Shown here in pieces: positions 1 through 64,000 of a stretch of 64,000 nt of DNA. Below the pieces are notes generated by a model. The model saw nothing but the letters and a program-made list of their open reading frames with translations, ran no database searches and was not told the origin of the DNA. The DNA lies in the NCBI GenBank assembly GCA_030605095.1, contig JAUWBJ010000002.1, positions 2,355 through 66,354 on the forward strand, given 5' to 3'. The position numbers were made by a program, and so were the translations under genes. The DNA comes from Candidatus Omnitrophota bacterium (GTDB lineage: Bacteria > Omnitrophota > Gorgyraeia > JABMRN01 > RBG-13-46-9). Position 1 is the first letter of the stretch, and each line of letters starts with the position of its first letter.

Positions 1-221
1 AAGCGCTTATCGGGGCCATAGTTAAAATGAAGGATGTAGACTCGGGAGAAGAGCTTCGGTATACCCTGGTATCGGAGCTGGAAGCGGATTATTCACAGGG
101 CAAGATTTCCGTGGATTCACCCATAGGTAAGGGATTGTTGGGCCATAAGAAAAACGAAATAGTTGAGATTGAAGTTCCCGCAGGTATCCTGAAGTATAAA
201 ATACTAAAGATATCGAGATAA
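1..221 (+). CDS. greA: Transcription elongation factor GreA, C-terminal part (gene starts upstream of window)
   Basis: ORF tail '...SPIGKGLLGHKKNEIVEIEVPAGILKYKILKI' matches the GreA C-terminal FKBP-like domain; the reading frame is open to position 1. Confidence 0.8.
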   Translation, partial: ALIGAIVKMKDVDSGEELRYTLVSELEADYSQGKISVDSPIGKGLLGHKKNEIVEIEVPAGILKYKILKISR

Positions 222-256
222 AGAAACGATTCTCACGAAAAATTTGGTTTATAGTT

Positions 257-285
257 TTGACTTACATCGCTAATTGATGTATAAT
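257..285 (+). promoter_or_regulatory. Consensus sigma70-type promoter (TTGACT, 17-bp spacer, TATAAT)
   Basis: TTGACT at 257-262 and TATAAT at 280-285 with exactly 17 nt between them, about 45 nt upstream of the small ORF at 330. Confidence 0.5.
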
Positions 286-329
286 ACTGAATAATAGTTC
301 CAGAGAAACAAACTTAAAAAGGAGGTAAC

Positions 330-497
330 ATGGGATATCAACAAGGTGGCGGTGGATTTGACAGAGGACCGCGAGAGATGCACAAGGCGATTTGCGCAGA
401 CTGTAAGAAAGAATGCGAAGTTCCCTTCAAACCTAGCGGAGACCGTCCGGTATATTGCAGGGAGTGCTTTTCAAAGCGCAGGAACGAAGGTCGTTAA
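330..497 (+). CDS. Small zinc-ribbon protein with CxxC-x17-CxxC motif (55 aa; absent from the ORF track because it is under 60 aa)
   Basis: ATG at 330 preceded by AAAAAGGAGGT. Translation MGYQQGGGGFDRGPREMHKAICADCKKECEVPFKPSGDRPVYCRECFSKRRNEGR contains CADC-x17-CREC. A terminator hairpin follows at 532-566. Confidence 0.6.
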   Translation: MGYQQGGGGFDRGPREMHKAICADCKKECEVPFKPSGDRPVYCRECFSKRRNEGR

Positions 498-531
498 AAG
501 TAAGTGATTGAGGTTTTGGGACTTTTATTTA

Positions 532-566
532 AATGCCCTCTTTTTAACAGAGGGCATTTTGCTTTT
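532..566 (+). terminator. Rho-independent terminator hairpin
   Basis: aatgccctct-ttttaac-agagggcatt followed by ttgctttt. Confidence 0.55.
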
Positions 567-649
567 CCCGGACAATGTGTTTCCTGGAGGGTATAATCCG
601 AATTATAGGATATCCCGCGCGGGATGGCCAAAGATAAAAGGAGGGTATA

Positions 650-829
650 TTGGCAAGAGATAATTATTCGTATCGAAAGCGTCAGAAAGAATTGGCAAAG
701 AAAAAGAAGAAAGAAGAAAAAAGACAACGCAAACTGGATAGAAAAAACATGCAGTCAAAAGAGAGCGAAGCGCAAGTTCCGAATGAGGAAAGAGAGCAGG
801 GTCCGAACGAGAATATCGCTCCTATCTAA
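650..829 (+). CDS. Small Lys/Arg-rich basic protein (frame uncertain; alternative ORF 624-848 in another frame)
   Basis: TTG at 650 lies 5 nt after AAAGGAGGG and gives LARDNYSYRKRQKELAKKKKKEEKRQRK... (59 aa). The tracked ORF 624-848 is in a different frame and is equally basic. Neither frame is recognisable. Confidence 0.25.
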   Translation: MARDNYSYRKRQKELAKKKKKEEKRQRKLDRKNMQSKESEAQVPNEEREQGPNENIAPI

Positions 830-854
830 TACCATACTCCAAAAATGAACGTAG

Positions 855-1133
855 ATGTGGTATCTTTACATATTAAAGTGTGCCGATAATACCCTCTACA
901 CCGGCACAACAACCAACGTTTCTCGACGAGTAAACGAGCACAACCGCAAGAAAGGCGGCGCTTGCACTAGAGCCCGCTTGCCTGTTAAGCTAGTCCATAA
1001 AGAACCCTACAAAACCAGATCCAAAGCCCTCAAACGCGAAGCCCAAATCAAACGCTGGTCCCGTCAGAAGAAGCTCGCCTTCATATCCAGCGACAAACCC
1101 ACTCCTAAACACCTCAGCCGGTCACGCGACTAA
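855..1133 (+). CDS. GIY-YIG nuclease superfamily protein (UPF0213/YhbQ-like)
   Basis: MWYLYILKCADNTLYTGTTTNVSRRVNEHN... is a canonical GIY-YIG N-terminus. Confidence 0.8.
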   Translation: MWYLYILKCADNTLYTGTTTNVSRRVNEHNRKKGGACTRARLPVKLVHKEPYKTRSKALKREAQIKRWSRQKKLAFISSDKPTPKHLSRSRD

Positions 1134-1240
1134 CGCTTATCTCCCTATCTCTGAATCGGTCAATATTTAGCAGGTATTCTCGAATTTTTTATCTCTCTTT
1201 ATCTCTACAGCGCAAGTTCTTCTGTTTTTATACTAAAGAT

Positions 1241-1249
1241 GGTATAATG
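1241..1249 (+). promoter_or_regulatory. Extended -10 element (TGgTATAAT) upstream of acpP
   Basis: tggtataat at 1241-1249. RBS AAAAAGGAG lies before the acpP ATG at 1321. Confidence 0.35.
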
Positions 1250-1320
1250 TAGTAGAAGAAAGACACACAAAAAAGCATAGTTGACAACGCTATAGAGCAA
1301 ATGGAAAAAGGAGCTGATAA

Positions 1321-1563
1321 ATGTCAGATATAGCAGAAAAGGTTAAATCGGTTATTGCCGAACAGATGAAAATAAAACTGGAAAAAATTACGAAAAACGC
1401 AAAATTTGCCACCGACTTAGGTTTAGATTCCTTAGATATGGTTGAGTTGGTTATAGAATTAGAGGAAGGGTGGGATATTGAAATACCTGACGAAGAAGCC
1501 AAAAAATTAACAACGGTTAACGAAGCAATAAAATACATAGAAGAAAAAATGGCTTCAAAATAG
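1321..1563 (+). CDS. acpP: Acyl carrier protein
   Basis: 80 aa with the DSLD phosphopantetheine-attachment motif ([12 protein letters not shown]). Confidence 0.9.
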
Positions 1564-1609
1564 ATTTAAAGATGAATAATAAGTTATTACGATTTGAAAG
1601 GTTGCATTT

Positions 1610-1828
1610 ATGACAAAGGAAGAAGGTATAAAAGTCTCCGGCAAAATTACAGAAACCTTGCCCAATGCCATGTTCCGCGTGGAACTGGAAAACGGACATA
1701 AAGTACTGGCTTATCCCTGCGGCAAAATGAGAAGGCATTTTATAAGAATTTTACCCGGCGACACAGTTACGCTTGAGCTATCCCCCTACGATTTAACTAG
1801 AGGAAGAATTCTTTTTAGGCAGAGGTAA
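1610..1828 (+). CDS. infA: Translation initiation factor IF-1
   Basis: ...[52 protein letters not shown] is near-identical to the IF-1 S1-fold consensus. Confidence 0.9.
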
Positions 1829-1896
1829 GATACGAAAAATGAAGATGCCTTATGCTAATAAGAAATACGTCAAAGAATTGAGAAAAGGTAGATGTT

Positions 1897-3006
1897 ATGT
1901 CTGATAAGTTAAAACCGCTTATAATAGGAGATTTAAAGATAAAAATACCTATCATTCAAGGCGGCATGGGAGTTAAGGTATCTACGGCTTCTTTGGCCAG
2001 CGCAGTCGCGAATTGCGGCGGTGCGGGAACCATAGCCAGTGTTGGGCTTGGTTACGGCACAGAGGAAAACGAAACGAATTTTGTTAAGGCCTCGAGAGAA
2101 GGGCTCCAAAAAGAAATACGTCAGGCTAAGGAATTAACTCAAGGGGTTGTAGGCGTAAACGTAATGGTGGCTCTCAGCAATTACGAGGATTTGGTGCGGA
2201 CTGCGGTAAAAGAGAAGGCGGATTTTATTGTTTCAGGAGCAGGTTTGCCTTTGAGCCTACCGGCATTTACCGAGGGTACTTCAATAAAGCTTATACCGAT
2301 CGTTTCATCAACGAGGGCAGCCGATATTATTATCAAAACATGGAAGAGGCGTTATAATCGTCTACCGGACGCTATTGTTGTTGAAGGCCCAATGGCAGGT
2401 GGACATTTAGGATTTAAATTCGAAGATTTGAAGCTACATAAAGGCGATAGCTTGGAGAGTTTAGTAGTGGCTGTTTTGAAGATGGTTAAAGAATACAAAA
2501 GTGAGCTAGGGGGAGATATCCCGGTTATAGCAGCGGGAGGGATATTTGATGGAAAAGACGTTGCTAAGTTCCTTGGATTGGGAGCGAAGGGTGTCCAAAT
2601 GGCGACCAGATTTGCTGTTACCTTTGAATGTTCCGTCGGGGATGGATTTAAAAAATTATATATTGCGGCCAAGGAAAAAGATGTCATTATCATAAAGAGC
2701 CCCGTTGGCATGCCGGGAAGAGCGATAAAGACCAAGCTTATTGATAGAGTGCTGCATGGCGAAAGAATGCCGTTTAAGTGTAACTATAAGTGCCTTAAAA
2801 CCTGTGATCCTACGACTGTTCCCTATTGCATAGCCAAAGCCTTATTTAACGCTGTAAGCGGTGACCTGGCTAACGCGGTTGTATTTGCGGGAAGTAACGT
2901 TGTAAAAGTGAAAAAGATCGTATCCGTGAAAGAGTTAATGAATGACCTTGTTAGCGAGGCCATCGAAGAGTTAAGGAATAGAGGTATAATCTCACAAAAG
3001 AAGTAG
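1897..3006 (+). CDS. Nitronate monooxygenase-family flavoprotein, putative enoyl-ACP reductase FabK
   Basis: NPD/FabK signature (IIQGGMGV..., TIM barrel) in a 369-aa protein. It sits two genes downstream of acpP. Confidence 0.65.
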   Translation: MSDKLKPLIIGDLKIKIPIIQGGMGVKVSTASLASAVANCGGAGTIASVGLGYGTEENETNFVKASREGLQKEIRQAKELTQGVVGVNVMVALSNYEDLVRTAVKEKADFIVSGAGLPLSLPAFTEGTSIKLIPIVSSTRAADIIIKTWKRRYNRLPDAIVVEGPMAGGHLGFKFEDLKLHKGDSLESLVVAVLKMVKEYKSELGGDIPVIAAGGIFDGKDVAKFLGLGAKGVQMATRFAVTFECSVGDGFKKLYIAAKEKDVIIIKSPVGMPGRAIKTKLIDRVLHGERMPFKCNYKCLKTCDPTTVPYCIAKALFNAVSGDLANAVVFAGSNVVKVKKIVSVKELMNDLVSEAIEELRNRGIISQKK

Positions 3007-3014
3007 GCCATGAC

Positions 3015-3425
3015 ATGAGATTCAGCGTAGGGATAGGCAAAGAGAGGGCCTTAAAGGCAAAGATGGATTCGTTGGGAATAAAAGAAACGGATTTAGAGGA
3101 AAAATTCATACGCTCGAGTAAGCCGGGCGGACAAAATGTCAACAAGACGTCCACATGCGTTTATCTCAAATACAAACCTACAGGCATCGAGGTCAAGTGT
3201 CAAAAAGAACGTTCTCAAGCTTTGAACCGGTTTCTTGCAAGAAGAATACTCGTTAATAAAATTGAATCACTCGTACTGGGTAGAAAGTCAGAGGAACGGA
3301 GGAGAATAGAAAAGATACGCCGTCAGAAACGAAAGCGTTCCCGTAGGGCCAAAGAGAAAATGCTCAGGTATAAAAAAATGCGTTCCGAAAAGAAAAAACT
3401 GCGCAAATTTCCCACCGCAGAATGA
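3015..3425 (+). CDS. arfB: Alternative ribosome-rescue factor ArfB (RF-1 domain peptidyl-tRNA hydrolase)
   Basis: GGQ motif (SSKPGGQNVNKTST) plus a long basic C-terminal tail in a 136-aa protein. Confidence 0.8.
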   Translation: MRFSVGIGKERALKAKMDSLGIKETDLEEKFIRSSKPGGQNVNKTSTCVYLKYKPTGIEVKCQKERSQALNRFLARRILVNKIESLVLGRKSEERRRIEKIRRQKRKRSRRAKEKMLRYKKMRSEKKKLRKFPTAE

Positions 3426-3444
3426 CAAAAGAAGGGATAGACAT

Positions 3445-4077
3445 ATGGGATTGCTGTCGCTCTTATTTAGAGATCCAATAGCATTTCTTTTATTAGTTCC
3501 ACTGCTTCTTTATTCGGTTATCGCTCACGAAATGGCGCATGGTTGGGTTGCTTCACTGTTTGGCGATAATACGGCGAAATACTCCGGTAGATTATCACTC
3601 AACCCGAAATCTCATCTTGACCCAATGGGGACGCTTGCGCTTTTTCTTATAGGGTTTGGATGGGCAAAGCCGGTGCCTGTTAACTATAGAAACTTGAGCA
3701 ATTCCCGTCGAGCCTTTATTGCTGTCTCGCTGGCGGGGTGCGCAATAAATATACTTATCGCAATGATCGCATTATTTTTACTGCATTTTCACACCTTTCG
3801 CACAAACCATCTCTTTGCATCGGCACTTCTCATTACAGCAAGGATAAATATTATACTGGGATCTTTCAACCTGATCCCTATACCTCCCCTGGATGGATCC
3901 CGAGTTCTTATGGAATTTCTGCCCAATAATGCCAAGTATAAACTTGCCGGACTAGAACGATATGGTTTTTTCATAATTATTATCTTGCTGTGGACGGGAA
4001 TTTTGAGCCCGATAATTACATTTGTTCAAAGCTTGATCATTGGGTTAATCGGGATACTATTGAGTTTCCTCGGGTAA
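3445..4077 (+). CDS. Site-2 protease family (peptidase M50) membrane metalloprotease
   Basis: HEMAH zinc motif and NLIPIPPLDGS motif in a polytopic membrane protein. Confidence 0.8.
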   Translation: MGLLSLLFRDPIAFLLLVPLLLYSVIAHEMAHGWVASLFGDNTAKYSGRLSLNPKSHLDPMGTLALFLIGFGWAKPVPVNYRNLSNSRRAFIAVSLAGCAINILIAMIALFLLHFHTFRTNHLFASALLITARINIILGSFNLIPIPPLDGSRVLMEFLPNNAKYKLAGLERYGFFIIIILLWTGILSPIITFVQSLIIGLIGILLSFLG

Positions 4078-4154
4078 TCAAAAATAGAGCCGTAGCCGAG
4101 TCTCAAAATAAATCTTGAGGCTCGTTGCTTTTAGGATTACAATATTGGTGAAAA

Positions 4155-5390
4155 ATGGAGAAGTTTGATGCGATTATAATCGGGGCGGGGCCGGCCGGCA
4201 TGATGGCCGCGATCCGCGCCGGTGAAAGAAACAGAAATATCCTCCTCGTTGAGCGGAACAATACCCCCGGCAAGAAACTCCTCATCTCGGGAAAAGGCAG
4301 GTGTAACCTTACCAATTCTTGCGATATCGAAGACTTTCTCGGGAAATTCTCCCGGTCGCGGCATTTCTTAAGAAATGCCTTCGCAAAGTTTTTTAACACC
4401 GATCTTATGTCATTTTTTGAAAATAACCGCCTTGAACTTAAGAAAGAACATGGCGGCCGCGTATTTCCGGAAAGCGATAAATCAGGCGATATCCTGAATG
4501 TCTTAAAAGCAAAGTTAAAAAATAAGAACATTAAAGTCCTCTCAGGCGAACGTGCCCGCGAGATCATTGTAAAGGATAAAAAAATAGAAGGCATTCTGAC
4601 GTATTCCAATAAGCGTTTTTTAGCGCCGCGCATTGCTATCGCCACAGGCGGCCTATCCTATCCCGGAACAGGTTCGACAGGCGATGGGTATAGGATCGCT
4701 CGAAATCTCGGCCATAAGATCATGCCTTTAAGGCCGGCTCTCTCGCCTATCCTCATTAAAGAAAGATTTATAAGAGACTGGCAGGGCATATCGCTTAAGA
4801 ATGCGCGTTTAACACTTTTTGCCGGCGGTAAAAGAATAGATGAAAGATTCGGCGAGATGCTATTCACCCACTTTGGTTTATCGGGCCCTGTTGTCCTTGA
4901 TATAAGCGCCGATCTCTACGATGCCTTAAAACTCAAAAGTGACGTAACGATATCCATTAACTTCAAGCCCGCCCTGGACTACAAAAAACTGGATGCCAGA
5001 TTACTGCGTGAATTTAAGACAAATTCCGGGAAAAGTATAAAAAATATATTTAAGAATCTTCTGCCCCGGGGTATAATAAGGCGATTTCTTGAATACTGTG
5101 GCGTAAGCGGAAATAAAGGCGCAAGCCAGATCCCAGCAGAGGAAAGAAAGCGTCTTATCAAGGGCTTATTTGATTTAAGATTGACCGTCAAGGGTGTGAT
5201 GCCGGTCAAAGACGGTATCGTTACGAGGGGCGGTGTGAATACAAAAGAGATAAATCCGAAGACCATGGAATCGAGACTTGTAAAGGGGCTTTTTTTCGCG
5301 GGTGAGATTATAGATATAGACGCCAAGACAGGCGGATACAACATGCAGGCAGCATTTTCTACGGGATGGGTTTGCGGTGATAATCTATGA
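4155..5390 (+). CDS. NAD(P)/FAD-dependent oxidoreductase, HI0933/BaiN family
   Basis: N-terminal GxGxxG dinucleotide fold (IIGAGPAGMMAA) and HI0933-like architecture in a 411-aa protein. Confidence 0.8.
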   Translation: MEKFDAIIIGAGPAGMMAAIRAGERNRNILLVERNNTPGKKLLISGKGRCNLTNSCDIEDFLGKFSRSRHFLRNAFAKFFNTDLMSFFENNRLELKKEHGGRVFPESDKSGDILNVLKAKLKNKNIKVLSGERAREIIVKDKKIEGILTYSNKRFLAPRIAIATGGLSYPGTGSTGDGYRIARNLGHKIMPLRPALSPILIKERFIRDWQGISLKNARLTLFAGGKRIDERFGEMLFTHFGLSGPVVLDISADLYDALKLKSDVTISINFKPALDYKKLDARLLREFKTNSGKSIKNIFKNLLPRGIIRRFLEYCGVSGNKGASQIPAEERKRLIKGLFDLRLTVKGVMPVKDGIVTRGGVNTKEINPKTMESRLVKGLFFAGEIIDIDAKTGGYNMQAAFSTGWVCGDNL

Positions 5391-6061
5391 ACCCCGTTAG
5401 AAATTTTGATATACCAGGGAGAAAAAAGGATATTTCTAACGGGGTGAAATATAAAATAATATTAGCGTCGGCGTCAAAGAGGCGCTCGAAGATACTTGAA
5501 GAATGCGGGATACCGCACAGCGTCGTCATAAGTAATGTCCCCGAGAAGATGGACCATAAAAGGGGCGCGAGGTTCAATGTCCTGCATAATGCCCGACTCA
5601 AGACCGAAAAGGTAGCGGGTAGATATAAGGAAGGCTTTGTTATCGGCGTTGATACCGTTGTTTTATTAGGAAAGCGCCTAATCGGAAAACCAAAAACAAG
5701 AAAAGAGGCAAGATCCCTTCTCAACGCATTCTCGGGAAAGACAATCCTTGTCTGTACCGGGCTTTGCGTAATAGACGCTAAAAGAGCAAAATCAAAATGC
5801 GCAGTCGATATATCAAAGGTGCATGTCAAAAAGCTTTCGCGCAAAAAAATAGATAAATTCTTAAGAGTAGCAGGCCCTCATGACAAGGCAGGCGGTTTTT
5901 CGATAGAAGGCCCCGGAACATTCATATTCGATAATATAGAAGGTTCATTCTATAACATACTGGGCCTGCCCATGATGAAACTCTATGGGCTTTTTGAAGA
6001 ATTAGGCGTGGATCTTTTGGGCATGGCGGCATTATCAAATAGAGGAGGAGTTAGCATATGA
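5387..6061 (+). CDS. maf: Maf-like nucleoside triphosphate pyrophosphatase (septum formation protein Maf)
   Basis: KIILASASKRR...GKPKTRKEA...SFYNILGLP is typical of Maf. The real start may be the in-frame GTG at 5444. Confidence 0.8.
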   Translation: MNPVRNFDIPGRKKDISNGVKYKIILASASKRRSKILEECGIPHSVVISNVPEKMDHKRGARFNVLHNARLKTEKVAGRYKEGFVIGVDTVVLLGKRLIGKPKTRKEARSLLNAFSGKTILVCTGLCVIDAKRAKSKCAVDISKVHVKKLSRKKIDKFLRVAGPHDKAGGFSIEGPGTFIFDNIEGSFYNILGLPMMKLYGLFEELGVDLLGMAALSNRGGVSI

Positions 6062-6708
6062 GCCGGATAAAGACAAGATCGATCGAGAATATCGAACGCA
6101 GGATGGACGGAATCGATTCCAAATCCCTAAGATACCAGGTGCTTCAGAACGTTAAAGATTTCAAGACCTCGTGGATAGGCCTGGGGCAGGCGCTTTGCAC
6201 GGTATGGAAGGATAAGCTTTACAAGGAATGGGGCTATAACCAGTTCGATACATATACGTCAAAAGAAATAGGCATAAGGAAACAAACAGCGATGAAACTC
6301 CTCAAATCCTATTATTTTCTCGAAAAGGAAGAGCCGAAGTATCTCGGAAAGAATCCTGAGGATATTACCCCGGCGAAAGTTCCCTCCTATGAGACTGTGG
6401 ATGCATTGCGTCTGGCAAGCAGGAGAAAAGACATAGACAGGGCCGATTACGTGCGCATGAAAGAGAATGTTCTTGAATCAGGCAAGGATACCCGGGATGT
6501 CAGAGCCGCGCTTACACAACTAATAAAAAAGCGTGAAGAGCTCGAACCCGAAGAGGCGCGCGCCAAAAGAAGAATGGCGGTAATTAAGCGATTGATTAGT
6601 CTTTTAAAATCAGTGCGGCAGGAGATTAAGATAACAAAGCTCCTTCCGGTCGAGATAATAAAAGATGCCGATAGGTTGATAAACAAGCTAGAGTCAGAAA
6701 TCTCGTAA
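6058..6708 (+). CDS. Hypothetical protein
   Basis: 216-aa ORF that overlaps maf by 4 bp, so it is probably co-transcribed. No motif recognised. Confidence 0.4.
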   Translation: MSRIKTRSIENIERRMDGIDSKSLRYQVLQNVKDFKTSWIGLGQALCTVWKDKLYKEWGYNQFDTYTSKEIGIRKQTAMKLLKSYYFLEKEEPKYLGKNPEDITPAKVPSYETVDALRLASRRKDIDRADYVRMKENVLESGKDTRDVRAALTQLIKKREELEPEEARAKRRMAVIKRLISLLKSVRQEIKITKLLPVEIIKDADRLINKLESEIS

Positions 6709-6755
6709 AAAATTACATATGAAGCGGCGCTAAAGTTTAATTTCTGGAGAAAAAT

Positions 6756-7790
6756 ATGGTTAAAACAAAAATTATATGTACAGTAGGACCTTCAAGTGAA
6801 AATACTACCGTGCTTCGAAAAATGATGCTAGCGGGAATGGACGTAGCCCGGCTCAATTTTTCACACGCGAGTCATAAAGAACATCTAAGCCGCATAAACT
6901 TAATAAGAAAATTAAATAAAGAATACAGACGCCGTATAAAGATTCTGCAAGACCTCGAGGGTTACCGGATAAGGATAGGAACATTCAGAAATAGAAGTAA
7001 ATCCATAGAGTTAAAAAAAAGACAAACAGTCTATTTAAGCAATCAAAAGAAGGCCAATGATAGGACGACTATACCGTTTGATTATGAGGGCTCTCTCCGC
7101 GATATAAAAAGAGGCGTTTTCATATATATAGACGATGGCAATATCGCACTCAGGGTAAAATCCACATCAAAAAATCATGTACAAGCAGAAGTAGTTACAC
7201 CCGGAATCTTAAAGGAAAACAAAGGCGTTAATATCCCCGGTATTAAGCTTATCTTCAAGGATCTAACCGAAAAAGACAAGAAAGATTTGCAATTCGGCCT
7301 AAAGAACAAAGTGGATTTTATCGCGCAGTCATTTGTGAGGAATAAAAAGGACGTCCTTAACGTAAAGGAATTTGTAAATTATAGTAACGTAAAACCCCGG
7401 ATTATCGCAAAAATCGAAAACCGGGAAGGCATTAAAAATATTGATGGAATACTCGAAGTTGCAGACGGCATTATGATAGCGCGCGGTGATATGGGGGTAT
7501 CTTTACCCATATATGAGGTTCCTATGATGCAGAAAATGATTATAAAGAAGTGCATTAAGCGAAAGAAGATGGTGATTACCGCTACTCAAATGCTCGAAAG
7601 CATGACCGAGCATAAGAGGCCGACACGCGCTGAAGTAAGCGACATTGCAAATGCTATCCTTGATGGCTCCGGCTATTTGATGCTTTCCGGAGAAACCGCG
7701 ATAGGCGCATACCCTGCCCTGGCGGTAAAAATGATGAATGATATTATAAAATTTACAGAATATGCCTTGAAGAGACGGTCTAACAATTAA
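6756..7790 (+). CDS. pyk: Pyruvate kinase, short form (A/B domains only, no C-terminal allosteric domain)
   Basis: KIICTVGPSS...LNFSH...MIARGDMGV motifs are present. The 344-aa length is well below the ~470 aa typical of bacterial Pyk. Confidence 0.75.
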   Translation: MVKTKIICTVGPSSENTTVLRKMMLAGMDVARLNFSHASHKEHLSRINLIRKLNKEYRRRIKILQDLEGYRIRIGTFRNRSKSIELKKRQTVYLSNQKKANDRTTIPFDYEGSLRDIKRGVFIYIDDGNIALRVKSTSKNHVQAEVVTPGILKENKGVNIPGIKLIFKDLTEKDKKDLQFGLKNKVDFIAQSFVRNKKDVLNVKEFVNYSNVKPRIIAKIENREGIKNIDGILEVADGIMIARGDMGVSLPIYEVPMMQKMIIKKCIKRKKMVITATQMLESMTEHKRPTRAEVSDIANAILDGSGYLMLSGETAIGAYPALAVKMMNDIIKFTEYALKRRSNN

Positions 7791-7804
7791 GGGCAATTCT
7801 CACG

Positions 7805-8254
7805 TTGCAGGGGGTTTTGCATTTTTGCGGTTTTACGTATATACTTATAAAAAAGGAGCGAGATATGGAAACATCTGTATTTATCGCCAGGATTTTTGGC
7901 ATATTTTATTTGGTTGCAGCGGCAGGCATGATGTTTAACCGGCAATTCTATCAGAAGTTCATGGAAGACTATTGCAAGAACACTGCGCTGGTTTTTTTCA
8001 GCGGGATGTTTGCACTTATTATCGGCATTGTTATAGTGTTAATTCATAATGTGTGGGTGGCCAACTGGACTGTGATGATTACAATCATAGGTTGGATTGC
8101 GCTCATCAAAGGTATATGGATAATTGTCTTTCCGAATACGGTGCCCAAGTTCATGCAAGCTTACCAGAAAAATGAAAACCTGCTGATAGTTCATTCAATT
8201 GGTGCGCTTATCTTTGGCGCTGTTTTGACTTTTTTTGGATTTTTTGCGGGATAG
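7805..8254 (+). CDS. Hypothetical membrane protein
   Basis: 149 aa with several hydrophobic segments. Confidence 0.4.
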   Translation: MQGVLHFCGFTYILIKKERDMETSVFIARIFGIFYLVAAAGMMFNRQFYQKFMEDYCKNTALVFFSGMFALIIGIVIVLIHNVWVANWTVMITIIGWIALIKGIWIIVFPNTVPKFMQAYQKNENLLIVHSIGALIFGAVLTFFGFFAG

Positions 8255-8362
8255 GACGCTTTACGCAATAGGCTCATCGCAGCAAACCAAAGACGTGAAG
8301 CTTCTGTAAGCACAATGATATATATTATCCGCTGCTCTTAAGTTTTTAGAAGGGGGGTCTGG

Positions 8363-10336
8363 ATGAGAACTCAAAAAAATATAGTTTCTAGTTTTAAAAA
8401 AATAAGGAAGGTTAATTTCGGGGCCAGATTCTATAAAGTGGACTTGCATTTTCATACACCGGCATCCGAAGACGCAAGAGGAAAAAACCGCTATAATTTC
8501 AATCCCTACAAAGCTAAGTATCCTACCCATGATTGCGATTTCGAAAAACATTGCGACAAGGTTAAAAAGATTCAGGAAAAAATATTGGCTAATGCAAGAG
8601 AAGTTGCCGCGAAGATAGTCAAGAGATTTGTCGAAGAGAAACTTTCCTTAGTTGCCATAACTGACCATAACGCCATAGGGACATTGTGGCTCGATGCAGG
8701 TTCCAAAGCCGGCATAATGGATTTAAAGGCGCCTACATGGTACGAAATAATTGATGACGAGGCCGAGAAGATAAATGCACAAACAGGCAAAAAGGTTGTA
8801 ACCATACTGCCGGGCGTGGAGATAAGCTGCACAGGGATTCATATTCTGGCGGTTTTTCCGCCACATGAACCTCGGCGGGCGATTCATTTTGTAATATGCG
8901 ACCTTTTGGAAGAAATGGGTTTTGCCATTAAGGAGTGGGGGAAAAATCCTAAGGTCGGTAAAAGAAGCGTAATAGATGCCGTGGATTTAATCCAGCGAAA
9001 AGGCGGAATCGCCATAATCGCACACATAGACGGAAGCGATCAGGCCTTATTGAAACTTTACAAACTTAACAGCGGTGCGATGAAAAACGTGTTTTGTAAC
9101 CAGAAGTTATCGGCCGTTGAGATCGTGAATCCCTCAAAGTTTAGCAGGCAGAATAAAAAGCTCAAAATGACAATAAAGAACTGGATTAAATCGTTAAGGG
9201 TCAAGAGGGAAATTGCCCCAATTGCATATCTTCAGGGTTCGGATGCGCACGATTTAAAATCGATAGGCAAAAGGTTTACTTTTTTAAAGATGACGGTCCC
9301 CTCTTTTACCGGGTTAAAAATCGCGGTGTGGATTCCTGCCTCAAGGGCCAGAATATCTGAACTTCACAAGAGAGTGACAAAAGGTCTCTACATATACGGC
9401 GTGGAGATAAAAAATAAATATTTCGGCAGGCGTTTCATAAGGTTTAACCGTCACCTCAACTGCGTTGCCGGAGAGAAGGAGTCGGGCAAATCGTCCATTT
9501 TCCAATTGATGCAGAAGGCCGTAAGGCCCGATTCCACAAAAATCAAAGGGGACGTTAAACTGTTCGTTGAAAAGGTAATTGATTCAAGACCGCATCATTA
9601 CGCTTTTTGCAATGATAATAAGAGCGATTTTGTAGATTTATATTCAATAAACAAGGATAAAGGAACGGTAGCCAGAATCAATGCGAGCCGGATGAAGGAA
9701 TTGATGATAGAACCCAAATTTTATCATTCGGGTAAAATCGAGAAATTGATTTCCTCCAAGAATGATTTAAACGCATTTTTAATAAAACATTTCGGAAAGC
9801 CCACAAGACGGAATGTCGCTAATTTTAACAGGATGTTTTCTATTCCGAATTTTCTTGAAACAAAAGAAGAACGGCTTCTTTATGCGGAAGGAGATAACGG
9901 CAGATACAAGCTGCACGTAAATATTAACTGGCATACCGGAAAAGCGAAGATGATGGATTTTTTCAAGTTGCGTAATAGTTTGAGAAGAATTGCCATAATT
10001 TCTATGATAGTTATAAGCGGTAGTTTCGGGCCGTTAATAATTGACGCGCCTGAAAGTAATTTTGATAACGAGGATATTGCACATTTTCTCGTTCCTATCA
10101 TCAAGAAGTATAAAGATTTACGGCAAATTATATTATTTACGGGCAATCCAATTTTAGTCGTAAATTCGGACCCGGAAAATTACGTTTTATTAAGCACAAA
10201 AGGTAAAAAATTTGCCGGTATTAACTCGGGTTTTTCCATTGATGAGAAGGATCAGAAGGAGCACCTTATTAACCTGATGGAAGGCGGGTTAAAGTCGTTT
10301 AAAAAGAGGGCAATTAGATATGGAACTAAGAAATGA
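8363..10336 (+). CDS. PHP-domain phosphoesterase fused to a RecF/OLD-type ABC ATPase (candidate defence or repair nuclease-ATPase)
   Basis: PHP motifs HFH (29-31), DH (101-102), H221 and GSDAH (292-296). N-terminal ABC strand plus Walker A (369-377), a signature-like motif (537-549), Walker B and D-loop (IIDAPESNFD, 559-568). The H-loop is altered to LFTGNP. Confidence 0.6.
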   Translation: MRTQKNIVSSFKKIRKVNFGARFYKVDLHFHTPASEDARGKNRYNFNPYKAKYPTHDCDFEKHCDKVKKIQEKILANAREVAAKIVKRFVEEKLSLVAITDHNAIGTLWLDAGSKAGIMDLKAPTWYEIIDDEAEKINAQTGKKVVTILPGVEISCTGIHILAVFPPHEPRRAIHFVICDLLEEMGFAIKEWGKNPKVGKRSVIDAVDLIQRKGGIAIIAHIDGSDQALLKLYKLNSGAMKNVFCNQKLSAVEIVNPSKFSRQNKKLKMTIKNWIKSLRVKREIAPIAYLQGSDAHDLKSIGKRFTFLKMTVPSFTGLKIAVWIPASRARISELHKRVTKGLYIYGVEIKNKYFGRRFIRFNRHLNCVAGEKESGKSSIFQLMQKAVRPDSTKIKGDVKLFVEKVIDSRPHHYAFCNDNKSDFVDLYSINKDKGTVARINASRMKELMIEPKFYHSGKIEKLISSKNDLNAFLIKHFGKPTRRNVANFNRMFSIPNFLETKEERLLYAEGDNGRYKLHVNINWHTGKAKMMDFFKLRNSLRRIAIISMIVISGSFGPLIIDAPESNFDNEDIAHFLVPIIKKYKDLRQIILFTGNPILVVNSDPENYVLLSTKGKKFAGINSGFSIDEKDQKEHLINLMEGGLKSFKKRAIRYGTKK

Positions 10337-10395
10337 GCTTCAGGACTCCGTAGAATGTGGCTTGGATTGGTTGATACGCCGTCAAAAGCTAGATG

Positions 10396-10457
10396 ACAGG
10401 ACACTGTCTCCTGTGTGAATCGAAGACACTGTCCGGTGTGTTCGGACAATGTCTCTG
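10396..10457 (+). promoter_or_regulatory. Three spaced copies of the palindrome GACANTGTC (putative operator array)
   Basis: ggacactgtctcc (10396-10408), agacactgtccgg (10423-10435) and ggacaatgtctct (10445-10457). They sit 70-130 nt upstream of the ORF at 10527. Confidence 0.35.
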
Positions 10458-10526
10458 TATATGTGTGATTGAGGTCTCTAAGAAGAAAAGGTATTTAAAG
10501 AGTAAGGTAGATTAAGGAGGTGCATT

Positions 10527-10883
10527 ATGAAACAAAGGTTGATACAAATTGCGGAAGATTGCCCTGTTGACAGAGGAATAGTTCAAAAAATTCCTGTACA
10601 TGTCATTCAATACGAAGAATTGTCGAAGCACCCATATAAATACGATGAGAAGAATTTCCATGAACAAGTTAACTTAATTCGCAGAGGGAAAAAGCCAGGA
10701 GAATTGAAATTAAAAAAATATACCATTCGTCGAAATCCCCTTCCCAAAAAATATGGTTGGGGTATTCATGTAAATGAAGATGGAAAACTCGCACTTGTTG
10801 GATGTGAGACGAAAAAATACAAGGAATTAGAAAAAGATCCTAATGTCAAAAAAACAAGGGTAAGCAGAAACAAGAAAATTTGA
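10527..10883 (+). CDS. Hypothetical protein (118 aa, Lys-rich)
   Basis: ATG preceded by TAAGGAGGTG. No recognised domain. Confidence 0.4.
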   Translation: MKQRLIQIAEDCPVDRGIVQKIPVHVIQYEELSKHPYKYDEKNFHEQVNLIRRGKKPGELKLKKYTIRRNPLPKKYGWGIHVNEDGKLALVGCETKKYKELEKDPNVKKTRVSRNKKI

Positions 10884-10905
10884 GGCATAATATTATCAGT
10901 TAAAA

Positions 10906-11100
10906 TTGATGATAACGAAAAGGAAATATTTAATGGCATACGGTTACAATAATAGAGATTTTGAAGAAATGTCTTGGGGGTTCGCCATACTCAACTTTAT
11001 TGTAATTGCAGTTTTGATGGGCGGAATAATCACTATTCCGCTGGCATTGATTTGGATATTTTTTATTGCCCCGGCAATTCTTAAGAATTGGAAGAATTAA
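10906..11100 (+). CDS. Small hydrophobic membrane peptide
   Basis: WGFAILNFIVIAVLMGGIITIPLALIWIFFIAPAIL gives 1-2 predicted TM helices. The start may be the internal Met. Confidence 0.3.
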   Translation: MMITKRKYLMAYGYNNRDFEEMSWGFAILNFIVIAVLMGGIITIPLALIWIFFIAPAILKNWKN

Positions 11101-11217
11101 AACAAAAATGAGTCGAGTCTTAACTTTTAATTTGAACCCCACACCCCATTTTCTCTGCCTTCGCTGAATTGCTTTCGCGTTCAGCTTCGGCGGATCAGCC
11201 TCCGGCTGAAAAAATAA

Positions 11218-11240
11218 CCTGTCGGCAGGCAGGGATGTGT
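11218..11240 (+). repeat. Left copy of a 21-bp direct repeat (TGTCGGCAGGCAGGGATGTGT)
   Basis: 20 of 21 positions match 12118-12138. It ends 14 bp before the ATG at 11254. Confidence 0.5.
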
Positions 11241-11253
11241 ATGATAAAAATAT

Positions 11254-12111
11254 ATGAATGCATTTGAATATATTCTTTCAAAACAAATTCTTTGGGCACA
11301 CAATAACAAAATAAAGCTTGTTGGTAGCAAAGGCAAACGAGGTCGACCAGCCTATACACCAAGACTGGAGAATAATTTATTCGAACCTTTAAAACCATCT
11401 GTGAGGAGAGACTTCGAAAGTGGCGATGGAGGGGAATTAACAGGAAATCCTTCAAAGATGAGTGCGCTCCATTCTTCATCAGCATTAGGAGTAAATATCT
11501 TCCAATATTGGTTAAAAACAGAACAAATTCCAAAGATTGCAGCCGCGTGTGGTTTCTGTAACAAAAATAACAACAGGTCCTGGAATATTAAGTTTGAACA
11601 GAAATACCCTATAAGTAAGAAATTCAGGTACAGTCCAAACATCGATGTTGTCATAGAGAATTCGTTGGAAACAAAGTTTAGAGTATTTGCAATCGAATGT
11701 AAATTCTCAGAAGCGTATTCTTCGCATAAGCACTCAGGGCTTAAACAAAAATATATCAAATTGGATGAAGCATGGGATAAAGTGTCACACCTACGCACTT
11801 TTGCAAAATCAATAAGTCCAGAAGATCGCAAGTTTAATTACCTCCACCCGGCGCAACTAGTTAAACATATCCTGGGATTGACGAAAAAGTTTGGCAAGAA
11901 TAAATTCCGTCTTCTTTATCTCTGGTACGATTGTTTGGGCCATGAGGGAGCAAGGCACAAGGATGAAATAGACGAATTCACAAAGATTACCAGGAGAGAC
12001 GGCATTCGTTTTCATGCTTTGAGCTACCAAGAGCTCATTATTAGATTGTCCTCTGAATACAGTAACAAGCATGAAAGTTATATTAAATACATATCTGAAC
12101 GTTATCTATAA
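11254..12111 (+). CDS. Hypothetical protein with a PD-(D/E)xK-like nuclease motif
   Basis: NIDVVIE...FAIECKF fits the D...(E)xK core of restriction-endonuclease-like folds. The gene is exactly flanked by the 21-bp direct repeats. Confidence 0.4.
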   Translation: MNAFEYILSKQILWAHNNKIKLVGSKGKRGRPAYTPRLENNLFEPLKPSVRRDFESGDGGELTGNPSKMSALHSSSALGVNIFQYWLKTEQIPKIAAACGFCNKNNNRSWNIKFEQKYPISKKFRYSPNIDVVIENSLETKFRVFAIECKFSEAYSSHKHSGLKQKYIKLDEAWDKVSHLRTFAKSISPEDRKFNYLHPAQLVKHILGLTKKFGKNKFRLLYLWYDCLGHEGARHKDEIDEFTKITRRDGIRFHALSYQELIIRLSSEYSNKHESYIKYISERYL

Positions 12112-12117
12112 AAGGCC

Positions 12118-12138
12118 TGCCGGCAGGCAGGGATGTGT
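12118..12138 (+). repeat. Right copy of the 21-bp direct repeat (TGCCGGCAGGCAGGGATGTGT); contains the perfect palindrome CCTGCCGGCAGG
   Basis: Starts 7 bp after the stop codon of the 11254-12111 gene. The palindrome lies at 12116-12127. Confidence 0.5.
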
Positions 12139-12157
12139 TCATATTTAAAAGAAAACC

Positions 12158-12955
12158 ATGAAAATATCTAAACCATTAGTAGTGTTTGACCTTGAGACAA
12201 CAGGTACATGGATAGAGAAAGACAAAATAGTAGAAATCGGAATGATTAAGTGTCTCCCTGACGGTTCAAAGAAAGATTACGTAAAGCGCGTGAATCCCGG
12301 CATGCCGATTCCTTCGAGTGTCAGCAAGGTTACAGGAATCACAAACGAAGATGTCAAAAATGCCCCACCATTTAAAAGTATAGCTGCGGAAATATTATTT
12401 TTCATAGACAAATACGATCTGGCAGGCTTTGGCATAGAGCGTTTTGACCTACCTATCCTCGAAAGAGAAATGGTAGAGGCTGGCTTAAAATTTGAGCGCG
12501 GCGACAGAGTGGTTTATGACGCACAGAAAATATATCACATACACGAGAAAAGAACGCTAGTAGCTGCTTACCAGTTTTACTGCAATAAGGATCTTGTTAA
12601 GGCTCATTCGGCGATGGGCGATGTGGAGGCGACCATCGAAATACTTGATGATCAGGTTAGAAGATATGGTACGGAAAAGGAAGGAATAGAATCCCTAAAA
12701 GAACTTGACTATACCCGCTCCACGGAATATTTCGACAAAGAGAGGAAATTCCGTTGGTGGAACGGAGAGCTTTACCCGGTATTCGGAAAGTTTGCACGAA
12801 GACATAGCATAAAGGAGATCGCACAAAAAGAACCCTCATATCTAGAATGGATATTGAACCAGGATTTCACCAAAGATGTTAAGCTGATGGTAAAAGGAGC
12901 CCTCGAAGGCAAATTCCCCGAACCATCGGCAAAATCGGATATAGGAATAGGGTGA
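12158..12955 (+). CDS. DEDDh 3'-5' exonuclease (DnaQ/epsilon-like) with C-terminal extension
   Basis: Exo I VVFDLETTG, Exo II and Exo III HSAMGDVEAT motifs. Confidence 0.75.
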   Translation: MKISKPLVVFDLETTGTWIEKDKIVEIGMIKCLPDGSKKDYVKRVNPGMPIPSSVSKVTGITNEDVKNAPPFKSIAAEILFFIDKYDLAGFGIERFDLPILEREMVEAGLKFERGDRVVYDAQKIYHIHEKRTLVAAYQFYCNKDLVKAHSAMGDVEATIEILDDQVRRYGTEKEGIESLKELDYTRSTEYFDKERKFRWWNGELYPVFGKFARRHSIKEIAQKEPSYLEWILNQDFTKDVKLMVKGALEGKFPEPSAKSDIGIG

Positions 12956-13054
12956 ATAAAAATTGCAAACAATACAAAACCTACATGCTAGTTTTTCAAA
13001 CGTCTGCGATTTTGAAAACGGAAAATCGCAGACATTACAGAAACTTACCTAACT

Positions 13055-13585
13055 ATGAAGAATATTTTAACGAAATTGGCTGGTGGCGATCTTCGTTCTA
13101 TTGGAAATGTAAATAGTGTCGTGAGGGAGGTATTGAATAATCCTTCATTATTTAAGGATGTTTTCAATGGCTTATCTAATAATGATCCCGTTATAAAGAT
13201 GCGCTCTGCTGATGCTATTGAAAAGATTACCTCAAAGCACCCGGAATATCTTCATCCATTCAAGAAAAGATTAATTTGCCAAATAGCGAAGATTGAGCAA
13301 CAAGAGGTTCGTTGGCACCTAGCCCAAATTTTCCCTCGCCTTAGAATTACCCCCAAAGAAAAAGGTGAAGTAGTAAGAATTCTCTTTGATTACCTTGAAG
13401 ACAAAAGCAAAATTGTTAAAACATTCTCAATGCAGGCACTTTCTGACTTAGCTGAAAAAGATATTGTTTTGCGATCTAGAGTAATTAACTCGCTTAAAAA
13501 ATTAATTAAAACTGGCAGTCCGGCTATGAAAAGCAGAGGCAAAAAGTTACTGATTAAATTAAATAAAGTCAATGAAATGACATAA
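13055..13585 (+). CDS. Hypothetical alpha-helical (HEAT/ARM-like) protein
   Basis: 176 aa with repeated helical segments. Weak resemblance to AlkD-like HEAT-repeat proteins; not reliable. Confidence 0.3.
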   Translation: MKNILTKLAGGDLRSIGNVNSVVREVLNNPSLFKDVFNGLSNNDPVIKMRSADAIEKITSKHPEYLHPFKKRLICQIAKIEQQEVRWHLAQIFPRLRITPKEKGEVVRILFDYLEDKSKIVKTFSMQALSDLAEKDIVLRSRVINSLKKLIKTGSPAMKSRGKKLLIKLNKVNEMT

Positions 13586-13752
13586 CAAAGACCAGCCCGG
13601 GGGGGGTCATACCGGACAAAGCTCGAACCGCCTAAATGATTTTCTAACTTGGTTAGCTTTGCCGAGTTAGGATACACAAAAGGTATATTATATAACTTGT
13701 TTTTATTCGATAAGTAAGGTATATTTATATATACAGAAAAAGGAGGTAAATT

Positions 13753-14232
13753 ATGAAAAGAAAATTGATGCTTATCGCGCTTTTAGTCTCTGTGTTAACC
13801 CTTAGTGTTATGCCGCTTGAGGTTTATGCACTTGACCATGGTAAAACAAAAGGGCAAAAAGGGCACCAGTGGGATCTTGAAAAAAAGTTCTCCTTCAAGG
13901 CGCATTTAATACTCGCGAAGAAAGAAGAACTTGGCCTTTCGGACGCACAGGTGGCTAAAATCAAAGAATTGAAAATGAAGACCACAAAGGATTTAATCAG
14001 AAAAGATGCCGAAATCAAGATACTCGCCCTCGATATAAAAGCCGCGATGTGGGAAGATCCGATAAACACAAGCGCTGTAAACAAATTAATCGATAAAAAA
14101 TACGACCTTAAGAAGGAAAAAACCAAATCTTCGATAGGAGCTTATACTGCATTAAAGGGCATTTTGACAAAAGGGCAAAAAGAGAAGATGAAAGGGTTCC
14201 TGAAGAAGTGCAAAAAACAAAAGATGCAGTAA
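13753..14232 (+). CDS. Periplasmic Spy/CpxP-family (LTXXQ-motif) protein
   Basis: Signal peptide plus LSDAQVAKIKEL and LTKGQKEKMKGF motifs. Confidence 0.5.
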   Translation: MKRKLMLIALLVSVLTLSVMPLEVYALDHGKTKGQKGHQWDLEKKFSFKAHLILAKKEELGLSDAQVAKIKELKMKTTKDLIRKDAEIKILALDIKAAMWEDPINTSAVNKLIDKKYDLKKEKTKSSIGAYTALKGILTKGQKEKMKGFLKKCKKQKMQ

Positions 14233-14241
14233 CGCCTCCGC

Positions 14242-15177
14242 ATGCATACGAATTGGCCTAAATTATTAAGGCGAAAATTTACGAATTCATTCCCGGCCTG
14301 GTACTTCGTCGAATACATACTTCTGCACACAACAATGGCATTGATTAATTTCTTCCCCATCAAGGTTTCTACCTGGATAACCAGAAGGATCGGGGAAATC
14401 ATGTTTTTGATATTGCCAGAGAGGAGAAGAGTCGCCCTCAATAATCTTACCATCGCGTTCGGTAATTCCAAATCAGATTCTGAAAAAACAAAAATTGCCT
14501 TAGAATCCTTCCGTAATTTAATGACTTCTTTTATGGAATTTTTCAGACTGCCCAAGTTTGTAAATTCATCGGCAAAACACATATTCTTTAAAGGGGCCGA
14601 GCATTTTGACGGCGCTTTTGCCAGAGGTAATGGGGTAATTGTTGCCCTGTCCCATCTGGGACCGTGGGAATACCTGGGGGTTTTTACATATCTAAAAAAA
14701 TACCCGTCTGCTATCATAGGCAAGGCCTTAAGAAATCCTTATATCTACAGGCGGATCAGAGCGTTGAGGGAAACAGTCAAGCTGGACCATATCGATAAAG
14801 ATGCAGGGTTAAAAGCGGTCTTTTCAAAGCTCAGGCAAAACTACGGGGTAGCTATTGCGATCGACCAGTGGGCAGGTAACGAGGGAATATGGATTGATTT
14901 TTTTGGCACACCAACCTCAACAACTTCCCTTCCGGCACGTCTTGCAAAAAAAACAGGTTGTGCCATTATCCCCATGTATTGTATTAGAATAGCCAGCGGT
15001 GAATATGAAATTCATCTAGAGCCTGAGATAACCTTCAAAGAAAACGAAAATAATTGGGTAGAAAACACAACGAAGAAACTTAACCTTCTCCTGGAACAGA
15101 AAATTCGCGCCTATCCCGGACAGTGGTCATGGACACACAAACGCTGGAAAAATAAAAGACATATAAAGAGAAGTTAG
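14242..15177 (+). CDS. Lipid A biosynthesis lauroyl/myristoyl acyltransferase (LpxL/HtrB family)
   Basis: HLGPWE motif (ALSHLGPWEYLG) and the right length for a Kdo2-lipid IVA acyltransferase. Confidence 0.7.
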   Translation: MHTNWPKLLRRKFTNSFPAWYFVEYILLHTTMALINFFPIKVSTWITRRIGEIMFLILPERRRVALNNLTIAFGNSKSDSEKTKIALESFRNLMTSFMEFFRLPKFVNSSAKHIFFKGAEHFDGAFARGNGVIVALSHLGPWEYLGVFTYLKKYPSAIIGKALRNPYIYRRIRALRETVKLDHIDKDAGLKAVFSKLRQNYGVAIAIDQWAGNEGIWIDFFGTPTSTTSLPARLAKKTGCAIIPMYCIRIASGEYEIHLEPEITFKENENNWVENTTKKLNLLLEQKIRAYPGQWSWTHKRWKNKRHIKRS

Positions 15178-15204
15178 CGGACTTGTGTTTAATTTAAAAA
15201 AGTT

Positions 15205-17130
15205 TTACTTTCGTAGCTGTTTCTCCGCGTCTATTATGTCGCGGTTTATCAAACGGAGGGCTTTTTTTACTTTGTCCTTAAGCTGGCTAGATGCGGGGGT
15301 ATCGAGAATTTCGCGAAGAATCTGAATCGCCATTCTGAAATAGCGTATCACTTCGCCTTCATCCGCGTCCGAGTAGCTTAAGGTTTTATCAAACGTCTCC
15401 CCTTCCATCCAGGCCCCAAGGGCGGGTGAAAGATGATAAAAATAGTTTTTGCTTAGAGGTATTATACCGAATCTTTTCTCCATTCTTTGAATATCTCCCA
15501 CCATGCCTTCTGTAATATTCTGCAAAGACCTTGTTTTCTTACTCAATCTCGGCCTGGCAGAACCCTTGCGGGGTTCGAAAACGAGCGCGAGGGAAAGCGC
15601 GCCTAGTTCCTTTTCCGAAAGATGCTCCAGCGTGCCTTTTTCGTAAAGTTCGGAAAGCGAAAGTTCGTATCCGTAGATTTTACTCGCGAAAACGCCTTTT
15701 CCCGTAAGACGCTCTTTTCCTATATAACCGAGTTCCTTTAAGATTTTTACCTTTGAACGCAAAAGTTCAAGCGCTCTATTCTGTAACTTTTTCTTCTCCC
15801 GGAAACAATGAAAAGAGTAAGGGTATATGTCATAGAGCTTCTCGCTGTATTTGTCGTAAAGGTTGAGTACGGTTGCGTAAGAAGCGTTGAATCTTGAGCG
15901 CACTTTTTCAGGTTCGCCGTATATTATCCGTTTTAATTCATGATACGGAATAAAACGGGGGTTGACCCGGGAATAGACAAAACCTTCAACATCTATTCCG
16001 CGGCGTCCGGCCCTTCCTGCCATCTGGTAAAAATCCCGCGTCTTGAGGTTCGCGTGAAAACGGCCGTAAAACTTTCTTAGCTCGTCAAACACGACCGTGC
16101 GCGCCGGCATGTTTATGCCGAGAGCAAAGGTCTCCGTCGTAAATATAACCTTCATGAGCCGGCTTGTAAAAAGCCGCTCGACTACCTCCTTTAAAGTAGG
16201 AAGCATCCCGGCGTGGTGATAGGCAATCCCTCTTTCGATAAGCGGTTCTAACTTTGCGGCTGATTTCTCGCCGGCAAGGTCGAACCTTTCGCAAAGCTCG
16301 TGAAAAAGTGCGCGTATCTTTATCTTCTCCTCAGCGTTCAGAAAATCGAACTGGCGCATCTCCTCCGCCAGGTATTCGCAACGGCGCCTCCCAAAAGAAA
16401 AGTATATGCAGGGAAGGCGGTTATTTTTAAAGAGATGATCTACTAACGCGGTTGGTTTATTCGGCTTCAGGTGTTCTTTACCAGGAAATCTCCTGCCGCG
16501 GTAATAATAGAATTTTTTTATACCGGCCTCTAATCGCCTCACCTTATCAAGATTATCGAGAATCTCCCCCTGGCACTGGTAAAAGAAATGAAGCGGAACA
16601 GGCCTCTTATCTTCCTTTACTATCTTAAGCGGTTTATTGTGAATCGAGTGTATCCAATTCGAAAATTCATCTATATTCGGTATGGTGGCCGATAAAGCGA
16701 GTATCTTCATATGCTTCGGCAAAAAGATAAGGGACTCTTCCCATACGGTTCCGCGCTCGTAATCGTCGAGATAATGTATTTCATCAAATATTATCCATGA
16801 ATATTCCTCAAGGCTTCCGGTTTCCTCGAGAACCTTGTTTCTGAATATCTCGGTTGTCATTATAAGAATGGGCGCGTGAGGGTTTATACTAACGTCGCCT
16901 GTCAGTATTCCTATTTTATCGGGGAAACCTTTCTGAAATTCGCGGAATTTCTGGTTTGAGAGGGCTTTTATGGGAGCGGTGTAAACGGCTCTTTTGTTTT
17001 TCTCGAGGCAGTCGTTTATAACGTATTCGGCGATAACGGTTTTTCCCGCTCCCGTAGGCGCGGCAACTATAACCGAATGGCCTTCTTTAACATAGCCGAT
17101 TGCTTTTTCCTGGAATGGGTCATAAATCAT
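15205..17130 (-). CDS. Superfamily-2 DEAD/DEAH-box helicase (Ski2-like)
   Basis: Walker A APTGAGKT, DEIH box (IFDEIHYLDD), and the QMAGRAGRRG motif VI. Confidence 0.75.
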   Translation of the reverse strand: MIYDPFQEKAIGYVKEGHSVIVAAPTGAGKTVIAEYVINDCLEKNKRAVYTAPIKALSNQKFREFQKGFPDKIGILTGDVSINPHAPILIMTTEIFRNKVLEETGSLEEYSWIIFDEIHYLDDYERGTVWEESLIFLPKHMKILALSATIPNIDEFSNWIHSIHNKPLKIVKEDKRPVPLHFFYQCQGEILDNLDKVRRLEAGIKKFYYYRGRRFPGKEHLKPNKPTALVDHLFKNNRLPCIYFSFGRRRCEYLAEEMRQFDFLNAEEKIKIRALFHELCERFDLAGEKSAAKLEPLIERGIAYHHAGMLPTLKEVVERLFTSRLMKVIFTTETFALGINMPARTVVFDELRKFYGRFHANLKTRDFYQMAGRAGRRGIDVEGFVYSRVNPRFIPYHELKRIIYGEPEKVRSRFNASYATVLNLYDKYSEKLYDIYPYSFHCFREKKKLQNRALELLRSKVKILKELGYIGKERLTGKGVFASKIYGYELSLSELYEKGTLEHLSEKELGALSLALVFEPRKGSARPRLSKKTRSLQNITEGMVGDIQRMEKRFGIIPLSKNYFYHLSPALGAWMEGETFDKTLSYSDADEGEVIRYFRMAIQILREILDTPASSQLKDKVKKALRLINRDIIDAEKQLRK

Positions 17131-18212
17131 GTAGATTTATTCACATATAGCGTCTGGGTGGGATAGGCGAATTCAATGCCACGTTTTTCAAATTCTTCCT
17201 TTACGGCAAAATTAATCTCTTGCTGAATATCCATATATTTATTGTAATCCCTGCTCATAACGTAGTAAACAACTTCAATAACGAGGTTGAAATCGCCGTA
17301 TGAAGAGAAATGCGCGCGGTCAAAAGTCGTATCCTTAACGTTTTTTATCACTTTCTCGATTACGCCTGGTATCTCTTTTAACTTTTTAAGGGGCGTCTGG
17401 TATGTAACGCCAAGCCTGAAAACAACTCTCCTTTTTCCCATCCTTTTATAGTTGCGCACCCTGGATGAGGTAAGGTCTTTGTTGGAAAAAACAACCTGCT
17501 CTCCGCCGAGTGAGCGTATGCGCGTGGTCTTAATTCCGATATGCTCGATGGTTCCTAAATAGTCCCCTATTATGATAAAATCTCCGATTTCAAACGGCTT
17601 GTCAAAAAGAATCGCGAAATAACTGAATAAATCGCCCAGAATCGCCTGGGCCGCTAAAGCTATTGCCACGCCTCCTATACCCAGCCCTGCGATAACGGCT
17701 GATATTTTGAATCCCAGATTGTCCAGGAAAAACGTAATCGCCAGACCCCATACAACTACCTTTACGACTTTTAAAATTCCGGTCAGACTGCGCTCTAAAG
17801 TTTTATCTTTTCCTCTTTTTGCCGAATAAATATCAAACCCGTAATCCGTAAGGGCTATGGCTAAACGCGCTATAAACATCACCAGAATAGCCATCATTAC
17901 AGTGTTGATGCCTTTTAAGAGCAGCGGATTTAAAGTCAGGGTATTTACGCTTATATATAAAACGCCGAAATACGCTAAAGGAAGGGCTATATTTTGAACA
18001 ATTCCAATCAGAAAGTCATCCAGGGTGGTAACGGTTTTCTCCGCCCATTTTTTTAAGCGTTTTAGAAGAAAATGGCGGAATATTTTAATACCGACATAAC
18101 CTGCAAAAAACAGAAGAACGCATATCAAATAATCCGCGATACGGTTTCCGAGAAAAACATTTTCCATAATATCCTGAAACATTTTATCCTCCGCCGGATG
18201 TGGCCCGGACAA
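17127..18212 (-). CDS. Mechanosensitive ion channel, MscS family
   Basis: TM helices followed by the conserved MscS beta-domain (...GDLFSYFAILFDKPFEIGDFI...). Confidence 0.85.
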   Translation of the reverse strand: MSGPHPAEDKMFQDIMENVFLGNRIADYLICVLLFFAGYVGIKIFRHFLLKRLKKWAEKTVTTLDDFLIGIVQNIALPLAYFGVLYISVNTLTLNPLLLKGINTVMMAILVMFIARLAIALTDYGFDIYSAKRGKDKTLERSLTGILKVVKVVVWGLAITFFLDNLGFKISAVIAGLGIGGVAIALAAQAILGDLFSYFAILFDKPFEIGDFIIIGDYLGTIEHIGIKTTRIRSLGGEQVVFSNKDLTSSRVRNYKRMGKRRVVFRLGVTYQTPLKKLKEIPGVIEKVIKNVKDTTFDRAHFSSYGDFNLVIEVVYYVMSRDYNKYMDIQQEINFAVKEEFEKRGIEFAYPTQTLYVNKST

Positions 18213-20148
18213 GTTTTTCGAGCCGCAGCCACTGGTTGTCGATGTCTCTTTGTATTTCTTCTAAGACGTGCTTGTTTCCTTCTTTAAAGAGATGCTTGAA
18301 ACGGCCTTGTGTTCTTAAAAATTCTACAACAGGTTTTCTCTCTTTAGGCTTGTAGGTGAAATGCCAGATTCCTTTTTCAATTTCAATTAACGGCCAATAG
18401 CCTGTCTCTACGGCTAACTTGGAAATTTTCACCGTGTCTTCCTGCGGATAACGCCATCCGCGATGGCACAATGACAAGACATTTAAGAATGCGGGCCCCT
18501 CTACGGCAAACGCTTTCTGTGATTTCGTTACAAGGTCATTCCAGTGCGAAATCGAACCCTGGGCAACGTAAGGGATATTGTGCGCCGCAACAATGGCGGT
18601 GAGGTCCTTTCGTAGTTGGGGTTTGCCATAACTTGCTTTACCGGCAGGGGCTGTCGTTGTAGATGCGCCTTTTGGAGTTGCGCTGGAACGTTGTACCCCG
18701 GTATTTTCGTAGGCTTCGTTATTATAGCAGACATAGACGAAATTATGTCCGCGTTCAAATGCGCCGGACATAGACTGAAGTCCGATGTCGTAAGAATTTC
18801 CGCTTAATGATATTTTCCCGTTTCTTTTCGTAATAACAGTATGGTTCTTCTTTAATTGCGGACAATAAACGAAGCCCTTATAATCTTCTAGAAACACTTG
18901 TTGTTTGTTGCCGTAAAGCCTTCTTCTCGAATATAACTTATGATTTAAATAATTAAACCCTATACCTATTCTATAAACCCCGTCTTCTTTTCTTTGAGAA
19001 ATACTACAGTTTTTACCCAATTTTAAAACCAGCTCCACCATATTATTCATGAGTTCTTTCGAAGCTGTAATAAACTTAATGTGATAACTCCTGCGATTTT
19101 TTTGTTTAGTTATGGAGCCGTCCCCTTCTATCAGCGAACCGAATATTTCTTTAAGATAGTGCTTATTAAGTGATAATACCCATTTTGGTATTTTTTTATT
19201 TTTAAATCCCTTGCCGCATTCTCTTTCCAAATATTCGTATATTTGTTTTGATTGGAAGTCAACAGATCTGTTGCATTTAAACGGAGAAAGACCGAGATCT
19301 TTTAATAGTCTATAGATCTTTTCTTTCTTATCCTTATTTGACTGGTATATGCGTATAAGATAGCCGGATTTGCTTTTATATAAACATCCTTCAGTAATAT
19401 ACCAACCTAAAAATTTTAACCATTTTTTAGTATCAAATTTTGAAAATTCCTTTTGATATCTATATTTAGGAATCTTTGGAACTTCTATTACCATCCACAG
19501 CGTATCGTTTCCATCCCCATACCAATTGAACTTTCTCGAAAAAGCTGTTTTGTATCTTTTTAATAAATCGACGCCTTTGATAAACTCCCATTTACCCTTA
19601 TACCACATAGGCACATTATGATTCGGCGTTATTAAAAAGTCTATAAAACGGCTTTTGCCTCTTATCATTCTACCTTCATATGGATATTTATGCAGTTTTT
19701 CATTCTCCTGCAATTCCAAAATATTGGTTTCGGGATTTACCGACCAAATTTTTTCTCCTACTTTTATATTTTTTATATTTCTAAATCCGTTTTCGGTAAA
19801 TATTTCTGTATCTTCTGAATAGCAACCGCCATCGCCGCCGAAGGCAACGAACTTTATATCTTTAGTAATTTTACCTTTTTTCTTCAAAGCGCGGTAGGCT
19901 GTTTCTGCGCCACTTATTGTCGCAGCCACGTTTTCAAAAGCGTTATGTATAAAAGGAACGTTCCACGCCGTATACGGATATATAGTGGTAGCGACTTCTA
20001 AACATCCTGTCGCGGCTCCTGCTACGATAGGCGACGTTGTTCCCATAAGAATCTGCCTCACGGCGATAGAAGCTCCACAACCCGAGCAAAGCCTATGTCC
20101 CGGAGTCAATCTTTCCGGTATCTTTGATAGCTCTTTAATATTTGCCAT
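18184..20148 (-). CDS. porB: Pyruvate:ferredoxin oxidoreductase beta subunit (TPP-binding) interrupted by an in-frame intein
   Basis: N-extein ...FVAFGGDGG and C-extein SYDIGLQSMSGAFERGHNFVYVCYNNEAYENTGVQRSSATP match PorB. About 343 aa are inserted between them. Confidence 0.8.
   Translation of the reverse strand: MANIKELSKIPERLTPGHRLCSGCGASIAVRQILMGTTSPIVAGAATGCLEVATTIYPYTAWNVPFIHNAFENVAATISGAETAYRALKKKGKITKDIKFVAFGGDGGCYSEDTEIFTENGFRNIKNIKVGEKIWSVNPETNILELQENEKLHKYPYEGRMIRGKSRFIDFLITPNHNVPMWYKGKWEFIKGVDLLKRYKTAFSRKFNWYGDGNDTLWMVIEVPKIPKYRYQKEFSKFDTKKWLKFLGWYITEGCLYKSKSGYLIRIYQSNKDKKEKIYRLLKDLGLSPFKCNRSVDFQSKQIYEYLERECGKGFKNKKIPKWVLSLNKHYLKEIFGSLIEGDGSITKQKNRRSYHIKFITASKELMNNMVELVLKLGKNCSISQRKEDGVYRIGIGFNYLNHKLYSRRRLYGNKQQVFLEDYKGFVYCPQLKKNHTVITKRNGKISLSGNSYDIGLQSMSGAFERGHNFVYVCYNNEAYENTGVQRSSATPKGASTTTAPAGKASYGKPQLRKDLTAIVAAHNIPYVAQGSISHWNDLVTKSQKAFAVEGPAFLNVLSLCHRGWRYPQEDTVKISKLAVETGYWPLIEIEKGIWHFTYKPKERKPVVEFLRTQGRFKHLFKEGNKHVLEEIQRDIDNQWLRLEKLVRATSGGG
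18796..19824 (-). mobile_element. Intein with LAGLIDADG homing-endonuclease domain, inserted in porB
   Basis: Block A CYSEDTEIFT, block B TPNH, LAGLIDADG-like motifs LGWYITEGC and LIEGDGS, ends ...ISLSGN followed by +1 Ser. Confidence 0.7.
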
Positions 20149-20196
20149 TGTCCTTTAAACCTGTCCGACCGCGTAGGTCGGACAGGTTTTGTTAAT

Positions 20197-21375
20197 CTAA
20201 TTTCGAACTCCTAAATAGTTAACGAGTGCTTTAATCCTTCCTGTTTTCTTTATTTCCTCTAACTCTTTATATACCTTTTTTATGTCTTCCGGGAAGATGT
20301 CGCGGCCACCGAGGCCGAATATGTAATCTATAACCGGCGGTCTCTTTTGTGATTCATAAAGCGCTGCTTTAACTTCGCTGAACAAAGGCCCGCCTTCACC
20401 CGAGAACGAATCGCTTCTATCCAGGACAGCTACGGCTTTTAAATTCGAGAGTGCCTTTATAATTCTTTCCTTCGGGAACGGCCTGAAAAATCTCGGCTTG
20501 AGAAGGCCTGCCTTTACCCCTTTTTTTCTTAATTCATCAACCACGCCCTTCGCCGTCCCTGCCGTTGAGCTCAAGACAACAATCGCTACCTCGGCATCAC
20601 TCAGCTTGTATTCTTCAACCAGGTCGTGCGACTTATTAAATGTTTTATTAAATTCCGCCAGGACCGCCGGAATAGTTTTTAAGGCATCTTTCATCGCCTC
20701 TGCTTCCTGGCGTTTATGTTCGAAATAAAAATCCTGCAAATCCAGGGGACCGTATGTTACCGGGTTTTCCACATCGAGAAGGCTGTGTTCCAGAGTATAT
20801 TCGCCTATAAACTTTTTAACCTTGTCGTCAGGAAATGTACTTATACCTTCTACGGCGTGGCTTGTTATAAAACCATCCTGGCAGACCATAACGGGCAGGA
20901 GAATCTTTTTGTGCTCTGCTATTTTTACGGCAACAATGATATTTTCGTAAACCTCCTCGGCATTTTCGGAATAAAGCTGAATCCAGCCCGAGTCCCTTGC
21001 GCCCATTGTATCGGAGTGGTCGCAATGTATGTTTATGGGCCCTGACAAGGCTCTATTCACGACAGGCATAACAATGGGAAGGCGTAAAGACGCCGTTATA
21101 TAAACAATTTCCCACATAAGGGCAAGGCCGTTTGCCGACGTGGCGGTCATTGTCCGCGCACCGCTTGCGGCAGAGCCGACGCACGCGCTCATCGCGCTAT
21201 GTTCGGACTCAACCGGAATCATTTCTGTCTTTACCCTGCCGTCAGCCGCGAACTGGGAAAAATTCATAACAATCTCTGTCTGCGGCGTAATAGGATAAGC
21301 CGCGACGACATCCGGCTCAATCTGTCTCATTGCCTCAGCAGCAGCCTGGTCTCCCGTTAATGCGGTTAATTTCAT
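20197..21375 (-). CDS. porA: Pyruvate:ferredoxin oxidoreductase alpha subunit
   Basis: 392 aa. PorA-like N-terminus (YPITPQTEI...), in operon order with porD and porB. Confidence 0.85.
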   Translation of the reverse strand: MKLTALTGDQAAAEAMRQIEPDVVAAYPITPQTEIVMNFSQFAADGRVKTEMIPVESEHSAMSACVGSAASGARTMTATSANGLALMWEIVYITASLRLPIVMPVVNRALSGPINIHCDHSDTMGARDSGWIQLYSENAEEVYENIIVAVKIAEHKKILLPVMVCQDGFITSHAVEGISTFPDDKVKKFIGEYTLEHSLLDVENPVTYGPLDLQDFYFEHKRQEAEAMKDALKTIPAVLAEFNKTFNKSHDLVEEYKLSDAEVAIVVLSSTAGTAKGVVDELRKKGVKAGLLKPRFFRPFPKERIIKALSNLKAVAVLDRSDSFSGEGGPLFSEVKAALYESQKRPPVIDYIFGLGGRDIFPEDIKKVYKELEEIKKTGRIKALVNYLGVRN

Positions 21376-21650
21376 CCCTTCTCCATTTTAATACACTTTA
21401 CCGGGCAGATGCTCGCGCATATCCCGCAACCCTTGCAGTAGTCATAGTCAAATCCTTCCATTTTTCCGTCTTTTACAAGAACGGAGGAATCGGGGCAGTA
21501 TATCCAGCATTGAAGGCAATTTATGCATTTGGGTTTATCCACAACCGGCTTAAAAGTCCGCCATGAACCTGTCTTATATTCCCTGGCAGTACCGCCTTTA
21601 TCTATAATTCCGGCTATCGGAATCTCTTTCCAGCCTTTTTTCTTTTTCAC
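21372..21650 (-). CDS. porD: Pyruvate:ferredoxin oxidoreductase delta subunit (2x[4Fe-4S] ferredoxin)
   Basis: CINCLQCWIYCP and CKGCGICASICP cluster motifs. GTG start. Confidence 0.8.
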   Translation of the reverse strand: MKKKKGWKEIPIAGIIDKGGTAREYKTGSWRTFKPVVDKPKCINCLQCWIYCPDSSVLVKDGKMEGFDYDYCKGCGICASICPVKCIKMEKG

Positions 21651-21764
21651 CCCGCCCTTCCTTTTCTTTTGATGCCAATCATTGTCTTTATTTTTGCTAA
21701 ACTACTCCCCCTCTTCCTTATGTAATTTGTTTTAATCTTTTTATTAGGAAGGGCGGGGTTCATC
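21647..21764. repeat. Inverted-repeat intergenic element, copy A (CACCCCGCCCTTCC ... GGAAGGGCGGGGTTCATC)
   Basis: 13-bp terminal inverted repeats around about 90 bp, with homology to copy B at 28934-29047. The left arm provides AGGAAGG SD plus the GTG start of porD. The right arm overlaps the porG stop. Confidence 0.5.
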
Positions 21765-22332
21765 CTGTCTTTGTTTCCTTGAAGGCGCGTTTTATCGCTT
21801 TTATGTTCGCTTCGGTTTTTTCTTCGCCGAGCTTTTTAAGGAATTTCTTCCGCACTTTTTTTTCCAGCGCTTCAACCGGCACAATCGGTTTAATCTTCAA
21901 AAGAGCGCCCAGCATCGGCGTATTGGGCATCGGCATACCGAGTATCTCCAGTGAAATTTTTGTCGCATCGCAGGTGGCAACTTTTCCTTTTTTGTATCTC
22001 GCCTTCCAGCGCACGCTATCAACTGTCTCGGTCGTATTCACAATCAAGATACCGCTCTCGTCCAGGCCATCGGCAACATCAACAGTCTCCAGTAATGTCG
22101 GGTCTATCACAACAACAATATCGGGATTTGTTACAGGGGAATGGATATTTATCGGCCGGTCGCTGATTCTGGTATAGGCGCGAATAGGCGCGCCTGCCCT
22201 TTCAGGGCCGTATTCGGGAAAGGCCTGAATAGACTTACCTGTATCCAGGGCCGCTTCAGCCAAAAACTGGGCGGCTGTCTTGGCGCCCTGGCCTCCCCGG
22301 CCATGCCACCTTATTTCTAATAAATCCTTCAT
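21760..22332 (-). CDS. porG: Pyruvate:ferredoxin oxidoreductase gamma subunit
   Basis: RGGQGAKTAAQ motif typical of POR gamma subunits. Confidence 0.85.
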   Translation of the reverse strand: MKDLLEIRWHGRGGQGAKTAAQFLAEAALDTGKSIQAFPEYGPERAGAPIRAYTRISDRPINIHSPVTNPDIVVVIDPTLLETVDVADGLDESGILIVNTTETVDSVRWKARYKKGKVATCDATKISLEILGMPMPNTPMLGALLKIKPIVPVEALEKKVRKKFLKKLGEEKTEANIKAIKRAFKETKTG

Positions 22333-22349
22333 TTTGTCGGCTTTTAGAC

Positions 22350-23135
22350 TTAAACAGCGGGGCCTTGAGGACTTTCGCCTTCCTTAGCCAGCCCTAAGTA
22401 ATAACCCATGAAAACGAGCATCATAACAACAGGAATGTAAGATTGAACGGCGCTATTTACAATGGTTATTATTACCCGGGTTAGTATAAGTGGCAGCGGG
22501 ATAGTGATAAGTCCGATTATAAATCCGATTACTAAAGAAACAACAACGCTGATAGCAATCAAAAACAGAAATATCTTTAATACTTCCCAGAAATTATTTC
22601 GGCTTACGCTTATGCCTTTTTTAATCGCCTGTAAAACGCGGTTCTCATCGGCAACGATTGAGTAAACCGGGAATAAAAGTATAACCACGGCAACAAGCGC
22701 AACGGTTGCTGCTATAACCGTAACGATAGATCTCATGAAGGCATTATTAGCGATAAGCAAAACGCCGCTTCCGACCAAGAACAGAACTAACGCAATTCCC
22801 AGCGCTATTAATACATAAAGTGAGAGGAGGCCCAGAATTCTCAAATAGTACTTTTTTCCGTATGCGATAAAATTAGATATGTCGCAGGCGCCCGTTTTGT
22901 GAATATCCCTGGTGAGCCCTAACGCCCCGCCTTGCAAAAAGATAAAAATAGTGAAAAATATCAAGGTGAGAAGGAATGAGATCGTCGCTATGACGGGATT
23001 TCCTGTATTCTCCGGCGTTGTAAGCGGTAAACTCATCAGGCCCATAACAACGTTAAGGATAAAAAATATTAATACCACTTTAAGCAGTTTTTGGCTTAAT
23101 AAGAATCCTTTTTTTACAGATTCAACTATATTCAT
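22350..23135 (-). CDS. Hypothetical polytopic membrane protein
   Basis: 261 aa with 6 or more hydrophobic helices. Confidence 0.4.
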   Translation of the reverse strand: MNIVESVKKGFLLSQKLLKVVLIFFILNVVMGLMSLPLTTPENTGNPVIATISFLLTLIFFTIFIFLQGGALGLTRDIHKTGACDISNFIAYGKKYYLRILGLLSLYVLIALGIALVLFLVGSGVLLIANNAFMRSIVTVIAATVALVAVVILLFPVYSIVADENRVLQAIKKGISVSRNNFWEVLKIFLFLIAISVVVSLVIGFIIGLITIPLPLILTRVIITIVNSAVQSYIPVVMMLVFMGYYLGLAKEGESPQGPAV

Positions 23136-23214
23136 CTTAACCTCCCGCTCTTTTCGAGCTTTAAAATTAAAGATACACTATAAATAAAGCGCTGTCAAGA
23201 CCTTATTGCGTTTA

Positions 23215-23814
23215 TCAAGCTTCTCTTTTACCCTCGAAGGCTTTATAAAGGGTCGCTTGATCCGCGTATTCGAGATTTCCGCCCACGGGCATACCGTAAG
23301 CAATCCTGTATAGCTTTATGGCCATGGGCTTCAGCAATTTAACAAGGTAAAGGGCTGTGGCCTCGCCTTCCGTGTTGGAATCGGTCGCGATTATGACTTC
23401 TTTTATCTTTTCTTTTCTGATTCTTTTTACCAGCTCGTCGATTTTTAAGTCCTTGGGGCCCACGCCGTCTAAAGGCGATAATGCCCCCAGCAAAACGTGA
23501 TATACGCCGTTAAAGTGCCCCATCTTCTCTATCGAAATCACGTCGCTCGGTTTTTCTACGACGCACAAAGTCGCCTTATCCCTGGCGTCGTTACCGCATA
23601 TGTCGCAGAGCTCCTGATCACTCAAGTTATTACAGGTCTTGCAGAATTTCACGCTGTTTTTAAGTTTTACTATTGCATCCGAAAGCTTTTTTGCTTCTTC
23701 AGCCGGCTTTGTCAAAATGAAAAAGGCAAGCCGCTGGGCTGATTTCGGGCCTATGCCCGGCATTTTGCTAAATTCCGTTATCAACGCCTTCATCGAACCC
23801 GGCAGGCCCTTCAT
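23215..23814 (-). CDS. recR: Recombination protein RecR
   Basis: HhH motif, C4 zinc finger (CKTCNNLSDQELCDIC) and Toprim domain. Confidence 0.9.
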   Translation of the reverse strand: MKGLPGSMKALITEFSKMPGIGPKSAQRLAFFILTKPAEEAKKLSDAIVKLKNSVKFCKTCNNLSDQELCDICGNDARDKATLCVVEKPSDVISIEKMGHFNGVYHVLLGALSPLDGVGPKDLKIDELVKRIRKEKIKEVIIATDSNTEGEATALYLVKLLKPMAIKLYRIAYGMPVGGNLEYADQATLYKAFEGKREA

Positions 23815-25514
23815 GCTTTCTCCTTATTCCTATTCTCTCTTATATCCACAACCCTTCCCTCAAATATGTCAACCGCTGACTCTACTATCGGGTCTACCCT
23901 GTTTGGCCGGTTTTTTCCGGCTTCTTCAATTTCGCTCTCTTCAATACTTGTTATCCCGGATGCGGCGGATTCTTCAATTTGCCCTTCCAGGGCCTCAATA
24001 CTTAAAGATACGTCTTCTCCTGTAATGCTTTTAATGGCTTCTTCTACGAATTTTTTGTTTGTATTGACCTCTAACGCCTCTTTATGCAATGAATTATTCT
24101 TGTTAAACCCTATCGCAAGGACATTATCTTCCACCTTGAGCAGCTTTCCTTCGGAAAGGAACGTAGCAATCGACATTTTTTTGTTCTTTACGAAATTTAA
24201 AACCTTGGCCCAGGAGCTTCTTATCTTCTGCAGGAGGAGTATGTCGCGCTCCGCAGCAACTTCTTCTTCCGGTATCGCGGGCGGTTCTGCGGATGGCTTT
24301 ACAGACGGTCTTACAATTTTTTCGGATTTCTCCGCCGTGGCATGCCTACTTTGAATTCCTCCTCTGGCGAAGGAGGATTCTATCCGTGAAAGCCTGTCCA
24401 GAATTTCTTTAATTGAAGTGAGCCTGGTTCTATCAGTCAATTTAATCAAGGAAATTTCCAGGGGAACTCGCGCCAGGTTTGTCTTCTTCATTAAATCCAT
24501 TGCGGCAGATAATGTGTAGGTGACGTATAAAATTTCATCGAGCGAGAGGAGCTTACTCTGCTCCCGTAACTTATAATAGTCCTCTTCGGAAAGCGTTATG
24601 TAGACGCTACTCGTATCCTTTGCTATTTTCGCCACCATAAGATTTCTGAAGTAGTCTATGATGCTTGAAGCTACAAAAATAGGGTCCTTTCCGCTATTTA
24701 CGAGGCCATCGATGATGTTTAACACATTTTCCTTTTTGTTATTTATTATAGAGTCGGCTAAATCAAAGAGGACATCCTGCTCTAACAAGCCCAGAACCTT
24801 CGTAACGTCATGGGCCTGCACTTTTCCTTTTGTAAAGGAGAGGAGTTGATCGAGAATTATCTCCGCGTCTCTCATGCTCCCGTCGGCCTGCCTTGCGATT
24901 AAAAAGATTGCTTCATCGTTAACGTCAAGTTTTTCCTTTTTTCTAATCTCCTCTAATTTTTTAGCTATATCCCTTTTGGGTATTTTTCTAAAGTCGAAGC
25001 GCTGGCATCTGGAAATGATTGTCGGTAATACCTTGTAGGGCCTGGTGGTCGCAAAGATAAATTTCACATGGAGCGGCGGTTCCTCCAGCGTCTTAAGTAG
25101 GGCGTTAAAGGCCTCCTGGGTGAGCATATGGACTTCGTCGATAATGTATATCCGGAATTTTCCGCGCACAGAGGCAAATTTTACATTTTCTCTTAAGTTC
25201 CTTATTTCATCGATTCCCCTGTTGGAAGCGCCGTCGATTTCTATAACATCCATGCCTATCCCCCGCAAAATTTCCTGGCAGGAAGCACATTTATTGCACG
25301 GCTCGGGACGCGGGCCCTTCTCGCAGTTTAAACTCTTGGCAAGGATTCTCGCAGTCGATGTCTTGCCGACCCCACGCGGGCCGGTAAATAGATACGCATG
25401 CGCAACCTTATCCATAGCGATAGCGTTCTTAAGCGTAGTCGCGATATGCTCCTGTCCTATAATTTCATCAAACGCCTGCGGCCTGTATTTCCTCGCAAAT
25501 GGTAGGTATGCCAT
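23811..25514 (-). CDS. dnaX: DNA polymerase III subunit gamma/tau
   Basis: ARKYRPQAFDEIIGQEHI...GPRGVGKTS... Overlaps recR by 4 bp; no ybaB lies between them. Confidence 0.9.
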   Translation of the reverse strand: MAYLPFARKYRPQAFDEIIGQEHIATTLKNAIAMDKVAHAYLFTGPRGVGKTSTARILAKSLNCEKGPRPEPCNKCASCQEILRGIGMDVIEIDGASNRGIDEIRNLRENVKFASVRGKFRIYIIDEVHMLTQEAFNALLKTLEEPPLHVKFIFATTRPYKVLPTIISRCQRFDFRKIPKRDIAKKLEEIRKKEKLDVNDEAIFLIARQADGSMRDAEIILDQLLSFTKGKVQAHDVTKVLGLLEQDVLFDLADSIINNKKENVLNIIDGLVNSGKDPIFVASSIIDYFRNLMVAKIAKDTSSVYITLSEEDYYKLREQSKLLSLDEILYVTYTLSAAMDLMKKTNLARVPLEISLIKLTDRTRLTSIKEILDRLSRIESSFARGGIQSRHATAEKSEKIVRPSVKPSAEPPAIPEEEVAAERDILLLQKIRSSWAKVLNFVKNKKMSIATFLSEGKLLKVEDNVLAIGFNKNNSLHKEALEVNTNKKFVEEAIKSITGEDVSLSIEALEGQIEESAASGITSIEESEIEEAGKNRPNRVDPIVESAVDIFEGRVVDIRENRNKEKA

Positions 25515-25720
25515 ATTGGTTTTTCCTTTTCAACAAATACCTTTATATCAAAAAATAGCCCAAAAAGCAACTCAATTACGCCTCTTGGGTATGACCTACG
25601 AACAAATCGCCAAAAGTTTAAACGTCGGTGTAATAACTGCTACTAAGGCTTGTAAATATAAAAGGAGGAACTGTTTCTAATTTGTGGCACCACGATATTC
25701 CAAGTCTGCATCGGAAGTTC

Positions 25721-26173
25721 TCAAGTCCATCTAAATATTTTCTTTAGCTTCGCCGGTGGTTTAATTATATATACAACTATAGTAACAAGAGCGATAAATA
25801 TTGTAGGAATCAATATTACTAATGGATTAACATCCGGATAAACTAATTTTTCGATATAGCGGACTATAAACGAACCGTGATACCCAATTTTAGAATTGTA
25901 TCCTCCCCTTAAAAAATTTTCCAGTATAGTTAAAGGACAATACTCTCTTAAAAGAGTCAATAGCCCAACATAGACTATACCGCAAAGATGAAGTGTCCTG
26001 AATAACCATCTGTCAAAGAATTTAGGGTTAAAGAATCCTCTTAAAGTAAGGAAGAATCCCGAAAGCATAAAGAGTATCCATAAAAAATGTATAACTACGA
26101 TTAAATCAGCAAAAATTTTGTACAGCAACTTTACCCCGTTAGAAAAGGCTCTGTCCTTCATCCCGTTAGACAA
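25721..26173 (-). CDS. Hypothetical membrane protein
   Basis: 150 aa with 3-4 TM segments. Confidence 0.35.
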   Translation of the reverse strand: MSNGMKDRAFSNGVKLLYKIFADLIVVIHFLWILFMLSGFFLTLRGFFNPKFFDRWLFRTLHLCGIVYVGLLTLLREYCPLTILENFLRGGYNSKIGYHGSFIVRYIEKLVYPDVNPLVILIPTIFIALVTIVVYIIKPPAKLKKIFRWT

Positions 26174-26188
26174 ATTTTCTAACGGGGT

Positions 26189-28936
26189 TTATATTTCTTC
26201 TTTAAGTCTCATAACCTCTTGTCTTATTCCTAAGGTTATGGCTTCATAGTCATCTTTAGCGCCTAGTCTCGATCCTTCTTTTTTAAGTTCTTCTGCGTTA
26301 TGCGGTCTTCCGAAAACAATCGTAACAGGGTGGGGTCGTCTGGGAAAACGATTTGTTCTTGGCCAGGATTCATAGGAACCTTTGATATACACAGGAACCA
26401 ATCGAATGCTCAGTTCTTTTGCCAATATCCCGACTCCTTTTTTGAATTCTTTAACTTCTCCGTCAATTGACCTTGCTCCTTCGGGAAAGATGCAAGCTGT
26501 TTTGCCATTTCTCAAAATATAAGCACAAGCCTGTATCGCATCTATTAATTGCGCGCCAGGGTCGATAGGAATTATTCTGATTAATTTTACGATATTTCTA
26601 ATTATTGGAACTTCGAAATAGGCTCTATAACCAAGGAAGAACATATGTTTTTTTAACCATCGAGGTAGGGCTGCAACAATTAGGAACCCGTCCAAATAAC
26701 TACCGTGATTGGGGCAGAGAATAAATGCTTTGTTCGAAGGTAAATTTTTTATTCCAAAAACTTTAACCTGCCAGATAAGTTTAAATATTATATATAACAT
26801 CCCAGAGACTAATAGCGTGAAAAACCGCGCTATCCAACCGGGAAATAAATCTATTTTTTCAATTATATCTTTGGCTGGATTGGTCTTTAAAATATCACTC
26901 CATAAAGATAATCGAGTCTGGATTGCTGAGACTTCCTCGGTCCTTGGTTCTTTCTTTAAAATCAATTTCTCAATTTCAAGAATAAGTTCTCTTACTATGA
27001 AAATTTTAACCATTACAGAATCCGGTATGTCAATCTTTAAAATCTTTTCTAATGCAACCATTAATTCCGCGCGCCCTAACGAATCAAGGCCAAGATCGAT
27101 TTCCAAGTGGTCGTCCAACCGGATTTGCCTCTCTAAATCCGTTTCTTTACTTAAGGTTTTTATTATTTTCTTGGCAATTCCCGAAGAGAGAATTTTAAGG
27201 TCTTCACCTGTAAGGGAAATCTCCTCATCTATCTTTCTCAACCCCACGCCCATAAGTTCATCTAAATATCTATTCTTAATTTCAAATCTTTTTAACTTCC
27301 CTAAACGTGTCTGGGGTAAATCCTCACTTGTAACAACAAAGCCCATAATCCGTTTGTAGGGAGGGTATTGTTTAGACAGATTCTCCAAATCCCACTTAAT
27401 CATTCCATAAATATTAACCTCGCCAACCTTGCGGTAATAGTCCAAATCAGGCACAATGACCGCCATAAGCTTTTCCTCTTCTCTTTTACCAGTTGCTAAT
27501 ACGCATAATCCTTTAATAAAAGGGCTCTTGGCATAATGGGATTCCACCTCTTCGGGAGATATATTCTTTCCCGAGCTTAACACAATCAACTCTTTCTTCC
27601 TTCCCGTAAGACGGAGATACCCCTCTTTGTCCAGATAACCCAAATCTCCAGAATAGAACCAATTATCCTTTAAAACCTTTCTCGTCTCTTCGACTTCTTT
27701 ATAGTAGCCTCTCATAACATTAGGGCCTTTGATTGCCACCTCGCCTACGCCGTATTCGTCAGGTTCAGCAATTCTTAAGTTCACATCTGGAATTACTTTC
27801 CCCACAGAGCCTATTTTTTGTTTTTTCAATGGATTAAAAGTTGCTACCGGCGATGTTTCAGTAAGTCCGTATCCTTCCAGGATTGTAAAACCGATTTTCA
27901 CAAGAAACCTTGCTGCCTCTTCATTTAACTTAGCACCGCCACAAGCAAAAAATCTTAAATTTTTTCCGAAGGCACGGTGAATCTTTGACAATGCCAGCTT
28001 GGCCAAGTTAATTCCCGTAAACTTTCTCACCAACCACAATATCTCTATAAACCCTAAAAGGGAGAGTCTCATCAAAAACGGGACTTTCTTTATTCCATCT
28101 ACTATATGCTTATAAAACATATAAAAAAGCTGAGGTACTCCCGTTAATATCGTCACACCTGTCTTTCTCATACACGCAAGCAATTCCTCACTCTTAAGGC
28201 TTGAAATGTAGGTAATCTTGCTTTGAGAAAAAAGTGGTATAACGAGGGTCACCATAAATGGAAATGAATGATGCAGCGGTAATATAGACAGAACATTATC
28301 TTTATCTGAAAAGAGTTTTAATTTATCAATACTTTGAGAATTGGAATAAAAATTTTCATGGGTTAACATAACACCTTTTGGCCTGCCGGTAGTGCCTGAG
28401 GTATAAAGAATAGAGGCGATATCCTGGGGAGATGCCTCTGGCATAGATGTTATGGACTTTAAATCTGATACGGCAGATATCGTTTCCGAAAAAGAAATAA
28501 TTTCTTCGGACGATTTTTCAATGTCGAGGGCTATGATTTGTTGTAATGAAGGCACGCTATTAGTGAAGCCCGTAAATAACGAAAGTAATTTACTGGAGGT
28601 AAAGGCTACCTTGCTTTCTGAATCACTTAGAAAAAATTTTATCTCTTCTTGTCCGGATTGAGGATCAAGAGGGATAGCTATGGCCCCTCGAAGCATAATG
28701 CCAAAGTAGATCATTCCCCATTCAGGCCTGTTTTCCAGAACAATAGCGACTCTATCGCCTTTTTTTATCCCCGCTTTAAGTAAAGAATGTGCAACAGATT
28801 GAGAGACCCCGTAAAGCTCTTTATAGGTATACTTGACATAGACATCTTCTTTTTTCATTTGCATAACAATTCTATCAGGAAATTGATCAACTATTTCTCT
28901 TAATTTACCATGTAGAGTATATAATTTCTTATTCAC
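26189..28936 (-). CDS. Tri-domain acyl-ACP synthetase / lysophospholipid acyltransferase (AMP-binding + PP-binding + PlsC domains; Aas-like)
   Basis: AMP-binding motifs (YTSGTTGRPKG), carrier-domain serine (LGLDSLGRAELM), and the C-terminal HX4D acyltransferase motif (NHGSYLDG). GTG start is supplied by IR element copy B. Confidence 0.7.
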   Translation of the reverse strand: MNKKLYTLHGKLREIVDQFPDRIVMQMKKEDVYVKYTYKELYGVSQSVAHSLLKAGIKKGDRVAIVLENRPEWGMIYFGIMLRGAIAIPLDPQSGQEEIKFFLSDSESKVAFTSSKLLSLFTGFTNSVPSLQQIIALDIEKSSEEIISFSETISAVSDLKSITSMPEASPQDIASILYTSGTTGRPKGVMLTHENFYSNSQSIDKLKLFSDKDNVLSILPLHHSFPFMVTLVIPLFSQSKITYISSLKSEELLACMRKTGVTILTGVPQLFYMFYKHIVDGIKKVPFLMRLSLLGFIEILWLVRKFTGINLAKLALSKIHRAFGKNLRFFACGGAKLNEEAARFLVKIGFTILEGYGLTETSPVATFNPLKKQKIGSVGKVIPDVNLRIAEPDEYGVGEVAIKGPNVMRGYYKEVEETRKVLKDNWFYSGDLGYLDKEGYLRLTGRKKELIVLSSGKNISPEEVESHYAKSPFIKGLCVLATGKREEEKLMAVIVPDLDYYRKVGEVNIYGMIKWDLENLSKQYPPYKRIMGFVVTSEDLPQTRLGKLKRFEIKNRYLDELMGVGLRKIDEEISLTGEDLKILSSGIAKKIIKTLSKETDLERQIRLDDHLEIDLGLDSLGRAELMVALEKILKIDIPDSVMVKIFIVRELILEIEKLILKKEPRTEEVSAIQTRLSLWSDILKTNPAKDIIEKIDLFPGWIARFFTLLVSGMLYIIFKLIWQVKVFGIKNLPSNKAFILCPNHGSYLDGFLIVAALPRWLKKHMFFLGYRAYFEVPIIRNIVKLIRIIPIDPGAQLIDAIQACAYILRNGKTACIFPEGARSIDGEVKEFKKGVGILAKELSIRLVPVYIKGSYESWPRTNRFPRRPHPVTIVFGRPHNAEELKKEGSRLGAKDDYEAITLGIRQEVMRLKEEI

Positions 28937-29047
28937 CCCGCCCTTCCTTTCTTTTCAATGCAATCCCTGTTTTTATCTTTTGCAATCACTTCGTTCTTCA
29001 TTATATTATTATTCATTGTAATTTTTTTAGGAAGGGCGGGGTTCATC
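28934..29047. repeat. Inverted-repeat intergenic element, copy B
   Basis: Same terminal inverted repeats and homologous interior as copy A. It encodes the last residues (DEPRPS) and stop of the MFS gene, and the SD plus GTG start of the Aas-like gene. Confidence 0.5.
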
Positions 29048-30274
29048 TCCAGCCATCGCTCCTTGTATACTATCTGGAACTTTTTGAAGTATAATAAAGC
29101 CCATGACTAAAAATGGCAATAAACTGAGGATAGCCAACCGGTACTTTAAAATCCCCAAAAAGCCGAATCCCCAGACACAAACTCCCCAGATAAGTGGCCC
29201 GATAATTGAAGCGGACTTTCCTACTAAGCCATAAAAACCAAAGACCTCTCCTACCATTTGTGGTGGAGATAAATCTACCACTAATGCCCGCGCACTTGTC
29301 CAGGTTGCACCTAAACATATTCCTACCAATGGTCCCACAACCCAGAATGCGGTTTTGCTAAAAGATATAACCACCAAAAGGATGCTTATACACCATACCC
29401 CCAAGACAATACTTAAAGTTCGCTTTGAGCCGAACCTATCTGTAATGAATCCTGTTACAAATGAACTCAGAATAGCAAAGACTGTAGATATAATATAGAA
29501 GGCGATAATCTCATGGTCTGTAAATCCCATAACTTTTTTGGTGTAAACAGACATAAATACAATAAGGGTATTAATAGCATTAAGGGTTATAAATGCAGCA
29601 ATTAAAAAATTAAAGAGCGCCGGATACTCCCTGATATGTATAAATGTCTCTTTTACTTTCCTGAAACTGTCTATTATTCGAATTCCGAATTTATCTATTC
29701 TTTTTACCAACCGATCTTTCACAAATAGAAAACAGGGAAGGGAAAATAAAAGAAAGAGAATTGCCGTAGGGACAAATGCTGCTTGCCTTCCATATCTTAA
29801 AACAAATGGTCTGACTAAAAGTAATCCGGCAATCGTGCCGCAATATCCCAGACTTACACCGTAACCGGAGACTCGACCTGTCTGACCTTTGTCGCTTATC
29901 TCGGGAAGCAAAGCATTGTAGAATATAGCAGCTGTCTGATAGCAAAAATTGGCAATGGCAAAGAACAGAAGTCCTAAAACTAATCTATTTACCAGTCCTA
30001 TTAATGCGGTAAAGGCACAACAGATTAAGGTGAAGAACATTAAAAAGGGCATCCTTCTTCCCAGTCTATCTGAAATCGCTCCCATTATCGGGGAAGAGAT
30101 AGCCGCCAATAACATCGAGCCGGACAAGGCCCAGCTGTATAAAATATCCTCTCCCTTCATATCCACAGTTACCCACAAAGCAAAGTAAAGGGAGATTACA
30201 TTCATGGCAAATATAGTATTAGCAAAGTCATACATCGACCAGGAGAAGATTGTAAGTTTTCTATTAATCTTCAT
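29027..30274 (-). CDS. MFS transporter, probable lysophospholipid transporter (LplT-like)
   Basis: 12-TM MFS fold. Adjacent to the Aas-like gene, as lplT-aas is in E. coli. Confidence 0.6.
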   Translation of the reverse strand: MKINRKLTIFSWSMYDFANTIFAMNVISLYFALWVTVDMKGEDILYSWALSGSMLLAAISSPIMGAISDRLGRRMPFLMFFTLICCAFTALIGLVNRLVLGLLFFAIANFCYQTAAIFYNALLPEISDKGQTGRVSGYGVSLGYCGTIAGLLLVRPFVLRYGRQAAFVPTAILFLLFSLPCFLFVKDRLVKRIDKFGIRIIDSFRKVKETFIHIREYPALFNFLIAAFITLNAINTLIVFMSVYTKKVMGFTDHEIIAFYIISTVFAILSSFVTGFITDRFGSKRTLSIVLGVWCISILLVVISFSKTAFWVVGPLVGICLGATWTSARALVVDLSPPQMVGEVFGFYGLVGKSASIIGPLIWGVCVWGFGFLGILKYRLAILSLLPFLVMGFIILQKVPDSIQGAMAGDEPRPS

Positions 30275-30308
30275 TGATTACTTTTTGGCTATCCTTGATT
30301 TTTTAACT

Positions 30309-30962
30309 CTACATGGGTAATACATAAAATAATATTGCAAAATAGTGACATATGCTACCGCCTAAGACAAATAAATGCCATATTGCATGGTGGAAAGGGA
30401 GCTTATCAAAAAAGTGAAAAATAACTCCCACGCTATAGAGTATTCCTCCCATAACTAACCAGCTTATTCCGCCGAACGGAATCTTTTTTACTATAGGATA
30501 TACGGCAATAAGTGCAAACCATCCCATTGTCAAATAACTAATGGTAGATAAAACTAGAAACCTATTTACAAAGAACATTTTAAGCACTATGCCTATTAGT
30601 GCTAACCCCCAAATTGCACCAAAAAAAGTCCAGCCCCACGGCCCTCTCAATGAAACAAGTGTAAAAGGAGTGTATGTGCCGGCAATCAAAAGATAAATGG
30701 CAGAATGATCGATTATTTTAAATATATAGTTTATGCGTCCAGATGAGAAATAAAAACTATGATATAAAGTAGAAGCAGCGTATAGTATAATCAAACTACC
30801 GCCATAAATGCTGAAGCTAACAATTCGCCAGGTATCTCCGTGAATCTTTGCCAATACAACAAGAATGACCAAACCTGCTATACTCAAAAAAAGACCAATA
30901 CCATGTGTGACGCTATTTGCTATCTCTTCTATTAAAGACGACTTATCTTTCTCGTTTTCCAT
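30309..30962 (-). CDS. Hemolysin III / PAQR-family membrane protein
   Basis: 7-TM protein with HxxxH (VTHGIG) and C-terminal HH motifs. Confidence 0.8.
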   Translation of the reverse strand: MENEKDKSSLIEEIANSVTHGIGLFLSIAGLVILVVLAKIHGDTWRIVSFSIYGGSLIILYAASTLYHSFYFSSGRINYIFKIIDHSAIYLLIAGTYTPFTLVSLRGPWGWTFFGAIWGLALIGIVLKMFFVNRFLVLSTISYLTMGWFALIAVYPIVKKIPFGGISWLVMGGILYSVGVIFHFFDKLPFHHAIWHLFVLGGSICHYFAILFYVLPM

Positions 30963-31808
30963 TTACTTGAGGGTCTCGTCAAACCAGCCTGTTATAAGAT
31001 CTCGCATCCTGTCCGGATGCAGCTGAATAAGCCTTTCTGCATGAAATCCTTTTTCTATTATTACAAGCTTCTTATAACCTTGATAAACATTATATAGCTT
31101 TCTGGAATGACGATCCTTAATAACCCAATCCCAACCCCCATGTATAAAGAGTATTGGCGTATGTTTTATTCTGGTTATTGTCTCGATCGGTTTCGGTGGC
31201 TGTGTAGTAAGGATATTTGTAACCCGTGCACCTTTTCCTTCCCAGACATCTACGATATTATCTATTAGATCATAGAACATACCGAGTTCCCAAAAATAAA
31301 AATCTATGGCTCTAAATTTTGACGGACAACTTATTAATACCATGCTATCTATGTCTTCTCTTAGGGCTGCGGCGTTAACTGAGGCGGCCGCAGCTAGGGA
31401 AAAGGCTACTATACCTATATGTTTATACCCTTGAGCTACTGCGTAATCTACTACCGTATTTACATCCATATGTTCCTTAGCCGACCATGAAAACTTTCCG
31501 CTGCTATCTCCGTGGCCTCTAAAATCAAAGATTATGACATCATGCTCAGGTAAGATTAAATCTACAGTTTTACGCATCCACCTATTCTTTTTGCTGTTAT
31601 AAAACCCCGGGCATATTATAACAATGGTGTCAAATCCGCTCCTATAACGTTCATAAGCGATCTTTACGTTATCTTTGGTATACAATATACCTGTTTCCGC
31701 CTTTGGAGATGACCCCGTTTTCGCATACCCAGAAGGTATAACTGCCATAAGCGAAAACACAATACAACAAAACCAAATTTTAAATACTACTATGTCGCCG
31801 AGTCTCAT
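30963..31808 (-). CDS. Secreted alpha/beta-hydrolase
   Basis: Signal peptide and a GxSxG nucleophile elbow (AFSLA). Confidence 0.6.
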   Translation of the reverse strand: MRLGDIVVFKIWFCCIVFSLMAVIPSGYAKTGSSPKAETGILYTKDNVKIAYERYRSGFDTIVIICPGFYNSKKNRWMRKTVDLILPEHDVIIFDFRGHGDSSGKFSWSAKEHMDVNTVVDYAVAQGYKHIGIVAFSLAAAASVNAAALREDIDSMVLISCPSKFRAIDFYFWELGMFYDLIDNIVDVWEGKGARVTNILTTQPPKPIETITRIKHTPILFIHGGWDWVIKDRHSRKLYNVYQGYKKLVIIEKGFHAERLIQLHPDRMRDLITGWFDETLK

Positions 31809-32005
31809 GGGATAAATACGATCTGGGCAGATAATCTTCTTACCGAATTACTATAAGTCTTGAGCCGATTTCGGATAAGGAATCGGATTTTTATCACATT
31901 ATCTCCGACGGGGAGAGAAGATTTAAGTCTTATTATGTGGCACATACAAAAATTCAAACCCTTGCATTATTAGACGATATGTATAAAGGTTCGAATTGGT
32001 ATCAC

Positions 32006-32100
32006 TGGCGGAGGAGGAGGGATTTGAACCCTCGGTACCGCGTTAAGCGGTACAACAGTTTAGCAAACTGCCGCCCTAAACCGGACTAGGCGACTCCTCC
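32006..32100 (-). tRNA. tRNA-Ser(GCU), long variable arm, CCA encoded
   Basis: Cloverleaf GGAGGAG...anticodon loop UUGCUAA...GGUUCAAAUCC...CUCCUCCGCCA. Confidence 0.85.
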
Positions 32101-32142
32101 TAACTCCTTTATTTGCAAGGACTTACGTAAATTAAGCTCTAT

Positions 32143-33216
32143 CTAAAACTGGTTTCTACGCTGCTCTTGTCTTCCTGATTTCATCGAGGAAAATTTATTA
32201 TACCTATTAAGATATCTGGGATTACTTGTTCCGATTTTTGAAAAATATTTTTTTACTTCTTCTGGTCTATTAATATATACCGTTTGATGGTTTATGTCGA
32301 TGACGGGATGATAATTAAGTTTCTCCAGCATCCTTTTAATTGACTTCACTAATGGAATAGAATAATTTCTAAAACTCATCTTTAAATAGCTATATCCTTT
32401 CCCGGCTACTTTATAGCTATGCTTATAAACACATCCGTCGGTGTCAAAAAGTCCTCGCAGGCAACTGGCTTGGTATCCCTTTTTCTCAAATATCCAATCG
32501 GGAACATCTATCTGATTCGTGACTTTATTTCCTTTTTTGATTCCCATTTTCTCCAAAAATTTCACTAGGTTTGTAGCCGAGACTACTATATTAGATCTCC
32601 CGTCTTTCTTTCCTATCTGCATTTTTGAAGATATACCAAATAAATTCTTTACCAGGCGTTAAATATAAAAAGCGTAATCTTGATCTTTCTTTCCGTTAAA
32701 TGATACAGTAATCTGATGATTGCTAGAAACCCCGCCGTCTCCTAACATGATACCGATAAATTCTGTTAATTTAAATGATTTTTCAGGCCGTTTAATTTCC
32801 TTTCTTGTAACAAATCCCAATTTTCTAATTCTCTCTAGAAAGCTGGGGTCAGAAAGAATTTTCTTTTTTGTAGACAAGCCTCCTCTTTTCCTGCTTTCAA
32901 GCGTACCCGGTGGGCCATATAGTTCAATGCGGCGTTTGCCGCCTAATTTGCTGGCTTTTTTTACACTCCAATACGGTGGTCGCACTTCTATATCTTCGGG
33001 TAATTTTGTACCTAATTTGTAACTTATTAAAAATAAGGGCCAAAATGAAATGTTATTTTTTTCTCTCTTCCAGTCCCTCAAAGTTCTATCGCAAACACAC
33101 GCAATCTTTGCAAGCTCTGAAACATCCATATTCAATGTAGAAAGAGCTCCTTCCAGGAAATCCCGTTGTTTGCCTTTTCGAAATTTAATTCTTGAATTTA
33201 GTTTTACTTCTTGCAT
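32143..33216 (-). pseudogene. HTH-LAGLIDADG endonuclease gene interrupted by a single in-frame TAA (ORFs 33216-32659 and 32622-32143 are in the same frame)
   Basis: Motif 1 GIMLGDGG is in the upstream ORF and motif 2 GLFDTDGCV in the downstream ORF. They are separated by a TAA plus 12 in-frame codons. Confidence 0.55.
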
Positions 33217-33701
33217 TTGTCCCGTTTTTTCTTAAAAAACTCCTGAATCAATGAACGTGATTCGTCTTTTAATAGGCCTCGTTTTACTTTTACTCTATGG
33301 TTTAACTTTTTATTCTGCAGAATATTTAATGCGGAACCGGAGGCGCCTGACTTCGGGTCTTCCGTAGCGTAGAAGAGATTTCGTATTCTTGCTAACACCA
33401 TCGCTCCGGCGCACATCGGACAAGGCTCTATTGTAACATACAGGCCGCAATCTTTCAATCTCTCGTTCTTCAGGTGCGACGCTGCCTGGGTGATCGCTAT
33501 CATCTCGGCATGAGCGGTCGGGTCTTTTAGGGTTTTTATTTGATTATAAGCGCGGCCGATAATCTCCCCCTTATAAACAATAACCGCTCCGACCGGAACC
33601 TCGTCCTTCTCGAACGCGGTTTGCGCCTCTTTCAGCGCCGCCTCCATGTATTTTTTGTGCTTATCAGCCATACCACACTTTTTTCGCCGAAACCAAATCA
33701 A
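33204..33701 (-). CDS. tadA: tRNA-specific adenosine deaminase
   Basis: HAEMIAI...PCPMCAGA zinc-binding motifs. The listed N-terminus (MIWFRRKKCG) is encoded by a repeat; the real start is probably the internal Met (MADKHK...). Confidence 0.85.
   Translation of the reverse strand: MIWFRRKKCGMADKHKKYMEAALKEAQTAFEKDEVPVGAVIVYKGEIIGRAYNQIKTLKDPTAHAEMIAITQAASHLKNERLKDCGLYVTIEPCPMCAGAMVLARIRNLFYATEDPKSGASGSALNILQNKKLNHRVKVKRGLLKDESRSLIQEFFKKKRDKCKK
33668..33700 (-). repeat. Half-copy of the tRNA-trailing hairpin repeat (family 1), overlapping the tadA 5' end
   Basis: ccacacttttttcgccgaaaccaaatcaatg matches the 34497-34553, 49495-49525, 49665-49712 and 53840-53875 copies. Confidence 0.4.
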
Positions 33702-33702
33702 T

Positions 33703-33790
33703 GCTAAAGCGGAGAGGGAGGGACAGGCACCCGTTCCTATTCAAAACAGCTCTTTTAACACCAATTTTAACACCAAAATTCACCTAAACT
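33703..33790 (-). repeat. Upstream-element repeat (family 2) with tandem GGTGTTAAAA motifs
   Basis: About 80% identical to 47607-47690. The minus strand reads GGTGTTAAAATTGGTGTTAAAAG...TTGAATAGGAACGGG. Confidence 0.4.
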
Positions 33791-33821
33791 ACTCCTTTGT
33801 TTTGGGGGCAGGTACCGAAAA

Positions 33822-34394
33822 CTACCAGTGATAAATAACAATCTCTAAAGGATCGGACTCAATTTGTCCTGTCCAAAAATTGTCTAGTTTTTTGTCTGGC
33901 TTATCCTTAAAATGTATAATACGGGAACTAGATGTGTTTTCATATATTGCCTTAAGCTGAACAACTTTTGATGCCTCTTCAATTTTAGGAAAATTCCATA
34001 TATCAGACGTAATATAAATATCAAAAACGTAATACTCATCTGGGAGAAGTGTCCAATAATCAGGGAAGTCCTTTTCCCACTCAATGACCGGATTCTTCTC
34101 TATAACTATTTTCCGACCATCAAGTACCATCTCAAAGGAGAGATTACTATATCCCCAAGAACATGATTCATTCCAAAGTGTTTGTGGTTCATCTGATATA
34201 TTTTTTAGTAAAACGTGAAATTCTGGTTTATTAGTGAAGCTTTTACTAATTTGTCTTTGTCTGTGTTCTAGCCTCTGGGGAATAACAAGGGTTATTTCAA
34301 AAGGTGATTCCCTATCTTCAGCATAGGCTATTACAAAAGAGATTAACAATATAACACTAATCAAGAAAAATATTACTTTTTTCTTCTTCATCAT
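33822..34394 (-). CDS. Secreted hypothetical protein
   Basis: N-terminal signal peptide (MMKKKKVIFFLISVILLISFVIAYA). No known domain recognised. Confidence 0.4.
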   Translation of the reverse strand: MMKKKKVIFFLISVILLISFVIAYAEDRESPFEITLVIPQRLEHRQRQISKSFTNKPEFHVLLKNISDEPQTLWNESCSWGYSNLSFEMVLDGRKIVIEKNPVIEWEKDFPDYWTLLPDEYYVFDIYITSDIWNFPKIEEASKVVQLKAIYENTSSSRIIHFKDKPDKKLDNFWTGQIESDPLEIVIYHW

Positions 34395-34496
34395 TCCTCC
34401 TATCTAAACATCTCCTTTACTTTGGGCGTAGTTCTTGTACCGTTTCAGAAGTTGAATTCAACCTGTCCCGCAAGCCCTTTCGCCGAAGGCGAAAAG

Positions 34497-34553
34497 CCAA
34501 GGCGAAAAAAGAGAATCCCGCACTTTTTTCGCCGAGACCAAATCAGTACAAAA
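34497..34553 (-). repeat. tRNA-trailing hairpin repeat (family 1), full copy
   Basis: Minus strand GGCGAAAAAAG-UGCGGGAUUCU-CUUUUUUCGCC, immediately 3' of tRNA-Arg. Confidence 0.45.
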
Positions 34554-34554
34554 G

Positions 34555-34628
34555 CGTGCCTGGGAGGATTCGAACCTCCGACCTTTTGCTTCGTAGGCAA
34601 ACGCTCTATCCAGCTGAGCTACAGGCAC
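34555..34628 (-). tRNA. tRNA-Arg(ACG)
   Basis: 74-nt cloverleaf with anticodon loop CUACGAA and T-arm GGUUCGAAUCC. No encoded CCA. Confidence 0.85.
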
Positions 34629-34631
34629 ACA

Positions 34632-36353
34632 TTAAAACCTTAACACCAGATTAAGCAAACCGCCGACTACTATCCCCACGCTAATCATTATAGCGGCCGA
34701 TTTCAGCATATCCTTTATGCCTAATTCCCGAATCAAAACAGCAAAAGTCGCTATGCAGGGAAAATATATAGCTAAAACCGTGCTTCCTATCACCAGTTGC
34801 TTCGTAGTCAAATTAAGCGGTCCCAGCATGCCGATAGCGACATCCTTCCTTAAAAAACCGACTATCAAAGCAGCGATGGCCTCTTTCGGAAGGCCCCATA
34901 CGTTTCGCAGGAGCGGCGAAAAAATCTTTGAAAGAGCGTCTATAACATGCAACACGTATAAAATATTGACAAAGAGAATTCCGAGAAGGACATACGGCAC
35001 CGCTTCCTTCAGGAAACTTAAAATGCGCATCCAGAGTTTCTTAAAGACAGCCAAAAGTTGCGGAATTCTATAAGGCGGCATCTCGACTAAAATCTCAGGG
35101 CTTTTCCCCTTCATTACTTTATTCAGTATTATGCCTTTAATGATCAAGAGGATAAATAATGTCAGAAATATAAGCACCACGTACGCCCCTCCTCTTTGAC
35201 CGACCAGGCCGACAATCATCGCAATCTGCGCCATGCATGGTATGGCGATTGCCATAAGGGTCGCGGCGATAAACTTTTCGCGCTTTTCCTCCAGAATCCG
35301 TATGGCCAGAACGCCGGGGACATTACAGCCCAATCCTAAAATCATGGGAATAATGGCGTATCCGTGTAGCCCCAAACGGTGCATAAAATTATCCGTCAAA
35401 ACCGCAAGCCGCGGAAGATAGCCAAAATCCTCCATGACACCCAATACGAAATAAAAGCTAATAATATAAGGTAATACCATAGCGAAGGGAACGTAAAGGC
35501 CCGTCGTAAAAAGCCCGAAGGTCTGGGAGTAGTCCAGTTCTCCTTCGATAAGTTTTCCTATAATAATATCGTGTAAAAATCCGCCCGCGCCTAAAAATGC
35601 CGATAATTTCATAATGAGGGGCGTCCATATTCTCTCAAAAAATGGATCGGCTAAATATGTAATAAGGTTTTCCGCCACGAAACGGATTACCCAGAACGCG
35701 CAAAGCACAACAAGAGCGGCAATCGGAATTCCCGTAACAGGCCTTATGCTCAAATCTTCCAGTCTTTCCAAAAAGGTATGGTGCCGATGGTGTAGCTTTT
35801 GAACATCCTCGATTATTTTTCCTATGTGCTTCCACCTTTCTTCGTCTTTAAGCGGGTTTATCTTTTTTGCCTTTGCTTTCGGGATATGCTCGACTAATTC
35901 TTTTATTCCTTCCCCTGTCAATCCACATGTCGGAATTACGGGAATGCCCAGGGCTTTCTCTAACTTTTTTACGTCTATCTCTATGCCTTTATGTTTTGTG
36001 TCATCCCACATATTAAGCGCTACTATAACGGGTATATCCTGTTCCAGCAATTCTAACGTAAGATAAAGATTTCTCTCCAGATTCGTAGCGTCCACAATAT
36101 TTATAACAAGATCCCCGTCTTTTATCATCCGGACAGCCACTTCTTCTGCCCTGGAGGTGGGGTGCAGGGTATATGTTCCGGGAACATCTATAATAGCGGG
36201 CCGGGAACTATCTATTTTAGTGTACCCTTGAGTAAATTCGACGGTTGTGCCGGGATAATTCGAAATAACCACCTTCGCGCCGGTAAGCCTCGAGAAAATA
36301 GCGCTCTTCCCGACGTTGGGATTTCCCATTAGTAAAATTTTATTTATCTTCAC
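34632..36353 (-). CDS. feoB: Ferrous iron transporter FeoB
   Basis: N-terminal G-domain (GNPNVGKS) plus polytopic membrane domain; 573 aa. Confidence 0.9.
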   Translation of the reverse strand: MKINKILLMGNPNVGKSAIFSRLTGAKVVISNYPGTTVEFTQGYTKIDSSRPAIIDVPGTYTLHPTSRAEEVAVRMIKDGDLVINIVDATNLERNLYLTLELLEQDIPVIVALNMWDDTKHKGIEIDVKKLEKALGIPVIPTCGLTGEGIKELVEHIPKAKAKKINPLKDEERWKHIGKIIEDVQKLHHRHHTFLERLEDLSIRPVTGIPIAALVVLCAFWVIRFVAENLITYLADPFFERIWTPLIMKLSAFLGAGGFLHDIIIGKLIEGELDYSQTFGLFTTGLYVPFAMVLPYIISFYFVLGVMEDFGYLPRLAVLTDNFMHRLGLHGYAIIPMILGLGCNVPGVLAIRILEEKREKFIAATLMAIAIPCMAQIAMIVGLVGQRGGAYVVLIFLTLFILLIIKGIILNKVMKGKSPEILVEMPPYRIPQLLAVFKKLWMRILSFLKEAVPYVLLGILFVNILYVLHVIDALSKIFSPLLRNVWGLPKEAIAALIVGFLRKDVAIGMLGPLNLTTKQLVIGSTVLAIYFPCIATFAVLIRELGIKDMLKSAAIMISVGIVVGGLLNLVLRF

Positions 36354-36585
36354 TTCTTTCTACCTCGACGAAAATCTTCGCCGCCATGCCAAAACCGATC
36401 GCGACCTTAAAATTATCCACTAACACGGTCTGGGGACCCCGCCAGAAACGGGCTCCCACCTTTTTTACTCTCTTTCCTATCCTTACCCCCATGCTCTGGA
36501 TTCTTCTTGTTGCGCCAAAACCCCCGTCGATCTTCATAACAATACCGGTCTCGCCGGGTTCCATATCTACTAAACTTATTAGCAT
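36340..36585 (-). CDS. feoA: FeoA family protein
   Basis: 81-aa SH3-like FeoA (GETGIVMKI...). Overlaps the feoB start. Confidence 0.8.
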   Translation of the reverse strand: MLISLVDMEPGETGIVMKIDGGFGATRRIQSMGVRIGKRVKKVGARFWRGPQTVLVDNFKVAIGFGMAAKIFVEVERSEDK

Positions 36586-36586
36586 A

Positions 36587-36796
36587 TTACCACCACTTAC
36601 CTCGTTTTTGATATGTTTTAATAAAACGTTCTATACTTCTATCATACGTTTTCTCTACATCGGAAGGAAAAAAGCACGCCGGAAACTGTCCGATTTTCCA
36701 GTGCGATGTTATACACTCACAACAAACGCCCTTCTTGCTGCAGGATTCGTACGTGCAAGTGCATCTTTTTAGATTTTGTTCCTTTTTACACTCCAT
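36587..36796 (-). CDS. Small Cys-rich protein (9 Cys in 69 aa)
   Basis: CTCTYESCSKKGVCCECITSHW. Lies between trxB and feoA with tight spacing. Function unknown. Confidence 0.35.
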   Translation of the reverse strand: MECKKEQNLKRCTCTYESCSKKGVCCECITSHWKIGQFPACFFPSDVEKTYDRSIERFIKTYQKRGKWW

Positions 36797-37733
36797 ATTT
36801 TTCTCCCTTTAACTCTTCCACATACATGCGCGCCGAAAATGCCGCAGTCGCGCCGTCGCCGCAAGCGGTAACTATCTGGCGCAAAAGTTTCTTCTTCGCG
36901 TCGCCGCAGGCAAAAATGCCTTTTTTCGATGTCTTCATGTTGCTATCCGTGATAACATGTCCATTCTTATCGAGCTTCAAGATGCCTTTCAGAAAATCGG
37001 TATTAGGTATATATCCAACCGATATAAATATGCCGTCGCATGGAATTTCTTTTTTCTCGCCGGTTTTTACGTTTTTTATCTTAACCGACTTTACTTTCTC
37101 ATCTCCCGAAATTGCGATTAAGGTAGAATTCCATATAAACTTTATTTTTTTATCCGCGAATGCTCTTTCCTGTAAAATCTTTGTTGCGCGCAAACGCTCG
37201 CGGCGGTGTATCAGCGTAACCTGCCGGCCGAATCTAGCCAAAAATAGCGCTTCTTCTACCGCTGCATCACCGCCTCCCGCAACAATTATGTCCTTATCTT
37301 TGAAAAATGCCGCGTCACATACCGCGCAATAAAAGACGCCTTTTCCCTGAAATTTTTCTTCGCCGGGAATGCCTAATTTTCTTGGGCTAGTGCCTACCGC
37401 AATAACTACTGATAGGGAAACGACGGATTCTCCGTCCAGCTTTATCTGATACGCTTTCTTGCCGCTTGATTTGGACTCTTTAATGCTTTTTACATCGTCT
37501 ATTCTAAATTCTGCTCCAAATTTTTCCGCTTGCTTTCTAAATCTATCCATCAGCTCAAATCCGTTTAATCCTTCCGGAAAGCCGGGATAATTTTCGATAT
37601 CGCTTGCCATAGCAGCCTGGCTTGCTATAGCGGCACTTTCTATCAATAAGGTCTTTAACCCTGCCCTCGAAGCATATATTGCCGCCGTAAGGCCGGCGGG
37701 GCCCGCGCCGATTATAACTACGTCGTATGTCAT
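36786..37733 (-). CDS. trxB: Thioredoxin-disulfide reductase
   Basis: GAGPAG FAD fold, redox-active CAVC, GGGDAA NADPH motif. Confidence 0.9.
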   Translation of the reverse strand: MTYDVVIIGAGPAGLTAAIYASRAGLKTLLIESAAIASQAAMASDIENYPGFPEGLNGFELMDRFRKQAEKFGAEFRIDDVKSIKESKSSGKKAYQIKLDGESVVSLSVVIAVGTSPRKLGIPGEEKFQGKGVFYCAVCDAAFFKDKDIIVAGGGDAAVEEALFLARFGRQVTLIHRRERLRATKILQERAFADKKIKFIWNSTLIAISGDEKVKSVKIKNVKTGEKKEIPCDGIFISVGYIPNTDFLKGILKLDKNGHVITDSNMKTSKKGIFACGDAKKKLLRQIVTACGDGATAAFSARMYVEELKGEKYGV

Positions 37734-38509
37734 ATTTTTCCTCTTCTTTTTAGCGTATCTTTTTCGCTTATGGCTTTTACCTTTTTTCTTCTGGCTTCGT
37801 AAATACTGACATACTTGGTATCTTTAAAAAATTTCTTTATTTTATCTAACTCTTTTCTTGGCAGGGGTTTTACCCCGCACGGCCTTAAAGGTGTGTTAAT
37901 CTGAATTTCGTCGGGTTTAAGCCTGCGGGCAAGATGAGCTATTTCTCCCGCGTAATCTTTATTTTCCTTTACGAACATTATCTGTAACGCGAATTTTCCT
38001 TTATACCGTGCCTTGAATTCTTTTAATCCTTTTAGAATATTATCAAATTTTATTGTTTTTACCGGTTTGTTAATCTTCGCGAAAAGCAGATGATTATGCG
38101 CGTCGAGTTTCGCAATAACAAAATCCGCTAACAATAAATCCTTTTGAACATCCTTTTTATATATTATGGAAGAGTTCGTCAAGATTGCTATTTTCGCCTT
38201 CCTTATCTTTCTTATCTCTTTTATGATTTCGCCCAAATTTTTAGCCAGCGTAGGTTCCCCCGCACCTGAAAATGTAATGTAGTCGAGCTTAAGCGGTGGC
38301 AAGGTTTTTATCTCTTCTATAATTTTGCGGGTGGGAACGAATGTCTTTCTTTTGTCGGTTAAAATGCGGGTTTTACCGACCTGGCAGTATATGCAATCAA
38401 AAGAACATGTCTTGCCACGTCCCCTGAAAACAGGGTCTATCCCTAAAGACCTGCCTAACCTCCAGGAAGACACCGGCCCATAGATGTATTTAAATCTTCT
38501 CTTTACCAC
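37730..38509 (-). CDS. Radical SAM protein
   Basis: CSFDCIYCQ CX3CX2C cluster motif, preceded by GPVSSWRLGRSLGI. Confidence 0.7.
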   Translation of the reverse strand: MVKRRFKYIYGPVSSWRLGRSLGIDPVFRGRGKTCSFDCIYCQVGKTRILTDKRKTFVPTRKIIEEIKTLPPLKLDYITFSGAGEPTLAKNLGEIIKEIRKIRKAKIAILTNSSIIYKKDVQKDLLLADFVIAKLDAHNHLLFAKINKPVKTIKFDNILKGLKEFKARYKGKFALQIMFVKENKDYAGEIAHLARRLKPDEIQINTPLRPCGVKPLPRKELDKIKKFFKDTKYVSIYEARRKKVKAISEKDTLKRRGKI

Positions 38510-40360
38510 TTATTTTCTTAAAAAACGCTTTCTTTCCGCGAGGAGAATAATATCTCTCAATTCTTCGATATTGCGGGCATTCAACCAGCGTTTATCAAAG
38601 TCTCCTTGCTGTGCAATCTCAGCAATAGCAGCAAGCGCTCTAAGATGGAAATTGCGTTCGTCTTTAGTCCCGACTAAAACAAAAACTACGTGAACCCGGT
38701 CTTGAGTTTCAGGAAAGGCTATTCCTTCTTTGCACCGCGCTAAGAGAATTCCGAATTTGCGTCCTCCTTCGATAATAATATGCGGTATCGCAAGACCCGG
38801 ACGAATAACCGTACTTGTCTCTTTTTCCCGTTTCATCAACAGGTCAGATATAGTGCCGGAATCGGTATCGAGTTCTGTCGCTAAAAAACCTGACGCTTCT
38901 TTAAAAAACTCCTCCATAGTTAAAGGTTTTTCCAGGTCTAGTATTTTGCAACCGCCTATCAGCCGGTCAAACCTGTCTTCGACAATATCGTCTCTTTCTC
39001 TTAGAATTTCTTTTAATTCTGTCTCAAGGTAATTTGTCGTCAGTTCTTTGGCGGTAATCCGTTCTATAACATGTATGAGCGCAAATTCTCTTTTTACCCT
39101 CGGGCGTACATATATTCTGTACCACAAAAATGCCGTCAAGACGAAAATCGCTGTTATTGTATATGTCGTAACCCCCATCTCGAAAATCAAAAACATTCCC
39201 GATATGATGCCCGCTATCTGCATCCACGGATACAGGGGAGAGCGGAATTTTGGCTGGTAATTCTGAATTTTACTCTCGCGCATTATAATAACCGCTAAGT
39301 TAACAAATATATATAATAATATCAAAAGAGTGGAAGCAACTTTGACGAGAAGCATTAAGTCAAGAAAAATAATTCCTATTATCATAAACACACCGGTAAA
39401 AAGTATGGAATAGTGAGGCGTTCCGGATCGTTTATTTATTCGTTTTAAAAATGCCGGAAGAATTCTATCTCTCGCCATTGCTATCGGATAACGCGATGCT
39501 GCCATAATTCCCGCGTTTGCCGTGGAAATAAACGCCAGTATCGCCGCGATTGCCATAACTATATTTCCAAAAATTCCCATAAAAGCGTGCGCCCCGTCTG
39601 ATATAGGCGTCAGGGAATTGTGTAATTTATCCGGTTCCAGAACACCTGTTGTTATAAATACAACCAGGGCGTAAAAAATTCCCACTATAATCAGGGAAAG
39701 AATCATTCCGAGAGGTATGTTTCGGCCCGGATTCTTCACCTCTTCGGAAAGGCTTGCTATCTTAGTAAGTCCGCCGTAGGAAATAAAAATTAATCCAGCC
39801 GTAGCAAAAACAGCGCCCTTTCCAAAAGGCGTAAACGGAACAAATCTTGTTATATGGATAGAAGGGAAACCATGAAATATATAAAATAAAAGTACGCCAA
39901 AGAGGCCAAAAACAAGAAATCTTTGAAATAGCCCTGCCCCTCTAACGCCTTTAATATTTAATCCTACAAAAAAAAGACAAAGCAAAACCGCTACAATTTT
40001 TATCGGAACATTTATAATTAACGCCGCGTACGCGCCCATACCCACAAGCGCAAAAGCGCTTTTAAGGCTCAACGAAAACCAGCTTGCCACCCCACCTATG
40101 GTGCCGATAGAAGGCCCCATAGTTCTTGTTATGAAAAAGTAATCGCCGCCCGCTTTAGGCATGGCTGTAGCAAGTTCGGCTTTGCTCAAGAGGGCGGGAA
40201 GCGCCAAAAGGCTCGCGATAATATAGGAAAGAAAAAGCGAAGGTCCTGTCTTGGCTGAAGCGATGCCCGGCAAAATAAAAAGGCCTGAGCTTATCATCGC
40301 TCCGGACGCTACGCAAAAAATATCCAGAAGGCCGAGTTCTCTTTTTAGCTTCTGTTTCAC
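38510..40360 (-). CDS. APC-family amino-acid permease fused to a C-terminal PTS EIIA(Ntr/Fru)-type regulatory domain
   Basis: 12-TM APC core, plus a C-terminal region with GLAIPHIIIE (EIIA type-2 active-site His context). Confidence 0.65.
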   Translation of the reverse strand: MKQKLKRELGLLDIFCVASGAMISSGLFILPGIASAKTGPSLFLSYIIASLLALPALLSKAELATAMPKAGGDYFFITRTMGPSIGTIGGVASWFSLSLKSAFALVGMGAYAALIINVPIKIVAVLLCLFFVGLNIKGVRGAGLFQRFLVFGLFGVLLFYIFHGFPSIHITRFVPFTPFGKGAVFATAGLIFISYGGLTKIASLSEEVKNPGRNIPLGMILSLIIVGIFYALVVFITTGVLEPDKLHNSLTPISDGAHAFMGIFGNIVMAIAAILAFISTANAGIMAASRYPIAMARDRILPAFLKRINKRSGTPHYSILFTGVFMIIGIIFLDLMLLVKVASTLLILLYIFVNLAVIIMRESKIQNYQPKFRSPLYPWMQIAGIISGMFLIFEMGVTTYTITAIFVLTAFLWYRIYVRPRVKREFALIHVIERITAKELTTNYLETELKEILRERDDIVEDRFDRLIGGCKILDLEKPLTMEEFFKEASGFLATELDTDSGTISDLLMKREKETSTVIRPGLAIPHIIIEGGRKFGILLARCKEGIAFPETQDRVHVVFVLVGTKDERNFHLRALAAIAEIAQQGDFDKRWLNARNIEELRDIILLAERKRFLRK

Positions 40361-40382
40361 GCTTACATTCTCTTAGGGAAAG

Positions 40383-41303
40383 TTAGTGCAATATAAAATC
40401 CAGTATGGCCGCCGCCCCATAGACCTTGTTTTCGGTCTGCTGCCAGATAATAGATTGAGGCCCTTCGATAACATCCTCTGTAATCTCCAATCCCTTATAG
40501 GCAGGCAGGCAATGCATGACAGAGGCTTCCTTTTTGGCGAGCTTCAAAATACCGGCGTTTATCTGGTACTCTTTAAATACCTTAAGCCTTTCCTCTCTTT
40601 CTTTTTCCTGGCCCATGCTGACCCAAACATCCGTATAAAGGATATCGGCATCTCTCGCGGCATCTCCGGGATTTTCGACAATTTTAAGCTTTGCTTTTGT
40701 CTTTTTCGCAATTTGTTCCGCGTTCTTGAAGATGTCCTCATTCGGATGATATCCTCCGGGGCACGCTGCCGTCATATTCATACCTGTCATAGCCGCGCCC
40801 ATGAATAGCGAACAGCATATATTGTTTCCGTCTCCGATATACGCCAGAGTCAGCCCTTTAAGTTCCTGTTTGATTTCCAGAATAGTGAAGAAGTCGCATA
40901 TTATCTGCGTCGGATGCGTAAGATCGGAAAGGCCGTTAATTACGGGAACGCCCGCATACCTGGCAAGTTCTTTGACGGTCTTATGACTATAGACCCTGGC
41001 AACAAGCACATCCAGGTAGCTGCCCAGTGTTTGCGCGATGTCTTTTATTGACTCTCCGCGGCTCTGCTGCAATTCGCCTGACGGAAGATAGACCGTTTTC
41101 CCCCCAAGTCTTGCAGCTGCCGTCTCAAAGCTTACTCGCGTCCTTGTGGAAGGCTTTTCAAAAAAGAGCCCCACCACTCTTCCCTGGAGCGTATTTATCA
41201 CCTTGTGCTCTTTTATTTTCGCTTTAAATGTCTTCGCCTTCTTAAAGATTTGATGTAGCTCCTTCGGCGATATGTCATTTAAAGTCAGAAGCGACTTAGC
41301 CAT
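40383..41303 (-). CDS. argF: Ornithine carbamoyltransferase
   Basis: STRTRVSFE carbamoyl-phosphate motif and HCLPA motif. Confidence 0.85.
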   Translation of the reverse strand: MAKSLLTLNDISPKELHQIFKKAKTFKAKIKEHKVINTLQGRVVGLFFEKPSTRTRVSFETAAARLGGKTVYLPSGELQQSRGESIKDIAQTLGSYLDVLVARVYSHKTVKELARYAGVPVINGLSDLTHPTQIICDFFTILEIKQELKGLTLAYIGDGNNICCSLFMGAAMTGMNMTAACPGGYHPNEDIFKNAEQIAKKTKAKLKIVENPGDAARDADILYTDVWVSMGQEKEREERLKVFKEYQINAGILKLAKKEASVMHCLPAYKGLEITEDVIEGPQSIIWQQTENKVYGAAAILDFILH

Positions 41304-41399
41304 TGTTATGTCTCCTCATGCCCCATTCAATACATCGTGGGTGGGGCAAAAAACATCTTACCTAACAAATAGGTAAAAGTCAAGTTTGTATTCTTGCGG

Positions 41400-42122
41400 T
41401 CAACGCGCCTCGTTCTCTAATTTCGCGTGCACGATGTCTCTCAGGCGGGCAAAATCGCCGGGTTGGAATTCTGTCGTATCGACTGGGGGGAGTACCTTCA
41501 GTTTGCCGCATACCTTGGTTTTAAAAATCCAGCTTCCTTTAGGAATAGCATTTCTTGTGCCCGTTATGGATACGGGGAGAATGGGTTTCTTCTCCTTTAT
41601 GGCGAGCTTAAACGCTCCGTTCTGGAACTCGTTCATTTCGTCTGTGTCGCTGCGGGTGCCTTCCGGGAAGAATAACACGGAAATATCCTTTCTAAGCCAA
41701 TCGCCGGCTTCCCGATATATCTTCTTAATGCTTCCGAATTGCCCCCGCGTAAGCTTAATGTGTTTGGTAAGCGAGAGGCACCACCCTACGAAGGGTACTT
41801 TAAAGAGGCTCTCTTTCGCTATCCATTTGAATTGCATACGGGTTTTATACATCACGGCAATGTCGCCCAGGCTCTGGTGGTTGGCGGTTATCACGTATGC
41901 CTGGCGCGGGTTTATATTCTCCAGTCCGCTTACTCGGATATCCCAGTAAGGATTTAAGCCGATAATGGCGTTTGCCCACCAGAAGCACTGCGCGTGAATG
42001 ATTCTTCTTTTCTTGTCAAAGGGAAAAAGGACTATCGTTAAAAATAGTTCCACAAAAAAAAGAAGAATCGTCAAAGCCGAAGCGACTATCCATACAGCTA
42101 TCGATAGTACAATTGAGCCCAT
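41400..42122 (-). CDS. plsC: 1-acyl-sn-glycerol-3-phosphate acyltransferase
   Basis: HX4D motif (NHQSLGDI) and FPEGTRS motif. Confidence 0.8.
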   Translation of the reverse strand: MGSIVLSIAVWIVASALTILLFFVELFLTIVLFPFDKKRRIIHAQCFWWANAIIGLNPYWDIRVSGLENINPRQAYVITANHQSLGDIAVMYKTRMQFKWIAKESLFKVPFVGWCLSLTKHIKLTRGQFGSIKKIYREAGDWLRKDISVLFFPEGTRSDTDEMNEFQNGAFKLAIKEKKPILPVSITGTRNAIPKGSWIFKTKVCGKLKVLPPVDTTEFQPGDFARLRDIVHAKLENEAR

Positions 42123-42130
42123 TAAAAATT

Positions 42131-42367
42131 CTACTCCATGTGATTCAGCGCTTCCTGGATTAAGGGAAGAATGGATTCTGCCTCTTGCTTCGTTACCCTT
42201 CCTAACTTGGCAAACATGAAACCGCCTTCTGCGTCCCTATTTTCTCTTGAGATTTGCAGTTTTTTGGCCCCTTTATTATAGGCATAGACACTTACGGTCA
42301 TTCGCCCTGATTCACTTTCCTGGGATTTTGAAAACAGACATTCGTCTAAGCTGCTGTTATACGGCAT
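42131..42367 (-). CDS. Hypothetical protein (78 aa)
   Basis: ORF only. No recognisable motif. Confidence 0.25.
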   Translation of the reverse strand: MPYNSSLDECLFSKSQESESGRMTVSVYAYNKGAKKLQISRENRDAEGGFMFAKLGRVTKQEAESILPLIQEALNHME

Positions 42368-42388
42368 ACTTAACCTCCTTTTTTCATT

Positions 42389-43420
42389 TTAGAATCTTTT
42401 ATACGGTTCAACAATTACCTTAACGCATCTTTTAGCTTCCGCGACAAGCCCGAAACCGCGACCTGTATCTTTCAAACTTAACCTGTGTGTAATCATTTTG
42501 CGCACAGGTATGGATCTCGAGCGGATTAATTCTATGGCCTCTACGGCATCCGACGGGCTATTGGCGTACGAGGTCATCAATTTCATTTCGCTACGCCAGA
42601 ACTTGTTGACAGGCACGGGAAGCTCGACATCCGGGTCTGTAGCGGCAAAGAATAAAATAGTGCCTCCGCGTTCTGCGCATTGAAGCGCCTGTTTAAAAGC
42701 CGGAAAAGCGCCTGTACACACTATTACAACATCGGCAAGCCTGTTATCGTTCATTTCGCGAAAGTTTCCGGGAACGTCTTCGTCGGCATGTATAACCGCA
42801 TCCGCGCCCAATCGCTGCGCGATTTTCAGGCGATATTCGTTAATATCGGTTGTGATTACCCGCTGAGCTCCCTTAACTCGGGCAAGCAAAAGGTGTAACA
42901 ATCCTGAAATGCCGCTGCCAAGAATAAGTACGCTCTGGCCTTTTTTTATTCCGGCGAGTCTCTGCCCGCGAATGACGCATGCCAGTGGTTCAATAAACGT
43001 TCCCTCTTCAAACGAAATTTCTCCGGGTAAAAGAAATACCCCGCGTTCAACGTTTATTTTCGGCACGCGTATATATTCGGCAAATCCACCGGGGAAATAG
43101 TTTGTGGTATGTAAGGTTTCGCAGGCTGTGTGGTGTCCCGCCAGGCAAAAGTGGCACGTATTGCAGGGCACGTGATGGGAGACGAAAACCCTGTCGCCTA
43201 CCTTGTAGCCTTTCACGTCGTCTCCTATCTCGGCGATTTCTCCGGTTATTTCATGTCCGAGAACAAGAGGCGCCTTTTTAACGCGGTACCATTCCAGAAC
43301 ATCCGTGCCACAGATGCCGCCGGCCAGTACTTTTACGAGGAGCTCTCCCGGGCCGATTTTCGGCGCTGGCATCTCCTCCAGCCGCACATCGCTGTTATTG
43401 TAATACATCGCTACACGCAC
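42389..43420 (-). CDS. Zinc-dependent alcohol dehydrogenase family (threonine/sorbitol dehydrogenase-like)
   Basis: GICGTDV, structural-Zn cysteines (CNTCHFC), GSGISG Rossmann motif. Confidence 0.8.
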   Translation of the reverse strand: MRVAMYYNNSDVRLEEMPAPKIGPGELLVKVLAGGICGTDVLEWYRVKKAPLVLGHEITGEIAEIGDDVKGYKVGDRVFVSHHVPCNTCHFCLAGHHTACETLHTTNYFPGGFAEYIRVPKINVERGVFLLPGEISFEEGTFIEPLACVIRGQRLAGIKKGQSVLILGSGISGLLHLLLARVKGAQRVITTDINEYRLKIAQRLGADAVIHADEDVPGNFREMNDNRLADVVIVCTGAFPAFKQALQCAERGGTILFFAATDPDVELPVPVNKFWRSEMKLMTSYANSPSDAVEAIELIRSRSIPVRKMITHRLSLKDTGRGFGLVAEAKRCVKVIVEPYKRF

Positions 43421-44208
43421 GCTATTTCCTTAAATAACTCATGAGCCTGTCCGGCAGTAGCGTTTTCATGGATAATGGCACGTAGAGCCCGAGCTATGGC
43501 TACAGGATGGGCGTCCTGCCAGACATTCCTTCCCAGATTTATGCCGATAGCCCCTTTTTGCATGCCGTCATAGACAAATTCTAATACTTCAAGTTCTGTT
43601 TTGCATTTGGGCCCGCCTGCCATAACCACCGGAACAGGGCATCCCTTCACAACCTTATCAAAGTCTTTCTCGCACCAGTAAGTCTTTACTACCCGCGCGC
43701 CGAGTTCGGCAGCGATACGACAGCTTAAGGCAAGATAGCGGCTGTCCCGGCTTCCCAGTTCCTTACCTACTGCCGTAACGGCCATTACAGGAATACCGTA
43801 GTTCTCGCATTTATTGACAAGCCGGGCAAGATTGAGTAGCGTCTCACGCTCATAATTACTGCCTACAAAGATAGAAATTCCGACAGCAGCGGCATTAAGG
43901 CGAATGATTTCCTCTATAGAAGTGGTAATGCTTTCGTTTGCCAGGTCTTTCCCGATCACGCTTGTGCCGCCGGACACCCTCAATATTATAGGTTTATTGT
44001 CGGCGGGATCCACGCATGAGCGCAATACCCCTCTCGTAACAAAAATGGCATCGACAAAGTCAAGAAGCGGTTTGATGGTTTCGCCAGGTTTTTCTAAACA
44101 GCGCGTTGGCCCCTGAAAATACCCATGGTCTATGGGCAAAAAGAAACAATGCCCGTCAGGTTGAATAAGCCGGTTCAGCCGATTTTTAATTCCCCAGTCC
44201 ATTTTCAT
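43411..44208 (-). CDS. Class I aldolase of the DhnA/FbaB family (fructose-bisphosphate aldolase / ADH synthase-like)
   Basis: LPIDHGYFQGP N-terminal motif and TIM-barrel length. Confidence 0.6.
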   Translation of the reverse strand: MKMDWGIKNRLNRLIQPDGHCFFLPIDHGYFQGPTRCLEKPGETIKPLLDFVDAIFVTRGVLRSCVDPADNKPIILRVSGGTSVIGKDLANESITTSIEEIIRLNAAAVGISIFVGSNYERETLLNLARLVNKCENYGIPVMAVTAVGKELGSRDSRYLALSCRIAAELGARVVKTYWCEKDFDKVVKGCPVPVVMAGGPKCKTELEVLEFVYDGMQKGAIGINLGRNVWQDAHPVAIARALRAIIHENATAGQAHELFKEIACV

Positions 44209-44542
44209 ACCTCCCTGCCTGCCGGTAGGCAGGCTCTTACTATTAATGTTTATTTGACAATATATTATGATATGCGTCTTTTGTCAAGGAATTAAAGATT
44301 TTTGGCTAAAAATTCCCCTTTATAAGAAAGCTCTTGACATTTTCCGGGAAATATGCTATTCTTACCCTCAAGATAGTGAGGTTATTGCTATTTTTGATGT
44401 TTGATTTTGTGAAAATTGTGAGTAGTTAAGCTAACCGCATGTTGGCCTCAGACAGTTGCATACCATTCATAAAGCTCGCAAGTAAGCAATTCATAATTCA
44501 TTTGTATAACCCCTTAAAGCAGTACCGCACAAGGAAGATGTT

Positions 44543-44704
44543 ATGGCAAAGATAGATATATACAATGAAAGGGATTTTGAAAGGTCGTTAAAGCGTTTTA
44601 AAATGCGCTGTTTAAAAGAAGGTATTTTTAGAGAGTGCCGCGAAAGGCGCCATTTTGTCAAACCATCACAAAAAAGGAGGGAAAAAGGAAAAAGAAAGAA
44701 ATAA
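44543..44704 (+). CDS. rpsU: 30S ribosomal protein S21 (not in ORF track, under 60 aa)
   Basis: MAKIDIYNERDFERSLKRFKMRCLKEGIFRECRERRHFVKPSQKRREKGKRKK follows the bS21 pattern. RBS AAGGAAG precedes it. Confidence 0.7.
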   Translation: MAKIDIYNERDFERSLKRFKMRCLKEGIFRECRERRHFVKPSQKRREKGKRKK

Positions 44705-44759
44705 GCGTAGAATTGTTGTTTTTAAAGAGATAATGTGAATCAAGAAGGAGAATAAAAGA

Positions 44760-45074
44760 ATGGACGTAAGTAAACTTTATATAGGCAACCTGGATTTTAA
44801 TACAACCGAAGACGAGATCAAGAGTCATTTCGAGCAAAAAGGGATACAGACCAAATCAATAACCCTGATAAAGGATAAATATACGGGTAGAGCAAAAGGT
44901 TTTGGTTTTGTTGAAGTTGAATCCGAAGACGTGCTCCAGAAAGCGATTGAGGCCCTGGATGGCCAAGAGCTTAACGGACGCAAGCTAACCGTAAACAAAG
45001 CAAGGCCACCGAGAGAAAGATCCGGCGGATCAGGCTTTGGCGGCGGCGGCGGCGGAAGACACTCAAGATTCTAA
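44760..45074 (+). CDS. RRM-type RNA-binding protein with Gly-rich tail
   Basis: RNP2 LYIGNL and RNP1 KGFGFVEV motifs. Confidence 0.85.
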   Translation: MDVSKLYIGNLDFNTTEDEIKSHFEQKGIQTKSITLIKDKYTGRAKGFGFVEVESEDVLQKAIEALDGQELNGRKLTVNKARPPRERSGGSGFGGGGGGRHSRF

Positions 45075-45094
45075 CGCATAAAATAGCCGAGGTT

Positions 45095-45152
45095 TAAACC
45101 TCGGCTATAATAATAAAAAAGGTGGGTGAAATACCCGCCTTTTTTATGTCGC
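45095..45152. terminator. Bidirectional terminator region: perfect palindrome ATAGCCGAGGTTTAAACCTCGGCTAT plus a GGTGGGT/ACCCGCC hairpin with flanking A/T runs
   Basis: Two hairpins between the convergent RRM gene (+) and the DUF481-like gene (-). The second is followed by TTTTTT. Confidence 0.5.
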
Positions 45153-45250
45153 GAAGCGGCCGTTCGACAGGCTCAGGGCCGTCCTGCGAAGTCCCGAGCG
45201 GAGCGAGGGGAGCGAGGTCAAAGGACGACACCCATGTAAAGAGGATGGAA

Positions 45251-46171
45251 TTAGAAAGAATACATAAGCGATGAAATAAAATATAAATCGTTTTTGTCAG
45301 TATCGTTAGGGGGACTCGAATTATATTCATCAATAAAGCCTAAACGAAGTGATAATATTTTATTGAGAGATACGGTAAACGCCGTTTCTGAACGTATTCT
45401 GTAAGATCCTGAATTGATTAATGTAGGATAGAAATATAAATCCTCCGAAAATGTTGCGTTCTTGAATATGGTCTGTTCGTAAAATAGTCTCGGTATCAGG
45501 ACCATCTTACTCGTATTTTTTGTCTCGTCCCTATAATCCGTATGTTCCAAACCTACAGCGATTTCGGTTATAAGTTTAGTTTTAGGTAAACCAAAAAACC
45601 AATACCCCAATCCTGTTGCGGGGATAAACCTGTAATCCACGTTGGCAAATCTGTCATGGTCGGCTTCTAACCTATAAAAATGATACCATGCCTTTCTTGG
45701 ACCAAGGCTAAACGCATAACGACCCATTCCATACCATTTCTGTGCATCCATTTTTTTATTCGACGATGAGTAGAGTATGTCTCCTTTAAAAGTCCACTCA
45801 TCAATATGTTTATTGTTTCTGTTAAGAAAGGCACTTAGAGAGAATTGTTCGGTTCTAGCATTACCCCTAGTCGCATTATAACCGACCGATATTTCCCTTT
45901 TCCACTGTATAGCTTTTTCTTCTTTGCTAATAGCTTCTCGAATATTTTTATCTGTAAGAATCTTATTTACAAATTTCTTATTCACAGTTATCGAACCCAT
46001 TGCTGCAGTTTCTATTAGTATACTATTTTCATCTTGTTTTATTATTTTTCCACTTAATCTATCTCCGTTCTTGAGATAAACTTCATCTGCATGAACATTT
46101 TGTAATGTTGGCAATAAAAATAAGACTAGTGTTGTAACTATAATTGTAAATTGAGCAAAATATTTTTTCAT
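45251..46171 (-). CDS. Outer-membrane beta-barrel protein (DUF481/YdiY-like)
   Basis: Signal peptide, alternating amphipathic beta-strand pattern, C-terminal aromatic (…LMYSF). Confidence 0.5.
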   Translation of the reverse strand: MKKYFAQFTIIVTTLVLFLLPTLQNVHADEVYLKNGDRLSGKIIKQDENSILIETAAMGSITVNKKFVNKILTDKNIREAISKEEKAIQWKREISVGYNATRGNARTEQFSLSAFLNRNNKHIDEWTFKGDILYSSSNKKMDAQKWYGMGRYAFSLGPRKAWYHFYRLEADHDRFANVDYRFIPATGLGYWFFGLPKTKLITEIAVGLEHTDYRDETKNTSKMVLIPRLFYEQTIFKNATFSEDLYFYPTLINSGSYRIRSETAFTVSLNKILSLRLGFIDEYNSSPPNDTDKNDLYFISSLMYSF

Positions 46172-46209
46172 ATTTAAGTATGCCTACTGTATCTTTCAAA
46201 CATTCCCTA

Positions 46210-47472
46210 TCAAGACTGGCGGTGGTGTTGGCGGTAGTGTTGGCGGTGTCTATGCCCGTGGAATCTCGAGTGTCTTCTTCGTCTTCCTTGGTACGGTTTT
46301 TGGCTCTGGTGATATTTTGATTCTTCAATAAATTTTTCTTTTGGAAATTCAGGGTGTTCTACTATCGGCAAGGCAGTCTTAATAAGTTTTTCAATGCTTC
46401 TGACATCCTTGCCCTGCTCAGGTGTCGCAAAAGATATAGCACGGCCTTCGTGCCCCGCGCGGCCTGTGCGGCCAATACGATGCACATAATGCTCAGTGTC
46501 ATCCGGGAGATCATAGTTTATAACAAGCTCTATGCCTGTAACATCAATGCCCCTGGCAGCAATATCAGTGGCAACAAGTATCTTATACTTTCCTGATTTA
46601 AAACCATCCAGGGCCTCTTTTCTCTGGGCAAGTGAACGGTTTGAGTGAATCTCAGCAGCTCTGTAGTTCATTCGCTGTAAGCCGCGTGCAGTCTTTTTAG
46701 CGCCCATTTTTGTCCGGGTGAAGATAAGTACCGGACCGTGATAGCGGTCAAGCAGCTTTATTAAAAGCTGACGCTTTGAGCTTTGCTTAACAATAAAGAC
46801 TTCCTGTATAATGCGCTCCGCAGTAGTTCCTGAGGGAGCGACTTCAACATGTACAGGGAGCTTCATGTGCGCGGCTGCCATTCTCACGATTTCTCCTGGT
46901 ATAGTTGCGGAAAAAAGCATGGTCTGTCTGCTTCGTGGAACAAATTTAATAATTCTTTCAATCTGCGGCAGAAATCCCATGTCAAGCATACGATCCGCCT
47001 CATCCAAAACCAGGACATTTACATCAGCCAAAAGAACTGTGCGTCGCTCCATGTGATCGACAAGACGTCCGGGAGTAGCAACCAGAACACGCGGGTTTTT
47101 TCTTAATGCTTTTAGCTGCAGATGCATGGATGCACCGCCTATAATAACAACTGTCTTTATGCCAAACGGCTGGGCAATCTTCTGAAACACCTCATTAACC
47201 TGAGTAGCAAGCTCCCTGGTAGGTACAAGAATCAGCGCGCGGCCCTTTCTCTGGGAAAGGCGCTGGATAATAGGAATGGTAAAGGCAAGTGTCTTGCCAG
47301 TGCCGGTCTGCGCAACTCCTATAATATCTTTGTCTTCTATGGCAATGGGTATGGTTTTATGTTGAATCGGCGTAGGAACCGTAAACTTCATTCGATCCAG
47401 TATGTCCAGTATTCTCGGGGCAATCCCAAGGCCGTAAAAAGAAATGTTTGTCTGGCGTTGAATTTGTGTCAT
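46210..47472 (-). CDS. DEAD-box ATP-dependent RNA helicase
   Basis: Q-motif, AQTGTGKT, DEAD (VLDEADRML), SAT, HRIGRTGRAG, plus an Arg/His-rich C-terminal tail. Confidence 0.9.
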   Translation of the reverse strand: MTQIQRQTNISFYGLGIAPRILDILDRMKFTVPTPIQHKTIPIAIEDKDIIGVAQTGTGKTLAFTIPIIQRLSQRKGRALILVPTRELATQVNEVFQKIAQPFGIKTVVIIGGASMHLQLKALRKNPRVLVATPGRLVDHMERRTVLLADVNVLVLDEADRMLDMGFLPQIERIIKFVPRSRQTMLFSATIPGEIVRMAAAHMKLPVHVEVAPSGTTAERIIQEVFIVKQSSKRQLLIKLLDRYHGPVLIFTRTKMGAKKTARGLQRMNYRAAEIHSNRSLAQRKEALDGFKSGKYKILVATDIAARGIDVTGIELVINYDLPDDTEHYVHRIGRTGRAGHEGRAISFATPEQGKDVRSIEKLIKTALPIVEHPEFPKEKFIEESKYHQSQKPYQGRRRRHSRFHGHRHRQHYRQHHRQS

Positions 47473-47606
47473 TATAGTTCATAATAACACTATTGGATGG
47501 CATTGTATACAACTATTATTTTCTTATGATGGGCGCAAGAAGTGTTTGAAATTTATCTATGTTTGTAACTATATGTAAAATAAGCAGTTAGGTAAGTCAA
47601 AAATTA

Positions 47607-47690
47607 ATGGCGGAGAGGCAGGGACAAGCCCCCGTTCCTATTCAAAACTGCCCTTTTAACAGCAATTTTAACACCAGATTTCACTTGTTG
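47607..47690 (-). repeat. Upstream-element repeat (family 2), second copy
   Basis: Homologous to 33703-33790. Lies about 130 nt upstream of the DEAD-box helicase start. Confidence 0.4.
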
Positions 47691-48370
47691 TGCTCCAATA
47701 GCTCTATTATCTCATCTTCCTCGATAGCCCTAAGATTCTCTATTACCTTCTTACGCCATTGTCTGTGTATTTTATTGAAAATACTATTTATTTCATCTTG
47801 GTAATTATGTCGCAATAGTTCTCGAAATACTCGCAGTGCACCTTCGATATCTCTATCATGTTTATCTATTTTTCTCCTTCGTTTGAATATGATGAATTTA
47901 TGTAATGCATATGCGGCAGGATGGGGCAATCTTATATGTAATCTTTCCGCATTAACGGATATAGTATTAGCGATGAGGAAATCTAAAAATCGTAACGGCT
48001 GCGCATTTATCGCAAGTTGTGGAATAGGATATGGTTTATCATGTCCGCGTCCTCTTTCTGGAACAAGAAACTCAATAGTTAAATCGGGATGTTCGAGTTT
48101 TATATAACCTTTAGAGCCTTTATATGTTTCAAGAAACCCTAAATCTTCTACTAGATTAAAAATATTGATTTCTTTATCAAACTTAAATGGTACGGGTATT
48201 AAAAAATCGATGTCTTTGGTTCTGATATATGTAGAATACTCTTTGGATTTGAAATAATATTTATAAAAATAGATAGTCCAACTGCCGATTAAAACAATGT
48301 GTCTAAGTATACCAACTTTCTCAAACCTATTTAAAACTTCTAGGCATATATTAAACGTCTTCTTTTCCAT
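47681..48370 (-). CDS. Minimal nucleotidyltransferase-fold protein (AbiEii/DUF1814-like), putative toxin
   Basis: NTase GS...D.D signature (LIGSWTIYF...RTKDIDFLI). Confidence 0.45.
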   Translation of the reverse strand: MEKKTFNICLEVLNRFEKVGILRHIVLIGSWTIYFYKYYFKSKEYSTYIRTKDIDFLIPVPFKFDKEINIFNLVEDLGFLETYKGSKGYIKLEHPDLTIEFLVPERGRGHDKPYPIPQLAINAQPLRFLDFLIANTISVNAERLHIRLPHPAAYALHKFIIFKRRRKIDKHDRDIEGALRVFRELLRHNYQDEINSIFNKIHRQWRKKVIENLRAIEEDEIIELLEHNK

Positions 48371-48671
48371 GCAATGACTTCCTTAGAAATTTTATTCTCT
48401 TGCTTAACTGGCGAATCATTTCTTTATACTTTGCTCTGAGTCGTTTTGATTTTTTGAATTCAGCAATAAATTCTTTTGATAATTTCTTACCTTTGTAAAC
48501 AAATTTAACACGTTTCCCGTCTCTATAAGCCAGATAATAATATTTATAACCTTTTATTTCTTTCTCTATTAGGCTACCACCCGGATATTTTTTAAGAGCC
48601 TTTTCGTAGTCCTTTTTTAACCTTATAGAATTCTCAAGCTCTTCCCTAAGAACCCCTTTAATAACACCCAT
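48351..48671 (-). CDS. Small basic protein upstream of and overlapping the NTase gene (putative antitoxin/partner)
   Basis: The start is probably the internal Met (MGVIKGV...); the longer tracked ORF would run into the operator array. 20-nt overlap with the NTase gene. Confidence 0.35.
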   Translation of the reverse strand: MGVIKGVLREELENSIRLKKDYEKALKKYPGGSLIEKEIKGYKYYYLAYRDGKRVKFVYKGKKLSKEFIAEFKKSKRLRAKYKEMIRQLSKRIKFLRKSLHGKEDV

Positions 48672-48688
48672 GACAATACTCCATTTTG

Positions 48689-48830
48689 TTACCAAACAAA
48701 TTACTAGATATAGTATACCTTGTTTGGCAACAAAAGTCAAGTAAAGTTACCAAACAAAATTGTAAAATGTAGGGTATTTGTTTGGTAACAAGTCTAAAAA
48801 ATTACCCAACAACATTGTTTGTTTTAGGTA
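48689..48830. promoter_or_regulatory. Array of at least four palindromic sites TTGTTTGG(T/C)AACAA (putative operator)
   Basis: gttaccaaacaaa and ttgtttgg[tc]aac occur at about 48692, 48721, 48746 and 48779, with a degenerate copy near 48815. Confidence 0.4.
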
Positions 48831-48843
48831 TTATTGGGTAATA

Positions 48844-48931
<88 letters not shown>

Positions 48932-48940
48932 AAAATCACG

Positions 48941-49026
48941 CGGAAGGAGCAGGATTCGAACCTGCGGTACTCGTTAAAGTACAGACGCTTTCGAGGCGTC
49001 CGGTTTAAACCACTCACCCATCCTTC
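48941..49026 (-). tRNA. tRNA-Ser(CGA)
   Basis: Anticodon stem GACGC/GCGUC, loop CUCGAAA, long variable arm. Confidence 0.8.
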
Positions 49027-49045
49027 CACAATTTATAAAGAACGT

Positions 49046-49525
49046 TTAAGAAGATTTTAACTTCATTATCCTGCTATTCGCAGGATCGAGTTTACATATT
49101 CTATTTTTTTTATGTTCTAAAACCTTTGGAGCGTTTACTACTTCCTCGAAGCCTCCTCTTTTAAGAAAAGCAGGTTTGTGACTAATGCTGTATATGGGTT
49201 TTTCGGGATTTTGTCTTTTTGCCTCTTCAGTCAGAAATAAAAGCATCTTTACGCCAATGCCTTTTCCTCGGTGGTAATAATCAACGCCTAAAGACGCTAT
49301 TTCAAAATATTCCTTATGGTCCTTTATTCTCCCGAATGCGACTGTTTTACCACTATTTTTTGCAACAAAAAATTGTTTCCAGTTCACGTCGGCGCTATCC
49401 AGAATATATTTTTTCAGTTTTTCTTGAATATAGGGCCAGTCTTTTTCTTTCGCTCTTTCTATTTTTATCTCTTCCATATACAATTCATATTCCGCACTTT
49501 TTTCGCCGAGACCAAATCCATTCAA
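49046..49525 (-). CDS. GNAT-family N-acetyltransferase
   Basis: Acetyl-CoA motif RGKGIG. The first 16 listed residues are encoded by a family-1 repeat; the real start is probably M17 (MEEIKI...). Confidence 0.75.
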   Translation of the reverse strand: MNGFGLGEKSAEYELYMEEIKIERAKEKDWPYIQEKLKKYILDSADVNWKQFFVAKNSGKTVAFGRIKDHKEYFEIASLGVDYYHRGKGIGVKMLLFLTEEAKRQNPEKPIYSISHKPAFLKRGGFEEVVNAPKVLEHKKNRICKLDPANSRIMKLKSS

Positions 49526-49530
49526 GAATA

Positions 49531-49712
49531 GTATTGTCTACTCCCCCTTCCTATTAGGAAGGGACACAGGCCGCCGCAGGCGGCCGTCATAAGGGAAACC
49601 TTGGGTTTCCCTTTGAAATGATTTGGCGTCAGCCTCAGCCGAAGGCTGAGGTTTCTGCCGAAAAAAGAGAATCCCACACTTTTTTCAGCAGAAACCAAAT
49701 CAGTACAAGAGC
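49531..49712 (-). repeat. Structured repeat of about 180 nt (includes the family-1 hairpin), copy 1; candidate ncRNA/leader
   Basis: About 85% identical to 53700-53875 with compensatory stem changes. It lies between tRNA-Ser(UGA) and the GNAT gene. Confidence 0.5.
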
Positions 49713-49799
49713 GGAGAGGGTGGGATTCGAACCCACGTGACTCGTGAGAGTCAAACGGTTTTCAAGACCGCCCGGTTATAGCCACTTCCGTACCTCTCC
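49713..49799 (-). tRNA. tRNA-Ser(UGA)
   Basis: Anticodon loop CUUGAAA, long variable arm, GGUUCGAAUCC. Confidence 0.8.
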
Positions 49800-49804
49800 C
49801 TCCT

Positions 49805-50467
49805 TTAAGTAAGTAACCCACTAAAAATATTTGAATAAATATCTTTTGAATAAATAAATGTCTTTTTTGCAAAAGCTACAAAAGATATATCCTTGGAGAT
49901 AAAACTCAAAGCTAAAAACGCAATAGAGATATTTGCTACATATATAAGAAGAACGGAAAATAGATACCCTGTTCTCAAGATATCGGGCTGTCGCCTTTTC
50001 ATTACTTCTACAGTCATAATAAGATGGAAACTAATCGCAAATCCTATTAAGAAAATAAACTCATTAGAAAATTTCGACATATTATAAAATCTGGACAGAA
50101 TCCAGTATAATAAAAACAAGAGCATTGCGTGAATCGGCACGAAATAAGGGCTTAACCTGATAAACAAATTGGTTTTTGTCGCCGCAACAGTCCCGCCCTC
50201 ATGCGAGATCTGAAAAGATGTTACTTTGCCGCCGCAAAGCCATATTGCTAGTACATGAACTACCTCATGGCCCCACGCGTAGATATACATGGGTTTTAAA
50301 AAAATTATATGGAAAATCGGATAGACAAAAAATCCGCCTACAAGCCAAAGGAAATTAACATTGACGAAATCCAAATGTCGCAGGCCTTGAAGGAATGCCT
50401 TTGTCGACGATATGACAACGGGGATAAAAAAAATGGCGATAAGTACTTTGAAAATCTTGCCAAACAT
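49805..50467 (-). CDS. Membrane protein with HExxH motif (putative zinc metalloprotease)
   Basis: WGHEVVHVLA within a 6-TM protein. Confidence 0.4.
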   Translation of the reverse strand: MFGKIFKVLIAIFFIPVVISSTKAFLQGLRHLDFVNVNFLWLVGGFFVYPIFHIIFLKPMYIYAWGHEVVHVLAIWLCGGKVTSFQISHEGGTVAATKTNLFIRLSPYFVPIHAMLLFLLYWILSRFYNMSKFSNEFIFLIGFAISFHLIMTVEVMKRRQPDILRTGYLFSVLLIYVANISIAFLALSFISKDISFVAFAKKTFIYSKDIYSNIFSGLLT

Positions 50468-50470
50468 ATT

Positions 50471-51748
50471 TTATGCAGGTTTTATCACTTTAAGCCTGTC
50501 TAAATAAAAACGTAACGGTCTCGGAATGTTTACGCTGCCGTCCTTATTCTGGTGAATCTCTAAAATAGCGATTACAAGCCGCGCTAAAGCAACGCCTGAA
50601 CCATTTAGCGTATGAATATATTGTAGCTTCTTCGATTCTTTAGACTTAAATTTTATGTTTATCCTGCGAGCCTGAAAATCCGTAAAGTTGGAACAACTCG
50701 ATACCTCAAGCCATTTTTTTATGCCCGGAGCCCAGAGTTCTATATCGTAACACTTGCTTGCCGCAAAACTCAAGTCACCCGTAGAAAGCGCGACAACCCT
50801 GTAAGGCAATTCCAGCGCCCGAATTACCTCTTCGGCATCATTTAAGAGTTTTTCAAGTTCGTCATAAGAGGTTTCGGGTTTTACAAATTTGACCAGTTCA
50901 ACCTTATCGAACTGGTGAACCCTCGTAAGGCCTTTTGTGTCTTTTCCGTATGAACCGGCTTCCCGCCTGAAACATGCCGTATACGCCGTATAACAGATGG
51001 GCAGGCGCTCTTCTTCTAAAACTTCATTTGCGTGAATATTCGTAACAGGAACCTCTGCTGTCGGAACTAAAAAGAGGTCCTCGTCTTTTAATCTATACAT
51101 ATCCTCCTCTAATTTTGGAAGCTGTCCTGTTCCGGTCATGCTTCTTCGGTTTACCAAGAACGGAGGAAATACCTCTGTATAACCGTGCTTTTTTGTATGT
51201 AAATCCAGCATAAAATTGAATAGGGCCCGTTCGAGCCGCGCGCCTAATCCTTTATATAAGACAAAGCCGGTTCCTGCGATTTTTGCGGCTCTTCCAAAGT
51301 CGAAAATATCCAAAATCTCGCCGATTTCCATATGTGTTCTTGGCTCAAACTTAAATTTCGGCAATTTACCACATTCTTTAACCACTTTATTTGACTCCGG
51401 GCCAAGCCCTACAGGAATAGATTTATGGGGTATATTTGGGATATTATATATAAAATCCTTGAATTTTTGCTCTATTCCCTCCACTTTAGCTTCAATTTCG
51501 CCTATTTTTTGGGATACGCCCTTCATAGAGCTGATTAACTCCTTTGGATTCTTCTTTTCCCGCATCATCTTACCGATTTTATCGGAAACTTCGTTCTTCT
51601 GACGCTTTAAGCTTTCCACTTCCGTAAGAAGTTTGCGCCTTTCTTTGTCTATTTTCAAGAATTCGTCAATATCTACCTTTTCACCCTTATCCCTTGCGGC
51701 TTTCTTTACTACTTCCGGATTCTCCCGTATAAACTTTATATCAAGCAT
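50471..51748 (-). CDS. serS: Seryl-tRNA synthetase
   Basis: N-terminal coiled coil and class II motifs (…FRREAGS…; GSGVALARL). Confidence 0.9.
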
Positions 51749-51757
51749 AACTTCCCC

Positions 51758-53224
51758 TCACCCTTTTAACACGCAAAGTGGTCGCATACGAGCTACCCGC
51801 TTCGATATACCTGCTTCATGAACGACATGAACAACTTCAGTTACATTCTTATAAGCTTCCGGTGCCTCTTCGGCTAATGTGCCGCGGCCCGCAGCCATCA
51901 CTGATATTCCTTTCTCGGCAAGTTCCCCGGAAATAGACCTTCCCCGACACGCGGAGATAGCTGCTTTTCTTGACATAAGCCGGCCTGCACCGTGGCAGGT
52001 GCTAAAAAACGTTTCTTCGGCTTTCTGGGTTCCGACTAATAAAAACGAATGCCTTCCCATATCACCCGGTATTATAACGGGCTGGCCTATTTCTTTATAC
52101 TTTGACGGTAAATCAGGATGGCCTGGAGGGAAAGCGCGTGTCGCGCCTTTTCTGTGCACGCATAAAAGTTTTTCTTTTTCGTCAATGTTATATTTTTCAA
52201 ATTTTGCTATATTATGGGCGACATCGTAAATCAAGTCCATTCCTAAATCTTTAGAGCTCCTGTTAAAAAATTTCTCAAAAACCTCACGCACAAGATGCAT
52301 AAGGCACTGTCTATTATTCCAGGCATAGTTTGCCGCGCACTTCATCGCGCCAATGTAAGCTTGCCCTTCCGGCGACCTCACCGGAGCGCAGGCAAGTTGT
52401 CTATCAGGAACAGAAATTCCATATTTACTTAGCACGCCAATCATGCCCTTTGAATACTCATCGCATATCTGATGACCAAAACCGCGCGAACCGGAATGTA
52501 TCATTATTGTAATCTGGCCTTTTTCAATATTAAAAATTTCCGCACATTTTTCGTCATAGATTTCGTCTACAAGCTGAATTTCAATAAAATGATTTCCGCT
52601 TCCGAGCGTCCCTGATTGCTTTTTTCCTCTCTGATACGCTCTATCGGAAACCTTCGACGGATCTGCGCCTTGCATTTGTCCGTTTTCTTCGGTGCACTCC
52701 AGATCTTCTTTTGTACCAAATCCTTTACTGACAGCCCATTTTGCGCCGTTTGTTAATATTTTTCTCTCTTCATTAACGTCAACTCTGATTTTTCCTTCGG
52801 AGCCGAGACCGGCTGGGACGTGGTTGTAGAGGGCAGTGACTAAATCTTTAATTCGCGGCTTTATTTCTTTTTCAGTCAGGTTTGTTTTTACAAGCCGGAC
52901 GCCACAATTGATATCGTAACCCACGCCGCCTGGCGTAATTACGCCTCCATCTTCGATATCAGTTGCCACAACGCCGCCTATGGGTAGCCCATAACCCCAG
53001 TGAATGTCAGGCATTGCCAATGAATACTTTACAATTCCCGGAAAGTGCGCCGCATTCGCGACTTGTTGCGGCGCTCTGTCGCGTTCTATACTCTCAAGCA
53101 AATTCTTGTCAGCGTAAATTACGCCAGGCACTCGCATACCCGGCATATAGCTCTTAGGTATGCACCATCTGTAATCGTCTATTTTTTCTAACCGGCCCTG
53201 CCAGATTTGCATATTACACGTCAA
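51758..53224 (-). CDS. rtcB: RNA-splicing ligase RtcB
   Basis: GGVGYDINCG, HSGSRGFGHQ, CHGAGR motifs. Confidence 0.9.
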   Translation of the reverse strand: MTCNMQIWQGRLEKIDDYRWCIPKSYMPGMRVPGVIYADKNLLESIERDRAPQQVANAAHFPGIVKYSLAMPDIHWGYGLPIGGVVATDIEDGGVITPGGVGYDINCGVRLVKTNLTEKEIKPRIKDLVTALYNHVPAGLGSEGKIRVDVNEERKILTNGAKWAVSKGFGTKEDLECTEENGQMQGADPSKVSDRAYQRGKKQSGTLGSGNHFIEIQLVDEIYDEKCAEIFNIEKGQITIMIHSGSRGFGHQICDEYSKGMIGVLSKYGISVPDRQLACAPVRSPEGQAYIGAMKCAANYAWNNRQCLMHLVREVFEKFFNRSSKDLGMDLIYDVAHNIAKFEKYNIDEKEKLLCVHRKGATRAFPPGHPDLPSKYKEIGQPVIIPGDMGRHSFLLVGTQKAEETFFSTCHGAGRLMSRKAAISACRGRSISGELAEKGISVMAAGRGTLAEEAPEAYKNVTEVVHVVHEAGISKRVARMRPLCVLKG

Positions 53225-53630
53225 ATACTATATCTACGCTACACCCTTCGTCCGACTCTCTTATATTAAGGTCGTGGTATGTAGCCGCTTTTATCTCGGT
53301 TTTTAATCTGTTTCTGTTTTCTCCGATATGCCTGCCGTAGACTTTCACCATAAGTTGCTCTTCGCTTAAGAAACTGACCTCAAATTCAAAAAATATAATG
53401 CCTTTTGTGTAGAAATTATAGAGTAGCTCGTCCAGCCAGGAAACTAAAAGCTCCTCTTTCGAAGGAGCTTTTAAATTTACGTCTATGGATACGGAACTTT
53501 TTAAGCCTTCAAGGTCGGCTATGATATCGAACATTCCATAAGCTGCGTTAATAAAAAGTTCCTTTAAATCCTTGCCGTATACTCTAATTGCTATGTCCGC
53601 CGTGTGCGGAATCTGTTCATACCGCTTCAT
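53214..53630 (-). CDS. Archease (RtcB activator)
   Basis: EQIPHTADIAIRVYG N-terminal signature. Overlaps rtcB by 11 bp. Confidence 0.8.
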   Translation of the reverse strand: MKRYEQIPHTADIAIRVYGKDLKELFINAAYGMFDIIADLEGLKSSVSIDVNLKAPSKEELLVSWLDELLYNFYTKGIIFFEFEVSFLSEEQLMVKVYGRHIGENRNRLKTEIKAATYHDLNIRESDEGCSVDIVFDV

Positions 53631-53699
53631 ATTTTTCCTCTAATGGGAAAAAGATTGTTAAGAAAAAACCGTAGGTTTTGTCTTAACTCTAGATTGCGT

Positions 53700-53875
53700 T
53701 ATTCTACTCCCCTTCCTATTAGGAGGGGGTACAGCGAGCGAAGCGAGCGTCATAGGGGGGAACCTGGGTTCCCCTTTGAAATGATTTGGCGTCAGCCTCA
53801 GCCGAAGGCTGAGGTTCCTATTGAAAAAAGAGAATCCCGCACTTTTTTCGGCAGGAACCAAATCAGTATAAGAAG
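53700..53875 (-). repeat. Structured repeat of about 180 nt, copy 2 (immediately 3' of tRNA-Lys)
   Basis: Shares ctttgaaatgatttggcgtcagcctcagccgaaggctgaggtt and the family-1 hairpin with copy 1. Differs by paired substitutions in the stems. Confidence 0.5.
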
Positions 53876-54235
53876 TACCCCGCAGAGGACTCGAACCTCT
53901 CACAATCGCCTTAAACACTATTGTTACCCTACCATAAGATAGAGGGCCAATTCGGTTATATTGGCCTCTGCATATCGCTATGCAGGTCAGACTATACAAT
54001 CTTCGCGAAATATAAAATTTCACGAAGTCCTGATTATAGTCGTTGAACCTCCCCCGTTCTTGCACGCAAGGGCGGGGTTTGGCTGCGGATTGTCTGCATC
54101 GCTGTATTTTTACCTGATACGGTAACAGCGAATACGCCAGAGTTTCCCGCAATTTACAGGATTTTCATCTATTAGTTACCTAATAGCGCCCCTTATTAAA
54201 AAAGGGCGGTGCTCTACCAGATGAGCTAGCGGGGC
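53876..54235 (-). tRNA. tRNA-Lys(UUU) interrupted by a group I intron (exon 1 54235-54203, intron 54202-53916, exon 2 53915-53876)
   Basis: Exon 1 GCCCCGCUAGCUCAUCUGGUAGAGCACCGCCCU plus exon 2 UUUAAGGCGAUUGUGAGAGGUUCGAGUCCUCUGCGGGGUA fold into a cloverleaf with loop CUUUUAA. Confidence 0.65.
53916..54202 (-). ncRNA. Group I self-splicing intron (287 nt, no ORF)
   Basis: P-like AAUUGCGGGAAA, Q-like AAUCCGCAGCC, R-like GUUCAACGACUAUAA and S-like GAUUGUAUAGUCUG elements. P1 pairs exon CGCCCU with IGS GGGGCG (U.G at the 5' splice site). Terminal G precedes exon 2. Confidence 0.7.
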
Positions 54236-54264
54236 ACGATTTAACCTTCTTCCAAAGAACAATT

Positions 54265-55125
54265 CTATTTTTTTATAGCGTAAGAAAAAATTGCTGTTCT
54301 TAAAATTTCTCTTTTCTCTATTTCTTCCTGCCATATACTATTTTTACGACAGGGGTTCATGCAAATTAATGGTGAAAAATTTATCTCTCGCATGAAAGCA
54401 ATAAGATTTTTTCTGCCACCGATTTCTATCGCCTTACTATGTATATCTACTCTTGCATTTATGCCAAATTCCTGTAACAGATCTGCTATCTCTCTTAATA
54501 TCTTATCTGACTTCTGATAACCCCTTACTCGTCTTTTATCCTCACATTTGTAATAAACATTGCCCTCGTCATCGAAAAATGCTTTCAAAAATGCTCGCTT
54601 TTCTTCCTTTGTAGCTTTTGTTTTCAAATAAGCTGATATTTCGTTTATTCTTTCTTTTATATATGCTGCAAACTCCACATTGTGAAAAGCCACGACAGTA
54701 ACTCCATTTTTCCGAACATGTATCTTTGGCTCAATTCCAAAAACTCGTTTAACCAACACTTTGAGATGCTCAATCTGATATTTTGAGCGGTTATAATATG
54801 TGCATCCGCCTTGGCGTACATGGCCATCAAACATAAAATGAGCTACTACATGGATAATTTCAGGATTCCAGCCCAATGGTTTATTTATGTTTCTACCTGG
54901 TAAACAAATACCCTTTCGGGGATTTGTTCTGTTTCTGAGTAGTAATTCAATTTTTCTCTTCAGAATCTCGTTTTTCTGATCTTGCGTTAATTCGACTCCC
55001 TCTATATAGCCGTATACCGTACTTTTAGGCAGTCTTGTCTTGGCCATTATAGAGTTCAAAGAAAAACCTTGTTCCCTAAGATTCCTACATAGTTTTTTAA
55101 TATATTTTCTACTCTTATACTTCAT
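54265..55125 (-). CDS. HTH-LAGLIDADG homing-endonuclease-like protein (free-standing, directly upstream of tRNA-Lys)
   Basis: Two LAGLIDADG-like motifs (HFMFDGHV and LKAFFDDEGNV) after an N-terminal HTH. Confidence 0.65.
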   Translation of the reverse strand: MKYKSRKYIKKLCRNLREQGFSLNSIMAKTRLPKSTVYGYIEGVELTQDQKNEILKRKIELLLRNRTNPRKGICLPGRNINKPLGWNPEIIHVVAHFMFDGHVRQGGCTYYNRSKYQIEHLKVLVKRVFGIEPKIHVRKNGVTVVAFHNVEFAAYIKERINEISAYLKTKATKEEKRAFLKAFFDDEGNVYYKCEDKRRVRGYQKSDKILREIADLLQEFGINARVDIHSKAIEIGGRKNLIAFMREINFSPLICMNPCRKNSIWQEEIEKREILRTAIFSYAIKK

Positions 55126-55135
55126 AACAACAAAA

Positions 55136-55167
55136 AAAGCGGTGCTCTACCAGATGAGCTAGCGGGG
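55136..55167 (-). repeat. 32-nt duplicate of the tRNA-Lys 5' exon (positions -2 to +30) followed by a T-run, placed just before the LAGLIDADG ATG
   Basis: ggtgctctaccagatgagctagcggggca is identical at 54208-54236 and 55138-55166. Confidence 0.5.
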
Positions 55168-55169
55168 CA

Positions 55170-55754
55170 TTAAACTTCTTGAATCTCTTTCTCTTTATTA
55201 GCTAAATGGTTATCAATCTCTTTTGAGTATTTGTCAATGAGCTTCTGAGTTTGGTCTTTATATTTAAATTTTTCGTCTTCCGTAATTACTTTATCTTTTT
55301 GTAGCTTATCGATATCTTCATTGGCAACGCGCCTTGCCGTGCGCAAGGAAATTTTTCCTTCCTCCGATATTTTTTTCAAAACCTTGGCCAGTTCATCCCT
55401 TCGTTCTTTCGTGAGGGAAGGAATGGAAATTCGAATGACCTTTCCGTCGTTATTCGGAGTAATTCCGAGCCCTGAGGCAAGAATGGCTTTCTCAACGTCT
55501 CCGAGTATGGAACGATCCCAGGGCTGGATAACAATAAGACGCGGTTCCGGAGTCGAAATGCCGGCTAATTGTTTAAGAGACATTGAGGTATCATAACAAT
55601 CGACTTTTACCCCCTCTACAAGGGCTGAATGCGCCCTACCTGTCCGTATGGTAGAAAATTCTCTTTCGGTAGCTTCAACCGTTTTTTTCATTTTATGTTC
55701 TACGTCTCCCAATACCTCTTTTGCCGTCGCAGCCAAGAAATCACCCCCTATCAA
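55170..55754 (-). CDS. frr: Ribosome recycling factor
   Basis: ...[12 protein letters not shown]...[16 protein letters not shown]... The real start may be internal. Confidence 0.9.
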
Positions 55755-56488
55755 TAAACAAGCGTTCCTATCTTCTTCCCCATAACAACTTTTTTTATAT
55801 TCCCTTTTTTATTGATATTAAATACTATGATGGGCAGGTTATTGTCCATACATAAACTTATAGCCGTTGCGTCCATAATCTTTAAACCTTTTTTCAAAAC
55901 GTCTATATATCGCACTTTTTTGTATTTTCTCGCGTCCCTGGATTTCATCGGGTCTTTTGTATAAATACCGTCGACCTTTGTGGCTTTCAGGATAATATCC
56001 GCCCCGATCTCCGTCGCCCTTAAGGCAGCTGTTGTATCGGTCGTAAAATACGGATTACCCGTCCCGCAGACAAATATAACAACTCTTTTCTTCTCCAGGT
56101 GCCTGATAGCCCTTCTTCTTATGTAAGGCTCTGCCAGGGCCTCCATCTGTATAGCTGTCTGGACACGCGTAAAAACGCCTATTCTTTCTAAAGCGTCCTG
56201 AAGAGCCAAACCGTTGAGAACCGTGGCAAGCATTCCCATATAATCTGCGATAGCGCGGTCCATTCCCTTTTGCGTTGCCGCTTCCAGCCCCCGGAAAATA
56301 TTACCTCCGCCGATGACAACGGCAACTTCACAGCCGAGGTCCTTTACCTCTTTAATCTGCCCGGCAATCGAGAGCATCACGCGAGGGTCAACGCCGTATT
56401 CCGACTTACCCTGAAGCGCTTCGCCGCTTATTTTAAGAACTATGCGTTTATACTTTGCTTTCATCTTCGCCCAATTGATAGCGGACAA
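55751..56488 (-). CDS. pyrH: UMP kinase
   Basis: [14 protein letters not shown]...[11 protein letters not shown]. The start is probably the internal Met at 56464, which removes the overlap with tsf. Confidence 0.9.
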
Positions 56489-57041
56489 ATCTTCTTATAA
56501 CGATATTTTCGCCTATCTTTGCAATTAGCGCGTGAAGTAGTTCCTTAATTTTTATTTTTGGGTCCTTAACAAAGGGCTGGTCTAAAAGACAGGTTTCTTC
56601 GTAAAATTTCTCCAGCTTACCCGCAAGAATCTTATCAAGTGCCTTTTTCGGTTTATTTTTTATAGTGGCCATGAGTATTTCTTTCTCTTTCTCCAGCGTA
56701 CTTTCGAGGACCTCTTCTCTTTTTACATATTCCGGCTTTGTGGCGGCAATTTGCATGGATATATCTTTTACAAATCTTTTAAATTCTTCATTTCGCGCCA
56801 CAAAATCTGTTTCGCAATTAACCTCAACCAAAACGCCGATTTTGCCGTTCATATGAATGTAGCTTTCTACGCGCCCGTCTTTGGCAGCGCGACCCGATTT
56901 AAGGGATGCGAGCTTTATTCCTTTTTTTCTCAATATTTCAATCGCTTTTTCTATGTTCCCGGCTGCTTCCTTAAGGGCTTTTTTACAATCCATAATGCCG
57001 GCCTGAGTCTTCTCTCTGAGCTTCTTAATAGCATCTAACAT
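56448..57041 (-). CDS. tsf: Elongation factor Ts (short form)
   Basis: N-terminal UBA-like [10 protein letters not shown] and [12 protein letters not shown] motifs. Confidence 0.85.
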
Positions 57042-57091
57042 AACAATACCCTTCCCTTACCCTTACCTATTAGGGGAGGTTTAAACCTCCC

Positions 57092-57964
57092 CTACTTACT
57101 GGTAGGCCTTTTTCGCCTTACAGGCTCATCGCCTTTTTCTTTTTCCGAGGCTTTCTCCAGGCGTATATCCCCCTCTATTAACTCTTCAGCTTCTTTTTCA
57201 TTTACCTTCTTCTCTGTCTCCTCAAAGGGTGCTTTTTTAGCTTTTTCCATATCTTTTTTACCCGCTAAAAACTGGTTTCTTCCTTCGAGCACGCTTCTGG
57301 AAACAAGCGACGCTATAAAACTTATGGATTTCATCGCATCGTCATTGCCGGGAATAACGTAATTTATTTTATCGGGATCGCAATCCGTATCCACTAACGC
57401 CACAACGGGGATGGAGAGCTTATTGGCTTCGTGTACGGCGATTTCTTCTCTTTTAGAATCAACGACAAATAATGCCCCCGGCAGCCGGTCCATCGATCTT
57501 ATACCTTGCAGGTTCTTCAGGAGATTTGTGATTTTTTTATCAATCGTGGCTCTTTCTTTTTTAGAGAGGCTTTCATAGGTGCCGTCTTCTTTCATTTTTT
57601 CGAAAGATTCCAGTTTATTCACGCTCTTTCTTATGGTAAGAAAATTCGTAAGGGTGCCGCCGAGCCATCTATGGTTTACATAAAACATATTGCATTTTTC
57701 TGCTTCTCCCTTAATAATAGACTGGCTTTGCTTTTTGGTCCCCACAAATAGAATATAACTGCCTGCCGTTGCCGCCTCATTCAAGAATCTACAGGCTTCC
57801 AGGAGAAATTTCGCGGTCTTTTCAAGGTCTATGATATATATACCTTCCTTCTCGCCAAATATAAATTTCTCCATCTTCGGATTCCACTTTTTCGTCTGAT
57901 GCCCGAAATGTACCCCTGCTTCCAACAATTGTTTGACTAAAGCCTGTTCCTTTTTTGTCGCCAT
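57092..57964 (-). CDS. rpsB: 30S ribosomal protein S2
   Basis: AGVHFGHQTKKWNPKM N-terminus with an acidic/basic C-terminal extension. Confidence 0.9.
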   Translation of the reverse strand: MATKKEQALVKQLLEAGVHFGHQTKKWNPKMEKFIFGEKEGIYIIDLEKTAKFLLEACRFLNEAATAGSYILFVGTKKQSQSIIKGEAEKCNMFYVNHRWLGGTLTNFLTIRKSVNKLESFEKMKEDGTYESLSKKERATIDKKITNLLKNLQGIRSMDRLPGALFVVDSKREEIAVHEANKLSIPVVALVDTDCDPDKINYVIPGNDDAMKSISFIASLVSRSVLEGRNQFLAGKKDMEKAKKAPFEETEKKVNEKEAEELIEGDIRLEKASEKEKGDEPVRRKRPTSK

Positions 57965-58031
57965 ATAAGTTTATCCTCCGTTTCTTAAGTTAATATTATA
58001 GTTATAAGACATATAATGTCAATATAGTATT

Positions 58032-59861
58032 CTAGTATTCATCCCTGAATTGCATATCGTATAGCCTCCTATATAATCCTCCTCTTTCCATAAGTTCCCT
58101 ATGCGTACCCGTATCGATAATTTTACCTTTGTCCAATACAACTATCCTGGTAGTGTGTTTTATAGTGCTTAATCTGTGAGCTATAACAAATACTGTCCTT
58201 CCTTTCATCAGGCGGTCTATGGCCTCTTGCACATATCGTTCGGACTCGGTGTCCAGCTGAGAGGTCGCTTCGTCAAGAATGAGGATGGGCGGGTTTTTAA
58301 ATATAGCCCTTGCGATAGCAAGCCTTTGCCTCTCGCCGCCCGATATCTTAAATCCCCTTTCCCCGACAACAGTATCATATTGCAGGGGCAAACCCATAAT
58401 AAAGTCATGGGCATTGGCGACCTTTGCGGCTTTAATAATGTTTTCCCTGGAATAATTTTTGTCGCCATAGGCAATATTGACTGTAACCGTATCGTTAAAA
58501 AGCAGCATCTCCTGGGTTACAATGCCTATCTGGTTTCTCAAGGATTCAAGTGTTACGTCTCTTAAATCTATATCGTCTATCCTGATACTCCCCTTTGACG
58601 GGTCGTAAAAACGCGGTATCAGGTTGATGAGGGTAGTTTTGCCCGTGCCGCTTAGCCCCACGATGGCTACAATCTCGCCTTTTTTTATATCTAAATTCAC
58701 GTCTTTAAGGACGTAATCTTTATCGTATTTAAACCAGATACCCTCCAATGATACATGCCGTGATAGTATGGCGAGTTCCCTTGCTCCTTCTTTCTCACTT
58801 ATGCTTTCTTCGGTATCCAGAATTTCGAAAATCCTTGTTGCCGCCGCAAGAGACTGTTGCAAGACCGCATACACCTTGCCCAATCGCTTAACAGGTTTCA
58901 GCATCAATAGAATAGAACTCAAAAATACTACAAAAGAACCCCATGAAAGGGTGCCGGCTATGATTTGCCTGTAAGCCAGGTACATAACTATCACGAAATA
59001 TATCGCGCTTGTAAATTCGTTTATCGGGCCTATGGCATTAATCCTTTTTACGGCCTTCATTGCCAGTTTATAAAAACCTATGTTTTGATTTTTAAATTTA
59101 TTGTATTCGTATTTCTGCATAGAAAAGGCTTTTACTATGCGCATTCCGGTTATTATTTCAAAAAGTGTCATGTTTATATCGCCCATTTTTTCTTGAGTCT
59201 CTGTCGTTATTTTACGGAGTCTCCTGGATATTATAACAGCCGGCAAAAGTATACATGGAAATAAAATTATACTGGTAAATATGAATCTAAGTGGTATACC
59301 AAAAAATATAACAACGCATACTACAACCGTAAAGTGACTTATAATCTCCAGCGGCCTTAAGATAAGGTCGAGTAGCCCCGTGCTTATCGAATCTCTTACA
59401 ATGCTGGCATCGTAGGTTATGCGGGACATGAGTTTTGCGGTCGGGTTCTTGCTATAGAAGTACATGGATAATCTCAGTAATTTCTCATATATAGCGTCTT
59501 TTATATCTTTTACAACTCTCTGACTGACATCGTTCATAAGATAAACGTGAAAGAAATCGAAGAGGTTGCGTAGTAAAAAGTATATCAGCGCCCCTACAAG
59601 CAGTATTGTCACCAGTCTCATCGTCGGCAAAGCATTTATTTTGTCAATGAGAAGCGTTATAAAGAGCGGCGCTTTAACGTGCGAAGGAATAGTTATTTCC
59701 GAGCCCCGCATAATGTTGTCAACTACAGGTATGAGCGCGGTCGGCGAAAGGCCGTTCAAAACGCTATATATAAGCATGAAGATAAAAGCCAACGCCAAAA
59801 CCCACAGGTGCGGCTTCACAAACCCTATCAATCTCTTATAATCTCTTATATCTTGCTTCAT
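58032..59861 (-). CDS. ABC transporter permease/ATP-binding protein, MsbA-like exporter
   Basis: 6-TM domain plus NBD with Walker A GLSGTGKTT, signature ISGGERQRLAIA, Walker B ILILDEATS. Confidence 0.8.
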   Translation of the reverse strand: MKQDIRDYKRLIGFVKPHLWVLALAFIFMLIYSVLNGLSPTALIPVVDNIMRGSEITIPSHVKAPLFITLLIDKINALPTMRLVTILLVGALIYFLLRNLFDFFHVYLMNDVSQRVVKDIKDAIYEKLLRLSMYFYSKNPTAKLMSRITYDASIVRDSISTGLLDLILRPLEIISHFTVVVCVVIFFGIPLRFIFTSIILFPCILLPAVIISRRLRKITTETQEKMGDINMTLFEIITGMRIVKAFSMQKYEYNKFKNQNIGFYKLAMKAVKRINAIGPINEFTSAIYFVIVMYLAYRQIIAGTLSWGSFVVFLSSILLMLKPVKRLGKVYAVLQQSLAAATRIFEILDTEESISEKEGARELAILSRHVSLEGIWFKYDKDYVLKDVNLDIKKGEIVAIVGLSGTGKTTLINLIPRFYDPSKGSIRIDDIDLRDVTLESLRNQIGIVTQEMLLFNDTVTVNIAYGDKNYSRENIIKAAKVANAHDFIMGLPLQYDTVVGERGFKISGGERQRLAIARAIFKNPPILILDEATSQLDTESERYVQEAIDRLMKGRTVFVIAHRLSTIKHTTRIVVLDKGKIIDTGTHRELMERGGLYRRLYDMQFRDEY

Positions 59862-59989
59862 AAATGTAATTTCACTCAGTTATTAGCATAAAATATTATC
59901 ATATATAGCGCTTTTTGTCGAGGGAAAAAACGCTTGATATAGAAAGGTGGGTGTGGTAGAATTGGGATTTACAAATTAAGGGATATAAG

Positions 59990-60919
59990 ATGGTTAAAAT
60001 TAATGTTGGCGTTGTCGGGGTAGGGTATCTCGGTTCCCGGCATGCCCGCGTGTATTCCCAGTTAAAGAGCGCTAACCTTGTCTGCGTCTGCGACATTGAT
60101 AAAAAGCGGGCTAAAAAGGTGGCTAAAAAACACAGGGTCTGGTATCTTCCGGATTACCGGACTCTCTTCGATAAGGTAGATGCCGTCAGCATTGCCGTTC
60201 CGACAAACCTTCATTATCGAATAGCAAAAGACTTCCTGAATAACGGCATCCATGTCCTAATAGAAAAACCTATCACAAATACCGTCGATGAGGCGCAAGA
60301 GCTCATTGATATCGCGGATTCTAAAAACCTCACCCTGCAGGTGGGGCACATCGAAAGATTCAATCCTGTAGTAAGAGCGGTAGAACCGCTTATTAAAAAC
60401 GCGCGTTTCATCGAGTGCCATAGGTCTGGTCCCTACAGAAAAAAGAAACGCGTCAAGGACGTGGGTGTTGTATTAGACCTTATGATACACGATATAGATA
60501 TTATCCTGTCTCTTGTAAAATCCGAGGTGGAAAGTATCGAAGCGGTCGGGATAAGCACAATATCGCCTTACGAAGATATAGCTAACGTCCGCCTTAATTT
60601 TAAGAATGGCACGATTGCCGATATCACCGCCAGCCGTGTTACAAAAGAGGAAGTACGGCAGATAAAGATATCTCAGGAAGATATATATATAACATTGAAC
60701 TACCTTCACCAGGACGCATTTATAGTCAGAAAGGCAGATAATAAAGTATTAAAGAAAAAATTAAAAATAGAGAAAAAGGAACCTCTTAAACAAGAGCTTA
60801 AATCTTTTATAGCGTCTATCCAAAACAATACAAGGCCTATTGTTTCCGGAAGGGAAGGGAAGATGGCTCTTGGCGTGGCCATGGACATCCTGGAAAAGAT
60901 TAAATCCTCTAAAAAATAA
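59990..60919 (+). CDS. Gfo/Idh/MocA-family NAD(P)-dependent oxidoreductase
   Basis: N-terminal Rossmann VGVVGVGYLGSRHA and EKP motif. Adjacent to lipid A genes, so GnnA-like is possible. Confidence 0.7.
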   Translation: MVKINVGVVGVGYLGSRHARVYSQLKSANLVCVCDIDKKRAKKVAKKHRVWYLPDYRTLFDKVDAVSIAVPTNLHYRIAKDFLNNGIHVLIEKPITNTVDEAQELIDIADSKNLTLQVGHIERFNPVVRAVEPLIKNARFIECHRSGPYRKKKRVKDVGVVLDLMIHDIDIILSLVKSEVESIEAVGISTISPYEDIANVRLNFKNGTIADITASRVTKEEVRQIKISQEDIYITLNYLHQDAFIVRKADNKVLKKKLKIEKKEPLKQELKSFIASIQNNTRPIVSGREGKMALGVAMDILEKIKSSKK

Positions 60920-61083
60920 ATGAGGCCACAACTTACGGACCACGAGCGAAGCGAAGTGGGGCATAAGTTGTATGGCCGAATTTATCCCGAGGGCACGAAG
61001 TGCCTGAGGGATCTCAAGATGAATGAGATTGCTTCGCCCTTGACGTTTTCAATGTCAAGGGCTCGCAATGACGGAAAAAAAGA

Positions 61084-62214
61084 ATGACAAAATATATCCT
61101 CGTATCCGCCGGAGAAGTTTCCGGCGACATTCACGCCGCTAACCTCATTAAGAAGCTTAAAGAATTGAATCCAAGCTTGCGCTTTTTCGGAATCGGCGGA
61201 AAAAGAATGGAGCAAGCCGGTGTAGAACTCGTCGAGAGAATGGACAAATTTTCCATCGTGGGTGTGTGGGAAGCATTAATAGAACTTGGGAATATATACA
61301 AAATTTATAAAAAAATTACGGAAAAAATCAGAATAGAGAAACCCGATATCGCGATTCTTATCGATTACCCGGGTTTCAATTTAATCCTTGCCAGAGAATT
61401 GAAAAAAAGAGGCCTTAAAATAGTCTACTATATCACGCCGCAAATCTGGGCCTGGGGCGGTTTCAGGGTACATCTATTCAAGAAATACATCGATAAGGCA
61501 ATAGTAATTTTAAAATTTGAAGAAGAGCTTTTCAAAAAATACGGTATCGACGCGGCCTTTGTGGGGCATCCTCTCCTGGACCGGGAACCGGAAATTCGCC
61601 TCGATAAAAAATCGCTGCATTTAGACGAAGAAAAATTCACTATAGCGCTTTTGCCCGGATCAAGGGAGAGAGAGGTAACAAAAATACTTTCTTTAATGTT
61701 AAAAACGGCTGAATTTATATCGGGAGAGAAACAAGTTCAGTTTGTCCTTTTAAAAAATTCAGCCGTCGATGAGAAAATTTACGATGAGGAGTTGAAAAAA
61801 TCGAATCTTCGCATCACCAAAATTTTGGATGATACCTATGGGTGCCTATCTATTTCTGATTTCGTGTTTGTTTCCTCGGGTACTGCAACGCTGGAAAGCG
61901 CTATAATGGAAAAGCCCATGCTAATTACGTATAAAACATCGCTTTTTACGGGTCTTTTTTTCAAGTTTTTTGCAAAGACACGCTGGGTTGGCCTTGTAAA
62001 TATAATAGCGGAAAGGGAAATTGCCCCTGAAATCTTACAGTATGATGCGAAACCAAAATATCTTGCCTCTCAAATACTTTCCATTATATCGTCAAAGGAA
62101 AAAATGGAAAAGCAGATTCAAGATTTAAGGCAGGTTAAATGTGCCCTCGGCACGGCCGGGGCATCGCTTCGAGCAGCTCGAATAATTAACGATTTTATTA
62201 CACTACAACGATAG
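61084..62214 (+). CDS. lpxB: Lipid-A-disaccharide synthase
   Basis: ILVSAGEVSGDIHAANLIKKLK N-terminus and GT-B length. Confidence 0.85.
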   Translation: MTKYILVSAGEVSGDIHAANLIKKLKELNPSLRFFGIGGKRMEQAGVELVERMDKFSIVGVWEALIELGNIYKIYKKITEKIRIEKPDIAILIDYPGFNLILARELKKRGLKIVYYITPQIWAWGGFRVHLFKKYIDKAIVILKFEEELFKKYGIDAAFVGHPLLDREPEIRLDKKSLHLDEEKFTIALLPGSREREVTKILSLMLKTAEFISGEKQVQFVLLKNSAVDEKIYDEELKKSNLRITKILDDTYGCLSISDFVFVSSGTATLESAIMEKPMLITYKTSLFTGLFFKFFAKTRWVGLVNIIAEREIAPEILQYDAKPKYLASQILSIISSKEKMEKQIQDLRQVKCALGTAGASLRAARIINDFITLQR

Positions 62215-62995
62215 AAATATCGTTTTTATCGGCGAGTTCTATAGAGGCCTCTTTTTCTACGAGAAACATCCTCTTCTCTTCTATGGCCAGGACCCTGCCT
62301 TTATTCTCGGCAATCAACTTAATTGTTTCCGGCCCGACTACGGGAACATCCCATCTCATATCCTGCTGAGGGCGGGAGACCTTGACGACGACAAATTCTC
62401 CGCAAAGCCTTGCGGCCCTTTCTATAGTACGGTTCGTGCCTTCCATAGCTTCAATGCTTACAACGGATTTATCTTTAACTACAATAGTCTGGCCTATGTC
62501 TCTCTGGGCAATCTCTTTGGCAATCTTAAATCCAAATGATATATCATCGTACTCTTTTTGGGTAGGCGTTCTTTTTGTTAAAATGCCTTTTGACGGAAGA
62601 AGATCCGAAAGATATTCGATACCGTTTATTACTTTTATCCCTCTTTTCTCAAATTCAGACGTAATTTTCTTTAAGACGGCATAGTCGCTTTTATTTTCTG
62701 AATTTTTTAAAGAATTCAAAACTTTATCACCTTTATTTATCTTGCCGTAAATAATCGATTTATCGACTTTACCCAGCATCACAACTTTTTTAATTCGTTC
62801 GACGACAAGTAAAAGAAAAAATTTCTTAACTTGTCTGGGGTCAAGTTGATGTATCCTGTTACAGGAATCTCCGAGATCCGACGAAGCCATTCCTTTAATG
62901 GCAAACCCTATAACTTTTACACCTTGACTTCGGGCTTTTTTCGCAAAAATAATAGGGAGTCTACCACCACCTGCTATCAGGCCGATTTTTTCCAT
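62198..62995 (-). CDS. lpxI: UDP-2,3-diacylglucosamine pyrophosphatase LpxI (DUF1009)
   Basis: KIGLIAGGGRLP N-terminus and the right length. Sits in the lpx cluster. Confidence 0.7.
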   Translation of the reverse strand: MEKIGLIAGGGRLPIIFAKKARSQGVKVIGFAIKGMASSDLGDSCNRIHQLDPRQVKKFFLLLVVERIKKVVMLGKVDKSIIYGKINKGDKVLNSLKNSENKSDYAVLKKITSEFEKRGIKVINGIEYLSDLLPSKGILTKRTPTQKEYDDISFGFKIAKEIAQRDIGQTIVVKDKSVVSIEAMEGTNRTIERAARLCGEFVVVKVSRPQQDMRWDVPVVGPETIKLIAENKGRVLAIEEKRMFLVEKEASIELADKNDISIVVV

Positions 62996-63002
62996 TTGAG
63001 GT

Positions 63003-63443
63003 TTATCTTTTCCTGTCTAATATACTAAACAAAAGGTCTGCCTCACAAACGACACTCTCGCCAACCTTAGCGACACCGTGGGCCTGGACTAATTTGGGTT
63101 TATGCCTAGTTACGGCAATCTCAAGCGTAAGGGTGTCCCCCGGAAAAACAGGTTTTCTAAATTTTGCGTTGTTTATGGAAATAAAGTAAGCAAGTTTCCC
63201 GCGGTTTTCCTCTCTCTTCAGCGCCAGCACGCCGCAGGTTTGTGCGAGCGCTTCGATGATTAATACGCCCGGCATTACGGGATGTTCGGGGAAATGCCCC
63301 TCGAAAAATGGCTCGTTTACCGTGACATTCTTAATGCCTGTTATTTTCAACTCTTCGATATCGACAATTTTATCCACCAGCAAAAATGGATACCTGTGGG
63401 GCAGATATGTCTTGATTTCGTTTATGTCCATATTTGTTTTCAT
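63003..63443 (-). CDS. fabZ: 3-hydroxyacyl-ACP dehydratase
   Basis: HFPEHPVMPGVLIIEALAQ hot-dog motif. Confidence 0.85.
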   Translation of the reverse strand: MKTNMDINEIKTYLPHRYPFLLVDKIVDIEELKITGIKNVTVNEPFFEGHFPEHPVMPGVLIIEALAQTCGVLALKREENRGKLAYFISINNAKFRKPVFPGDTLTLEIAVTRHKPKLVQAHGVAKVGESVVCEADLLFSILDRKR

Positions 63444-64000
63444 TGTGACTCCTTTATTTTTTCAACCAACTCCAGGTTCAGCTTATGGCCGCTACGTATA
63501 GCGATTACCCTGCCTTTTATCGGTTTACCCAATAAATACAGGTCTCCTATTAAATCCAATACCTTATGCCTTACCGGCTCATCGGGGAATCTCAAGATAT
63601 TATCTATCGGGCCGTTTTTCGCCATAACCAACGTGTTCTTTAAATTAGCGCCCTTGCCATAACCCTGTCTCAAAAGAGAATTTACTTCTTCTTTGAGGCA
63701 AAATGTTCTCGCCGGCGCAATCTCTTTCTGAAACACTTCAGAATCTACTATGTCACTGAAAAATTGCCTTCCTATAGCAGGGCCGGGGTATTCCAATATG
63801 TAAGAAATCTTAAAAGTTTGGCTTGGAAATATGCCTAAAAAAGACTCTTTGTCTTCCACCCAAAGCGGTTTTTTAACCTCTATAAATTCTCGCTCACGTC
63901 TTTGAGTTTTTATGCCGACCGCTTTAAGAGCTTCTAAAAAGAGAATCGCACTTCCGTCTAACCCCGGTGGTTCGGAGCTCGTCAGTTCTATCCTTATATT
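63440..64000 (-). CDS. lpxC: UDP-3-O-acyl-GlcNAc deacetylase, C-terminal part (gene continues past the window end)
   Basis: HKVLDLIGDLYLLG motif. The frame stays open from 63860 to 64000 (…DGSAILFLEALKAVGI…). Confidence 0.8.
   Translation of the reverse strand, partial: NIRIELTSSEPPGLDGSAILFLEALKAVGIKTQRREREFIEVKKPLWVEDKESFLGIFPSQTFKISYILEYPGPAIGRQFFSDIVDSEVFQKEIAPARTFCLKEEVNSLLRQGYGKGANLKNTLVMAKNGPIDNILRFPDEPVRHKVLDLIGDLYLLGKPIKGRVIAIRSGHKLNLELVEKIKESQ

What the first reader, a model, noticed from the sequence alone, without database searches (positions are those of the whole stretch)
53876..54235. Group I intron inside tRNA-Lys(UUU), inserted between U33 and U34
The exons (33 nt and 40 nt) assemble into a standard cloverleaf: G1.U72 acceptor, A73 discriminator, anticodon loop C-U-UUU-A-A, T-loop UUCGAGU. 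The 287-nt intervening sequence has the canonical group I core elements in order: AAUUGCGGGAAA (P), AAUCCGCAGCC (Q), GUUCAACGACUAUAA (R) and GAUUGUAUAGUCUG (S, with the P7 GACUA/UAGUC pairing). A P1 helix pairs exon CGCCCU with intron GGGGCG, placing a U.G wobble at the splice site. The 3' terminal G lies directly before exon 2. As far as I recall, bacterial tRNA group I introns are reported mainly in tRNA-Leu(UAA), tRNA-fMet/Ile(CAU) and tRNA-Arg; a tRNA-Lys host would be unusual.
Basis: partly seen in the sequence, partly recalled or inferred. Interest (0 to 1): 0.7.

Follow-up and report, generated by a model that had tools for sequence, protein, structure and literature searches.

The report
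Group I intron splitting tRNA-Lys(UUU)
The window holds a lysine tRNA gene split in its anticodon loop by a self-splicing-type group I intron. Dozens of uncultured bacteria carry the same intron, and a homing-endonuclease gene tied to this tRNA often sits next to it.

Summary
Exon 1 is 54235-54203, a 287-nt group I intron is 54202-53916, and exon 2 is 53915-53876. Rfam RF00028 scores 101.7 bits (E 3e-25). Joining the exons in silico gives ARAGORN tRNA-Lys(UUU).

It is not a one-off. The same intron, between U33 and U34 of tRNA-Lys(UUU), occurs in 58 complete loci, 50 of them distinct. The named ones are mostly Omnitrophota and PVC-labelled MAGs, plus one Saccharibacteria MAG. Both the ribozyme fold and the split cloverleaf show strong compensatory covariation. 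tRNA position 30 co-varies with both its exon-2 partner and the intron guide sequence.

A tRNA-Lys host is no longer unprecedented. A 2026 survey lists tRNA-Lys(UUU) 34/35 introns in Actinomycetota. I found no description of this 33/34 lineage.

The unexpected part is the neighbouring gene. An I-DmoI-like LAGLIDADG gene with intact catalytic motifs ends 29 nt upstream of the tRNA. Its family sits beside tRNA-Lys(UUU) in three genomic contexts. In Parcubacteria the adjacent tRNA has no intron. This suggests, but does not prove, a free-standing homing endonuclease aimed at this tRNA gene.

The parts
54203..54235 (-). tRNA-Lys(UUU) exon 1 (tRNA positions 1-33: acceptor 5' strand, D arm, anticodon-stem 5' strand, C32, U33)
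   Evidence: Sequence. ARAGORN calls tRNA-Lys(ttt) after in-silico splicing. Acceptor and anticodon stems co-vary with exon 2 across 50 sequences.
53916..54202 (-). Group I intron, 287 nt, with no room for an ORF. Helices P1, P2, P3, P4, P5/5a/5b, P6/6a, P7, P8, P9, P9.1 and P9.2; terminal omega-G at 53916.
   Evidence: RF00028 at 101.7 bits, E 3e-25. The helix model has 95.6% of cells paired and 42 of 78 pairs with compensatory changes, with 0 of 500 shuffles as good.
54187..54192 (-). Internal guide sequence GGGGCG (intron 11-16), which pairs with exon C28-U33 to form P1. U33.G11 is the wobble pair at the 5' splice site.
   Evidence: Coordinates. The U.G pair is invariant in 50 of 50 sequences. 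The pair at tRNA position 30 switches CG to GC together with the exon (columns 31/58).
54143..54154 (-). P element AAUUGCGGGAAA (J3/4, P4 5' strand, J4/5)
   Evidence: P4 is 98% paired.
54081..54091 (-). Q element AAUCCGCAGCC (P4 3' strand and P6 5' strand)
54034..54048 (-). R element GUUCAACGACUAUAA (J6/7 and P7 5' strand, including G162 of the G-binding pair)
   Evidence: The six P7 pairs are invariant in 50 of 50 sequences.
53988..54001 (-). S element GAUUGUAUAGUCUG (J8/7 and P7 3' strand)
53927..53966 (-). P9.1 and P9.2, two extra 3' hairpins found only in the window's subclade (11 of 50 sequences). They lie beyond the end of the Rfam match.
   Evidence: (helices 13 and 14, 95-96% paired with compensatory changes).
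53876..53915 (-). tRNA-Lys(UUU) exon 2 (positions 34-73: anticodon UUU, A37, A38, anticodon-stem 3' strand, variable loop, T arm, acceptor 3' strand, A73)
54265..55125 (-). Free-standing LAGLIDADG gene (286 aa plus stop): an N-terminal helix-turn-helix domain followed by two LAGLIDADG domains. Its stop codon is 29 nt upstream of tRNA position 1. It is associated with the tRNA gene; a functional link to the intron is inferred.
   Evidence: Pfam PF14528, E 5e-14. AlphaFold model with pLDDT 89.7. Foldseek hits to I-DmoI and intein endonuclease domains. The motifs FDG and FFDDEG are invariant. Adjacency to tRNA-Lys(UUU) is seen in Omnitrophota, Saccharibacteria and Parcubacteria loci.

Best explanation
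The locus is a working tRNA-Lys(UUU) gene interrupted between U33 and U34 by an ORF-less group I ribozyme.

Shown here:
- The primary transcript can fold into a complete group I core.
- The 5' splice site is defined by P1. The intron guide sequence GGGGCG pairs with exon nucleotides 28-33 and places an invariant U33.G wobble at the cleavage site.
- The intron ends in G, directly before U34.
- Joining the exons restores a 7-nt anticodon loop CUUUUAA and a canonical cloverleaf.
- The element is conserved at the same site in at least 50 distinct sequences, with compensatory changes in both the ribozyme and the tRNA.

Inferred from the established group I mechanism:
- An external guanosine bound in P7 (the G162-C213 pair) attacks after U33.
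- The terminal G287 then occupies the same site.
- The 3'-OH of U33 attacks the 3' splice site, ligating U33 to U34 and releasing the intron.
- P1 and the anticodon stem use the same exon nucleotides, so the RNA must switch from P1 before splicing to the anticodon stem after it.

The intron appears to have been inherited mainly vertically at a fixed locus, frr-[LAGLIDADG gene]-tRNA-Lys-archease-RtcB-serS. The lineage's named members are Omnitrophota and PVC-labelled MAGs.

The adjacent LAGLIDADG protein is most likely a free-standing homing endonuclease whose DNA target lies in or next to tRNA-Lys(UUU) genes. By splitting the anticodon-loop DNA, the intron may protect the resident gene from cleavage. 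That would be a collaborative-homing or immunity arrangement. This last step is hypothesis.
For: Intron identity: RF00028 at 101.7 bits, full length.

tRNA identity: ARAGORN tRNA-Lys(ttt) on the spliced sequence. The same call was made for 57 of 58 spliced homologues.

Distribution:
- 7 genome loci, in Omnitrophota, 'Planctomycetia'-labelled and Saccharibacteria MAGs, each with RF00028 at 80-110 bits.
- 65 metagenome loci, of which about 50 are tRNA-Lys.
- Where the intron starts with C or G, the 5' junction after U33 is unambiguous.

Structure:
- Ribozyme helices are 95.6% paired, against 84% for shuffles and 34-43% for slid controls. 42 of 78 pairs show double changes.
- The cloverleaf across the intron is 99.4% paired, with 14 of 21 pairs compensatory.
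- tRNA position 30 co-varies with position 40 (CG 26, GC 23) and with the guide sequence (CG 26, GC 24).

Synteny and LAGLIDADG state: 20 loci have a full gene, 24 lack it cleanly, and 3 have remnants.

LAGLIDADG protein:
- Pfam hit.
- Invariant D100 and D185-D186-E187-G188.
- I-DmoI-like fold.
- dN/dS of 0.13-0.19.

Family context:
- In six Parcubacteria protein clusters (12 loci), the gene starts 1-16 nt after an intronless tRNA-Lys(UUU).
- In three LAGLIDADG-anchored Omnitrophota look-ups, the tRNA next to the gene always had the intron.
Against: Splicing was not observed; there are no RNA data.

Whether this is the genome's only tRNA-Lys(UUU) is unknown, since only 64 kb were seen.

The window copy has a C27/A43 mismatch.

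Against the endonuclease-intron link:
- The LAGLIDADG family also sits next to intronless tRNA-Lys genes, so it does not need the intron.
- About half of the intron-bearing loci lack the gene, so the intron does not need it.
- LAGLIDADG and Frr divergence are tightly correlated (r = 0.92 over 45 pairs). With strong purifying selection, this looks like long vertical co-inheritance rather than active mobility.
- If the intron is fixed in the clade, an endonuclease aimed at the insertion site would have few targets there.
- No relatives of the protein were found in viral contigs.
Confidence: 0.88

Rival explanations
1. This is a dead locus: a tRNA pseudogene carrying a decayed intron, with the real tRNA-Lys(UUU) encoded elsewhere.
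For: No expression data exist. There is a C27/A43 mismatch in the window copy. One relative, Saccharibacteria locus L016, has A instead of the terminal G.
Against: Every catalytic-core element is intact, and the model match is full length. In 50 distinct copies, helices in both the intron and the tRNA are kept by compensatory changes. The guide sequence tracks exon changes. That pattern is not expected without selection for splicing and for tRNA function. No other tRNA-Lys is in the 64-kb window.
Confidence: 0.03
2. The neighbouring LAGLIDADG protein is mainly a maturase. It helps the intron RNA fold, so splicing is protein-assisted rather than purely autocatalytic.
For: The gene ends 29 nt from the intron-bearing tRNA, on the same strand. 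It is under purifying selection and co-inherited with the locus. The bI3 LAGLIDADG maturase is among the structural matches. LAGLIDADG maturases such as I-AniI and bI3 are established, from general knowledge.
Against: 24 intron-bearing loci lack the gene cleanly and 3 have only remnants, yet they keep an intact intron. Parcubacteria relatives sit beside intronless tRNA-Lys genes. The catalytic acidic residues are invariant.
Confidence: 0.1
3. The LAGLIDADG protein is a domesticated DNA-binding factor, as WhiA is. It would have a host function linked to the tRNA-Lys locus and no relation to the intron. Their adjacency in this lineage would then be inherited synteny only.
For: The protein has an extra helix-turn-helix domain. 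WhiA appears among the structural matches. Divergence correlates with Frr at r = 0.92 and dN/dS is 0.13-0.19. No viral relatives were found.
Against: Both metal-binding acidic residues are invariant across clades that share about 35% identity, whereas WhiA has lost them (general knowledge). The gene is repeatedly lost, truncated or interrupted by a stop codon. It abuts the same tRNA gene on opposite sides in different phyla, as expected if linkage to a target site is what matters.
Confidence: 0.25

Closest known systems
Group I introns at 33/34 of cyanobacterial tRNA-fMet(CAU), some encoding I-Ssp6803I (Biniszkiewicz 1994; Bonocora & Shub 2001, cited in PMC3984707; PMC13011429)
   Same: Same insertion position (33/34) in a bacterial tRNA anticodon loop. 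Same splicing logic, with P1 built on the 5' strand of the anticodon stem. There is a precedent for an endonuclease that recognises the anticodon region of a tRNA gene.
   Different: The host tRNA differs. Those introns are classed IC3, with R element GUGUAGAGACU, whereas here R is GGUUCAACGACUAUAA. There the endonuclease is a PD-(D/E)XK enzyme encoded inside the intron. Here the intron is ORF-less and a LAGLIDADG gene lies outside it.
tRNA-Lys(UUU) group I introns of Actinomycetota (Table S5 of Nakagawa et al. 2026, PMC13011429)
   Same: Same host tRNA species and the same general kind of element.
   Different: Those are inserted at 34/35, not 33/34. They are classed IC3 or IB2 and their core sequences are unrelated. 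They occur in a different phylum. No associated endonuclease gene is reported.
tRNA-Leu(UAA) intron of cyanobacteria and plastids, and the Azoarcus tRNA-Ile intron (IC3)
   Same: Small ORF-less self-splicing introns in anticodon loops, inherited vertically over long periods.
   Different: Different site (34/35 or 36/37) and subgroup. P4 is UUCAGAG/CUGAG-like in tRNA-Leu introns (from memory), against UUGCGGG/CCGCAG here.
Collaborative (trans) homing: phage T4 mobE with the nrdB intron, and cyanophage S-PM2 F-CphI with the psbA intron (PMC2790892, PMC6083498, review PMC3984707)
   Same: [quoted passage not shown]
   Different: Those cases are in phages and in protein-coding genes, with HNH or EndoVII-type enzymes, and the cleavage sites were mapped experimentally. 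Here the setting is bacterial chromosomes and a tRNA gene, the enzyme is LAGLIDADG-type, and the target is unknown.
I-DmoI and related monomeric two-domain LAGLIDADG endonucleases
   Same: Same fold (Foldseek E about 1e-7, TM 0.65 on the target). Two LAGLIDADG helices, each ending in an acidic residue.
   Different: I-DmoI is encoded inside an archaeal rRNA intron. The protein here is free-standing, has about 16% identity to I-DmoI, and carries an extra N-terminal helix-turn-helix domain of about 65 residues.

Membership tests
Group I intron (Rfam RF00028) | Covariance-model score above the curated threshold over the full core | tested here: met
   101.7 bits against a gathering score of 50, model positions 1-253, E 3.2e-25.
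Group I intron (Rfam RF00028) | P1 helix with a U.G wobble at the 5' splice site | tested here: met
   U33.G11 in the window. The U.G pair is present in 50 of 50 aligned sequences, and the neighbouring pair changes in a compensatory way with the exon.
Group I intron (Rfam RF00028) | Terminal guanosine (omega-G) directly before the 3' exon | tested here: met
   G at 53916. All 58 complete loci have G before UUUAAG. The only exception seen is Saccharibacteria locus L016, which has A.
Group I intron (Rfam RF00028) | Conserved P3-P9 core with the P3/P7 pseudoknot, supported by covariation | tested here: met
   P2, P3, P5a, P6a, P8 and P9 all show double changes. P7 is invariant. Overall 95.6% of cells are paired and 0 of 500 shuffles are as good.
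Group I intron (Rfam RF00028) | Guanosine-dependent self-splicing | not testable with these tools
   Needs an in vitro transcript with GTP and Mg2+, or RNA from the organism.
IC3 subgroup (the usual class of bacterial tRNA introns) | IC3-type core sequence and architecture | tested here: inconclusive
   No subgroup models were available. The R element differs from every IC3 row I read in Table S5. It matches phage-borne introns instead. Global pairwise identity did not discriminate between subgroups.
tRNA-Lys(UUU) | Cloverleaf with anticodon UUU in a 7-nt loop, and A73 | tested here: met
   ARAGORN on the spliced sequence. The MFE fold is a cloverleaf. 57 of 58 homologues were called Lys(ttt).
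tRNA-Lys(UUU) | The exon halves evolve as one tRNA | tested here: met
   The acceptor, anticodon and T stems are 99.4% paired, with 14 of 21 pairs compensatory.
tRNA-Lys(UUU) | Expressed, spliced and aminoacylated; the only gene for this anticodon | not testable with these tools
   Only 64 kb of the genome are available, and there are no RNA data.
LAGLIDADG homing endonuclease | LAGLIDADG domain detected by profile | tested here: met
   PF14528, E 4.9e-14, residues 174-248.
LAGLIDADG homing endonuclease | Two-domain alpha-beta-beta-alpha-beta-beta-alpha fold of monomeric enzymes | tested here: met
   AlphaFold model with pLDDT 89.7. Top PDB matches are the TliVMA intein endonuclease domain, I-DmoI and I-Tsp061I.
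LAGLIDADG homing endonuclease | Acidic residue at the end of each LAGLIDADG helix | tested here: met
   D100 (FDG) and D185-D186-E187-G188 (FFDDEG) are invariant in 20 and in 54 homologues.
LAGLIDADG homing endonuclease | Site-specific DNA cleavage and a defined target | not testable with these tools
   Requires purified protein and substrate DNA.
Collaborative (trans) homing system | ORF-less intron with a free-standing endonuclease gene next to the interrupted gene | tested here: met
   Seen in the window, in 20 further loci with a full gene, and in 3 of 3 LAGLIDADG-anchored Omnitrophota loci.
Collaborative (trans) homing system | The endonuclease target coincides with the intron insertion site, and the intron confers immunity | not testable with these tools
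   Cleavage assays are needed.
Collaborative (trans) homing system | Signs of mobility: sporadic distribution and phylogenetic incongruence | tested here: inconclusive
   The gene is patchy (20 present, 24 absent, 3 remnants). The family occurs in three phylum-level contexts. Within the clade, however, it co-diverges with frr (r = 0.92).

The most novel reading that the evidence does not exclude
[quoted passage not shown] The endonuclease family spreads by cutting tRNA-Lys(UUU) genes and being copied in alongside them, upstream in Omnitrophota and downstream in Parcubacteria and Saccharibacteria. The intron persists because it splits the recognition site and shields an essential single-copy tRNA gene. 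[quoted passage not shown] It would also explain why an intron is retained in these genomes.
Probability: 0.3. Interest if true: 0.75.

Novelty: new member of a known kind. Interest (0 to 1): 0.55.

Why it matters
There are three reasons.

**Annotation.** Default tRNA finders miss this gene. ARAGORN's intron mode often misplaces the junction and misnames the tRNA. Genomes of this lineage will therefore appear to lack tRNA-Lys(UUU). Completeness and codon-usage inferences for Omnitrophota-like MAGs need an intron-aware search.

**Catalogue of tRNA introns.** The finding adds a large, deeply conserved lineage of tRNA group I introns outside the classic IC3 set. It has a new host and site combination, and its relatives sit in phage-like protein-coding genes.

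**The endonuclease association.** A LAGLIDADG gene family is consistently adjacent to tRNA-Lys(UUU) genes, with or without the intron. This gives a directly testable system for two questions: how free-standing endonucleases and ORF-less introns come to share a target, and whether introns can act as protection against such enzymes.

Tried and rejected
[quoted passage not shown] Those inserts are 22-49 nt, too short to be group I ribozymes. I did not count it as precedent.
- **Subgroup assignment.** Global pairwise alignment to published IA1, IA3, IB2 and IC3 tRNA introns gave 61-69% identity for all of them, so it was uninformative.
- **PDB sequence searches with the LAGLIDADG protein.** The single-sequence search found nothing. 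The profile search found only the helix-turn-helix domain. A structure prediction was needed instead.
- **Structure prediction from locus-derived sequences.** I redid it with database homologues.
- **LAGLIDADG relatives in viral contigs.** None were found.
- **Promoter and terminator scan around the tRNA.** Nothing exceeded chance. One 'terminator' hit is simply P9.1 of the intron.
- **The 245-nt spacer between the tRNA and archease.** There were no Rfam matches even at E <= 1, and it is conserved only in near-identical contigs.
- **The 164-aa ORF at 53658-54152.** It overlaps the intron and has no family hit, so I treated it as spurious.
- **Naming the source organism.** The exact protein look-up returned no name. 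Taxonomy is inferred from relatives only.
- **Chance hit.** Locus L019 (Aminicenantes) from the genome scan has no Rfam match.
Full report

Yes. The feature is on the minus strand.

Reading 54235 down to 53876 gives three segments:
- a 33-nt exon 1, GCCCCGCUAGCUCAUCUGGUAGAGCACCGCCCU;
- a 287-nt intervening sequence, UUUUUAAUAAGGGGCG...AACAAUAGUG;
- a 40-nt exon 2, UUUAAGGCGAUUGUGAGAGGUUCGAGUCCUCUGCGGGGUA.

A scan of the whole window against Rfam gives one Intron_gpI (RF00028) match, at 54212-53968 on the minus strand. It covers the whole model (1-253) and scores 101.7 bits against a gathering score of 50, E 3.2e-25.

ARAGORN in default mode finds five tRNAs in the window but not this one. On the exons joined in silico it returns tRNA-Lys(ttt). 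The cloverleaf has G1.U72, A73, the loop CUUUUAA and the T-loop UUCGAGU. The minimum-free-energy fold is the same cloverleaf.

One detail to add: C27 and A43 do not pair in the window copy.

**2. Anatomy of the intron**

From the sequence, the Rfam alignment and complementarity checks, the helices are:
- P1: exon C28-U33 pairs with intron G16-G11, with U33.G11 at the splice site. It extends through intron U1, U2 paired with A10, A9.
- P2: a 7-bp hairpin with a GUAA loop.
- P3: UCCUG/CAGGA.
- P4: UUGCGGG/UCCGCAG.
- P5, P5a and P5b.
- P6 and P6a.
- P7: GACUAU/AUAGUC, which crosses P3 as the usual pseudoknot.
- P8.
- P9: a 7-bp hairpin with a GCGA loop.
- P9.1 and P9.2: two further hairpins, followed by UAACAAUAGUG ending in the terminal G.

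There are no P7.1 or P7.2 insertions, and no room for an ORF. The Rfam match stops at P9. The last 52 nt (P9.1, P9.2 and the tail) are an addition specific to this lineage.

**3. Relatives**

*Genome scan.* I scanned one genome per species (GTDB representatives) for a tRNA D-arm, then CUU, then the P element. This returned 8 loci. Seven are the same arrangement, with RF00028 scores of 80-110 bits:
- three Candidatus Omnitrophota MAGs;
- three TPA MAGs labelled 'uncultured Planctomycetia';
- one Candidatus Saccharibacteria MAG.

The eighth locus is a chance hit.

*Metagenome scan.* A scan for the R...S segment returned 65 loci, and a viral scan returned one.

*Junctions.* Every locus with both flanks and tRNA-like exons has exon 1 ending ...NNNNNCU and exon 2 starting UUUAAG. 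The intron often begins with C or G, so the junction after U33 is unambiguous. In total there are 58 complete pre-tRNAs, 50 of them distinct, with at least eight different acceptor stems. After in-silico splicing, 57 of 58 are called tRNA-Lys(ttt).

*Related introns in other genes.* Nine metagenome or viral loci carry a related intron in protein-coding, phage-like genes. Three of them have an HNH ORF inside the intron. The more general P-Q-R pattern also hits phage introns. So this tRNA intron belongs to a lineage shared with phage introns, not to the IC3 set typical of bacterial tRNAs.

**4. Covariation**

I used a 50-sequence MAFFT alignment (A1).

*Ribozyme model* (78 pairs):
- 95.6% of cells pair, against 84% in column shuffles and 34-43% when partners are slid by 1-3 columns.
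- 42 pairs show changes on both sides.
- None of 500 shuffles reaches any of the observed measures.
- P2, P3, P5a, P6a, P8, P9, P9.1 and P9.2 carry the compensatory changes.
- P4, P5, P6 and P7 are nearly invariant.

*Cloverleaf formed across the intron*:
- 99.4% of cells pair, and 14 of 21 pairs are compensatory.

*The most telling position is tRNA 30.* It is C in 26 sequences and G in 24. Its anticodon-stem partner in exon 2 changes with it. So does its P1 partner in the intron guide sequence (columns 31/541 and 31/58). The intron therefore tracks its exon, and the two exons track each other. This is what selection for splicing into a working tRNA predicts.

The shuffle control does not remove shared ancestry. 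The slid-partner control, which does keep relatedness, is equally clear.

**5. Mechanism**

*Shown:* all sequence and structure requirements of a group I intron are present and under selection.

*Inferred from the established mechanism:*
- Exogenous G bound at the P7 G162-C213 pair attacks after U33.
- The terminal G287 replaces it in the binding site.
- U33 3'-OH attacks the 3' splice site, joining U33 to U34.

P1 and the anticodon stem compete for nucleotides 28-32, so a helix switch must accompany splicing.

*Not shown:* that splicing happens, whether it needs help, and whether this is the only tRNA-Lys(UUU) gene.

**6. Genomic context and organism**

The neighbours, all on the minus strand, are:

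| Gene | Coordinates |
|---|---|
| rpsB | 57092-57964 |
| tsf | 56448-57041 |
| pyrH | 55751-56488 |
| frr | 55170-55754 |
| LAGLIDADG ORF | 54265-55125 |
| split tRNA-Lys | 53876-54235 |
| archease | 53214-53630 |
| RtcB | 51758-53224 |
| serS | 50471-51748 |

The order frr-[LAGLIDADG gene]-tRNA-Lys(intron)-[archease-RtcB]-serS recurs in most related loci.

The source record is an NCBI contig of 68,870 nt, also seen in Logan run SRR14872663. The closest named relatives are Omnitrophota MAGs. I therefore take the window to come from that lineage or a close PVC relative. This is an inference.

**7. The LAGLIDADG gene**

*The protein.*
- It is 286 aa. An N-terminal helix-turn-helix domain resembles resolvase and transposase DNA-binding domains.
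- Two LAGLIDADG domains follow. Pfam detects the second (E 5e-14).
- An AlphaFold model built on 54 homologues has mean pLDDT 89.7.
- It matches monomeric two-domain enzymes best: the TliVMA intein endonuclease domain, I-DmoI and I-Tsp061I. For I-DmoI, TM is about 0.65 on the target and E about 1e-7. The bI3 maturase and WhiA rank lower.
- The acidic residues that end each LAGLIDADG helix (FDG; FFDDEG) are invariant in all intact homologues, although overall identity falls to about 35%.
- dN/dS is 0.13-0.19.

*Presence of the gene among the 57 related intron-bearing loci (the window excluded)*:

| State of the gene | Loci |
|---|---|
| Full-length, immediately upstream of the tRNA | 20 |
| Cut by the contig end | 4 |
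| Remnant only | 3 |
| Cleanly absent (frr stop 26-205 nt from the tRNA in all but one locus) | 24 |
| Other context, no gene (no frr upstream) | 3 |
| Upstream sequence too short to tell | 3 |

Two of the 20 full-length copies carry an in-frame stop codon.

*Context elsewhere.*
- In the Saccharibacteria locus, the homologue lies downstream of the intron-bearing tRNA.
- A database search found 233 homologues, including ones named from Wolfebacteria, Nealsonbacteria and Parcubacteria.
- In all six of those protein clusters that I looked up (12 loci), the gene starts 1-16 nt after an intronless tRNA-Lys(UUU), in the order dnaK-dnaJ-tRNA-Lys-LAGLIDADG.
- Three look-ups anchored on Omnitrophota-named homologues are unbiased with respect to the intron. 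In all three, the tRNA downstream of the gene contained the intron.

So the family is linked to the tRNA-Lys(UUU) gene itself, on either side of it and in three genomic contexts.

**8. What does the LAGLIDADG gene do?**

*For a free-standing homing endonuclease that cuts tRNA-Lys(UUU) DNA and is copied in with the repair tract:*
- intact catalytic motifs;
- tight linkage to one conserved gene on either side;
- patchy presence, with remnants and pseudogenes.

Free-standing endonucleases that target a neighbouring conserved gene are documented in phages. So are cases where an ORF-less intron occupies the enzyme's target site, known as collaborative or trans homing (PMC3984707, PMC2790892, PMC6083498). 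[quoted passage not shown] An intron at 33/34 would split such a site and protect the resident gene.

*Against this reading:*
- Within the clade, the gene's divergence follows that of frr (r = 0.92 over 45 non-independent pairs), and it is under purifying selection. That looks like long vertical co-inheritance.
- The intron seems fixed where I looked, which would leave few targets.
- Half of the intron-bearing loci do without the gene, and the Parcubacteria loci do without the intron.
- No viral relatives were found.

A neighbour-joining tree resolves three deep clades: CPR, the window's clade and a second syntenic clade. It does not show a direction of transfer.

I therefore rate the physical association as established. 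I put the endonuclease-intron partnership at roughly 30%.

**9. What is known**

Nakagawa et al. 2026 (PMC13011429) surveyed 4,934 complete genomes:
- They found 333 intron-bearing tRNAs in 18 phyla, at nearly every anticodon-loop position. 81% were classed IC.
- The part of their Table S5 that I could read lists tRNA-Lys(TTT) introns at 34/35 in four Actinomycetota genomes, classed IC3 or IB2.
- For the single Omnitrophota genome it lists only a tRNA-fMet intron.
- The stored table is truncated, so I cannot exclude a Lys 33/34 entry in other phyla.
- They report that most tRNA introns lack endonuclease genes, and they infer limited mobility. Neighbouring free-standing genes were not examined.

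Searches for Omnitrophica or Omnitrophota with group I introns, and for free-standing LAGLIDADG genes at bacterial tRNA genes, found nothing relevant.

**10. Verdict**

The finding is correct, and the element is almost certainly functional.

As an element it is a new member of a known kind. It is a bacterial tRNA group I intron with an undescribed host and site combination, in a poorly studied phylum, and it belongs to a non-IC3, phage-related lineage.

The more surprising result is the LAGLIDADG gene family tied to tRNA-Lys(UUU). That deserves an experiment.

Noticed in passing
window 51758-53630 (minus strand); also L013, L014, L017, L018 and many metagenome loci: An archease-RtcB RNA-ligase operon lies directly downstream of the split tRNA-Lys. 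This order is conserved across the lineage. Group I splicing needs no ligase. Anticodon nucleases such as PrrC are known to cut tRNA-Lys 5' of the wobble base (from memory), which is the same phosphodiester as the intron site. The adjacency may be plain synteny or may reflect tRNA repair.
   Followed up: partly
L032, L034, L051, L068 (RtcB homologue regions): In these relatives the RtcB match is split: residues about 1-107, then 106-488 roughly 1.5 kb later. An intein-sized insertion would explain this. The window's RtcB is uninterrupted, but it matches the 'intein-containing RtcB' NCBIfam model only partially.
   Followed up: no
L016:7600-8000 (minus strand), Candidatus Saccharibacteria MAG CAZAJM010000001.1: The homologous intron in this tRNA-Lys(UUU) has A instead of the terminal G directly before exon 2 (...AUAAAUA|UUUAAG). 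This could be an inactive copy, an assembly error, or an unusual 3' splice site.
   Followed up: partly
L071:469-1302 and L081:744-1577 (minus strand): The LAGLIDADG gene in these two related contigs has a single in-frame stop codon in an otherwise conserved reading frame. This points to recent inactivation or to recoding.
   Followed up: no
L021, L023, L029, L038, L046, L050, L075, L078, L085: Introns sharing the R...S core and the P9, P9.1, P9.2 tail of the tRNA-Lys intron sit in protein-coding, phage-like genes. L085 is an IMG/VR viral contig. L029, L046 and L085 carry an HNH-type ORF inside the intron.
   Followed up: partly
window 48844-51748 (minus strand): serS (50471-51748) is followed within 3 kb by three tRNA-Ser genes: UGA at 49711-49799, CGA at 48940-49027 and GGA at 48844-48931. 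A fourth, GCU, is at 32006-32100. A synthetase clustered with its tRNAs is unusual.
   Followed up: no
window 54265-55125 (minus strand) versus P0001: The public gene call for the LAGLIDADG protein is 264 aa, starting 22 codons downstream. The homologues conserve the upstream helix-turn-helix residues, so the 286-aa ATG start at 55125 is more likely correct.
   Followed up: partly
window 53631-53875: The 245-nt spacer between the tRNA and archease contains several GC-rich palindromes, for example GGGGAACCCAGGUUCCCC at 53757-53774 and CUCAGCCUUCGGCUGAG. There is no Rfam match even at E <= 1. Conservation is limited to near-identical contigs.
   Followed up: partly
extracted loci L012-L084: ARAGORN's intron mode finds the gene ends but frequently misplaces the intron and misnames the tRNA. 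For example, L012 is called Leu(gag) and L015 Gln(ttg), although both are Lys(UUU). Automated annotation of these genomes will be wrong at this locus.
   Followed up: yes
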